Shown: positions 1 through 64,000, counted from the stretch's first letter. The stretch is DNA of 64,000 nucleotides from Lepidodermella squamata (GCA_047495785.1 JBLDXI010000017.1:2728001-2792000), one strand, 5' to 3'. Notes: a model not told the origin generated them from the letters alone. Program-made: numbers and translations.

Positions 1-1516
1 CAACAACGCCGGGCCGAAAACGGTGCGGAGATGCTGCGCAATTTTCGTCTGCTGCTTAGGCGAGCAGTGATTCTCCAGCGACAAAATGACCGGGTAATCA
101 CTGGTGCGGAACGCGCACTCGTTAATCGCGTCCAGCGCTTCTCTCAACGGAATTTCGGTAACCATGGTGAAGCCGTGTTTAATAATCGGCTCTTCGTCCG
201 GCTGCCGACCGTCCCAGCAGTCGAGTTCGACACATCGACAACCGGATAACAGGACCTGTCTATACATTTCAACAGACGACTTGCCGGTCAGCTGGTGCCC
301 GGTTAAATACGTGTTGTGGGAAGATGCGATGTAGTAGTGACTGAGCGGGTGGCTCATTTCGTGGCTGAGGTCGAGCTCGTCGAAAGGCGCTGCGTTGTTG
401 TCCTCGGAAATCAGCAGTTGAATGAAGCCGTGCAGCGACAGCCGCTCAGCTTTGCGCAGCTCTTCGTCCGGCTCGAAGCGTTCGATCAGCGGCCGCACGC
501 GTTGTTCGGTCCAGTACGGGTAGAGCAGCTCGTTGAGACGCGGGTCTCGCTGGTGCTTGTTCAAAAACTCGACCAGCTTGTCGATGGGCATCGATGGGTT
601 CGATTCGTTCGCCTGCCCCGTCAGCTCTTCGAAAATTTGCTGAACATCTTGCTTAAAAGATAGCGAACAGCAAAACTCGATAAAACGCGGCAAGACCAGC
701 TGGTCCGCGGGTATGAAATCGCCGTTCGCAGAAACATTTATTCCAGCGTCCCTCAGGCACTTAATAACACGATCTTTGTCCTCTTTGTGAAGCGCAAACA
801 GTTTAAGGAGGCTGAAATATAAATTATTAATTATTTCTTTTAGTCGGGAAAATTTGAAGCTACTCACTTTTTCATCGCTACCTTTCCTTCCTGTTGAGTA
901 TAGAAGAGTTTAGACCATGCTCTTTCGTAGAAAATTCCAACGCTGCAGTTGACGGACAAAATATTGTAAGCGTAAGAAAATAATTCTTGGCACCAAAGCT
1001 GCAAATAAAAATAATGATATGAAATTATCAGGGTAAAATTAAAAATTCTAACCTTAGCAATTTCAGCAGTTCCAGCCACAAAACTCGCCCACTGTAAATT
1101 GACGAAATCGTTTCCCCAACAAATAGTAACGGCCTTCTCCTCGATAGGGCACAACGAATCGCCGAAGGTAGACACAACATCGTTAACTTTGTTATCCTTA
1201 GGCAACCGCGCCAGCTTGCCGGTTCGAACATCTCTCAGCGTGTACAAATCGATGTAATCAGTCTCATGCTGGCCCGTTTGAACGTCCTTCCAATAAGCGA
1301 TGTAGCCTTTTGGGTCCACTTTGAGCAGAACAAAGTAGCAACTGACTGCATTAGGATTATCCTTAACAAAAAATGAGATGAAATTAGGGGTGAAAAACTG
1401 CTTAATTAATTGCGTACCTCATCAATCTTGACGAATTTGCTTCCCATAACCAAGTCAGGATGAACCTGAGGCAATTTCAGCTGGCACAAATGGACGCCTG
1501 GTTTTGCCCCGGCCAT
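1..1516 (-). CDS. PLCB: Phospholipase C beta, 5' part (PH, EF-hand, start of catalytic X domain); multi-exon, runs off window start
   Basis: ATG at 1516 gives MAGAKPGVHLCQLKLPQVHPDLVMGSKFVKIDE, then a GT-AG intron 1417-1362, then DNPNAVSCYFVLLKVDPKGYIAYW. Later exons read QRDPRLNELLYP...SHNTYLTGHQLTGKSSVEMYRQVLLSGCRCVELDCWDG...HGFTMVTEI, the PLC-beta X-box. Confidence 0.95.
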
Positions 1517-4500
1517 GACTGGTCACGAATCAATCAGCGAAGCCAAGATGCAATCGTATGCCAGGCAGTATTCGCTAAGCACATAGTATGATGCTGCCCA
1601 TTATACGCGCCTGGATTCGCAACGAGAAGCAACAAAAAACACTCGAATGCCGTGTTTTGTTGCCGCTCTCTATCTCTCCCTGCGTCTTTCTCTCTTATAT
1701 ATTATCTATCTAAAGGCAATAACAATAATAATATTGATACATACTCGGCAAGCGAGAAAAAATATGTAGAAAATGCAACTGGATGTTGCCAAGTAGGGAT
1801 ACACGATGTAACCCATACGATGATGGAAATAATCGTTATCACCGTCATCATAATCATGAGAGGTGAAGCGGTTATCGTTCGAATTCTATGTAGTGGCGGC
1901 AGCAATAGGTAGTGGAATGCACATGCGCGTAAAAATAAACTGCGCTCTAGTGAAGAATCATGCGGAAACACATTTATAGCCTATGGGCAATTTGCTGACA
2001 CGCCTGCCACGCATTGAAGCACTACAAAAACAAGAATAATCGACAAGCCGGCTCAGAAAATCTCAATAAAACTGAAAAATACACGGCCATAATTTAGACG
2101 CAGTATTAGCATAAATGTTTGCTCAGCCGCATATAGTGCGTGAGACGCTTGGGGATCGGAGCAAGTTTCAAAGTACCCACCTATATGCCGAAACGCCGGC
2201 AATCGTTTTTAATAGACGATGATGGCGACGACTACGCTGAAAATGTGCGAGCAATAAAACAACGACAAGGCGCAAAATTGGAATTACAACAGGGAAGAAG
2301 TGTGACAAATGACTGACTCGGGATTCGTGTTTTCTCACCACTATATATGTAGTATGTATTTCGAGGTACGGCAAACTAATAAGAGTAATCGCCAGCACAC
2401 GGCACGAGCGGATTTCCTGGTCGTCATCGTCTTTTTGTGCCCAGCCAGGAGTTCATCGTAGAAAAAAATATTCATAAAAATGTATACATATTCGCGTAGT
2501 ATAACAATGAACATGCCATTCTCACGCAGTAGAATTTGTACACAGACATTGATACTTTTAGCCAAATGATTTATCCGGCACCGTGTCAATAGCCGGCATT
2601 TCATTTCCATCTTCATCAAAAATTTTCATACAGTTTTTTTCATTGCCGGTGGTCTACGCAGTGTGCTTAGTAAGCACTGCAGCATATGGTGGTTACATAT
2701 TGCATAAGGTCGCCATATATGGCGCCGTGCTACGATTCTCGTGCTTGATCTCAGGAGAAGAAAAAAGACCACGGCACCAAACTACAGTTGGAAAACATAA
2801 CTCTCAATATTATACAAACGCGGCGCGATTCGAGACCGAAAATCGATAGAGCAAAATTAAATATTACACGCGCACAACCGCTGTATTTGAGTTGTCGTTA
2901 CTGCTGCAAGTGATGTGGCAGCCGAGACTTCATGAGCGACATATATACGTGCTCATTGAGAGCACAATAAGGTTCGACCAAAATGTAATTGTGAAAAAAC
3001 AAACGCGTTATATTTTATATAAAAAAGCCGGGGCACGAAATCCAAAGTCGCTAAATGCATAGCATACTCGAGTATTAAACACATTGATTGCAAACCTATC
3101 GCCTGAAAGCAATAAACTGCGGTCGCGTTATTATTGTTATTATTGAAAGGCGACGTGGCTTCGTGCAGTAGTATACCACGAGCACAACAAATACACGCGA
3201 AATCAACTCAGACTAGTCTGACTAGAAGTGTAATAAGATGAGCGCAGTCTCCGAGCATAACAAAAAAAACATAAATTATTGACTTTTTCGTATGATACAA
3301 GATATATTGAAGATGATCGCCAGCGCGGCCTGCAAGGGTTATAGTAGTTGCGATGATGACTAATCAAGGTACATAAAATGGAATTTAACTGCTGAAGCTT
3401 TATTCTGAAGGCCAGCCAGAAGTGGATACAAAGCAAAACAGGGACAAGCTACCTAATTCCCCACCATGATGTCTGTCCACTGAAAATCTCTAGATGCATG
3501 TCAATTTCGAAATCAAATAAAAAATGGAAGAAGAAATCGAAGAAATTCGAAATCAAATAATGCGAGAAAGTCCGAACTCGGGATATACTGTGGAGCGATG
3601 AAAGGCATGAAAGACTAATTGAAACAAGCAATTAATGCAATGAGAAGCTTACCGTTGATTTTTTGCATGCCCTCTAAGTGCTTAGCTTCTTCACAATAAA
3701 AAGATACAATGTGAAACTATTTAGCTTAGATCCTAATAAAGTTTGTTCATTCCGTCGACTTGCTTAAGAATCAAACTGCTCTATAGACGGTGCATGGCAA
3801 ATCTCCGTCCATCGAACTTTCAGTTGGGAAGCTCCGGTCATTATTATATATTAAAATAAAGCTTCTCTCACAATAACGGACTCTAGATGCTAACATTCAA
3901 AATCGGCCCAGTGATTTTTTGACATGGAAGAAAACATTTGTCTCAAGCGGTTCGAAGAGGCTTCATGGAACAAGTTTTCCAAGAAGTCTTTAAAGATCAT
4001 TCAGAGCAATTTTAACAAGGCTGGGCTTCTGAAAAAATGAGACCATTTAGTACTTGACGCAGTCAAAAGCGCAAGGATACAGTCAGGTCCCGACTGACTG
4101 TCACCAAGCCCAAAGGGTTTAAATTCGGTTATGGCTGGGCATAGTAAATTGCTGATTGCTGCTTATGAAATTAAATCATTTCGTCAAACTGTGAGCTATC
4201 AAACGAGATTGCTTTGGACGCAGAAATGACTCATGTCGACTTTTTATCGTTAACATTTCATAAAGATCAATTTACTACAACAGCTGGTGAAGGATTGCAC
4301 ACCTAATTACTCTTTCAATCTGTGATCAAACGATATCTTACCATTCTAGCTTTTTCTCTGTCTCAGACCTTATGCTCCACTATCACTCCATAACTTCCGT
4401 CATAACTTTATTAAAATCATGCCTCAGAATAGCATTTCAATATCCAATAATTATAAATAATAAGAAGGGGACTTTGCGCATCTCAAATCAGTTGCGGGCC

Positions 4501-5204
4501 AAATATTTCGATCGGTCCCTAAACCTAACTGTGTCCCAAAACATTAACCAATCAAATCGGAACGAACGCGCATAAAATTACCCACGGAATTACCAACCAG
4601 TAAGTAGATTGAATGAAAAGCGGCTAACTGGTCAGACCAATTCAATTTATAAAGAATCTGTGGTTTCGAAAGGTTAGTAGAAAGTATAAAGGCTAGGTTG
4701 AGTTTGCTCGTGTATTTTTGATGCCGACTTACTTCAGCCTTCAAGAGTGCGGAGTCAGCCGGAGCAAACTTTACTACTGTTCTTTCAGCACATGCACGGA
4801 GACACATTTTCGTCAGCCACTGAACATTTCTATTGCGACGGTTCGAAAGGCTATTTCAATTAAAAACGCTTTACGCTAGCACTCAGCATGAAACGCAAGC
4901 ACAAAGCTCCCAAACTTTAACTTCGTGTCGACGGTCGTTAAAAAATAGCGGCTTTTCGACAATCCTATCTAAAATTTTCACGCTTATAACAAATAATAAA
5001 TTATCCAATATACTTATTTTATTCAATCTTTGATTTTTCTGATATTATTTCCTAACTTTTCCAGTAATATGAATTTTGTTTGCGCGGTAAAACGGTGTAG
5101 CTTTCTGGCTGTGGCTTTGCTGGTTCAGAAAGACATGTCACGAGTGCGAAATAAAGCTCTTTGTCCGTGTATTCATCTTCGCGATTTTCATTTCCTGTAA
5201 CCAG

Positions 5205-6887
5205 ATGACTTCAAGCATGGATATTAATGGCGATGGCGATGACGATGATAGGAGACAGCTAGTCCCGAGTCTACACACAAATCACGCTGGATATGGCAGT
5301 ACTGTCAATACAGTCAACGAAGAAGTTGTTGAAAATAATACTCGCAACGAGTTATATGACGAGACTCATGCTCTATTCGAGCCCCGCGATCAAGTAGTTT
5401 ATCGTGTATGTAATCGCAGATGGTATATTTTAGCTGTCTACTGGCTTCTGAGTTTTATTCAAGCTACGCTGTGGAATACTTGGTCTCCTATTATCGAATC
5501 TACCGAGAAGGCATTCGATATGAATGACGGTGACATATCACTTATGGAAAATTGGAATAACATCACCTATACCATGTTCATTTTCCCCTTCATTTGGCTT
5601 GTCCATCGGCGTGGGTTGAGACTGCCAATGATTGTGACAGCCTCACTCATGGTAGCTGGTGCGTTTGTGCGTTGCCTCCTCTACTGGGATCCAAATACAA
5701 GCAAAGTAGTCATAAATGTTGGCCAATTCATGATCGGAATCGCTGGTCCAGTTGCATTTTTCTGCTGTACATGCATTAGTGCCACTTGGTTTCCCCCACA
5801 TCAGCGAACTTTAGCTACAGGTTTCTCTTCTCAGTTGTCATTGATTTCCTCCTAAGTAGTTTGTGCTTCTATTGTTCACCTATTTAGCTGTCATGTCCGT
5901 TGCTCAATCTGGAGGGGTTGCCTTTTCTTTCGTTATTGGACCCGAACTGGTCAAATATCTTGCACATGGTGAAACGGACGACGTACAAGTTCTTCGATAT
6001 GCAATTCAGCGTCTGCTATACGGGGAATTCGTTGCGGCAGCTGCGATCCTTGTATTTGTTATCATTTATTTTCCCTCTCGTCCACCGATTCCACCCTGTG
6101 AAAGCGCAGCCCAGGAGCGCTTAGGTGAGGGAAACTGTGTTAGATAGATGATGCATTGTTCAAACTGTTTTTGTTAGGCTTTCTGACATCGATAAAAACG
6201 ATTTGCTCTTCGTTCAATTCTCTGATGATTATCACAGTATATTCGATATCTGCTGGGATTTTTTCCGGATGGTACTCGCTCTTTAGTATAGCTGTGAAAC
6301 AGAACATGCACGAAATCGAGGCTGGGTGGTTAGGGTGCTGGATGACTCTTGCAGGCATTGGGGCTTCTCTGATTGCTGGATTTCTGGGAGACCGTTTCCC
6401 GAAATACATGAAACTTCAGATAGTTATCATGCTCGTTGTTGCTGGTGTTTGTTTCTCCTGGTTTACGTTGACTGTCAATGGCGTGGGAGCCATTGAGTAT
6501 AACCAAATATCTGCATGGATTACTTGCATTCTAGGTGGCTCGTTGGCTGCTGCTACTCAGCCACTTTGTTACGAGCTCGCCAACGAGGTGTCGTTCCCAG
6601 CCCCTGAAGCATCAGTCACAGGCTTTTTAACGGGTCTTAACAACTTTCTGACAATGATTTATATATTCGTCCAACTTGCTCCTGACATCGGGTCGGCTTG
6701 GCTTAACTGGAGTGAAGCGATTTCGCTCTTCCTATGCCTGCCATTCATTTTTGTATTTCGACCTGTGTTCAACCGTCTTGATATGGACGAGAGACTGCAA
6801 CAAGCCACCCGCGTCAACTCGGAGTCAAACCGTGTGAGCTCTGAGTCCAACGTTTCGAGCTGTGATTCAGGCACTGTCACTGCTTGA
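5205..6887 (+). CDS. SLC49A4: MFS transporter of the SLC49 (FLVCR/DIRC2) family, 3 exons
   Basis: VYRVCNRRWYILAVYWLLSFIQATLWNTWSPI, WFPPHQRTLAT, YFPSRPPIPP and YELANEVSFPAPE are DIRC2-like motifs. Short introns follow ~5820 and ~6124. Confidence 0.88.
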
Positions 6888-7261
6888 TGTTTGATATCTG
6901 CTTCTAGGTCAATTTTTTGAAGTGCTAGTGATGTTTTCTTACAATCACGAATGCAATACTGTAAATTTCATCTTTCAAATGCCATCAAGGCCGATTGCTT
7001 TTATATTATTGCAAATGTCCAACAGTGATTACCAATAGTTAATTAATATTTTTCAATTTCTTCTCGAATCTTTCAGGCATGCGTTACGAAATTCCCTTTG
7101 AAGTCTGCTTTAGCAAACTTTTTTTTTATCGATGCTGGCTTTATTTTACCCTTTCGTCCTACAATGACTAAAAAGTCTTCAACGGTGAAAAACATTGATC
7201 AATTGTTTCATGAATTGTTGTGTATTTTGTGTAAATAGGTAGCTTTTCTTATTACTAAAAT

Positions 7262-8168
7262 ATGCCCGGCTGTCCGATATGCGAACGCAGTCAGAACTTG
7301 TCTCTAGCTTTGAGCTCGTTTCGAAATTTTGCGAAAATAGAAAGCTATCACACTTGCATTCAACCTGTTCAGCAAATTGGCCCAAGGTAATTATTAGCTA
7401 TCTAAAGTCTCGCATTTTTAATGTCCTGCGCCAGTTGTGGTATAGCGGCGATGTCCTCAGCCTTTACCGCCTTCGATATCAATGATATACGCACTTCTTT
7501 TTCTTCACTCTTATCGCTAGCCAAAGAGCATTCGTGGTCTTCCGCTGGTGAAATGTTTGATGGTAAATTTGCTCGCGTTATTTCTGTTTATTTTACCCAA
7601 CTTGCTGCTAGCTGATAACATGAAAAAATTGGGCGATACCGCGAATCCTGAGGTTAAAATCGAGGTGCTTGACCTCGATGACGAAGCGATCGTCGCCCGT
7701 ACCACGATAATGAGTCATTTGGTTCTCGGCAAACCTGTGCTCATAGCGTAAATACAAGCTTGACCAATTCGATCCGGCAATTCATGGTAAATTTTCAGGT
7801 ACGATTGCGATGCAGATTTCTACCCGAAGAAAGCTAATGGTAGAAAAGCTCACTGGGCGGTTCTTAGTGGATTCTGCGTAGCTTCGTGCGTAGATCCTGA
7901 CTCAGAACTAACACCAGAGTTGATAAATTTGACGCCTGAGCATGCTCGAATTTTGGTTGATAAATCAACCGAGGGTGCTGTGTACTTCTGGACGCTTCAG
8001 GGCAAAAGCCGCTTGTTTAGAACCTTCGAAGCTATAGATCTCATAACAAGCAACTTTCAACTGCATGAAGCTGACCCATCTCTTATCACCCAAGGCTATC
8101 GCATCCCACCCAATGGCAATATTCTAAACACCCTTTCCCACAAAGCGATCGTTCTGTCAAAGAAATGA
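7262..8168 (+). CDS. ACTMAP: Actin maturation protease (C19orf54/UPF0692), 4 exons
   Basis: Spliced product MPGCPIC...QPVQQIGPS|CGIAAM...WSSAGEMFD|ADNM...PVLIA|YDCDADFYPKKANGRKAHWAV...QGKS...SNFQL. The GPxCG, GEMF, YD and KAHWA motifs match the family, and all three introns are GT-AG and phase-compatible. Confidence 0.85.
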
Positions 8169-8230
8169 TGAAAATTGCCTTAAAACCGCTGTTTGTATTA
8201 ACCTAGGACAGGAAATTTTAAGAGTAATTA

Positions 8231-8728
8231 ATGGAGACGGAAGGATCGTTGGATATCTGCTCGATTACCGATGACACAAAACAGAAAATCAAGCGGCTAA
8301 GATTCGCAAAGGGAGGCAAGGTTATGGCCTTGATCAGTGAGTTATTGAAAGAAATGAATATTTCTAACCAATGTCATGTATGGATTTTTTTTGCAGTGAA
8401 AGCAAACAAGGCGGCTCACTCGATTGAGGTTGAGGAGGAGCTGAACGATTGTTCGATCGACGAATTGCGCAAAATTTTGCCTGAAACTCAGCCTCGATTC
8501 GTTTTTCTTAGCTTCATGCATCGACATGATGACGGCCGCATGTCTTACCCTCTCGGCCTTATCCTATCGAATCCGGCCGGGTGCCCCCATGAACTTTGCA
8601 TGATGTACGCCGGGTCGCTTCAAGCTGTGATGAAAGAAACTGGCATTCCTAAAATTGTTCAAATTCGTGATTTGGACGATGAAATGAATGAAGAATACCT
8701 CATGGCTCGAATGGTTGTAGGCCGTTGA
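8231..8728 (+). CDS. GMF: Glia maturation factor (ADF-H domain), one short intron
   Basis: KIKRLRF...LPETQPRFV...HDDGRMSYPLGLILSNPAGCPHELCMMYAGS is characteristic of GMF. Confidence 0.93.
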   Translation: METEGSLDICSITDDTKQKIKRLRFAKGGKVMALISELLKEMNISNQCHVWIFFAVKANKAAHSIEVEEELNDCSIDELRKILPETQPRFVFLSFMHRHDDGRMSYPLGLILSNPAGCPHELCMMYAGSLQAVMKETGIPKIVQIRDLDDEMNEEYLMARMVVGR

Positions 8729-9316
8729 ATCTTTTATCGACAATTTATAAAAATTAACAATTTTATAAATACTTATCAATTCTTCATGCAATACATATCG
8801 CTTTGTTATTTCGAATGAGTAAAATCGCTCAGACGTGATCGGAAGACATTATTCCAGTAAGAGTACAGTCGAATCCTGCAGACATTCCGAAAGTGCTGTT
8901 TATTATCGTTTTCTGTTCAATCGACGAGTCGTTGATTCTAAATTATTGCCATTTTCGAATGAAAAATCGCATTTCTTGTCTTCATTTTATTTTGACGACT
9001 TGGAAAAATTACCTGTTATAATTGTGCTGATGCAAAGTTTGCTCGAATAGAAACGCGAGGGCGAGATCCAATCTCACGATTTTACTACGCTATGTGATGT
9101 CCAATCATGTTATTATGCCATTACCTTGACTAAATTATATTAGCTTTGCATGCTGAAAATGGTCCTGAAAATAAAAATGTCATGGTTCATTTTTTCTCTT
9201 GTTATTTTTCTTATATCGCGGGAAAAAACACACCTGCAGTTTATTGAAGGATTGGTTGAGAACTTCACAGCAATTAGCGATTATTTAACGATCTGCAGAA
9301 ACAACATTTTATCATC

Positions 9317-9756
9317 ATGGACGAGTTTGTTGGGCATCGCGAAGTTGCCGTGAGCTCAAACAAGGTCATACCGATCAAAACTGAGCCCGTACTTTTCGAA
9401 CAGCCTTTCCAGGTACCAAGGGTATTCACTGAACCGTCTGCTTATTACCCCGTCGTGCAATCAGGTTTGTAAAATATTATTCATATGATAACTTCCTATT
9501 TATGACCACAACAGTGCCGTATGTCCGCTTTGGAGAGCAGCCCAGGCTGGTCACTTGCCCGAAATGCGGCATTTCTGACGTTACCGAAGCTGAGAAAGAA
9601 GCTGGGACTTGCACGTGGCTATCTTGCGCACTGCTAAGCATAGTCGGGTGTCCACTCGGATGCTGTTTGGTCCCCTTTTGCTTCGACTGTTTTTACGACA
9701 CCCATCACTACTGCCCGAACTGCCATGAATCGCTATTTGTTCATCAGAAAATATGA
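9317..9756 (+). CDS. LITAF-domain protein 1 (no PPxY motif)
   Basis: MDEFVGH...|VPYVRFGEQPRLVTCPKC...GTCTW...GCCLVPFC...DTHHYCPNC: CxxC, hydrophobic segment, HxCxxC. Confidence 0.92.
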
Positions 9757-10209
9757 TCAAGTATTACAGCAGAAACGTTCGTTTTCGAGCAATATGCGCC
9801 TGAAATCACCATCAGTTCAGTGACAACAATAAATTGATTTCTAAATCAAGTTGTTTAGCATCTGCGGTAGCTTCAGGTGTATGTGCTGTATTCAAGGCAG
9901 GGATGCGCGACGTAGCTGCTCCTTCGCGTGGGCTGGTTGCAAAAGCTTTTATTCATATTATTTTTCATATGGCTGATCCAAGAAGTTCGTTAATGATTAG
10001 CGCTTTTACTAATGAGCCACGAAACTGCAAACATCTGCACGATTTATTGCGAAAGTTACTTGATTACCCCAAGCTCGGTGGTTTTTTGAACTCAGATGCG
10101 AATAGGATCTGATAGCATTAATCAACAAATTATCTCCAATGTCATGTTTGTCAATTTTTATTTTCCTCGGACTAGGGAATTAAGGAAAGAACAATTTTAA
10201 TTAGTGTTG

Positions 10210-10627
10210 CTATTCAACTTTTTTAGGTTGGATGGGGAAACTGTTTTCATTGTTTTGCTGAGGATTCTCGACAGTGCCGACATTTTCCAGAGTCAGAGAA
10301 GGAGTCACTCGATAGTGATGGGTCGTGTTTGTTCCTGGATACCGCCACATCCACCTTATAAACGGATTCGTCGAAGCAATATTACTCGTTCCATCCTCAG
10401 CTGCAAAAATTCAATTACTGAAAATTTCAATAGTGAGGACATTGATCTAAATTACTGGGTAGCCTAGGATGATTTTCCTGTTGTCGATGTTTGTAAAACA
10501 TGTAAATTGTCAGCGCAAAGCCATTCCAAATCAAGAAAAAGCTGATGAAAGACGGCAGCTTTGTATACGCTGTACCAGCTTTACCCGGTCCGACGGGACG
10601 AGCCCCTTTGCCATATTTCGGCAACAT
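10210..10627 (-). CDS. Small single-pass membrane protein, 2 exons (orphan; possibly SMIM26-like)
   Basis: MLPKYGKGARPVGPG...KLPSFISFFLIWNGFALTIYMFYKH...PRLP joins through a ~55-nt GT-AG intron to TEDGTSNIASTNPFIRWMW...KKVE*. Confidence 0.55.
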
Positions 10628-11170
10628 AATTTTAAAGTCTATACAAACAGAACCGCATATCGCACATCGCAAATTTTATTCATTTTCGCAACAAATAATT
10701 TCTGAGTCTTTATTTTACTCGTTTAAAATCGCAAACAATGATCAAAAATCGTTGTATAAAAACAGTAGATGGAATTTACATTTTCTTTAATGAAACAGCA
10801 GTTCTGCAAAAAAGCAGCGGAAAATATCATCAATGGCGGAAGACACCAACAGCAACAAACAATTAATAAAACCCGAAACCAGTTTTTGAAGTGAGAAAGA
10901 ACTTGCAGCTTTTGGCAAGAAAGTGCAAATAATATTGTATAAATAGAAAAATGTGCTTGGCAAGAGTGGAAGAACCGAGAGAGTATAAATAACGAAGATT
11001 CCTAGATTAATCTCTGAGCGCGTGAAGAGCGACCACAAGGCCGGAATAGACAACACAGATCGACCGATGCCCAAGACGGTTAAATGCCTGGTTTGTGGTT
11101 CTTACCGGGTAGAGACCCGGGTCCGGTTCGGACAATTCAAACCAGGCACCACCGCTGGGCAGCAGGGTGT

Positions 11171-13433
11171 TCAGCACAACCGCGTCTGCAGGAATGACAA
11201 AGTAGCCGCGAAGAGCATGATGAGACAGAAGACACCGAGCGAGATGAGGGCGATGCGCACCGGCTGCGTGAAAAACTCCTTCACAACCGGCCAGCAGCCG
11301 ATGCGCATGTACGAAGTGCGGTCCGAGAAGCCGTATTGCGGCGAGTCGACGCGCCGGCACAGGTCCAGCACCCAGCCTCGCGGCCGCCGGTTCTTGTAGT
11401 TCGGCTTCGGCGTCGATCGAACTGGTCCAAAATTGTCTCTCGTCGAGTTGTCCGGGTCGTAGTAGCGGCCGAGTCGGCAGCACGAGAGTGGGAACCGCCG
11501 TACTGGTCGCTCCTCGTCATCCTTGTACACCTGGCCGTCGTCGACTATAGTGCCTTCGAAATATGGCACCAGTTCTTCGTCTTCGAAATCGTGCCCGTCG
11601 TCGACACCGCAACACCGGAAGTAGCGGTGCACAAAGTTGATGAAATTGCTGATTGGATCGCACGTTTGAGTCGGATTGCCGCGAAATCTGTTGATGTATG
11701 AAGTTTTGGCGTTCACGCGCATATCCGCTTCGATTTGATCGACATTCTAATAAGAATACAAATAAAAATAGTTATTCCAACATTCCATAAATTTCTGTCT
11801 TTTAAATTTACATTCCTCCTTATGAGGCTTTCGGCAATTGTAAATCGTAAAGCTTCGGCTTAAGTGAACACTCAAGAAGCGCATCAAGCAATTTAAATTC
11901 GAGACATCAATGAGGCATTATCCGAACCGGACAGTTTTGAATTTGGATCTTAGGTTCTAATTCAATGCTTGAAGGGTGAAATTCGACGTTCCAACGAGTC
12001 CAACGAACCTTGACTCCTTTTTACTCGTTAATGAACTTTCATACGCATGGCCATGTATTATCCGTTATTTACAGGAATAAGTTGTAGGGAGTTTAAATGA
12101 GAATAATTACAGTGGAACCCCGATTTCCCGTCTGACGGGAAATCGCGACATGTAAATATTTAGGAGCGAATTGGACCCGCAGAGGGAAATTACACGCAAA
12201 ACTACCTAGATTTCCTGTCAATTTTGATTTCCCGCCAGGATTTTCGTGGAACCGCAGAAGACGGGAAATCGGGGTTCCACTGTACAAAAGTTTTTGATGA
12301 AATTTTGTAAAGTGCAGCAAAAACAGTGAAAATATGAAATAAATTCAAACCTGAAAGTAGATGCAAAGATATGCCGCGGTGATTCCGGTGAAAGCCATTA
12401 TTGCAACGATGTAAATGATATGCAGAACAACATTTATGGCTGGTTTTCGAGTCGTTTTACTCGCTATAACAGGCACAAAAAGGGCGTAAACTGCGACGAC
12501 GGCTAGAACTAGCCCAGCTGCGAACGCGCCTTGGAAGAAATTCGGAATAATTATTGCCGGTTCTAGAAGAAACCGGTCGAATTTGTTGCCACATTTCGTC
12601 GACAGTTGCATCATATCAGCGAAAATTCTGTTAACTTCGGAAGAATAGAACGGTTTGTAGGCGCTCGGCGCCCACGCGGCTAAACCAGCCATTATAGCTA
12701 CGACCAGACCAACAGCAGCTAAGAGGCAATTAACAGCAATGTAACAAACGACAACTACTCGGTCTCGCCGTTGAAAGTCGTCGCTTGCTCGAGATTTACT
12801 GCGCTTCTTCTTTTTAACCCTCATTTCCTGAGGCGGGGTGTCGCTGAGCGAGGACGACTGAAGATGCTCATCCATTTCGATATCTTCCAGTCCGTCCACG
12901 TAGTAACTGCTGCGACGGCTGCTCCGATGGGGATAAGTCAGTTGACTGCCTTCTACGACAACGTTTTCCTCATATTGCCTGCGAGCACTGGCAATATCTG
13001 CGATTTCTTGCGTGTGATGATGACGCCGGTGCCGCGAGTGGTGGCGGTGGCGACGCTCGAATCGTTCTACCCGCTCCGGTTCTGGTTCAATAGGGGCTGG
13101 CTCGCGGTGGTGATGGCGATGCCGGCGGCGACGATGCCTGTGTCGATGAGGGCGGTTAAAATGGCGCATCGAAGCTAGGTACATGGCCATAGCTCCAAAT
13201 GGATCCGCAGCGTTAAACCAATCGGCGCTTTTCGCCTTGATCCACGCGCCTACTGATGCGACACTTGATGGGCGGTGCTTCTCGCGTGGTAGCGACTCCA
13301 CGGACTCGGCGCTGTCAACATAATAGGGTGGCATGCCAGCAGTCGGATTTCCAGATCTGTGTCTGCGTTCGTGCCGCCGATGCCGGTATGGGTCATCGAA
13401 GGCCCTGATTCGATTGCCATTTTCAACTTTCAT
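11171..13433 (-). CDS. Tetraspanin-family protein with a long His/Arg-rich N-terminus; exons 13433-12351 and 11746-11171
   Basis: Exon 1 has three TM helices. Exon 2 has the EC2 motifs FRCCG, PLSCC and GC, then TM4. The join is a phase-0 CAG|GT...TAG|AAT. Confidence 0.85.
12110..12282. mobile_element. 173-bp Tc1/mariner(pogo)-type MITE in the tetraspanin intron
   Basis: Perfect 24-bp TIRs CAGTGGAACCCCGATTTCCCGTCT / AGACGGGAAATCGGGGTTCCACTG, with TA on both sides (12108-9, 12283-4). Confidence 0.9.
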
Positions 13434-15673
13434 TATTACTCAGAAAGCCGCCATCTATATAAAAAGAGCGTTGAGAATTTAACAATGAAGTACAAGAAAT
13501 AGTGAACGTGAAAAACTCGCTCGGTTCCTTTGGACACAAAGCATATAATGCCACTACGCACGACCAAAAATGAATAATAATAATAATCACACTACTTGAA
13601 GTTCAACCACCGCCAACGCGCGCGCCGAATAAAACAACACAACGCCACGACAGCATCACGTTATTACGAAGGTCGTGTTGTTTCAGGCCGAAATGTAAGC
13701 TCCTAATACGCTGCAATAAGAAAAACGTTTCCCCAACCGAGGTAATAACCCGAGGATGTGCACAACAAAGGATTTCTGTGTGCAATCTGAACAAAAAGGT
13801 CTCAGAATGGCTAGCGAGAAAACTCTGCGGCAAAATAACAAAACGACAAAAAGTACCCATTTAATTTTACGAGACATACTTGATTGCGAGAAAAGAACAA
13901 ACAATTACAACGCCGGGTTCCTTAAGATACTATTGTGGGACTCCCAAAAAATGTCATACTCAATTTCATACTATTCATACTATTCATCCACGTTTTGCAG
14001 CGCGTATCTCCCAAATTATAAATTATTACAATCTCACTTTTCGGATTATTTTAATCAAGTTCAAGTGAATGTGGGATATACTTATATCACGAGACTGAGA
14101 ATTTAGTTATTAATGAGAAATATGCTTTAAAAAGTCTACAAGGTCTACAAGGAGCTCAAGTATCGCTCAAAGACGATTTCAGCTCTTGGAGTCTCTCGGA
14201 GTGAGTCACCGCCCAATCGCAGCATAACTGAGCACGATTCCATCAGAAATTCAGAAAGTAGCCCTGATCGATATATTACACGAGAAATTTCCTTACTCAA
14301 GAAGGGTAAATACAATCTAGCATTGGAACTGAGAGGCATAACAACACTCATTACTCCAAGAAAACGGATGGGTGATAAGCATAGTTCGAATATTGGTAGT
14401 TTGATAGTGATACACCTCAAGCTGTACCACCCCAAAAATACCGGATGGCCGCAGAAGCAGTGCATGTCTTATTTTGTGAATGAATTCTTTAATTGCGGTT
14501 AACATCCAACGTCTACGACATTAGTGGAATTTATCACCGCAATATCTATCCTGTCTCGTGTCAGGGAACGTCTGAATGTCCAAGCTAACATCCAATTACC
14601 TCGGCGAATCATCAAAAAGGTCTTTGAGAAGAAATTAAGCAAAGTTTAAAGGCATCGGCTGGACTCCAAAAACCAGAGAGACTGAAAAGTAGACGATGCA
14701 CATGGCGACATGTGTCATGGGCATTTAATCTATAATAGAGCTACCAGCTTTTATCGAGTTATTTTCAGTGATTGGTGTATGAGCAATGGCCTTGAGCGAC
14801 GAGGTTGCGAGGCGTCGCGAACCCTCAGTGTAGGCTTTGGGGTTTTGGGATGAAGACTGGGCGCAACTCCTTACTTACGCCGCTGGATGCAATTCATGTA
14901 TTTCTACCTGAAAATTGATACATGGGTTTATTATCATGTGCCGATTGAAACTGCGCGTGGAGCAATAATTTCGCGTACAGAGTCGCGCAATCATCCAGGA
15001 ATCGTTGAAAAGGTATCGAAATTGAGAGGTTTCATCCAGATCAGTTACAAGTAGCTCTTCCTAGCTGCCTTGTAACAAACTCGCTAGCATTTTGGGTTAC
15101 GGGACTAGGCGAGTAGCATCGCGTAGAACTAAATGTTAAAACGTTGCTGGCCACGCGCCACACTCTCTCGTTTTCTCGAAATGGTGGGCGATCTTTCCTA
15201 CACCCTACATCGTGTCGTGTGTCGTGTTGCTGCCGTTGTCCATATAAAGCGAAGCAAACGACTCCCCCAGTAAAAGTCACTCTCAGCCAGATGCGGATCA
15301 CATTACAGTCATGAAAAATTAAAAATATATTATACTGAGTTTGATAACAACATAAACCATAATTCTAAATTACTTTCGAGTTTATCAAAATAATTAACCA
15401 CATCATGACCATTGCGCGGGATTTATAAAAAGGACGACGACGAGAGCACGAATCGCGAATCGCGAACTAGATGGATTGTAGTCTGTGGCAGTTGTCGAAA
15501 CTCGAAATCTGTGAACTTCTGTATGCGAGAGATAACTTATAACTTAACTGGCTGCCAACTAGTCAATAACTGGTAGTTATTAATATCTCATTGTCTCGAA
15601 CTTCGTAACCGAGACCTGCCAGCTGCGTTTGGTAGAAAAACGTGTTATTAAGAGTTAACAGCTATCAGCTTTC

Positions 15674-15912
15674 TGAGACGTGGCAAGCGATTTCGGCCGG
15701 TATTCAAAAAGGCAACAGCTGATGCATACAGGGTTGCCCACGGGCTGGGTACGGGGTACGGGTATTACTGACGTGTCGGGTCGGGACTCGATTTTTAACC
15801 TGTAGACAACTCTAATCATTATAGGCATAATCATTAAGCATAATCATTATTGCACATTACCCATTTTTTAAATGACTGCGAAGATAGGGCCGAAATCGCG
15901 TGCCACGCCTCA
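15674..15912. mobile_element. Degenerate MITE-like element with 25-bp imperfect TIRs
   Basis: TGAGACGTGGCAAGCGATTTCGGCC against the reverse complement of GGCCGAAATCGCGTGCCACGCCTCA matches at 23/25. No clear TSD. Confidence 0.55.
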
Positions 15913-16084
15913 TCTGTGCTACTCCAATCACCATCTCATCATCCACTGTATTGCTGTAGTATTGTTTTCCACAACATGCTACAGAAATAGCTGTTTCGTA
16001 TCTTTAATATAGCCTCATATCGGGAATACGAGTCGAATATTTTATTTTATACTTAGGTTATTCATTTACAATTGTTGAGTTTAA

Positions 16085-17682
16085 ATGCTTTGTGAATCGT
16101 CAGACATATGGCAAAGTACGAAGCAGTCACTAACTTCGAAACACGGGGAAGTTATTGACGTCGTCGGTCGAAATGAAGAGCTAGCAGCGGTTGAAGCCTT
16201 CGTCAACACATGCATCGAAAGCAACAGCGGTTCAACTCTTTATGTTGCTGGTGCCCCTGGCTGTGGGAAATCAGCAGTTATGCACGTGGTGGTTCAAAAT
16301 GTAAGTGGTAACCAAGCTTTCTCTATGTATAAATTACTAGTTACTTACTATGCATTGCAGTATGAAAGAGGCTCGGACGAAATGGGAAAGCCGCTAATGA
16401 AATTGAACACACTTTTCTTGAATTGCCTACAACTCGATGGAGTTGACGAACTGCGTCGTAAAGTCGAGGAAAAGCGCCAAGAATTGGAATCGCTATCTTC
16501 AAAAGAAAACGGCGGGACGAAACGTCGAAGGGGGCGGTCGGCGAAGAAGGTTGAAGAGCCTACAATAGAACCGCCTAGCCAATGGCTGTTTGTTGAATTA
16601 TCATCATAGCATTTGTTTGTATTAATTTACTACTCTTTTTCAGCTTAGTCATAGCCGATGAGCTTGATCAACTGCGAGGCATATCTGACAAACAGATATT
16701 CAACGATCCTCATCTCATATTTATTGGTGATTACTTCAACTGAACAAAATTCAGATGATAATTGACAATTCTACGTAAATAGGTGTGTCGAACCGCCTGG
16801 ATTTGTCTGATAAGGTTTCGGCAACCCCTCGGCGAAATAGTGTTGCTCCCAAACGTTCATCAGCTGCCCAAAAACCAAGTTTCATGATGGGTGGATCGGT
16901 CCTCAATTTCAAGCCGTACACCGCCGAACAGTTGACAGCAATAATGCAAGCCCGCCTGGAGAAAATCAAAGGCGCATCGGCATTCTTTCATCCAGCCGCT
17001 CTGATGTTCTGCGCTAAACGAGTCGCCGCATGCAGTGGCGACGCGAGGCAAGCTCTTGATCTCGCTCGCCGAGCCATGGACCTTGCTATTCAACGGTGTA
17101 ACCCGGATGGCGATGAATCTAATACTAAAGATGTTGTTGTAACCGTGCCGGATGTTGCTAACGTCGTGAACGCTGTGTTCGGTTCAATTTTGACCGACGC
17201 CCCTGCTGCCCCGGCCTCTGGCGCGAACCCATCAAATTCTGGCCCTGGGCTGCCCTTACACGAACGCCTAGCTCTTGTGGCTGTTTTGAATGCAATTTCT
17301 GCCAGTGCAGATATACCGCGAATGTCTATCGGAGGCCGAACCCCAGGTCGGAAAGGTCAGTTTTTGATATTTGTCCTCTTGAGTGTTTAATCGAAAGCCG
17401 ATTTCAGGAAAAAATGATACACACTGCCCGCTGATGCGAGTTTATTCGACGTACACTAGCCAGTGCCGCGAACACAAAATCGACCCGCTAAATCAGTCGG
17501 ATTTCAGCGATGTCTGCGGTCGCCTGGCTGACAAACGCCTTGTTGCTGTCGCCCCCGCGCCTGCAAAGCAGCCACTTGCTGGCCCGTCCATCAGTCTGCG
17601 AGTCACAGTCGACGAGATGAAAACTTTCCTCGAAAAGCACTCTCTTTGCAATCTTATGCTCAATCGCATCGAAGAGTCTTAG
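16085..17682 (+). CDS. CDC6: Cell division control protein 6 (AAA+ ATPase with winged helix), multi-exon
   Basis: VVGRNEE; Walker A LYVAGAPGCGKS; Walker B LVIADELDQL (~16645); FKPYTAEQL; CAKRVAACSGDARQALDLARRA; C-terminal winged-helix region. Confidence 0.92.
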
Positions 17683-18095
17683 TTTGATGCCTGTTTTATT
17701 ATCATGATTTGTTGCTTTCTTTATACAGTTGTTTTGTGATCACCGGGACAAACTCTCCTTTATGATACATTGTTCGACACAATAAAATTATCTGTACCGA
17801 CTGCCCAGTGATGAGATTCTTATTTCTCAGGTTTTCAAGGTTGCTTTACGGAGAGCTAGGTTATCCTGACAGCCCATGGACAGATTGTACAAAATTCTCG
17901 TAAATGGCAGCTTATCCCTTGACGTTTCGACTGCTAGGAAAAGTAAATAAGAAAAGTATACCGATTATCACGTTACAGGGCAGGGTTTCAAAAACTAATG
18001 ATAAAATAATAATAATACAGCAGAAGATTTACTTTCAAGCCATTTACACCTGAAATCACCAGTAGTTCAATAAATGTAATGTCCAATGTCTTCTT

Positions 18096-18635
18096 TTAAC
18101 ATCGGTTGTAGCTACCGATGTGTCGATTGCAGTTGGGGCAGCGATGTGCCACGTCCTTGAAGGAATCACAGCAGAGCGGGATGAGACAACAGCCGCACCA
18201 AAGGCCGAAGAACAGGAACGCCCCGAATGAACCCCAAGCACAAACACCAGCCTGGTGCTCGATACGAGTAGTTATCACCATGTTACAATAAGGGCATGCC
18301 ATGTTACACGGGAATGGGCCAAGCTGTGGGCGAATCAAGGAAACTGCAGAATATTACGTTTTTTTGAAGGGATTACAGAGTGAAAGGCTGGTTTTACCTG
18401 GTGAGACCGGTTGGTGAATGATTATGTTGACGGAGGGTGACGTCGGCAAATGGGTAGGAGGATGGGCGGCTGGATTATTGTTGAAGAGTGGCTGCGGATA
18501 GGCCATTTGATAAGGTGGAGGCTGTTCGGAAACCACCACTGGCGTAAATTCCCCACTCGCTATCATCGTGTCGTTGTAGCAAGGCGGAGCCGTTGGCGCA
18601 ACACTTTGCTGCGCAAATTTGCGAGAAGCAGCCAT
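18096..18635 (-). CDS. LITAF-domain protein 2 (PTAP and PPPY)
   Basis: MAASRK...APTAPP...QPPPY...|...GPFPCNMACPYC...GCCLIPLCC...DVAHRCPNC. Confidence 0.95.
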
Positions 18636-19172
18636 CGAGAGATTTAAGTTCAGGTTTTGCTCATACAAAGCTACGTTTAAAATAACGATGCGACACACCA
18701 AACATCAATCTATATCGAGGCGCTATGATTCATTGTAAAAACAATAGCAGCTTCCCTTACTAGATTATTAACAGGCGTTGAAAAAAACACGAAAGGTGCG
18801 ATCGAAAATGATAAGCTGCATTTATTTTGCGCGCAAATTCACGCGTATAATGTATGTATAAGTAAATGGTAACTGCATAGTTAATAATTAATTTCGATTT
18901 TGGGCTTCACATCGATTTATCACTGGCGTGAAGCCGATCAATACATATATCAATAAGGCTGCTTTTTTCGAAAATAAAAAATTCAAAAATTCACATGTCA
19001 TTACTGCAATTTTTCCAGAGCATTCGAAGCCTTTCGACCAGTCTGCAAAAATTAACATAAATTCGAGCAGTCTCTTCACGCTCCGTTAACAATATTCTAG
19101 TCATTGAAAAGTAAATAAATGAAAATCGGAAATGAAGTGTAGGGTCTTTCCGTGGAATCCATAAATTTCGTG

Positions 19173-19724
19173 TCACATCCGGTTGTAGCGTCCCACGACT
19201 GTTTTACAATTGGGACAAACGTGAACGGCGTCTTTGCAGGAATTGACACACAGTGGAATTAAACAGCAGCCAAGCCTAAAAAAATAATCATTGCACAAAT
19301 AATCAAGGCGAAAACTGCAAACCAACCAGAATCCGAAGAATAGAATGATACCGACCATCATCCAAGTCATACACCCGTTCTCGTAATGAACCTGTGTCGT
19401 TATTTGCGACTTGCAGTTAATGCATGTGGTCACAGTCGGGTACGCCCCAAGAATGGCTGGCATAGTCATGTTTGTTGAAATGACAACGGTGTTAGTTGGC
19501 TGAGTAAAGACAGGGGGCGCCATTCCTGGAGTACGAGCTTTACAACAAAATAATTTAGTTATTTCAGAAATAATACCATATTGATTGCCATAATTGCCTT
19601 GGTTATTATAAGGCGGCTGTTGAGGTGGATAACCATAATTTGGTTGGGCGGGTTGATAGTAACCAGGAGGAGGAGGATTGCCCCCTTCGATGCTATTTGG
19701 ATGTGGCGCAGTCTTATTTTCCAT
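19173..19724 (-). CDS. LITAF-domain protein 3
   Basis: PPPPGYY N-terminus; TTCINC...GFW|LGCCLIPLCVNSCKDAVHVCPNC. Confidence 0.95.
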   Translation of the reverse strand: MENKTAPHPNSIEGGNPPPPGYYQPAQPNYGYPPQQPPYNNQGNYGNQYGIISEITKLFCCKARTPGMAPPVFTQPTNTVVISTNMTMPAILGAYPTVTTCINCKSQITTQVHYENGCMTWMMVGIILFFGFWLVCSFRLDYLCNDYFFRLGCCLIPLCVNSCKDAVHVCPNCKTVVGRYNRM

Positions 19725-20075
19725 GTGCCTCAGTGGATTAGTGTTGGGCAAAACTCGAAACAAAACAAAGTAGGGCAGGTCTTGCAACTACGACGAAAAC
19801 AACTACGACAGGTTTTACCTTAGCGACCGATCGATTAATCCCAGCCAATAGCGTTGTTTCAAAACGATCAATGATTCATTTATGACATTTATTATGCTTC
19901 ACAATGCATCGAGTAAAAAACCATACGGCGGAAATCATTCATTCGAACCATCAACGATAGAAAATATAATAGTATGTACAAAAACATCAAATATGCGGTA
20001 AAAATCAACGTAATGCATTTATACAAAGCTAAAATCTGGCAAGCTACAAAGTCTTTTAAAAATTGCTGTGCATTT

Positions 20076-21721
20076 TCACTGTTGTGAACTGGATTCCGCC
20101 GATGAAGCGAGCGAGGCGGCGAGTTGGGCGAAGGTCTGAGGCGAAAAGGCCGGCTGTGCAACGCGGTGAAAGTACGGATTGTACTGCGAGAAGTACGGGT
20201 TGTAGCCGCCGTAGTAGGCCATCGAGCTCGGGTTGGCGAAAAACGGTGCGTACTGATTGTAAACGGCGCCGTTTTGCGAAGCCATCGAACAGCTAGAACG
20301 AAGTTCAGGTTGCTCAACGAACGCAGGCGACTGTTGAAGCGGTTGTTGTTGCAACGATTGAGCCCAGTTGGCGACTTGATCTTCGGTCGGCGTGGAACCG
20401 GCTACGTAGTTCGGCGGCGAGGCGTAGTTGCTCAAACTTGACATGTAGCCAGACGAAGCACGAGAACCACCGATGAAAGCGCGAGGGTCGGTCGGAGAGG
20501 TGTTCGAGAAGCCATTTGTCGACGAAACAGGGCGATCTTCGTCGCTGTCAGAGCGAGATTCGACACGGAGCTGACCCGACTGGAAACTGTTGAAGCCTAG
20601 AAAATTATTGAATTAGTCAATGTCAAAATGAAATTAATTGAATTGTTCAACGTACCAGTGTCACCAGAGGTGTTAGGGCTGATAACTGGAACAGTTTCTT
20701 CGGTAGCCTGACGCTTCGGCGCTGTGTCACTTGAGGTATCTTCATCGCTATCAACAGGCCGAGCGCGTTTTCGCGGATTAACAGCACGAGAACGAGCAGG
20801 TTGTTGTTGCTGTTGCGGTTCATCGTCTTCTGGCTGTTCAGAGGAAGGAACATCGCCAAGATCAACGATTTGATTGACGAAGTGGCGAATCGTAGCAAAG
20901 TAGTTGTCGACCATTTGCGAGCCAGGACCGGCCTTGTTCGGCGGCGGCATCGGGGTCGAAGCGGCGTTGCCATCAGCCGGGTTAGCGCGACCGGGTGGAA
21001 ACTTGGCACCGCGTAGAACGGCGCGGCGGCGTGCGTTCTGAAACCAGACCTTGATTTGATTTTGATTGACAACGCCGCCGAGACAGCGTGAAATTGCTTC
21101 GCGTTGAGGACGAGTCGGGTAATGAACGCGCTCGAAAACAGCGTTGAGAAATTCACGTTGATAACGATTGTAAGCGGCCCGAGAACGAGGCGGGGCAAGC
21201 GGCATTCGCGGTGTTGGCTGAGCTGATTCTATAGCAAAAAAATAAATTAAATATCGAATTAATTATTCAATTTTTTCAAATTACGAGCCTTTAGCAACTG
21301 GCATTTGCTGTTGCTGCGGTTGTTGCATAAGGATCGGCTGAGCAGGGATTTGCGGGCGTTCGCGGTAGTTGTTCATCGTGACGTTCGGCGGGTATTGGCT
21401 GACTTCTTGTTGCTGTTGGTAGTACAAGTTGTAATTCGGTTGCGGGTGAAAGTGCGCGGGTGCGGGAACAGCCGCCTGGTTAACCGGCGCATCGCTGCCC
21501 GAGGTCGACTCTTCGCTGTCACTGTCACTTTCGGAATCTGACGATGAGCTCGATTCTTCAGTTTGAACAACCGGCTGGCTAACGACGTAGTTGATAGGCG
21601 TGACCGGCAGTTGGCGTTGTTGCTGCATGACGGCCGCGCTTGGCATCGCGAAGTTGCCGAGCTGGTTGAGCAGGTGGCTGGCGAACTCATTCTCAGGCGC
21701 AAGCACTGCTTGGTGGTACAT
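20076..21721 (-). CDS. Divergent homeobox transcription factor, probably 3 exons
   Basis: Homeodomain PPRSRAAYNRYQREFLNAVFERVHYPTRPQREAISRCLGGVVNQNQIKVWFQNARRR with Q/P/S-rich flanks. The exon 2-3 join is in frame. The exon 1-2 join needs a non-standard donor. A TATATAA lies upstream near 21805-21811. Confidence 0.85.
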
Positions 21722-22456
21722 TGTATCAGCTGAGTTTTTAACAGTCAAATATTTAAGCGAGAAATTCGATTGCGTTTTGTTTCTACTGAACAAGATGTTT
21801 CACCTTATATAGGTACAAGACGGGATTTTCGAATTTAGCACCTATTTTCTCGTTAAAATTGTCTAAACACTTGAAGAGGGGATTAAGATGTCTTGAGAGG
21901 GTGGGGTCGCTCTGCAACACGTGTTGCACGCAGGGCTATGCAGAAGTCGTGCAGGAGCGATTCAACTGTGTTTCGGGCTTAGCTCTTGGGGTTCAGGTGA
22001 GCGAGCAGGGATTAAGTGCGACACACGGGCGACACACTGGGCGGATGACGAGGCTAGTGCGCGCACGCAAGACGCGAGCGCCCGGATGCGTGCGCGTTCA
22101 CGCTTAGTTAATTTACCGTTAATACGAAACAAAAACCGGAAGTCGGTATCGTAGAAGGCGCAAGACGGGTAGAAAGACACCGCACTAGTGTGAATTAAGG
22201 CGGCGGTTTTATAGATATTTCATAGACTTACAACCGGCTGTTAATTGCCGTGTATAGCAGTAGACAACAATTTGAACTGTTTAAAATTGTTTTGATCTAT
22301 TTTGGGAAATGAAAGTGGCGATTGTTGTAGTCGACCTGTGATTAATTTACCGACAAAACACGCATGATGACGCAACATTGATGATGCTGTTTTTTATTTC
22401 TTGTTTTTTTTGTACATTATTTGTACTCAATCCAAGTCAAAAAATTGTCGCGATGA

Positions 22457-23063
22457 TCAAACTTCAATTTTAACTGATTTCCCGATCAGATATTTGCATT
22501 TCGGACAGCAGTGATAAGCGTCTTTGAAGTATTTGACAAAAAATGGGACGAGACAGCAGCCAAGCCTGAAAATATAATTATTTTTAAATTCTGTTCTCAG
22601 AGGATTTAGAGGGCCGTGTCCCGAATTAGGAAAATTCTGAACACATATTTATAAAAAGCAATTACCAGAGGCCAAAGACAATGCAGATTCCGAAGCACAG
22701 CCAAGCGAAGAACCCAACTTTATATCTGACATTGGTTGTAATATCTTCCCGACAATTAGGACATTGAACCTCTTTCGGTACTATTCCCAGGCCTTGCATT
22801 TGGCCTACAGTTTCTTGCGGGCTTGGCGGTGGCATTTGAATGGCAACAACGCCGCTTGACGATTCCATTTGAGCGGTGGGTGGTGGCGGGCAGGAGATAT
22901 TGGTCTGCGAGGCTGATGGCGCGGTCATAATTAGGGTCGGTAATTGCACAGAAAAAACCGAGTCGCGGTAGTAAGTTTCGCGTAGATCTTGTTGCCGAAT
23001 GACTAACTCGCCGCTACTTGGCGACACGACGACTACATCCGGATCGCTCACTGATGACATCAT
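22457..23063 (-). CDS. LITAF-domain protein 4 (no PPxY motif)
   Basis: PKEVQCPNC...FGLW|LGCCLVPFFVKYFKDAYHCCPKCKYLIGK. Confidence 0.93.
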
Positions 23064-23805
23064 CTCCGCGGCTACGCTGCTAATTTCATAGTAATTTATC
23101 AAAAATTAGCAGTGCCATCATATCTAGGCATCTTATGTTATTCAGGCGCTTGATGATGCCGTTTGGTCTTTTACACCACCGCCTATTTGCTTAGCTGTCC
23201 AATATACAAAAACCGACGCGAACTATATAGTCTTTTTATCACATCACCGTGGATGTTATTATACACATCAAATAACATTTGATCTTCCATATATAATAAA
23301 GACAACGTCGGATGCGCAGAATGTTAGGATCCTCCTTAATAAACATCATGTCAAGTGTGAGGGCCGCACCCATCAATCTCAGGCCTGAGTCATATGAGAG
23401 TCTTCAAATAAAGTGGCCTGCAAAACGAGATTCAAATGAATTCGAAGTTAACCGTACCTGATGCGCAGTATTTTCAGGTGCAAAAGCAAATAAAAACCTT
23501 TACCCCGCACTTGACTTAATTAGTCATCTAATATCGATGAAAATCTCGGCTCGGCATGCAAAAATATCGATGTATTGTTATCATATCATAAGCGAGCGCG
23601 ATTTTGAATTCTACTGCAGATCGAGGTGCATTGTTTGCCCGTGCCTTTTTTCATTAAAGGTGACACTTATAGCCTCTCGGCCGCTGTATTTACGATGCTG
23701 GTCGATACCGTGTTCCAAGGTTGACAGACCTGCCGCCAGGCAACTTCCTGCTTTATCTATTTTCCACGAATTTATATGTTGGCGAAACATTTTGAACATA
23801 TTGAT

Positions 23806-24520
23806 ATGCCTGTCGTCAGTTTTTATCGGCCGAACGGCTGGTGGTTAGCCAACGACTTTAACGCCTCAGAAACCAAGATTTTAAAAGTCAGTTTCACATC
23901 AATTCGAAGCCGCTCGGAGAATATATCAAACGCAGCTTATGAGAGGTACGAGAATTTGCTCGATCTGACGTATCATTCAATAAATTTGTCTTAGGCTCCA
24001 AGCTGAGCATCCCGAATCCTTCCAGCTTTTCATGAAAAAGAGTGCAACGCCGTCAAACAATATTAAGGGGGATTCATCTAACAGTCAAGGATGGGAAACC
24101 CGCGAACACGGTTTGCGAATTTTGTCGATAATAGAACGCAGCCTTAACCGCCTCGATCGGCATGAAGATTTTGCCAACTTGATAAGCGAAATGGCGGCAC
24201 GGCATTTGAGTTACGGCGCGACTCCGCTTCATATGCTAGCCCTGGCCGGCTGCTTTCGAACATCTTTGATAAACGAAGCTGAAACCTATCTTGTGATGAC
24301 GAATAATTCTGAGCTGAGTGAACTACTGGCAAAATCCGGCTTGGCTTTATCCGAAATTTGGACGAAATTCTTTAAAGCCTTCTCACTTGCAGTTGTCGCA
24401 GAAATGTTATCACTCGACAAATTTATCACGCCAATACCTAAAGAGGGTGAAAAAATACCTGAGGCACCAGTGAAAAAGCGCATCTGGAATTTACTTGTCA
24501 AACCGCTGAAAAAGCCATAA
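23806..24520 (+). CDS. Globin, 2 exons
   Basis: AAYER|LQAEHPESFQLF gives B10 Tyr, CD1 Phe and an intron at the conserved B12.2 position. REHGLRI gives E7 His, AARHLSYG gives F8 His, and WTKFF is the H helix. Confidence 0.85.
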
Positions 24521-24610
24521 ATAATTTTTCCGAATGCAATGAGGAATAAATAATTTAAATGTCATGCCGAGAATCGAAGTAAACAAAGATTTGAATTTAC
24601 ACTGAACCCT

Positions 24611-25449
24611 TCACATGTTGAAGTAGGTTTTTAGTCGAAGCCGGTCGAAAGTTCCGATGGATTTTTCGCAAATAGGGCAAACGTGTTCAACGTCATGACA
24701 GCTGTCGACTCTGGAAAATTAAAATGTTTACTACCATTTGTATTAAGGGGGTGGTTTGACCATACAGGCAGGGAATCCAGCTGCAAAGGCAACAGCAACT
24801 AAGGCAAAGCAAGCCAACGCTTATCCATAGACAGTTCCCGCGTTGTTGAGACGTAGCTGTAACGATTTCATGACCGCAGCTCGGACATGTGAATAACTTG
24901 AAATTGAAATTCAAGTAAATTTTGCTTCAATTTTGAGCTCTCTTACCGTGGATTGGGGTCCTAGGTTGATCCTAGGAGCTTTTCTGACTCCTTTATAGAG
25001 GCCTATAACAGCAATAAAAACATTCCATTCGATTTGATTAATTGACTGAATCCTAATCGAAGTAAACTAAGGAGCGAAGACCCTTTTTCGATAATTTTTT
25101 CTTCGGAAATTAATTAATTACGAAGGATAATTTGATCACCTGAATTTGAAGTTGGAACCTGTTGAGCCGATACGACCTTTTCCTGCCGAGCAGCGTCAAC
25201 GTGGTAGGTATTGCCGTTAGAGGTTTTCGCTGTTGAAGTTATAACCGAATATTCAGCGGCGGTAGCTAACGCCGATGATTCCGGTTGAACCTGGATGACG
25301 GAAAAGTTCGAACCCCCGGGCGAATAACAATAAGTTTTCCCCTGAAATTCGAAGTACTGCTCGTCGATCGGCTGAAGCTGCGGTTGCTGCGGTTGCTGCT
25401 GATATTGTTGTTGTCGCTGAAGGTAATGATAATGTTGTTGTTGGCTCAT
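24611..25449 (-). CDS. LITAF-domain protein 5 (Q-rich N-terminus, no PPxY), 4 exons
   Basis: ...LGPQST|LFTCPSC...CCCLCSWIPCL|VDSCHDVEHVCPIC...FNM*. Confidence 0.9.
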
Positions 25450-26392
25450 CGCTGAAATAAAAGCCCTAGTTACACATTATTTTTACAGCTAAAAATGCCG
25501 AAAAATTGTATCGCTATGGTAGAGTTAGATGAATTAATTTGAGATAACGTATAGTTTGAATCTATTCGACCTGACAAACACTTGAAAATATGCTGAAAAA
25601 CATGTAAAGCTCCCAAGAGGGGTTTGTTTTTCACCCGCATAAGTAATGATGGAAAATGAGATAACAGGTTCAACATCATAAAACCGAAAAAAAGCAGCTC
25701 ATAAATGTACGCGAAAAGAAAAAGTCAATTTGGCTCTAAAACACAGGTTTGGCCAGCAGCAGAGAGTTGGCCAGCAGACGGCGACAAGCTACTCAGGAGT
25801 GTTAGAATCGCAGGAATAACATCGTTATTATTGTTTAGAAAGTAAAACGCTTAGATTTGCGTTTTTACGGCCCCGCTAAAACGAGACGGCGAATTATACT
25901 TGCCTACTACTATAAGTATGCTGCGCGCAGAAATGGTACAGCGCGCGCGAGTTTAATGTGTCGCGCGTTTAGTGCCAAGAAGTGCTGCAACGACCTCCAG
26001 GGCATGTAGATACAATCTAGATACCCGCGCGTTGTTTTGTTTTATTTAACCTGTAACAAAAACAGGGCACCGCTTTTTCATCTCTCTGGCGATAAATAAT
26101 AATAAGCACGAGAGAGTAATTTGCCAAGTCACGGATCATTTATGGAGCTTAACGTCCACTCAAATACTGAAACGCTAACTAAAAAATAAAGAAATGACGC
26201 TAGGTATTTTCGTTGCAAGATTTTATTTTTTACAATGCATTGGCACATTATCAAAGCAGACAGTATATTGCAAATCTAAAAGCGAGCTTTGTTAACTTAG
26301 ATTCCAGCCCATGCCAAGAATAGCTTGATTTTTAGTTTTCGATGAAACTTTGATATAATTAGAGTCATATAAAGCAGTCGGTCATCAGGAAT

Positions 26393-27102
26393 TTACAGTC
26401 GAGTTTTCTTGCCAATTACGTGTCTGCAGGTTGGGCAACTGTGGCAAAAAAATTAAAATTAAATTTTTTTTCTTAAAATTCAATAGTTTTACCTGTGGAC
26501 AACATCTCTCGTTGAATTTACGCTAAAAAAATCAGTAGAATTTTTAGCACATTTTAAGAGAGGTTGCTGAAATTTTCTTACCAGCACGGGATCCAAGCGC
26601 ACAAAAGAAGGCCGAATAAAGTCATTAGCGCGCAGATCAGCCAAGCCAACCCGCCGACTTCATAGCTGATATTTGTGATCACATTTTCTATATAATTCGA
26701 AAATTTTAAAATTGTGAAAAAACTGGAATCAGGCTTGAATACGTTTGCAGTGCGGGCACTGGATATTCAAAGGAACTAAAAAAGGATTCAAAAGTGATAT
26801 TGGTTTAGGATGATAATTTCAATCGAACCTTCGCCGAACTGCACAGGTGTGATTATTACGGTTGTTTGTTCTGTCGAAAGATACACATCGTGTTCGATAG
26901 AAATTATTCAACTGATTAATGTCTTACGAGGCTGCTGAATGATGACCTGCTGGGGTGGTTGAACCGGGTATTGAGGAGCTGGTTGGTACGCTGGGTAGGC
27001 TTGCTGCTCCGGCGCCATGGGATAAACTGGTTTTGACGATTCGACATAAGCTGGCGGAGGTTGGGCATAATACGCCGGATTGACGGCTGGTTGTTGAGCC
27101 AT
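26393..27102 (-). CDS. LITAF-domain protein 6, 6 small exons
   Basis: QPPPAY...|...QFGE|VPLNIQCPHC|...GGLAWLIC...WIPC|CVNSTRDVVH|SCPTCRHVIGK. Confidence 0.9.
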
Positions 27103-27852
27103 TTCTCAGAAAATAAACTAAAAGGCGGAAAAATCAAAGGAAAATATCCTTATAAAACTGTTTCAATAAATCATCAACAAAGTCCAGTTATTCATCGCTG
27201 AAATTTCTTGAAACGAGTATATGTATCACTGCATGGAATGCATGAAGGAAACTACGCTACATGTTCATTATAATCATGTGAGCACTCTCTACCACTGTTA
27301 TACCTTCTTTCATACTTTTTTCTTAGCATCAAGGCCGTGTGTAGCACCACGTATAAGGTAAGCGCAGGCTGAATCAGCATATCTATGCTTGGTCGGCGGC
27401 CGTGCAAGCATAATATATCATCAAGCATATACTGCTCACATATACGTCTTACATGAATTGTTATGCCCGGCACAATTTTTTTCCTAATACATCGGGGGCA
27501 CAAGGCGAAAAAAACGGTATCGGGCAAATGTAATAATAGAAGAAAGCTGCGAGACGCGCACATTCTCCCGCCAATTTTGGAACTGCGAAATACACGCGCT
27601 GCCGGTTGTAGTTTGCGGCGCGCCAAGTGCGGCAATATTTCATACGAAAATTGCCCCGTGAGACATTTCTGCCACTGTCTGTCTTTTTTAGCCAATATAT
27701 TGCTTCATTCATTGGGTCTGTTTTTCGTCGGAAAAATTTAACCGAATCTCAGATGTAACTCAGGAATTTTATTTCAGGTAAATTCAAGCATTAATTAGCA
27801 GTAAATATACTGAGATTTATTGGAAAACGAAGTCAGAAAATAATTATTATCG

Positions 27853-28474
27853 TTAAATTCGCTTATGAAGTCCTAGTAAACGTTTGCAATTCGGGCACTT
27901 GTGAGCGACGTCTTTGGCTCCCTTCACGCTGAAAAACAACGGAAATTCGTGTCAGTCTCGGGTTATTTGGTAACATATTCTTACCAGCAGGGTATCCAGC
28001 TGAACAGGATGCAGCCGAATATAACAAGTAACGCGAAAATCAGCCAAGTCAGACCGCCAATTCGGTAATCGATGCTTGTAGTAATTTGGGCGTAGCAAAA
28101 TGGACAGGTCATCAACTGAGGATCTGAAATAGAACAGCATCAAATTTTTAATTTCGGAAAACGGCACCCGAAGTAATTACGAGGTCCAAACTGAGGTGAA
28201 GTCACAACGACCGCATTAACTGTCTGAGCTGAAACAACGATAAAACAATGATAGTGATTTTTCAGTTATATTTTGAATTACGTTGGGATTGAAGTACGAC
28301 TATTTGCGCAGATTCGACTGGTCTCTGAGCTGGTTGGTACGACTGAACAGTAGGTTGGCCGCCCTGGTACGGTCCGTATGGGGGTGGTGGGGGTGCCCCA
28401 GGCGCCGATGGGTAAATCGGCTTTTGTTCACCCGATTGGTTGTAGTAGCTGACGTTGGCGGCGGGTTGCTGCAT
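27853..28474 (-). CDS. LITAF-domain protein 7 (PSAP and PPPY), 4 exons
   Basis: YPSAPGAPPPPPY...QFGP|HPQLMTCPFC...WIPC|CVKGAKDVAHKCPNC. Confidence 0.93.
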
Positions 28475-28777
28475 TTTCTACTCGATTATACGAAAAGTGA
28501 GCCCTTTCAGGCCGATGAGACCCACCCAAGAATTGCGGTTGCCAACGGCATACATTCCGCGGCGATGATTGGGTGAAAGGAGCGTCTTCAAAAGAACTGT
28601 AAAAAATCGGATCGTTTTGAATTTGTTTGAATGACATCGGCAACTTGAATAGGTTACGCCCTACTTTCAAATGAATCAGACCAATGACCAAATCACGTTT
28701 TTTACTGAGCATTTTTCTCCATCAAAAACAACAATAAATATTGGAATAAATTATTATTACTATTTATAGGCAATGAA

Positions 28778-30054
28778 TCAGTGATGGCGAAGGTAATAAG
28801 TTGGATTTTTGTTGAAAAGATGCGCATTCAACATTTTCGCACTGTATTTGATGATCGAGAAAGCGATTTGTGAGATGAGCATCTCAGGCTGTGGCAAGCG
28901 GTGGCGAACAACGAAGCGGACAAACGTGTCCGGAATAGCGCCCTGCGCACCAAAAAACAGGCCCTGAACTTCGATATCTTGCAAGTTGAAGCCGCGAAAT
29001 TTGTTGAGCAGATGAGGCACGCACGGCTCGTAGATTCGCTTTTTCTCCGCGTCAACGTGACCAGCTTGAAGCCGCAGTAAAACCGGACTTGAAGCACTAG
29101 CTTCGAAACGGATGGTAGGGTCCAGAAGAAGACCGGTCTTGGTTTTCGTATCAATTATTAATATATCAAGCCGGCGGTTCGCTCCGTCGACAGCACGAGT
29201 ATTCAACTCCTCGTATACTGAAAAAATAATGGGTAAAAATTTGGGACATATAGAGGCGTTTATATACCTTTAAATCCACCTTTGCGACGAAAGGCATCTG
29301 CGATAAGGGATCTAACCCGATGATGTCTGTTGTTACGCAGAACAGCTCCGTACGGGCAAGATCCTAGAATATGGCTCAACGTCTCGCTTTCGCAGTGACA
29401 GTGGCGACATTTTCGAATAGGTTCTACGTCATCTTCGCGATATTCCTGTCGATGTAAATCACTGCCGGAACCAGCTAATGAGCCATCATCAACTGGTTTC
29501 AATTCGCTAGTTAGGCCTATGATGGACATCGTGCTGACAGACGCGACATTTGCCAACATTTCACGCGCCATTGACCACTCAAATAATGAAAGCCCTTGCA
29601 ATGGAGATTCGCGCTTCGATTCCGAATGCGACATTTTCGCATTTTGATCGTAAAATACGTAGTCGTAATCGTGGCCTTGAAACTGCGGCTTCATATTGAT
29701 GATTCGCCGGTGTTGTTCCTTATTTTTCAAACTTTGCCGGTAAATTCCGCAACGTTGATCGCCACACCACCAGTAATAAGGTGGATCGCGGCGTTTCGGG
29801 TAAAAATATTGACTCGGCTGACGTGGTTGTTTTTGATTGCTCGCATGCCAAGTAAATTTTGTATTATTCTTGCGTTGCTCGCCTAAATTCGGCAAGCCAA
29901 CGTCGATTCGCAACCGGTAAGGTGGAGATTGGGAACGCTTGTTCCTTTTGTCGACTCTTTTTGAGTTCCAACTCAGCGAGGAAGAGGTAGAAATGAAAGA
30001 CCTGAGTTCTAAATTCAATAAATTATTGCCTACACCGGCTAGTTTGAAAGCCAT
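28778..30054 (-). CDS. Intron-containing gene encoding a CCHC zinc knuckle plus restriction-like (PD-(D/E)xK) endonuclease derived from an RLE non-LTR retrotransposon; no RT
   Basis: GLSLFEW...MLANVASV, CRHC-X8-H-X4-C, RHH, FK|VYEE, RRLDILI, LLDPTIRFE, EKKRIY, GLFFGAQG. A 50-nt GT-AG intron (29267-29218) restores the frame. Confidence 0.85.
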
Positions 30055-30810
30055 TGAGGATCCTATATAACTGAAAAACGATACAAAATTATAACCAGGC
30101 AAATATTAAGGAGGATTGGTTAAAAGCAGTCAAATTTTGAATTAAAACTAGTGAAAAATCGGTGCATATTACGAGGTAAAATTCGCATTATAGCTCGTAG
30201 CTCGTACTGACCAATGCTTTGGCTACACAATGAAAACAGAAGGATGCTTGCAGCTGTAATACAATGCATGTTCAGCCAATACTACGTGGTATTTCTATAT
30301 GAGAATTTGGCTGCATTGCGCTATAGTATTCGCCTAATACATTTTGGCCGTGGCCAAGATGTATTATAACACTGCGGCGGAGTAGAATCGTTATTATTAA
30401 GGGTATTTAAATATTACATCATAAGATACTCGAATGGAGCGGCGCTAGTCCAGGTGTTTGACCGGCCGGCTCAGCGTGATGTGCGAAAGCGCGCGCATTA
30501 TTAACACGCAAAGCTATAGCTGGACCACAATAGCCACAATCGCGCACATTCGGCATATGGAGTGTATAATATACTTATAGAAAATATTATTTATAATATG
30601 GAAAAGGCACTCCCACCCCAGTGCTTCGAAATCATGTTGACACGCCGATGACAGCTGAGATGTTCCCTATATTCCCATAAACGCAACCGAAATGAGCGAA
30701 AAATTATTTTTATTTTTAATGGCACAATCAAACAATTCTGAACACACCGATGAGCGAAGAACAGAATGCAACAAAATCACTATAAGCGTCATCAAGTTAT
30801 TTCTCGATTT

Positions 30811-31576
30811 TCATCCCCACTTGCCATTGGCATAGATCACAAATAGAACCAGCAAACCGAAGAAAATAAGACTAACAATAACTGCCGTGATGAGGTAGTA
30901 GCACTGGCGGGCTTTAATCAATTTACGGCGGTCTTCAATAGCCACGTTTTTGATCGCCATCGAGCTGATGTGCATCGAACCGTCCTTGCGCAGAACCATC
31001 ACGTCCGGGCCGCGCAGGCCTTGCTTTGTTGGCGAGTTGTTGTCAACAAGAGGAGCAGTCATCGAATAGTCGCCGATAGCGCTGATGTCGCTTAATCGCG
31101 AAACATCGGCAGGGTGAGTAGACGGGTGCGAATAAACGCCGCCGTTGTTCTGATGTTGGCGCTGATGAGCAGAGTCCATTCGTTTCAGACTCGAAGATGC
31201 GTAAATCGTCGGGTAAAGCTGCTGCATCAGTATCGCATTGTCTGTAAAAAAATATTTAAAAAAATGTCAAACAACAAATTTATGGACCTCTAATCTGTTT
31301 CCGCGGCATCGTATGGAATTTCCTGTCCGTATCGGGTGTCTCCATCCCTGGCGGGGGCGGGGCATGGGGTGGGAAGCCTTCGGTGACGATCGGCTGGCGA
31401 CGGCTAGTTCGAGGCAGGGTTCGGAATGTCGAATTGAAGCTATCCATCAGCGTCATGGCTGTTTCATTAGCGCTCGTATCAGAGGACATGTGCTGCTGGT
31501 ACTGCGACCAGACACGGCCACCAGACACCGGTGTTGAGGTATTCGGATAAATAACAACATAATACGGATCAGCCAT
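30811..31576 (-). CDS. Orphan tail-anchored membrane protein, 2 exons
   Basis: A low-complexity N-terminus joins through a short intron (~31286-31243) to an ORF ending RRKLIKARQCYYLITAVIVSLIFFGLLVLFVIYANGKWG*. Confidence 0.65.
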
Positions 31577-31962
31577 TTCGTTAAAGCTTCTTCCCGCAGC
31601 TAAACTGAATTTTATTAGGGTAGAAAGCAAAATAAAAAGGAGGATAAACAGGTAATTTAGTGCACGTGGTTTGGTAATAGTGAGCGTACCTACACTTGCT
31701 ATAATAAATTGTAGGCCGACCTATAAGTCAGTAATAATTCTGCAATAAAATCGCTTATGATGCCGCCATTAAGAAAAGTGGCTTAAGGCTTGTTGAACGG
31801 CCTCAAGCAAACGCTACCATGTGCCGAGAAAAAAATTCCCCACACGCGTTTCAATCAGCGACGAAGATGAGTGAAAAAAAATTACGCTTGATTAATATCA
31901 ATCGAATAGAATTTTTATTATTTTTTTCTGTTGCATTCTATTAAGCTGATTTCCTTCTGAAG

Positions 31963-32444
31963 TTAAATTTCTCCAGCTAATGATTCTTTCGACGAAGCTT
32001 TTCCAAATCGCGGCCCGCACGTTTTCGTCAAATCGATAACTTTGTAACGTCCCATACAAACGCCACTAAAATTAAAGAAAAATTGTAAAAAGTTGAATAA
32101 TTATTGATTCGCTCTTACCAGTTAGGGCATCGGTGGTATGTATCAGTAAGGTGAGTGAAGTTACAGAAAGGCAACCACAGTAGAGGCCAACAGCCGCATG
32201 TGAAGAGGCCCATGAAGGTGAGAAACGAAGCGAACCCGGGTTCATGATCAAGCGTTGTCATTGACGCGACTCGTTTACAGTTCTGACAAACGATATCAAC
32301 GGCTGGTTCGCGGCCGAAAGTGACGCCTGGCGGAACTTCAGTCTGCACATCGCCAGGATCTGCAGCCGGTTCGGCGGCGGGCTGTTCAGTTGTAGGATTG
32401 CCAACGTCAGGCTGCGCCTGCTCTTGCGCGGGATCCTCTCCCAT
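31963..32444 (-). CDS. LITAF-domain protein 8 (divergent, acidic N-terminus, no PPxY)
   Basis: FGREPAVDIVCQNC...GCWPLLWLPFC...DTYHRCPN|CGVCMGRY, with a C-terminal extension. Confidence 0.9.
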
Positions 32445-33984
32445 GAGTTATTGCATGGTTATAAATAATGATGAATAAAATAATTATTTTAATTAAATCT
32501 AATGCCGGGACAAAAATTCAGGTGAGTGTTTGTTGAAATTTTATAGAAATTACAAGCTCTTAGCGGATGACTATTGCTTACATAAAATAAAAACCGCCGC
32601 GGCGTCGCAATAAAAATTACGAAAGAAGCCAGGTAGCAGAGATAAAGCAAGATTTTAATGTTAATATCACTGTTGAGAGTGTAATGGTTCTGGGAAAGGA
32701 ACACAAAACAGAAGCCGCCATTGAAATCTTGGCTACCGCTAAGGGAAAATTGTCGCTGTATTGTTGCTCTCTGCCTCGAAAAAGCAAACAGCTACATCAT
32801 TGTGTTGTCTTGTGTTTAAAAATTTTCCTACTCTCGAGAAATAATTTCTTTGTTACATGGCGTTTGGTAATGAAGTTGTAAGCAGACCATCTACAACAAC
32901 AGGTAGGTTTATTCGCAAGTTACCTCAATAAGATGGCGATAACGCGCGGATATAGCACACGGCGGCAGGTCGCGCCTTAACACGGCGGCGCTTTCTTGTT
33001 TTCTTGTAATGGACTAGAAGCGTCAAATACACTAAGTAATGATGTGATGCCAAAAGTCGCGCGCAAAACAGGCCCGTCTACAGGTAGGTAGAGGTATATA
33101 AGCCTAAGTAATAGTAATAATAGCCTATTTCTAGGCATATACCTACATTGAGCGCCGCATGTGCTGCTATGTGGAAAATATTTTTCCATATTTTCCAGCA
33201 TATTGCACTATTCTGCGGCTTTCGCATCATCAACGCCGTCAACAATATTTTCGCATCGTTCCTGTCACTCATCTATTCGTTCGTTTGTTTTTGCCGTACT
33301 GGCAATACGCGCGCCGGCCGGTGATATTTGAGGAGAAAGTGACGGCGATACAAAGGTGCGTGGAATGTATGCCATTTTACTGAGCGCGTCACCCGCGCGA
33401 TGAGAAAAAGAACGCGCGCGCCCGCGCTCATCGTCTTTTCGCCCTTAAAGAGCTTGTAAATACGGCGATTATACCAAGGACGACACTATTGACGGAATTT
33501 TTGTGAGATAGCATTACAAAGACTTGGCAGATGATGCCATGAACCAATGACTGCTGTCAGAGGCGACTGCGGATGATGAGTGGCGAATCTGGTGATATTA
33601 TAAGCCTATCAGCAGGAATTATCATAGATCCACATCAGTTAAGGCAGGCTTCGAGGCACCTTTTTTCCGCTAAGTGGGACTTGCGAGGGAGGAATGATAA
33701 AACTATATTTTTCTATAGCATAGGTGTACTTTATAGCAATATGGATGCATTGAGTTGTTTACGCTACCTGCGCTCCTAAAATAAAATAGACAGGAGGCAA
33801 TAAACAAGCTGCGATGACTCGACTAATTTCCACTATAATAATAACAGCTCGGGGCCACACCTAATAGGACATGTGTTGAAAAATTCAATAAGTAGTAATT
33901 AATTAACATCCCCGCTGGAAACTCGCAGGAAATCGATAAAATTCATTTATTTATTCGATCAGCTTTTATATTGAATAATCATTA

Positions 33985-34605
<621 letters not shown>

Positions 34606-35404
34606 CTTTCTTGCGCTCTCGCATACATGCCGACTTTGATTCGCATCATTTGATTCGCCCTCAAATAACGCGCAAATCGAATGTAAACACATATCGAAAG
34701 TGGGCCGACTAATTGCACCGATATTAGGGTACAAGGCCATGTATATCTTCCACATATGTCGCCAGGAAACAAATTTCCGTCTTCACATCCTTTTTTCTTT
34801 CATGCCCTGAGCGTAAAAAAACGGATGATTTATATTACGTTTCATGAATCGAAAGGGATAATCATCGTCGCCTGAAAGATACAGCGAAGCCCTTTTGGAA
34901 CTTACGGCATGTATCCCATTGGAAGATGTAAAAAATAGCAAAACTGTTGACCTGAAGTGCAATATATAGGCGAATTATGGATAATTACGCACACGTGCGC
35001 CCAAGGTGTGTAAAAAGTATAACTATACCTGTATATATATAATATATTATAGTAAAAAAATTAGTGGTTCGCGTTGATACGCGGCATAATGCGCTGATGG
35101 CTATGCAGCGTTTTACAACTGCTGGTGTATGTACACCAGCCAGCTGTTTGTAATAACTCCACGAAGAAAAAAGAACTGACACGATACGCTAATATATAGA
35201 TGCCGGAGCTTTTTACACGCCATCATCTTTATATATAGGTACTAGACACTCAGCTTGTTATTCATGCTAAGATATTTCAAGCTGAAATGCATTGCAGTAA
35301 GCACATTATGAAAAGACATATCCGAGACATTGCATTTCTACTCTCTCGGCTTATTCATAGTAGTGGTACTTCTCTTGAACATAATTCTCGAGTTCAAGAG
35401 AATA

Positions 35405-35410
35405 TTATTT

Positions 35411-35442
<32 letters not shown>

Positions 35443-35443
35443 T
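35405..35443. repeat. (ATTT)n microsatellite
   Basis: Visible tandem ATTT run. Confidence 0.85.
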
Positions 35444-35564
35444 TGATATTCCATAGGTAGCAGCTGGAAGATTCGATTCGCCCATATCTTATTTGGAATT
35501 CCTCCTTAATAATTTTTAGCATATTATCTAGCCTTTATTTTGTTTAGTTTAGTTAATTTTCACA

Positions 35565-36147
35565 ATGTCAGCGACCGAACCTCCTCCTTATCCGACCGAA
35601 GATCGTAAGGATCCAATCTACCCCCCACCGCCTCCGGACCCTCAGCCTCAACCAGCGTATTACCCACAACCACAGCCACCGCCACAGCAACAGCCTCAGC
35701 CGGTTGTAATCACCCAACAGCCGCAAACCATCGTAGTAGTCGCGCCTATTGACTTCTCCGCCGCCCCTACATCTTGCAAATGCCCCTACTGCCAGGCCGA
35801 TATTGTCACATCGGTAGAGTACAAAAATGGCATGCTTGTTTGGATAGTTGCTGGTGTCATCTGCCTATTCGGTTGCTGGTAGGATGAACAATTAAAAGTC
35901 AATAATATTTAATTCTTTTCAACTGTCTTAGGCTGGGTTGCTGCTTGATTCCCCTGTGTATTAACGATTTGAAGGGTAATATTAAAAAAATCGCTTGAAT
36001 TGCGCAACGTATGTTCTCTTTTCCAGACGTGAATCATCATTGTCCCAACTGCAGGAAAGTGGTGAGTATTTCCTTATTACAGCCTATATAATGGCAATAT
36101 AAAATTCACATTTTTTTCAGGTCGGCGTGTATCATCGAATGAAATGA
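35565..36147 (+). CDS. LITAF-domain protein 10, 4 exons
   Basis: EPPPY...CKCPYC...FGCW|LGCCLIPLCINDLK|DVNHHCPNCRKV|VGVYHRMK*. Confidence 0.96.
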
Positions 36148-36568
36148 GTTCGAAATTTGGCAACAAAAAACTGATACCTATATGAGCTTTATTGGCGCTA
36201 TTTTTAGGATGATTAATGATGTGCAATAAGTGTACTTGTAATTGTATGCTGAATGCTGACGTAACACTGCTTTTTTCAAATATGATGATTCAGAGCTTGA
36301 ATCATTGGCCAAATATACAACCCCCTCGGGGTCACTGAAATCTCATACTGCTTTTACAAACCACGAATATTACTATAGTATTTAGAGAGGTCTAAGGTCT
36401 GAGCTATAATATCGAACAATTTCTTATCTTATCAACTGTGGCAAACGTATCAGTTTAATTGTGAATGTGTTTGATAAAGCTATATATAAATGTTGCGAAG
36501 TATTGACAATATCACTGGTTTCATACATATTCCTTGTTATATTTAGTTGCAAATTTAATTGATTCAAC

Positions 36569-37157
36569 ATGTCTGCCCCACCACCGTACCCTGAAGATCC
36601 GTCGAAGCAAATGCCGCCCAACTACGGCGGGGCTCAACCGCAATACGGCGCGCCAACTATGCCGGTCAGCTATGGCGCTAACCAGCAGGGCCCTACTGTG
36701 ATCGTCGGACAACCTGGCGTTCAGCCTTCGGTTATTGTCATGCAGGCACCGATGCGTTTTACTTCGGCGCCGGCACAAGTCGTATGCCAGCATTGCAACA
36801 ATCAAGTTGTCACTCATGTTCATTTGGACAACGGATCGATGACTTTTCTAGTGATGGGAGGCCTTTGCTTGGTTGGGTGCTGGTAAGTATTTTAAGCTCA
36901 CTTGGAAGATTTTTCTAATTCAACTATCGCGTCAGGCTTGGTTGCTGTCTCATTCCTCTGTGCATCGATGACCTTAAGGGTGAGCTTTTATCATTATTTT
37001 CAAGTACCGAAATTTTTCATACCTGATTTTCCAACTCCCTTAGATGCCAAACACACATGCCCGAACTGCCACAACTTGGTAAGAATATTTTTCACTGAGA
37101 AAAATCTTATAAATTCAATGCGTGATTTTTTAGATTGGCGTTTACCACCGACTTTGA
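36569..37157 (+). CDS. LITAF-domain protein 11, 4 exons
   Basis: MSAPPPY...VCQHC...VGCW|LGCCLIPLCIDDLK|DAKHTCPNCHNL|IGVYHRL*. Confidence 0.96.
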
Positions 37158-37393
37158 AAAAGCTAAAAGCTATAAGGAAGGCTGAAGTTATCCGGTCCCG
37201 CGCGTACACGCACTTCCTATTGTGAGAAAACTCTTTGCTTCTGTTGAGTTTATTATATATAAGCTTTCGATTTCATTTTGAGCGAAACAATCATTTTTGA
37301 ATTCACCAGTCACTATATAGCAACAATGTCGTTCTCCGAAAAATTAAATTCCGCATCATTTAGCAGTTTTATTTGATGGTCTTGTCAGCGTTT

Positions 37394-37988
37394 TTAACGT
37401 AGTCTGTTGAGGCTCGCGATTGTCCTATTGCAGTTGGGACATTTGTGGTGGTAATCTAAAATTATAACATATATTTTTGTATAAAGACGATGCCGATTCA
37501 ACTGCTACAATTACCTTGTAAATCATCCATACAAAACGGAATAAAGCAGCATCCACAACTGCAGATGAGAAATATTATGTGTCTAATTCAAGGATAGTTG
37601 TTACAACTTACAAGCAGCCGAAAAGTGTGAGACCAGTGCATATAATCCAGGGCAAACCTCCGCTTTGGCGTAATACTTTGGTTGTAACCGAAACGTGGCA
37701 ATAGGGACACTGGACATTGGCTGGTTTTTTCGTAAAAGCCGTAAATGCAATGGTTGACATTTCTGAAGATGGTATAGGCGGGTTCAAGTAGCACGTCACA
37801 TCTTGGAACGTCTGGTACTTGGCTGGCAATTGTTGCTCTTGCGTTGTGATTGGTAGAGGAAACGGCTCGCTGATGTGCTTGTAAGATGGTTTTTCTTCAA
37901 GAATCGGCGTTTTATCAGCGGTCATAATGAAATTTTGAGCACTATTCGAAGTAACGACGAAGTCAACATAGTAGGCGTTTTCAACCAT
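37394..37988 (-). CDS. LITAF-domain protein 12 (no PPxY; start may be 37925)
   Basis: PANVQCPYC...GGLPW...|[14 protein letters not shown]|DYHHKCPNCNRTIA. Confidence 0.92.
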
Positions 37989-39223
37989 AACAACTCTCGC
38001 TGAGAAGGGGTGCGAGTCAAAAATATGAGACCATAAAGGGAAGAAAATGTTTATAAATGGTTTGTCCTAAACCGCCCGAGCACAAGCATAGTGTGACTCA
38101 TTGCGCCATTTTGCGAATGATGCGATGAGTCACAAGCGAAATCGTAAATCTTCTAATAAATGAGATGAGATCTTTCAGTTATGGCCAAGTTAGAATAATT
38201 AATTAATTGCCTGCCTCGTAAATTTTAAAATGGTAGCAACGGATTACTCTTGTTCAGAGGGATCTTTTGATACCGAATTCGAGCTGAAATTCGTAAAATT
38301 CAATTTTATGCGGAATATTTAGTAAAAGCTGGAGATATGAGCGCTCTCATCAGAAGATTGACGAAACCATATTGTTTCTGGTGTTGTTAAGGTAAATCAC
38401 CAAAAATTATCGCAGCTTTCCTAGCAGGCGGTCTCATATTACTTTTTATCAGCCTAATTTCAATAAACAGGTGACTGATTTCCCATGAGTGATCTACCTA
38501 TGCTTTAATGTTGGTTAGCAAACTAATGTTCCCAATGCATGAGAATTGTTTAGGTCAGCTGGGCAATAAAACTATAGCGCTGAAAATTCTCACTTTTCGC
38601 GACAGGGCACGCTACGAGCAGGGTGACTACAGTTTTCGCAGCTGGTCCACGCGCATCAATTTAGCAGTCATAATTATACCGAGAGTGCATACAAGTTGGC
38701 TGAACTACCAAAATAAACACGAAAATTCTTCCTCTTCCGTCTCTTTTCTTCCTTTCTTCCCTCTCTATCTTCCTATTCTTCCTTCTTCTTCTTCTTCCAC
38801 CTCTTCCTTAGCGCCGCGCAGGCCTCTGCGCGCGGCGCTCTTCCTTGTCTTCCTTTTATAGACGAATTTCTGGTGTTTTGAGTCACTGACGAGCCAATCA
38901 GCTTTCGACAAATTTCAATTCGAAAATTATTAAGGCGCATTTTTTATATTGTTTGCTGTTTCACGCACACAGCGATTTTATTGCGCCGCACACTAAGAAA
39001 TGCGTGCATTTTACTTGTTCTACTTGGGTAATAAGTGTGACATGTTTGAAACGCAAAACAGTTATTAATGGCTAAAAAGCGAAAAACAAGAGTCTCAATA
39101 CAGCTAAATTGCAAATGCACAGCCAGATGAGGTCCGGGTGTGTGTTCGGAGGAGAAATTAACCAAAACCAAATGAAGTAAATGTGATCTAAAGGTCTTTT
39201 TCACCAAAGCTGTCTGGCCGCAG

Positions 39224-39252
39224 CATAGATAAATAAAAAAGATTTATCTATG
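39224..39252. mobile_element. 29-bp micro-element: 11-bp TIRs with an 8-bp target-site duplication
   Basis: GGCCGCAG [CATAGATAAAT AAAAAAG ATTTATCTATG] GGCCGCAG. Confidence 0.8.
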
Positions 39253-40718
39253 GGCCGCAGCTGCCACCGGCCGATGAGTAAATACTAGCACGGGTATATC
39301 TTGATATTATGAAATGAACGAAATCCTTGAATGTATTCAACATTTTTATCTAAATTCCTCTCTGAAACCCTCGACTCGTTTGGCTCGGCCAAACTCGCTC
39401 GGGGTTTCATTTCTTTATGGCTTGCTATAGAATAATCCTTTACGACCAAATGGCCAACAGAAAACCAACAGAATCATGGAAACCTTATTCTGGGAATGCT
39501 AGGGAGAAATAAGGGATCTCGCCGTTTGGAAGACGAGCACAACAAAAGAAACCAACCGCTCGCTGCAAAATGGTATCCAGATCGAGGCGGAAATTAACCG
39601 TGGATTTGGGTCAATTTAGCCTGTCGGCATCGAAGACGCGCCGAGAAATCAGTGATTTTCCCCTGTCGCTTATAACTTTGCTATGGCGGCTATAGGCACT
39701 GACTTTCTGTTGCTGCTTAAAATAGCTGCCAGCAAGAGTTTTCGACTACCTCGTTTATCGCCTCTTTTAGCCACATTTTCATTTTCCACGTGAAATTGCA
39801 TAAAAGGAAAATTGAAATTTTCGCTGTTTTGTGACATCCCTAAGATCCTCGAGAAGATGGGATTTCTTGGGACGATTTCTTGGGACTTGGGAGGGTGGCG
39901 GGCGAAATGGGTGGGGAATACCACACTAATGCATCTTAATTAACTAACTGAATTTCCCAAGCTGTTACCCGCCTTACAACTTCGTGACGCCATAATTTTG
40001 TCTGGATACTATCCACGGATTATTTCATGTTGAGCGACGGAGAACAGGTATGAATGCGAACGCTCTTCAAGTGTTCTATAGTGGCCTAGAACATTCAGAC
40101 TGGCGAGAAGAGAGAAGAACATAGAGAAGAAATCCCTAATTTTGGCCACTTCCTAAATTCGGCCGTTGCGACCTAAAATTCGGCCACCGGCCGAAATTTG
40201 GACACAAAGTGTTATGCAGCAGTTTTTTTGCACGCATCTGAAGAATTTTGCATTGCCTGTTTCAATCTGTTTTTGGTTTTTTTCAAGCACGTGATCTCCA
40301 AAAAATGATTCTAAATGAGCGAGCGGGCTCATTTTGTTTCTCAAGTGCTTTGTTACCGTAAAAACAGAGGTTCACGCATTACGTCGTCAAGGAAAATCTT
40401 ACTGATAAAGCAACAAAAGCGATTTCCACAATAAGCTTGCGGCAACCCAACTAATTTCGGCAACCCAATTTCTAGGTGACTACAAAATTAGCCATAAATT
40501 AAGCTAAAATCACTCGGACTTGCTAAAACCGGCATTCGATTACCCCAAGGACTCCTCTATAATTCTGTATTTCTGTATTTGCCGAATATTATCTAAAAAT
40601 TCACTAGGCCGATGGAAAAATAGGAACAATCCAAAAAGTGACCGAATTTAGGGCGCGTTGCTCTACTTTCTAAGCTAAAATACAACTTACACGACTCAAA
40701 TTAGGTATAATGACATAA

Positions 40719-41425
40719 GGTGAATAGTAAGTTGGTACCCGCAAATTCGTAACGTGATATTTTCGTACAAACGAGGTATCTTTTCATATCACTTTCGGTG
40801 ATCTTTTCGTAACGGATTTTCATAGCAAAATTAATTTTCGAAAATTAATTTTGTGATCTTTTCATAACAAATTAAGACGAAGTGGTGATCATTTCGTAAC
40901 ATTTTAATTTAGCGGTCCTTTCATAACAAGTTAAGACGAAGTCGTGATCTCGGGAGCAGGCCAGAGATAGTTGTATTATTTAGAGTTAGGCTCGCCGCAG
41001 AGGATGAAGCTGTGTTATCAGCATGATTTTCAGCTACATCTACCCTAGCCTTATCCGAGTGCACACGCCCAACATGTATCTTAAGGCCGCGCTCATTTTT
41101 ACAAACTTGATTGCAAATTGTACAACGCATCTTACGCAAAATCACGATGAATGGGTGCCGAATCAGCGAAACCACGGTTTTAAGGGCGAGAATACTACAT
41201 CATATCACGCGTTTGCTTCGAAACGATCACTATTTTGTGTTATCATTTAGGTCCGGTTACGAAAAGATCACCACTTTCGAATTGAAATTATGATAATTTA
41301 TTTTGCTACGAAAAAGTCACCACTTTTAATATGAAAATGTATTGATACGAACTTACTCTGTACGATAATATCACGTTATGAATCAACCACTGTACGAATT
41401 TGCGGTTACGAATTTACTATGAATC
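40719..41425. mobile_element. 707-bp non-autonomous TIR element with an 8-bp TSD and an internal C2H2-finger fragment
   Basis: TGACATAA is duplicated at 40711-18 and 41426-33. Imperfect TIRs of about 33 bp (..ATAGTAAgTTgGTAcCCGCAAATTCGTA..) are followed by mirrored TTCGTAAC/TACGAA subrepeats. Confidence 0.8.
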
Positions 41426-41734
41426 TGACATAAAAATCCATAGCTGTTGCATCTCGTTAGCAAAATTTGAGAAATTTTCAACGCATCTTCCCTTGTCAAA
41501 ATTTTACCCAAAATTTAACAAAATTGTTACTAGAAAAGTGTGTCTTTGTCGCTTTATTTACCTGAAATCGGGTCTTTGAAAAATTATATCGCTAGCTCTT
41601 AGCTCCATTTTCATATGGAAATTAATTTGAGAAACCACATGGGTGAGGAGGGTCATTTTGCCATTTTCAAAGCTTATCATAGAAAAAAAATCAGTCGCCA
41701 ATAATCGAATCGAAATCAGACAAACTGATATCCT

Positions 41735-42049
41735 GATATATATATATATATATATATATAAGATGTCAGGTATATTTCGCATATTTTTACAGAATTTTAT
41801 GATGAAAGGCACGGGTAGGCCAGCGGGCAGAAAAAATGATGTAAAGATTGTACCGCTCCCCGTTTTTCAAGCAAGCTCTCGGCATTTGCTGCTGAATTTA
41901 TATCTCACGAGGCACAGCTTTATATTGTAGTTTGGAAGACAGAGTGGAAGAGAGAGTGAGAGAGAGAGAGAGAGTGGAAGAGATAGGTCAACATCGCACA
42001 TTCTCGCTTATTTATTTCAATTTTAATAATAATAATAATAATAATAATA
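41735..42049. repeat. Microsatellite cluster: (TA)n ~41735-41761, (GA)n ~41941-41984, (AAT)n ~42025-42050
   Basis: Visible simple repeats. Confidence 0.85.
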
Positions 42050-42082
42050 TGCGCACTTCGCCGCTCTAATTATCTTGTTGAA

Positions 42083-42634
42083 TTACTTGTTACTATGATG
42101 ACTGATTATTTGATGACATCGAGGGCAACTGTGGTATGTCTCTTAAAAAATTGAAAAAAAACTCCCATTAAAAACCATGTAAATTATAGAGACGTAGGTA
42201 TACCTTGAAAATCTTTGACGCAAAATGGAAGAAAGCAACAACCAAACCTGTAAAAAAACCGCATGAAAAGATGAAGTTTACAATAGATTCTAGATACCAG
42301 CATCCACAAAGCATGCAAAAAGAAAACAGCAACCAGGCAATGACACCGGCATGTTGTTTTGTTGTTGTTGTTACGATTCTGTAATATTATTCAAGTCATT
42401 TATTTTGGGCAACTTTTTTGCGGAGAAAATTTACTGCCGGCAATGGGGACATAGAACTGACGATAAGGGGCATTCTCTTTGCGAACCCAGAGAGTAGACA
42501 GCATTTGCGCCGGTCCTATTGTTGATGGATTCTTGACATTTCGATTGATTGAGATTAGATTGAGCTGCTGAGTCTTGGACAATGACCACGCTGCAATAAG
42601 GTGGGGGTGAATCATTAAGAGCTGCTGACATCAT
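42083..42634 (-). CDS. LITAF-domain protein 13, 4 exons
   Basis: SPPPY...VLCPHCRQ|IVTTTTKQHAGVIAW...|FGCCFLPFCVKDFQ|ETYHSCPRC. Confidence 0.92.
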
Positions 42635-43232
42635 TAAAAAATGTGTTAAAAAAAGCGAAATACGTATAATGAGTTATACTATTTCGTGCGAATATTTAAT
42701 TTGCCGTTTTGTTATTTTCCATAAGCTGACTAATATGATATCAAATAACATAAATGGCCATAAAAGTGTTTGTTTCGCCATTTTATTTACCCATTCATAG
42801 TCGCTTAGGTTCATCATCCGCATATGTGCCGAGGTGAGAGTTGTTATCAGCAGAACGATTGTTTTCCTATTATACCTATGAGCGAGCATGTATAATGTAG
42901 TAACGCCGATATAACAACCCATGTTTGTCGTCGACATTGAGACGGTCGGCGCATATCATCGCCACGATGCGTGAAGCCCCGCGCATTTAGCCGCCTGTTG
43001 AGAAAAACACCTAAGGTCACTTATATATAAAGATGTCGCCGATTATCTAGAATCATCAAAACGGTCTCCAAAATCGACTGTTCCTAATTATTTATTAACA
43101 GAATTAAACTTTGAAACGCACATGCAAATTGAAGGTATAGAGGCGTGGAATCTCGCATAAATTAAGCATAAAAAAATTTGAAAACGAAAACGGTGATTGA
43201 AATGTTACACCAGCAGTTCCTCTGCCGCGCTT

Positions 43233-43727
43233 TTAAATGCGGCGATACAATCCGATAGTGCTGTGGCAGTTTGGGCACGAGTGGCGAACGTCCTTGAAAC
43301 TGTCGATGCAAAACGGGATCACGCAGCACCCAAACCTGAGAAAAAGTTTTTTCATAACCAGTTGCCTTTAAAGTTTGCCTTACCAGCAGCCAAAGACTAG
43401 ACAGCCTGTGAAGGCCAACCAGGTGCAGAGCCCATTTTCGTAATGAATGTCGGTACCTAAGACGTAAGCGCGGCAATTAGGGCACGTCGCAGCACAAGGC
43501 TCGGGGCCATATTCCGGATTTTTGATCGAAATAACCTGGGTGCCTAATAATCAATGAATCGAATTTGCGTTGGTAATTAACAGAAAATTACTCGAGACTG
43601 GTTGAGTAATTATGGTGACCGATGATCCATTCGGTATTCCTATAGTTGAACCCTGAGTGACGGCTCCGTAGAGTGCAGGTGGTTTTTCGGATGGAAGAAC
43701 GGGGCTATAAGCTGGCGGGCTTTCCAT
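43233..43727 (-). CDS. LITAF-domain protein 14, 3 exons
   Basis: MESPPAY...|...YGPEPCAATCPNC...FGCW|[23 protein letters not shown]. Confidence 0.94.
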
Positions 43728-44507
43728 CGAGGCCAAAAATAATGCTGGTCACAGCGATGAACTATAAAGAATCAACGATGGCTGGAATTGACACGCTTTC
43801 GGCGAAAAAAAACCACGATAATTGGAGGGAAGCAGACTCGTGCTCTGAAAAATTGGCGCTAAACCACATGACTGCCATGTTGAAAATTGGGCGCGTGCTT
43901 CGAGTGGCATCAAATGTCTGGAATGCTGTTGATTTCAAATTGACCTGCCACACCCAGAATTTTTTTTAATTTTCCATACTCGGCCAAAAATAACGAAATA
44001 ATGAAACATCACCAGCTTTATTCATAGAGCACGCGCTGATTGTAAATTCATCTTTTTACAAACGTTAACAAAATGTAGAGAAGCTTTTTTATCAAGCAAA
44101 TCCAACACATTACTCTAATTTCAAATTCCCTTCAAAGGGCAGACAATATTTCAAATAGCCACCTTTTCAGACTTAAGATTCATAAGTAATTAGAGATTAG
44201 CTTTTCCGGCGAAATAGCTATAACAAAAAATGGTGGATTATAAATATTGAGATGACACAGGGTCCGGATCAAATGATGATGCATGATAGATGGAACTCAT
44301 CAATACTGAGCTGGCCAACAAAACTAGTTTCCGGTGTGAAAAAGAATCGGCTGAAAAATGGCGCTAACACGCATGATTATATACAAATTGCCGCGGCAAC
44401 ATACTTCAAAATGCCAGTATACAATGTTTAAAGAAGTAGCGTATATTCAGACTTGAATAGATCAGATCATTCAACTGCTGACAAGCGATATGTATTCGTT
44501 AAGCGAT

Positions 44508-45068
<561 letters not shown>

Positions 45069-45213
45069 TTCGTCAATAGAAAATGCAAGTATTAATCACC
45101 ACTATACGAATTGAATAGAATAAAGTGAATACACGCTATACCAAGCAACCATCCATTCAGAAAATTCGCACTGAAATTTACGTTAGTCCTTACATTTTAC
45201 CCAAGAGCGAAGA

Positions 45214-46100
45214 ATGGTACTAATAACTGGTGTAAAATGGGCTGTTGGGATCATCGCAATAGCGGCTGCTTGTTGCAGTGTAGCCGTTGGCCTACCAATG
45301 TGGATAGAACTCAACTACAGCGGGGCGGCTCAGCCAATCTATCTCAGATTTGGACTCTGGCAAGTTTGCGTCTCTATCAACTCTGGCGATCTCAGTTGCA
45401 CCGAATACGGAGCATCGTCTTCGACCCCGACCCAAACCGCCCGATATTTAGGCACGGCCGGGGCTGGTGCTTTAGTTCTGGCTGATGTCATCCTTATAAT
45501 GTACACATGCCAATGTGCTCAAACTCTATGCCTAGCTGCCACCGCTTTGTTATTAACCATGGGAGGAGGTAAAATCCAAAATAATAGCATCTGCCTTAAT
45601 TTACAAGAATCAATTCTCATTTCAGTTGCACTTGGAGGAGCATCTGCCGGGATATTTTTCACCAACAATCTGACATCCAATTCGAAAATTGGGCTGGCTG
45701 GGATCATCGAAATGGTCGGCTTAGGAGTTGGCTTCATCGGATTTCTCGTCCTTGCAATTTCAACATTCAAATGTGAGTTTTTCAAATTCAATATTAATCG
45801 TCATATGATTTTCGATCGATAGCTCCGGCAGAGGAGAAAAAGCCCGACCCGCCGCCGCCTTCGTATTTACGAAATCAACGACGAGTGTTTCCGGATTATT
45901 CACACAATCCGAATGAAGACCACGACGCCGGAACAAGTTTGCCAGCAGTTGACGAGGCTCAGTATTACATGGAGCGATTTAAGCATTACCAAGACCAATA
46001 TGACGAATCTCGAAGTGTCGCGAGAGAAACAGAACGAAAACGATACGACAGGTACCAGAAATACATCAAAGAACTCGAAAACAATTACACGTACATGTAA
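45214..46100 (+). CDS. Claudin/PMP22/EMP/MP20-superfamily four-TM protein, 3 exons
   Basis: First loop has the W...GLWQVC...C signature; four hydrophobic segments; charged C-tail. Confidence 0.8.
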
Positions 46101-46202
46101 ACAGCAATATTTCTACTTTTTAAATAAAAATCTACACAGAGAAAAATTGAAATACAATACAACAATTTAATAATAGCTATATATTTTTGCACAATATTTC
46201 CC

Positions 46203-48854
46203 TCATTCCATTGCATCTTCGTTCTCCTTCGAATGTTTAGTAGCATTTTCGACCGAAGCGACTAAATCGGTCTTTTTCAGCCGTTTTACTGCCCCGGCGT
46301 GGACTGCGCCAGATGCAGCGGCGGCCGACGCCACGGCCCTTTCAGCGGCTTTAGCCCTCAACTCTTCAACCAACTCAGCTTCGTCGGTTTTAGCCCATTC
46401 AAGGACTAAACGGCGGCCGTAGAAATGGGTTGAGAATCGCAGCGCATCGAAAGCCCGTTTCGCATCTTCAATCGAGTGGAAATCGACGAAACCGAAACCG
46501 CGATGTAAATTCGCCGATCGGCCACCGCCACTTCGGCCTGAAACAGACCCAATCGCTTGAACAACTGCCTTCTTCGGCAACCGCACTGAGCGCAGACTTC
46601 CGAAAACCGCAAACAACTCCTGAATGTCTTTCGTATTAGCTTCGAAGGGAATGTTTCGAACCAATATTCTAGTCGATGGCTTTTGACCAGTTGAATCAGC
46701 ACCGGCTGATTTAGACGCGACAGCCTTTTTCGTCGACTTCGTGTGATTCACTGATATCTTCAAATCCAACTTATGTTCGTCCAACTCACTGTGCTGCATT
46801 TGTTTTAGCGCCTCTTGGGCAACATGAGCGTCTGTGAATTCAACAAAGCCGTAGCCAAGAGAAAGCAGCTGCTTGTGAGAATCTTTGTTGCGAGCAATTG
46901 TCGCGTGGACAACTTTACCCGGAAATTTCGCATTGAAATGACCTTTCAACGCCTCATCCGTTGTTTTGAAATTCAAATTTTTAACAAAAATCGTGGTATG
47001 TCCGTCATCAACCACGACAGGTGGCTGAGTTGGTGCAACAGCAGGGGCAGGTTGAGCTTTATTTTCGGCTTCACTCGGCTTTTTCTCGGGCTCTGGAGCA
47101 GGTTCAGGTTGAGCAGCAATGTCCTTGAGCAAAGGTGCATTTTCGGAAAACACATCCACAGGAGCCCATTCCAAATAAAGAGGTAGATCTTTGAACCGCC
47201 GATAAGCCAACGCACGAAAAGCTGATTTCGCCTCGTTTGAGTCGGAATATTCAATTAAAGCAGTAACGCCACTTGGAGGCACTACAAGGCGGACGATTGT
47301 TCCATGTTTATCAAACATTGATTTAATTTCGTCTTGTTTCGTCCGAGCCGGAAGATTTTTTACTAAAATTGTAGTTTTACTGCGTTTGACTACGGGCTTG
47401 CCAAAAGCCTCCAAATGGACACCATGTTCCTCCAGGAACTTCTTCGTCTTTAGAACTATTTCAGTCTCACCCAGCGCCATTCTAACCGCAGCCCCAGTTT
47501 GATCGAATAGCTGCTTCTTATCGGCACCTAAACGAACATCAATTTAATAAACAATCGCTAGTTTTCACGCTAACTTACCATATTCGGCAGCAACACTATC
47601 AATGACAGCATTAGTTCCGACAAATAGTGCGTTCCAATTATGGGAGCTATTAGCGGTTTGTTTCAATGCAGCTTCTTTATCAGCTTTGAATGAAGATCCA
47701 GAGAAACCATTATCCTTATTTTCACCCGGCTTTTCGCTTTCAACTTTGCCTTCTGCTGGGATTATATGAAGCATTCTACCCTGAAAACTGGTGCCGTCGA
47801 GTTCATTGATAGCTCTCACGGCATGCTCAGGAAGCAAGTAGCTAACGAAAGCGAAGCCTTTGTTTCTCTTGGTGATCTTCTCGAGAGGCAGATAAACCTC
47901 GGTTAACTCGCCAAACTTTGAAAATAGCTCTTGGAGATCATCCTCGGTGCAAAGGTAAGACAAGTTGCGAATGAAAAGACGACCGGAATCCGAAATTTCA
48001 GCAGCTATTGCAGACGGGTCACGGGTCGGAAACTTGCCGGTCTTCTTGCCCATCCGATCTTTAGGCTCCGATGCCATAGAAGTTTGGCGGACAACACGAG
48101 TGACTTGCGCTTTTTTACCGCCCAAGAAACTTTTGTTTCGTCGTAGAGCTTGGTCAACTAGCTTAGAATTGGCGAATTCAACATGAACGATCGAGTTTTC
48201 GCCCGGCTTTCTCTTCTTACCGCCCATTATAATGCGCTTGATGTCAAGACCGCAAAAAAACTGCTTCACTTGCTCCTTACTGACGTTGAATGGAACGTTC
48301 TTCAACTTGACCATTGAAGCATATGCTTCACTTAGATCAGGATCGAAAATCTCTTCCTTGGATTTCGCATCGTTATCTCCAGTTTTGCCATTCTTCGCTG
48401 CGTGACCTGTAGTATTTGCTTTCGATTTCAGGTCAACCGGCTTGGCTGACAAGTCATTTTCCCAAACTTTGTCACCCTGTTGATGGAGATTGATGAACTC
48501 AGCAAACTTCGGGTCCGATTTCAAGTCATCGGGTAGTAATTTGTGGCGAAGATTAATTCCATCTTGCTGACTGTTGTTGTTTGAAACCGGAACTTTAGGA
48601 ATACTATCTGCCAAATCTTTGCAAAATTCCACTCGCACTTTCGAAGTTCCGATGCAAGTGTTGTCAAAATATTTGACGGCCGCTTCAGCCTCCCCCGCAG
48701 TAGGGTAACCGATGAAGGCGAATCGCCTTGATTTGCCACTGGTTGTGTATTTAATAGAACAGTCGGTGAGACAACCTTTCTGCTGAAAAACTTCGCGCAG
48801 TTTCTCCTCAGTCATCCAACCCGGAAGATTTTTTACAACGACTCTCGTAGCCAT
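46203..48854 (-). CDS. RBM19: RNA-binding protein 19 (Mrd1), six RRMs, one intron
   Basis: RVVVKNLP...GKSRRFAFIGY; SGRLFIRNLSY; SHNWNALF; AVRMALGET; LYLEWAP; STHFYGRRLVLEWA. Confidence 0.96.
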
Positions 48855-51800
48855 TAAAACTTAACGACCTAAATAAAAAAGTAAAGAATAACATTGCACA
48901 TTGCACATTACACAGAGAACAGTTTTAAGAAGCTTGATTTACTGAAGACTAGCTTTATTTAATATTTACATGGATCAACGGCTAATGGCTAAGGTATCAA
49001 CGTACAAAAACTGCTTTAAACTGAGTTTAAAAACTGAAAAATCTGCATACTTGATCGAGTAGCAGAGCTGTTAGTGGTGTTCATATCTCACTATGCTCAC
49101 TGCTCTGGCATCTTGAAGCATGAAGTCTTTTTCTTCACTGTGTCAGCCATTCAGCCATTCACGCATGAGTCATGATGGTCGTTAAAACTACCCTATACGT
49201 TTTAAATCGCGTGCAATACTGTAACCCCTGATTTCGCCCATAATTTTTTACTTAAATATGTTGTCATTTCTTTATTTTGGAATATTTTATGAATTTGGTA
49301 TAAAAACTGATGGTATAATTTTAAACATTGTTGAAAATCAAATTGCAATAGACTGACCGCGAATTTGTTCTAGTTTTCATTTTTTTCATCATCAGGACAG
49401 AAAAATGTCCTCATTTACCTGCTAATTTTCATTGCCGATTCCCGGTTGGCCATGAAAAAATGCTGAAAACCTTTGTTGAATATCTTCAGCGAATGGCGTT
49501 TGCTTAAATTCTTTCGCTGTGCATCACAGATCACAGTCCGTTCTTAATTTTCCAAGTTTTTGGTAGAGAGCCTTTGTTGGTAACTTCCATCTAATCGAAA
49601 GCGCCACTTGAGTAGTGATAAATATTGACTAGGTATTAGTTCAGTTGCAGTGTGTCACTGCTGTATCAAAATCAATAGCCGATGTCTTCCATCGTAGAGG
49701 TTTAGACTCTTGCTTTGAACGGATTGTGATTTTATAAGTTGTAATTCCCTACTGAACACTTCTTGTCGCTTGAAAACTGTATCAAAAGCTGTTATTCATA
49801 TACATCGCTTATAACGCAGCCTGTGATGCTATTGCTTCGAGAAGAGATCGCGGATGGTGGTAATAACTATAAGCTATATGACCGCTGCAGAGTGAAAAGT
49901 GTGTCTTATCGCACTTTCAATCATTTTGGGTAACGCGAAAAGCGAGTCCGGATGTCAACCAAAACCATTTATGCAGTTTGAGTCGTAGATTCCAAATTTC
50001 ATTGGACCTACGGATCTACCACAAACTTGTATATTTGTCTTTAAAGCATCAATATTCGATTTGTTCCGAAATTTTCTACACATTGTTTACGATGGATATC
50101 ATCCACATTGGGCATCAGGAATCCGGAAGCCATAGGTCCTGGAATGCCTGGAACTAACAAGTACCAATCTTCAAGGTAATTAAGTGCTCAAATTTAAATT
50201 TGGATCAGAACTTAAACAAATTTGTTGCGCCGCTATTCTTGATTGCAATTGAAATTTGAATGCTGGCGTAATTTGAATGCTCCTCCCACTTCGAACGGTA
50301 TACAATTTATTGAAATTGGGCTAAGAAATCCTGAGATAATGACGTTTAAAACTTCGGCAAATTATTTTTGTTGCGCGCAAATTGAAATTATTAATTTCAA
50401 GTTTTTCTCAAAATTGTCTCTTATATCAAAATTATATACGCGATATCTCCTTCATTCTGAGGTATTGTTTTCAAAAGGTCATCACCAATAGACTCGGGAT
50501 GTCATGGTCAACAACCCTATGATCTCATCTCGAAATAAGAAAAAATTAATGTAGTCAGACTGCTACGAGCAGAAAGTAGGAGCGGAGATCGGTGGAGGGA
50601 TGGGAATGAGAATACCAACTTGCCTAGGGCTGTGAACTTGTAAAAAATTGAGGATTTTTACACGCTAATGTTTTTTTCATTATAGCCTGTCGCCTCTCGT
50701 TCAGATTGAGTAAACGTATTAATCTGTGCAAGGGCATCTTTTTAGCGAATGGCCGATTTTTAAATCGTAATTAATTTCTGCTTGTAAAAGATTTGCGAAT
50801 GGATGAATCGAGCTACGACACGTGACCAGGGCAACCTTAATGTGAGAGAGATTAAGACCGATTAACACCGATGGTACATTTTATGGTGGATGGTTACTAA
50901 ATGATAAATTCGAAAATTCGGATGATATATAAGGAATACTTTAGATTTTGTTTTTGTTTTTCTTTTGTAGGTTGATTGTCGCCTGTATGTGCTGCATTGA
51001 TCGTGTCACGTAAAATGTGTTTGTTGAACTGCATTGCGCTGCATTGAACTGTATTTGTTGAAAATGTAAAACACATAATCCACATAATCCACATTAAAGT
51101 GTGGTTACTTTTTGTAAGCACGTGGCTATATGCTATGTACCACCTTTACTTATCGAATTAGAGCTAATCATTGAACAATCTCACGGATTTCAAGATTGTC
51201 CCTATTGACATTTGTATTAGTATCCATGTTAGAACAACATATCGCTTTCACCTGAAACCAGAACGCCTGGCGTTTGAGCGATTTCTGCAGCTCTAATAAT
51301 AATAACGAATGTTTGATATCAGGAGCACAAGCAGCGGCTAACAGATGCGCACCAGATTTTGAAAGCCGTACTCATTTTTGCTGTATATCTATGCTTTATA
51401 TAGTATTACATTACCCGTCTACGGTTTTTTCTCGTTGTGTATACCTGTTCATGGTTAAATAAAAGTACACCGCTTATGGCTTCTTATATCTTATCACACC
51501 CCTTAATTTTACCTGGAAACACTAACGGAGAACTCGAAATGTGATCAAATGCATCCTCTTCTATACAAAATTAAATTGTGGCTTTTAAGCAATAGGAGTC
51601 TCATTTAGGTACCTTGTATTAGACTCGCGGCTTCGAGCTTCAGGTTAGCTGGAGCACAATTTTGTTTGAATATGAGCAAACAGTCGCGGGCATCTGCACC
51701 TAGCCATTTCATATTGTCTTGAGAAGGCTTGCAGTTGTTATTTGTTTGTAACTTAGCGGCATGATATGCATCTGCGTAAAGGTTAGAAGTTCGCGTTTCC

Positions 51801-52523
51801 AGTCACACAGTACCCTCTTTCTTTTTAACTAGGATAGTTTGTGTCTGTCGCAATAGACAACAAAGGATTAACATGGCTTGGGCATCACTTTCTTTTTAGT
51901 ATGTCACGCGGAGCAATTGTTATTATGCCTCTTACTTTATTCACCGTGAAATGTCCCAATTGTTTTCTTCATGTCTGTGTATTAGGAACACTCTGCGGCT
52001 GTAAAGCTCTTAATAATTTCAGGGAGTGTCAAGTTCTGTGAGTTATTGTTATACAATCTAGTACTAAATATATCGTAAATTACGGCAATTTTATGGAACA
52101 TGCTTGTATCCCAAGTGTCCTTCACATGAACGTGTCTAGTACTCGCATTTTCTTGTGTCTCGTATCGATCGATTGCACCCTCCGCTAATTCTCGCAGAGC
52201 AAAAGTATAGCTTTACATTACGCACGCGGAACACGAGACGCAGCGCGAAAAGGCGTAACTTGCTTTCAGCAATATTGGAAAGCCTACTTGAATGAAATCG
52301 AGGTAGCCGTCTCTAGAGAGTATGCTCGCTTTAAGCCAGGAGTAATTTCCCTATGATTCAGTTGCAACAGGCGACATTTTACCCTGTTAAGATGTTGGCG
52401 TTGTGTTTAATTAGCCTCAAACGTGCGTTGTTCTAGATTGGATTATTACTTTAATGTTTTACTAGATGCTTAGTTTTATGACTGTAAAATGTCCTCGAAT
52501 TGGCTAACAATTCAAATTTCATC

Positions 52524-55500
52524 ATGAGCTCTTCAGTGGAGAGTGATCAAATTATATCGGTTGACGCCCCGATGTCAGTGGACGAAGGCTCGAATGAAGG
52601 TTCGGTGTCGATGGCGGCTTCGCAAGACGTCCCGGAGTCACCGGCACCGTCCACATCCGGTACGCAAAAACTCGCCTGCCAAGTTTGCAACGAGTGTTCG
52701 CCCAGCATGCGACCCGGTTCTCTGGCCTGCGAGGCGTGTAAAAAATTCTTCATGCGTAACTACGACGTTACGAAAAAATTCCAGTGCGACAACGGCGGAA
52801 AATGCCTCCAGGTCGGCTCGGCTGTTAATCGGCGCTCGTGCCAAGCCTGCCGGATGGAACGTTGCATGGCCCTCGGCCTCAGCGAGAAGGTCCGTCCGCC
52901 GAAACCGGCAATCGATCTTCGCTTTGTGCCGTGCGCAGTTTGCGGCGCCTCATCAACCGGTTACCATTTCGGAATTTTATCCTGCGAAGGTTGTAAAGGC
53001 TTTTTCCGCCGAACGGTGAAGTACGACCTGGCAAAAAATTTCACCTGTGATACCGGTGGCAAATGTGTTATTGATCCGCTGCGGCAAAAGTGCAAAAAGT
53101 GCCGGTTTGAACGGTGCCTCTCTGCCGGCATGTCGCCAACCGGTTCTCACATCGGCCGGCATACAAATGCTCAGAGAGCCGAGACAAAACGCGAGATCGA
53201 ACGGCTGCAAAACGAGCAAAAGCTATTAAAAGCGCCGATTATGGTCCGGCAACTGAAGCGAGGAGCTGCGGCGGCTGCGTTATCAGGTGGCTCCCAGCAG
53301 AGCCAGGCTGAAGTTTCAACTAAAGCGGAAGCTGCTTCACCCGATAATGAGGTAGCTTCGCCTAATCTGAAACGGAGGCCTCGATCGAGACACAGCTCGG
53401 GTGGGTCTAATTTTCCGACCCCTGCAACCGGCGGGGAGCGGATAACCCCACCGGCTGAAAAATCGCAGGCCCAGCCGAGTCAAGCTCATGATTTTGAAAC
53501 TATGGCAGAAGTATTCGCCACTGCAGCGGCCGCGGGGAAGTCAGACTCCCCTCGTTTCGAGGTAGACGAGGCTACCTTCGCCGCCGCCCAGTCGCTGATG
53601 TCGATTTTCGGCTCCAGCCCATCGGCAGCCTCGTCGTCTTCATGTGTGCCTGATAGTACCGTGAAAAGCCCGTTCCAGCCGCCACAAAGTGTTGAGGCAA
53701 CAACGCCCACCGAGTCTTCCGTATGCAATTTATCGGGCATTTCGAGTTTCTTAGCGCGGCTTAACGCCCAGGCGGCTAATTTGGCCTCACCCCCGACCGC
53801 CCTACACTCACCGTCGACATCATCCACGATCGACCTATGTGTTCCCAGTGCAAGTGCAAATATTCCATGCAACTCGTCGAATGTGAACAACACGGCGGCT
53901 GTATTTGCTGCCGATTACAAAATCCCTGGCTTTACCACCGATGACAATTCTCGCGCTGCCGTGCTTCGGCGGATTCGCATGCCGGTATCTAGATCTAATC
54001 TAATTTGGCTATACGATTCCGGCAGGGAGTGGTTCAACATTCAGAACATTTTGAACCCTGCGGCACCATCGGCGCCTTCGCATTTACAATCGCCTCTAGG
54101 TGCCGCCACCTCGACTTTTCTGCAGCAACTGCGGCCTTTTGGTGACCCTTACTCGCTATCGACGTTTTTCAAAATGCTAGAAGGCGATAATCTCCTACCC
54201 GAGCCGCCCCTGTCTGTTTTCCCTCGCAGCGAATGGCTGCTCGCCCAAGTCACCAATGCTGTTCGCAATTTATCTCATATAAAAAATGTAAGGAATTTTT
54301 CTAAATATGTTATTTGGTTAGCGCTAGGTATTTCAGCTTCCCATTATTTTGAATTTTTCCTGTTGGCAATTACAGAAAATTTGAGAATTTATTCATATTT
54401 TGGTCGTTAACCATCAATTTGAGCCAGGCTGCTAGTAACCCAACAAAGCGGACAGATGAGTTTGGTCATTTAAAGCAGGCAGTCGTTACTCGGGTGATAA
54501 TGAAGGTGCTTCACGAACATGCGTGTGAATAGATACTCTACAATTCCTATTAGAATAAAAATTATTACAAAATTTTACAGTGAACTGAAGAGTGCGCTAT
54601 TATAATTTGACTGCTTTCGTGCGCTATGACATCGAGTTACGAGTCGTTGACATTAACCCAATAAAAACGCTTTGCACTTGCTATGTGAGATACAATGGGG
54701 AAGTTCGAATGAGGAAATACTTGGGAGGGGGTCTGGCCAGTCTCTAGATATCTAAATATAATAACTATCTATATGAAATATATTAAGGTTGAAATAAAGA
54801 CGCAACGACTTCGATAAAATAACGTGAATTTTATGTTTTAAAGCTCCGAATTCATTTTGACCCTGGATGGAGCGCAGAAGAGTGTTGGCGGCAGGGCATG
54901 GTCTGCTTTGAGCACCACACCCGATACGTGCTTGCTTTCGTGCGATCTCTGCCAGGTACAACTTTTTGTCAACCGCTGTTAGCTATTTTTCAATCGTTTT
55001 TTTTTCATTCAAAAACAGGATACGCCGCGTTATCAAGTGCTGATCGGACGACACTATTCACGAATGCGTTGTTCCCGATTGTTGTTGCCCAGCTCAGTCT
55101 CGACTACGACGAGCATGAGCGTGAGGAAAACTACCTATCGATGGACCATATCGGCCGCGAACTGATGACGCTGCACTTTCCGCCTATGGCCCAGCTTCGG
55201 CGGCACTTGGCTGATGCCGGTGTTGGCATAAAATCATCCAAGCTGAACGTCGTCGAATTCGGTTTAATAGCTGCCTTGGTTTTCTTCAATAGTGGTACGT
55301 TTTAGTTTTATTTTTTAATTTTGAAACATTTTAAGGTGGAATTTTTCAATTTAGAACTACCCACACTACACGATTCCGAGAAAGTGCGTCACATCCAAGA
55401 AGAATTTCGGACAGCAGCGTCGATTTTCATCTCTCGGACGTACTCGAATGGTTCGCGCGGAAATTTGGCCCTGACCACCACGCCGACTTCGCCGCTTTCT

Positions 55501-55695
55501 TCGTCGCCATCCGCTAACGAGCGAATGAGGCTGATGTCGTCTCACGTCAGTTACCTGTCGAGTTTACACCTGACCCACTCGGGGGTGATGGCCGATTTCG
55601 CGCGCCTCTTCCCTCATCTCGTCAACTTCAACCCACTACATTTGGAGATGTACATAGCCAATGCGCCGCCGCTCGATTTGCCCAGCCAGCATTGA
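52524..55695 (+). CDS. Nuclear receptor with two tandem DNA-binding domains (2DBD-NR) and an LBD
   Basis: DBD1 is CQVC-X13-CEACKKFF. DBD2 is CAVC...HFGILSCEGCKGFFRR. The LBD signature is FVRSLPG|YAALSSADRTTL. Confidence 0.92.
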
Positions 55696-56428
55696 CTGAA
55701 TGGACACTGATCGTTTTATCCCTATCACGTTTTTTTCGTGTTCCTCGCTATCTGTACTTTTCTCTTGATCGGTTTCTGCGCGCAAGCCTTGCGTTTAGAA
55801 ACCGAAATTAACAAAAAACAGTTTCGATTCGCCGTTACCGGTTCCGTTGTGGTTAACACTGTTGACTCACTTCTAAAAATTCTATATTTCTGAAATCGGT
55901 ATTACTGCGGTCTATCAAGAGTTTCATTTCAATACTTGCCGGCGTAATCTGACGCATACTGTGACTTTACTTCATCTTCAAATGGAATACATATTTTTTG
56001 TGAATTTTGTTATGCCATTCGGTGTATGTTGAAGCGAATTCAATCGTTAACCAAATTACGTTAATAGTAATAAGACAAACGATATATCATTGTGCACTGT
56101 TTTATTCAAAGCGCTCGTATTTTTCTTCAAATACGTTGACATGAATATGCTCGACCATAAATACTGGCGTCTGAACATTTGAAAAGTTGTCGTTGACGCT
56201 TCATCTTTTAATTAAACATCCTTCTTATCATTATCTCATTAAAAAAGCGTGTAAAAGTACTTATTGTGAAAAATTCTCCTGCAAATTATGTTTCCCTCTC
56301 AGATTGAAAACGAGTGAACATGGTTGGAAAAATGAGTGAAGTTATAAACAAGGCTATATTATATATTTCTTTAATAAAATCACTGAAGAACTTTTCAAAC
56401 AAATACTCTGGTTGTTTTGAACGATTAA

Positions 56429-57928
56429 TTACATAGCCTTGAAGAATACAACCGGTAGCAAAGCTACAACTGACAAGAATACGACCATGCAGAAATTGTC
56501 GATTCTGTTCGCCCAAGTTAGCCAGGTTTCAACAACATTACCCTGTTCCCTTTCAGCTTTGTCATCAACCGGTGGTGAAATTTGCGGCAGTTCGACTCCG
56601 TCGTCGTCCTCGCTGCCCGTCTGGTTTATTGATCGGCGTTGTTCCGCTTCTATAGATTTGTTCCTGCTGGCACTTCCTCGCCTTGAAATTGCAGTCGGAA
56701 GTGTGCCATTATTCTGTTTTTTCGCATTACCCCTACAGCGAACCAGATTGAAAGCAGCAGTAAATCTGCATAATATAGAATAAACTAATTTCAGAGTCGT
56801 TGTTTATTCGAATTTTATTTACCCGAGTGGCTTGCAGGTGAGACGCGAGATCCGCCAAACAATAATCGATTCAAAGGTAATGAGAATTCCGACTAGCAGC
56901 TGCGCTGTCGTGTACATTTCAAGGGGCAGTGGCGGCGAGGGGTCCCCAGATGTGGGCATTTTATGCGTGCTCGGGCTGAATGAGTGAGATGACTGAAAAA
57001 TATCCACTATCAGGACAGTCGTTATCCCAAACATGACTCGACTCGCGCCGAACGGCATGGCGAAAGTGCCTAGCTGTAGTAGGGCCATCGTCGTACTAGG
57101 CAGGAGTATTCGCCGCATGTAATAGTCAGATTTCCTGCGAACAGTCACAGTATAAACTGCCATTGAGTACGTCGCTTGATCTGTCACCATTGATTTTTCA
57201 GCGCATTCGATTGTTTCAACATTCCACATCGGGTTGTTACCGAAAGAGTGACTAATAATCGATTTGTTCCCGTTACACCGGCTATCGACACGCAGGCTGA
57301 TGCGCGACCGTTTCAGCCTTAGTGTCTTGAAAACAAAATCACATTTTTGCACGTCGAAAGGGAAGTTGAATAGTTCCTAAAATTATCGGACGGAATATTC
57401 AGCGAAATTGAAACTATTTTTTGTTACCATTTTACAAGATGTATCAAAAATTCCATTTGCTGTAACTGTGACGTTACCTTCGAAATCGGTCCACGCAATG
57501 ATGGCTTGTTGACGGTTCGAAGAACTAGGTCCTGAGGTTCCTATCTCGTAAACTGGCGGTCTGTCTCCAGTTGCTCCTAAGGGGATTATTTTCGGCAGGT
57601 AAATGGATTGAGAGCTCAGTGGGACAGCATCGATTCCGTCGTAAAGCATAGGTTCCCACTGTAGATAAACGTCTTTCCACCTGCCAACGACGCTGCCGGT
57701 CATGTGCATCACCCCACCCTGTTCATCAATACCTAGTAACTCGCTGAACGTCATGGAAAGGGTAATGTTCATTCGCTCGCTCGAGTTATAGACTGGCCGA
57801 GCAATTCCGTGACCGGGTGGGTAGTTACGGATCAAGTCATCGATCAAGCGCGCCTCACTGTTGATTGGTCGCTGAGATGCTGATACAGAATTTAAAATCG
57901 TCAGATATGCCAGCAGCAAGATTTCCAT
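56429..57928 (-). CDS. Divergent Cys-loop ligand-gated ion channel subunit (nAChR-like), 3 exons
   Basis: Signal peptide; LIRNY...RPV; WKDVYLQWEP; Cys-loop CKM|ELFNFPFDVQKC; VRRKSDYY then M1-M3; WANRIDNFC then M4. Confidence 0.88.
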
Positions 57929-58498
57929 TGCATATTATATGCCCATAGACTATGGCAATCAGTTGCCACACAAGTGCAATTTATTTTTTTTACAACAAAA
58001 GCGACGTGCACTTAGGGCAAAAAAACCAAAAATGAAATTGGCTTTTGATAAAAAATTCAAGTGATTTATCAGCATTGTTGAATAAAAAATGCCATCATAG
58101 AAAATTCAGATAACCGTATAATGGAATAATGAAAGCTATATACACATGATGTGGGAAGGGCGTACTGCATGCAGACAGCTGCGAGGCAATTGATTTTATC
58201 GAGGAAAGCAACCTAGATCAGCGTTCGCTGGCGCGTGATGCGCTGTTTCTTATCAACTCGAGATAATATCCTCGACTATTAAAGACTTTTGACCGCGTGA
58301 AATTGGATGCTGTACCTACATCCTATATCAGTCGATTGAATCCTCTCTTTTAAGATTCCCGAAACATGAGCGCACCTGATGTACACTGCAGAGTGATGCC
58401 AAACAGAGATTATAGGAAATTATAGGAAATTTATTTGCAGGGTTGTAAAAAATAAGGTTCACCGGTTATTTTAAAATAAGAAAATTGTTATAATGTGT

Positions 58499-61400
58499 TC
58501 AATGTTGACTGCTTTGGGCTTGTTGCAAGCCGTAGTAGATGCCTCCGAGGGCCATCAATTCAGCATGGGTGCCTTGCTCAGCAACGCGGCCATGTTCCAA
58601 CACGAGAATTTTATCAGCGTTTTGAATTGTCGAAAGTCTATGCGCGATCGTCAAACTTGTTCGACCCATTGAGGCGGCATCGAGCGCTTCCTGTACGATC
58701 CTCTCACTTTCAGTGTCCAAAGCCGAAGTAGCTTCGTCAAGTAGCAAAATCGCTGGATTTCTCACTAAAGCCCTGTTAACATAATAAAAATTTAAAATCC
58801 AGCTTAATTTTCTGACAGATTCTCTTGCCTCGCGATGGCAATACGTTGCTTCTGGCCGCCACTGAGCTGAGCCCCACGTTCACCCACTGCTGTATCTAAG
58901 CCACTGGGAAGTTTTTCGAGAAAACCGACCACATTCGCTTGCCTGCACGCTTTCGCAATTTGATCTGGAGTTGGCTTGTCCGCAGGCGTCTTCGATCCAT
59001 ATGCAATATTTTCGCCAACACTGAGCGCGAAAAGACTCGGCTCCTGAGACACGAGGCCGATGTTGCTACGAACTAGACGAATGTTCGATTTCTTGATATC
59101 AACACCGTCAATCAAAATAGATCCGGCTTCTGGGTCGTAGAGACGCTGCACGAGTTGCATGATGGTCGACTTTCCTCCACCACTAGGCCCGCATAGCGCA
59201 ACTCGTTGACCGGGTTCAACAGTGAAGGACAGGCCTTTAAGAACCTGAATACCAGGGCGAGTCGGGTAGCGGAATTCGACGTCTTTAAATTCGATACGGC
59301 CCATGAATGGCTTGGATAGGAGAGCTTTCCTATTTTCCAAGTCAACAGCGGCAATAGATTCGCCAGTTTCCGGATTCTCCTTGTCGATTTGAGTTTCATA
59401 GTTGATAATATTCAACAACTTTCTAGCCGACTTTCGCGCCTTATCTTCGTCTGGTATGCCTTGGTTTTGCCTACCGATCGCAAGTCCGCAGAATGTGATG
59501 AGGGTGTAGATTTTGAAGACATCGAGGAATGTAGTCTCATTGCGTTCCATCAAATACGATCCGAGGCTAAAGGTGATCGCGCCTGCCCAAATGATGGATG
59601 AAAAGGTGAAGCTGACAAGGGGTGCCGCGGCAATGCCTTTCTTGATACCAGTCTTTTTGACGACTTGGTACTCGTTCGAAAAGCGTTCAAGAAAGAACGG
59701 CTCGGCAACCAATGCCATTACGGTGCGCTTAAAAAAATTAAGAAAAAATTAAAAAATTAATGTAAAGCGGAAAACTCGCTCACCATGTTGCTAATCGCAT
59801 CCATTGCTGAGGCAGCGGTATGTTTCGGTCCTCCAGTAGCCTGAGAGCCTTGAACGATGAGCTTCTCGAAAAGGATGGCGGATACGATGCTGAGAGGCAT
59901 GAGGCCAATAAGAGCCAGTGAGACTCGCCATTCGATTATAAGCGAATAAATAACTGAAGCTGCCACAATGACAAACGATGTCAAATTCGTGTTAATACGT
60001 ATTCCAGATATCTGTTGAAAAAATGACATCATATATAGGAATATATGGGTATTGAAAAACTTTACCCCTTGAATGTCGAGGCAATCGGTTGCAAGAATCG
60101 TAGTTAAGGCTGACGGTTGATTTTCTTGTCTATCCATCCACGCAGAATCCATGCGAAGAATTTTGCCCAAGATACGGCATCGCATACGCTCGGTTAAGCT
60201 TTCGCCGATAACCGCGAAAAGCCAGTACTCAACTGCCTTTTGGATCGCATTGAAAACTCCGAGGCCAACGACCAATGAGCATGTCGAACCGGTCATTGTT
60301 ATTACCAGGGCAGAATGAACCCATGAACTCGGCTAGGACAATAGAAAATGCAGGCTGAATGCCACCGCCGGCAATGGCGACAATTATACCAACAGCAAAG
60401 TATCCCAGCTCAGGACGACCCCAATTGAAAATCACGTGGCGAGCCAGGGCGAAATTTCCCAGCTCCTTGGTTTCGCCGGATTTCGTTTTCGATTCTTGAT
60501 CATCATCACCGTTTTCGAGCTCAATTTGATTTTTGGCGGGCGCACCACGTGACGAAGCTCGGGTTGATTTTCGGTTCGACTTTCTATTGCTCTTACGGTT
60601 GTCTACTTCAGAGTGTTTCATCTTGCCAAGTTCCTCCTCAAATTCATTGATGACCACGTGATCGGTATCAACAGCTCCGTCTTCATCGTCATTTTCTTCG
60701 TCGTCTTTGACACCCTGCTGGCTTTTGACCAATCGATAGTACAAACCATCCTCGTTTTGAACCAATGTCGCATGATTGCCTAGCTCAGCGACTACGCCGC
60801 CGTCAATTACTGCGATAAGATCGGCATTCTGAATCGTTGACAACCGATGAGCGATAACCAGGGTGGTTCGCCCGACCCTAGCCTTATCGAGAGCTTCTTG
60901 AACGATCTTTTCGCTAGCTGTATCCAAAGCGCTGGTTGCCTCGTCAAGGACCAAAATTTTCGGGTTGGAAACGAGAGCTCGAGCAATGGCAATACGCTGT
61001 TTCTGACCACCGGAAAGTTGAGCCCCGCGTTCACCGACCATTGTGTCGTAGCCATTCGGCAACATGGATATAAAGTTATGAGCATTAGCCAACTTTGCCG
61101 CTTCAATGATTTGTTCATCCGAAACAGTCTCCTGATCAATCGCGCCCATTCGAATGTTGTCGCGAAGCGTCAAATTGAAGAGAACGGGCTCTTGGCTGAC
61201 CAAACCGATTTGCCGACGTAGCCAGCGAAGGTTCAGCTCCTTGATATCAGTACCATCGAGTGTCACCTTTCCGCCTGTCGCTTCGTAGAATCGCATCAGC
61301 ATTTGAACTGTTGTTGATTTTCCGCAACCTGATGGCCCGACCAATGCCACCGTTTTCCCGCGCTCAACTTTCAGGTTCAGCGCTTTCAGGATCTGCTTGT

Positions 61401-62804
61401 CAGGGCGAGATGGGTAGGAGAATGCTACATTTTCGAACGAAATATTTCCAGTAACGCTTGAAGGCTTACGACCACTGTCAGAGAAGTTGTCGATTTCTGA
61501 ACCTTCGTCAATAATCGACAGGACATCTCCTGCCGCGGCGACGGCCTGGCCGATGATTTGGAAAGTTGGGGATGCGTTGGCCATACCCATTGCCCCCATC
61601 ATCATTGAAATGATAATTTGCATGATACTTCCTCCAGCTTGCGCTACCTCAGGACTGAGAAAAAATGTACAGTATGAAGGGCTGTTTCAAATACTAGAGA
61701 AATCTTACCGATTTCCCCACCACAAAGCCAAACCAGCCATAGAATTGAGAATTAGAGACATGAGGCCTTGTGGGATTCCACTGGACAATGTTTTGATAAT
61801 GCCCATGCGGCGAGATTGAGCCAAATGACCCTTGTAGCGATTAACCTCGTATTCTTGGCGGTTGAACGCCAAAACAGTTCTCACACTTGTAATCACTTCA
61901 TTCGCTATTGCTCCAGCGTCCGAATAGGCCAGCGATTGCTTCGCTGCATAGGTTCGAACCAGCTTGATCATGATGAAAGCCGTCAGAAACATAAGCGGAA
62001 CCAGCGAGAAAATGACGATTGAAACTTTCCAATCCGTGACGAAGGCTAAAATAAAACCACTGATGCTGGTGCCCAGCCAAGCCAAAGCCATTGAAATGTT
62101 GCTCGACATGCCTTCCTCCAATTTACGAACTTGCCTAAAAGAGGAAGTGAGGTTTAAAACAGGTCCTATCAGTTTTTGGAATAAACTTACTCGAACAACA
62201 CGTTGTTCAAAGAGCCAACTCGGTGATTATCGAACCAAGCTGTATTTTTGCTGAGAATAGACCGGAATAATGCCGTTCGAAGGCGATGCGTTTGGCGTTG
62301 GCATGCGACAGTCCATAATGTGTTGTGGATTATGCCCGCAAGGTACATGCCAGCTGCGATCAATGCGTACCAACCACACAATGGGCCAACAACGTCGATC
62401 AGTGACTTAGCTCCAGTTACCAGAGATGGATCGTATCGGTTGAGGGCTGGATCGGTTGCATTTGCGAGAACGCTACTTTCATTTGATGAGTTTGTCTTGA
62501 AGGCCTTCCAGCACGGCGAATATGTGATCATCGCGTTCAATATTCTGCCGTAGTAAATTAGAGAGGCTGGCAGAGCAGCGCCCTGGCCGAGAGCGAATAG
62601 CGAACCAATTATCATCATGGCAGCATCCCAAAAGTCCGCATATCGCAGAATTTGAAAATAGGAATATTGCGGAGTCGCCTTAGCATCCTTCTCCGCTGAG
62701 GTAGATTCCTCGGAGGATTTTCGATCGACGCCATTCTTAACAACCTTGTCATAAGGTGGCGGCTCGACGGAAGAACTACTCGGCGTGTCGCTGTTGGGAG
62801 GCAT
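58499..62804 (-). CDS. ABCB1: ABCB1/MDR P-glycoprotein (full transporter) with an apparent frameshift near 60270
   Basis: Two TMD-NBD halves; Walker A GPSGCGKS and GPSGGGKS; [13 protein letters not shown] twice; LDEATSALD twice. Confidence 0.93.
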
Positions 62805-63497
62805 CGAAAGAACTGTCTTTTATTTTAAAGCTTTATGATAATGCTCAAATCTGTCCAAAATTTCTTTCTTTATATAGCCCACGCGTTTCTTGGTGGCGTT
62901 TGGCCTCTTTCCGTGCTCAAATTTGACCGAGTCGCAGACGAATGGATGTTCCCGAGGTTGTTTTGAGTACTACATCACGGCAAAACAAGATTCACCGGAC
63001 CGTTTCTGGCCTCAACTGGCAAACGTGGCGCTCTCCGAATTACACAAAAAAACGCGCCGTTGAATGGCGTTGTTAATGCAATTTTTTCGTAGTCCTATTC
63101 AAGACTCTCACTCTGATGCGGCAGTTGATGCATGTTGTCAAAATAACTTTTTATCCTGCTTCTGGCAATCTGTATTCAGGCCACTCGACACTACTTGAAC
63201 ATACGTGTATGTGAACTTGAAAACGCCGACAGAGAGGAAAAATTCACGCGGCAGAATAAAAAATGTTCTGGAAACGGGGCAAAATTTGCTTCGAAATCTG
63301 CTAATATTTGGATCATTTTCGCCCCCTATTACATGTAATAGAACATCAACTTGACTTGCATGCTAGCGCTATTATGGCGCGGGATGACGGCTTCTGGGTT
63401 ACTTCGGCCGCAGAAGGGGCGGTTAATTAAATTAAAATCTGTTAACAGAAATTCCATAGAGCTGATAGAGTGCTCACTCGCCATCAAAAACACGGAA

Positions 63498-64000
63498 CGC
63501 CATGGGGGCCATATGGCAGGGGATTAACTCATTGTCCTGGAGTAAGAAACTGAACTAATTACAAATCGATCGATCACATAAATCGCTGGCGCCAACGCTT
63601 CGATTATCGGTTGCAGCGTCGGGCTTTGGGTCATCTCCAGAGTAAGAGACGGCCGATTTAATTACACCAAATTTACCAAGGTAGCCTGATGAATAACTTG
63701 TATTCAAAAGGTCGTTCAATTTCACCTTAGTTTCAGGTGTGGATCGCCTCAAATGGTCAAGGATGAAAAGGGACACCGACTTTTACGTCGCCTTTCGACC
63801 CCTTCTAAGATAGCTACCTTGGTAAATTTGGTGTAATTAAATCGGCCGTCTCTTACTCTGGAGATGACCCAAAGCCCGACGCTGCAACCGATAATCGAAG
63901 CGTTGGCGCCAGCGATTTATGTGATCGATCGATTTGTAATTAGTTCAGTTTCTTACTCCAGGACAATGAGTTAATCCCCTGCCATATGGCCCCCATGGCG
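63498..64000. repeat. Long perfect inverted repeat (arms 63498-63685 and 63813-64000, 127-bp spacer), truncated by the window end
   Basis: The two 188-bp arms read as exact reverse complements. Confidence 0.95.

Follow-up and report, generated by a model that had tools for sequence, protein, structure and literature searches.

The window, a stretch of 64,000 nucleotides of the Lepidodermella squamata genome, carries on its minus strand a two-exon gene (28778-30054) of 408 codons plus a stop, which occurs as a single copy in the genome and has in its second exon the core of a PD-(D/E)xK restriction-like endonuclease (RLE). The start ATG lies at 30054-30052, and the frame runs to 29268 and resumes at 29217 to reach a TGA at 28778; a frame check by script found 408 codons and a single terminal stop once the intron was removed. 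Exon 1 (29268-30054, minus strand) encodes amino acids 1-262 and the first base of the Val263 codon, while exon 2 (28778-29217, minus strand) encodes the remaining 145 amino acids and the stop. The intron between them (29218-29267, minus strand) is a 50 nt GT..AG intron in phase 1, lies in the Val codon of FK|VYEE, and ends in the T-rich acceptor TTTTTTCAG. Upstream, 16 nt 5' of the ATG, is an acceptor-like site, TTTTTCAG (30071-30080, minus strand), which from its sequence may be a trans-splice (spliced-leader) acceptor or the acceptor of an upstream intron. The two exons were searched separately in all homology and fold searches, with an uninterrupted homologue described below, P0001, serving as a proxy for the whole module; the exon sequences were combined only inside scripts, for codon numbering and substitution counts.

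Residues 154-408 derive from an R2-superfamily non-LTR retrotransposon and comprise its linker helix, CCHC zinc knuckle and RLE, so that the element-derived part of the gene comes to approximately 255 amino acids, including an insertion of about 30 amino acids specific to this lineage. The linker helix, GLSLFEWSMAREMLANVASV (aa 154-175; 29530-29595, minus strand), was assigned as element-inherited by BLASTP against an element ORF and by alignment. It is followed, at its junction with the zinc knuckle, by an acidic, Ser-rich insertion (aa 176-213; 29416-29529, minus strand) that is found at the same place in P0001 and not in elements. The zinc knuckle, with C216, C219, H228 and C233 (29356-29409, minus strand), was placed by sequence, alignment and the model of P0001, and the RHH at aa 243-245 (29320-29328, minus strand), whose R, H and H are all invariant in the alignment, corresponds to the RH motif of RLE alpha-helix 1 (PMC4838377). 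The sequence-only reading had listed the motifs of such a tail, and all of them are present: GLSLFEW..M..NVASV, the knuckle C216-x2-C219-x8-H228-x4-C233, RHH at 243-245, VYEE over the splice site, RRLD, LLDPTIRFE, EKKRIY and GLFFGAQG. That reading also described an unrelated N-terminus of about 145 amino acids, which is indeed unique and open but has a true length of 153 amino acids (aa 1-153; 29596-30054, minus strand). This basic region is without an RT or known domain. No matches to residues 1-153 were found in the element ORF, the genome, Pfam or Atlas, and an Atlas feature search with the N-terminus gave best scores of no more than 0.76 and no lead.

Three public runs, labeled X1, X2 and X3 and all kept as contigs, hold the locus. 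X3 behaves as DNA, with 29 of 30 bins covered at a depth of about 75-200. X1 behaves as RNA, covering exons only and having zero depth in intergenic bins that X3 covers; that it is an RNA run is a guess read from this exon-only pattern. Contigs of X1 skip five introns of neighboring genes, with CT..AC ends, and its coverage of the RLE gene, exon 1 included, extends from approximately 28700 to 30190. One X1 contig, with a depth of 4.8 and a shorter side of 24 letters, joins 29217 to 29268 and thereby skips exactly 50 nt with CT..AC ends, so the 50 nt GT-AG intron proposed at FK|VYEE is found both in the sequence and as an exact skip of 29218-29267 in this contig. The gene is transcribed as a host mRNA and spliced, as seen in one low-depth contig of a run whose RNA nature is itself read from its coverage. 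All six of the listed coding differences between the runs and the window (6/6) fall in third positions and are synonymous. X2, labeled as a third organism, contributes a contig of 267 nt that lies over exon 2 and differs at 12 letters. Seven joints of an 'opposite strands' type, of about 90-120 nt each, occur in X1 at 28705-30005; they are confined to the RLE gene and are not seen in the better-covered neighbors. These are probably fold-back artefacts of low-depth contigs, but they may also be read as antisense or hairpin RNA.

Other genes lie in the same window. LITAF-like zinc-ribbon genes (Pfam PF10601) occur four times over 19 kb, all on the minus strand (19176-19787, 22665-23102, 27811-28474 and 37611-37988), and one of them, in the same orientation as the RLE gene, is its immediate downstream neighbor, about 300 nt beyond the RLE stop, and is spliced in X1. 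A 636 amino acid ORF on the plus strand (52500-54410) encodes two separate nuclear-receptor C4 zinc-finger DNA-binding domains (Pfam zf-C4, two stretches, E value 3.6e-35) and is a nuclear receptor of the '2DBD' type. An Rfam scan of the window returned no match.

The 121-Mb assembly was searched for relatives of the gene. The gene itself is the only 100% match, and the next best matches are element tails with 45-50% identity. The protein search with exon 2 found 81 further places (26-51% identity), and the last 50 residues of exon 1, which contain the knuckle, found 51 further places (40-66% identity); these matches elsewhere in the genome are dispersed retroelement copies. One element copy, L015 (G000:C23:847915-851046), has a 673 amino acid open frame with an RT followed by the same tail, and matches the solved R2 retrotransposon proteins with an E value of 1.8e-59. 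By BLASTP against this ORF, aa 154-257 of exon 1 gave an E value of 4e-19 and exon 2 gave 1e-28, with an alignment that is ungapped over the intron position and stops at the natural C-terminus of the element. Judged by these sequence comparisons, the homology of the gene to retroelement tails is far above chance. More than 80 R2-superfamily element tails exist in the genome, several of them in long open frames (up to 1025 amino acids at C23:849 kb), and some of these families may still be active.

The gene lacks the other parts of such an element. No RVT family was found by Pfam, and by BLASTP and tblastn the element ORF matches only aa 154-408; no RT remnant was found by tblastn of the element ORF anywhere in the 64-kb window. 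The earlier statement that no RT lies upstream is therefore upheld by all three methods, and they gave no sign that the upstream part is a degraded RT. No Pfam family was found for exon 1, exon 2 or P0001, and a word-indexed protein search with exon 1 gave no match. Searches for flanking repeats, target-site duplications and terminal inverted repeats at the locus returned short chance matches only, and no poly-A was found there. The locus is also unique at the DNA level in a genome search, so that the single copy predicted from sequence was found by both protein and DNA, with neither the many near-identical copies nor the flanking or terminal repeats and poly-A of a mobile family. A non-LTR retrotransposon family is typically multicopy, intronless and variably 5'-truncated, and the gene does not have this hallmark; it has that of a domesticated gene, namely a single copy with an intact ORF and the marks of mobility lost.

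An exhaustive HMMER search with exon 2 over 1.84 billion representatives produced 434 hits, nearly all of which were element tails of 33-50% identity. One hit, P0001 (502 amino acids, E value 1.6e-51), was 65% identical over exon 2. It is encoded as one uninterrupted ORF on a 6.9-kb eukaryotic scaffold (L021) of an ENA metagenome, and no RT was found upstream of it on L021. P0001 shows 53% identity to exon 1 over aa 152-262 and 71% over the conserved blocks. The N-terminal motif WCGD..C..RQ..EQ.RR..N.K is common to the gene and P0001 (E value 6e-6) and is lacking in elements, as are two insertions that both proteins contain, one between NVASVS and the knuckle and the other with the form SP..LLRLQ..HVD. 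In a maximum likelihood tree of the exon 2 region from 127 sequences, the gene and P0001 are sisters with an SH-aLRT of 99, on a shared stem of 0.41 with each tip at 0.20, and their nearest outgroups are ordinary element fragments.

Between the gene and P0001, pS is 0.87 (saturated) and pN is 0.23-0.26. Together with the six listed variants, all synonymous, these values show that the gene is clearly under purifying selection, and a dN/dS near 1, which would be expected of a neutral sequence, was not found. The RLE is conserved relative to P0001 about as well as the membrane domain of an ion channel encoded next to P0001, which is 58-76% identical to the best match in the genome. P0001 is thus a homologue, from a diverged organism, with the same derived architecture under purifying selection, as expected of a domesticated gene, and is the one full-length homologue found. 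At the position of the intron, L021 reads TTTAAAG|TCTAC without interruption. Since the intron is absent in P0001, either the lineage of the window gained it or the other lineage lost it; for a sequence of retroelement origin, a gain is the simpler assumption.

No common neighbors were found when the 6.9 kb of L021 was compared with the window. The ion-channel neighbor of P0001 has its best match on the same contig as the gene, C17, at a distance of about 1.04 Mb, and another neighbor (L021 3-1124) maps equally well to C48:64055-64771 and C10:2442001-2442727, a pair that may reflect duplication or a haplotype left uncollapsed; the RLE gene is single copy. A word-indexed search with P0001 found element fragments of no more than 45% identity, besides three short cockroach protein matches (53-55% identity over about 16% of the query). 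A first scan of JGI metagenome contigs for a further homologue gave no match, and a second gave only 23-residue knuckle matches, which probably derive from elements. Several other database proteins with an RLE tail and no RT (P0002, P0003 and P0155-P0157) are chimeric gene calls over element fragments, e.g. in Periplaneta americana. Because such chimeric calls are present in databases, an RLE hit without an RT is not by itself evidence of domestication.

The fold of the C-terminal module was compared with solved structures. A phmmer search of the PDB with exon 2 alone gave no match, whereas a profile of exon 2 and 57 tails (P0001 and 56 element tails) matched the RLE of solved vertebrate R2 proteins with an E value of 1.9e-11. 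The AlphaFold model of exon 2 had a pLDDT of 89.8, and its top Foldseek matches were R2Tg, the R2 of Platysternon and R2Bm (TM 0.60-0.72). For P0001, the knuckle and RLE (residues 252-445) were modeled with a pLDDT of 92.8, and the model aligned to the same three R2 proteins with Z of 15.9-19.8 and rmsd of 2.1-2.5 Å over 177-182 residues, the best alignment having Z of 19.8 and rmsd of 2.1 over 182 residues. Behind these came unrelated PD-(D/E)xK nucleases, namely cap-snatching endonucleases of viruses, with Z of no more than 8.9 against the P0001 model. R2 RLE domains are thus matched in both profile and structure searches, for exon 2 directly and for the knuckle and RLE together by way of P0001, in agreement with the class proposed from sequence. 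A homodimer prediction for the knuckle and RLE of P0001 scored 0.01, which speaks neither for nor against a dimer.

The gene and P0001 keep every column that is at least 90% conserved in the 56 element tails, with the sole exception of R91Q. In exon 2 the kept set comprises E3, R14, R15, D17, D32-P-T, R36, E38, E57-K58, Y62, G85, G89, G92, S125 and H132, and in exon 1 it comprises the knuckle and RHH, at positions identical in elements and P0001. The Asp of RRLD (D17; 29165-29167, minus strand), the Asp of LLDPT (D32; 29120-29122, minus strand) and K58 and Y62 of EKKRIY (E57-K58; 29042-29047, minus strand) lie in columns that are invariant or at least 96% conserved in the 56 element tails, and the three motifs align to the same motifs of the solved vertebrate R2. 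D17, whose column is invariant, corresponds to the D of the R2 'KPD', which is D996 of R2Bm; the position aligned to this element Asp differs between the 8gh6 and 8ibw chains. D996A is an EN active-site mutation and the standard nuclease-dead allele of R2Bm (PMC11194090). By alignment, D32 is the second catalytic acid and K58 the first Lys of K..KY, the relocated catalytic lysine, and in R2Bm the two acids of KPD...D and this Lys carry out catalysis, while the RH of helix 1 is needed in DNA binding and cleavage (PMC4838377).

The exception is Gln91 of GAQG (28943-28945, minus strand), which stands in place of the RG.W Arg after beta-strand 4. This Arg is present in all 56 element tails and in the aligned solved vertebrate R2, while both the gene and P0001 have Gln. 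In R2Bm the RG.W Arg is part of the DNA-contact surface, and an R-to-A mutant retains most of its cleavage (PMC4838377). Since the Arg is replaced by Gln, DNA binding may be weakened. The knuckle and RLE of R2 separate the two DNA strands around the position of the nick and keep hold of the nicked one (PMC12180492), and this property, together with the intact catalytic set, would make metal-dependent nicking or cleaving of DNA the most likely activity of the protein. The suggestion that the gene encodes a possibly active nuclease thus draws on catalytic residues that are intact and on one invariant DNA-contact Arg that is replaced, and we regard retained catalysis as somewhat favored by the conserved residues.

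These results suggest the following history. The gene would descend from the 3' part of a non-LTR retrotransposon of the R2 superfamily, and a 5'-truncated insertion would be its simplest origin. Of the element, the linker helix, CCHC zinc knuckle and PD-(D/E)xK RLE would have been retained, and the reverse transcriptase and the DNA-targeting domains at the N-terminus would have been lost. A new basic N-terminus of 153 amino acids and an acidic insertion ahead of the knuckle would have been added, and this lineage would also have acquired a spliceosomal intron. One domestication before the divergence of the organisms that carry the gene and P0001 would suffice, and a phase of change, to which the long stem and the R-to-Q replacement may belong, would have been followed by purifying selection. 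The knuckle and RLE would still be a metal-dependent DNA nuclease that uses D17, D32, K58 and the RH motif, with a DNA-contact surface altered by the Gln that takes the place of the RG.W Arg, and either the new N-terminus or partner proteins would direct it to its targets. That this is a host gene which arose by domestication of an R2-superfamily element tail is, in our view, very probable; the single copy, the spliced contig, the homologue without an RT and the purifying selection all support the domesticated RLE gene that had been proposed from sequence. The complete explanation, in which the domesticated R2-type tail is also a working metal-dependent DNA nuclease, we consider reasonably probable.

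The main rival is a gene that was domesticated but is not a nuclease, acting instead as a DNA- or RNA-binding or scaffold module in the manner of Prp8, or as a truncated protein that inhibits the R2-type elements of the genome by competing for DNA intermediates or partners. The Gln that both proteins carry at a position where 56 of 56 elements have Arg points to a changed DNA interface, and the long shared stem of 0.41 suggests a functional change. Prp8 provides a precedent for an RLE-like site that looks intact and is non-catalytic (PMC5678591), and a repressor would find targets among the related element tails, which number more than 80 and in some cases lie in long open frames. However, D17, D32, K58 and RH are kept in both proteins despite saturated synonymous sites, while a pure scaffold would be expected to relax them, and the R-to-A mutant at the RG.W position of R2Bm retained most cleavage (PMC4838377). 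Competition for target sites is moreover hard to picture for a protein without the N-terminal target-binding domains. We hold a non-catalytic binder or element inhibitor to be possible, though rather doubtful.

Two further explanations would deny that this is a domesticated host gene at all, and both are unlikely. In one, the locus would be a mobile, non-autonomous element that encodes only an endonuclease and borrows an R2-type RT in trans. The different gene neighborhood of P0001 is what such mobility would produce, but exactly one copy exists at both the DNA and protein levels, and it is without terminal repeats, target-site duplications or poly-A. The spliceosomal intron, which retrotransposition would erase, is present and is removed in RNA, and synonymous-only variation (6/6 listed) with long purifying selection on a single locus is also at odds with mobility; we give this reading very little credence. 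In the other, the locus would be an old and decaying 5'-truncated retroelement copy whose open frame and GT..AG 50-mer arose by chance and whose RNA is read-through noise. Truncation at the 5' end is the usual fate of non-LTR insertions, and the homology does reach the natural C-terminus of the element ORF. Against this stand 408 open codons, of which 153 are upstream of the element-derived part, and the 45-50% identity to the nearest element, since without selection a copy so old would have accumulated many stops. The exact removal of 50 nt that yields an ungapped alignment is seen in RNA, P0001 has the same non-element N-terminus and likewise lacks an RT, and pN is far below pS. A decaying copy is to us the least credible of the readings considered.

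A domesticated R2-type tail may be compared with several known systems. The tails of the R2 superfamily (R2Tg, 9dou/9nl3; R2 of Platysternon, 9nl2; R2Bm, 8gh6/8ibw) share with the gene the motifs RH, (R/K)xD, D.T, EK..Y and G..G. Unlike R2 elements, the gene is without an RT, the N-terminal zinc-finger/Myb targeting domains and the RNA-binding parts; it is single copy and has an intron, a new N-terminus, the pre-knuckle insertion of about 30 amino acids and the replacement of the RG.W Arg by Gln. The endonuclease-like domain of Prp8 is likewise a restriction-like endonuclease fold, related to that of RLE LINEs, in a host protein (PMC5678591), and is the only host-side relative of the RLE that we found in the literature. 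Prp8 differs in being a giant protein, as old as the eukaryotic ancestor, in which this domain sits beside RT-like and linker domains, and it lacks both a CCHC knuckle and catalytic activity, whereas the gene described here is young, lineage-restricted and stand-alone, with a knuckle, an RLE and an intact catalytic set. No Prp8 chain was among the 50 entries listed in the structure search with the P0001 model.

The archaeal Holliday-junction resolvases Hjc/Hje and the type II restriction enzymes have the same PD-(D/E)xK core and are also stand-alone proteins. The RLE of R2 has been modeled on Hjc, with which it has in common a basic residue after beta-strand 4 (PMC4838377); in the gene this residue is Gln and not basic. 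Among the 50 entries listed in the P0001 structure search there was no Hjc or Hje chain. Molecular domestication has its textbook examples in host genes that derive from transposon nucleases, RAG1 and PiggyMac among them; known cases include RAG1 (from Transib), HARBI1, PGBD5, THAP9 and the ciliate PiggyMac. These followed the same route, in which the nuclease of a mobile element became a host gene that is single copy, under selection and stripped of the hallmarks of mobility, but they derive from the DDE/RNase-H-like transposases of DNA transposons, while the gene described here would derive from a retrotransposon PD-(D/E)xK nuclease. To our knowledge, the well-known domesticated transposon nucleases all come from DNA transposons. 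A full-text literature search that covers part of the journals found no case of a domesticated, exapted or co-opted restriction-like endonuclease.

If our reading is correct, the PD-(D/E)xK nuclease of a retrotransposon would here have undergone recent domestication, the first such case known to us. Until now, only the very old, non-catalytic domain of Prp8 has tied the nuclease of early-branching, site-specific retrotransposons to host biology. In addition, the locus captures an intron change in a retroelement-derived gene, since a spliceosomal intron was either gained or lost at a defined site (TTTAAAG|T). The element-derived part would be a natural minimal R2 nuclease of about 250 amino acids, consisting of linker helix, knuckle and RLE and selected without an RT, and would thus offer a natural test of how far this module alone can melt DNA, nick it and choose a substrate, a timely question given the development of R2 proteins for gene insertion. 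We put at about even the chance that the zinc knuckle and RLE of an R2-type element have become, in an animal lineage, a host nuclease that stands alone, is catalytically active and has a new N-terminal region for targeting. Since the source module melts and nicks DNA during target-primed reverse transcription, such a nuclease could serve in repair, on DNA that is branched or melted, or could counter the retroelements from which it came.
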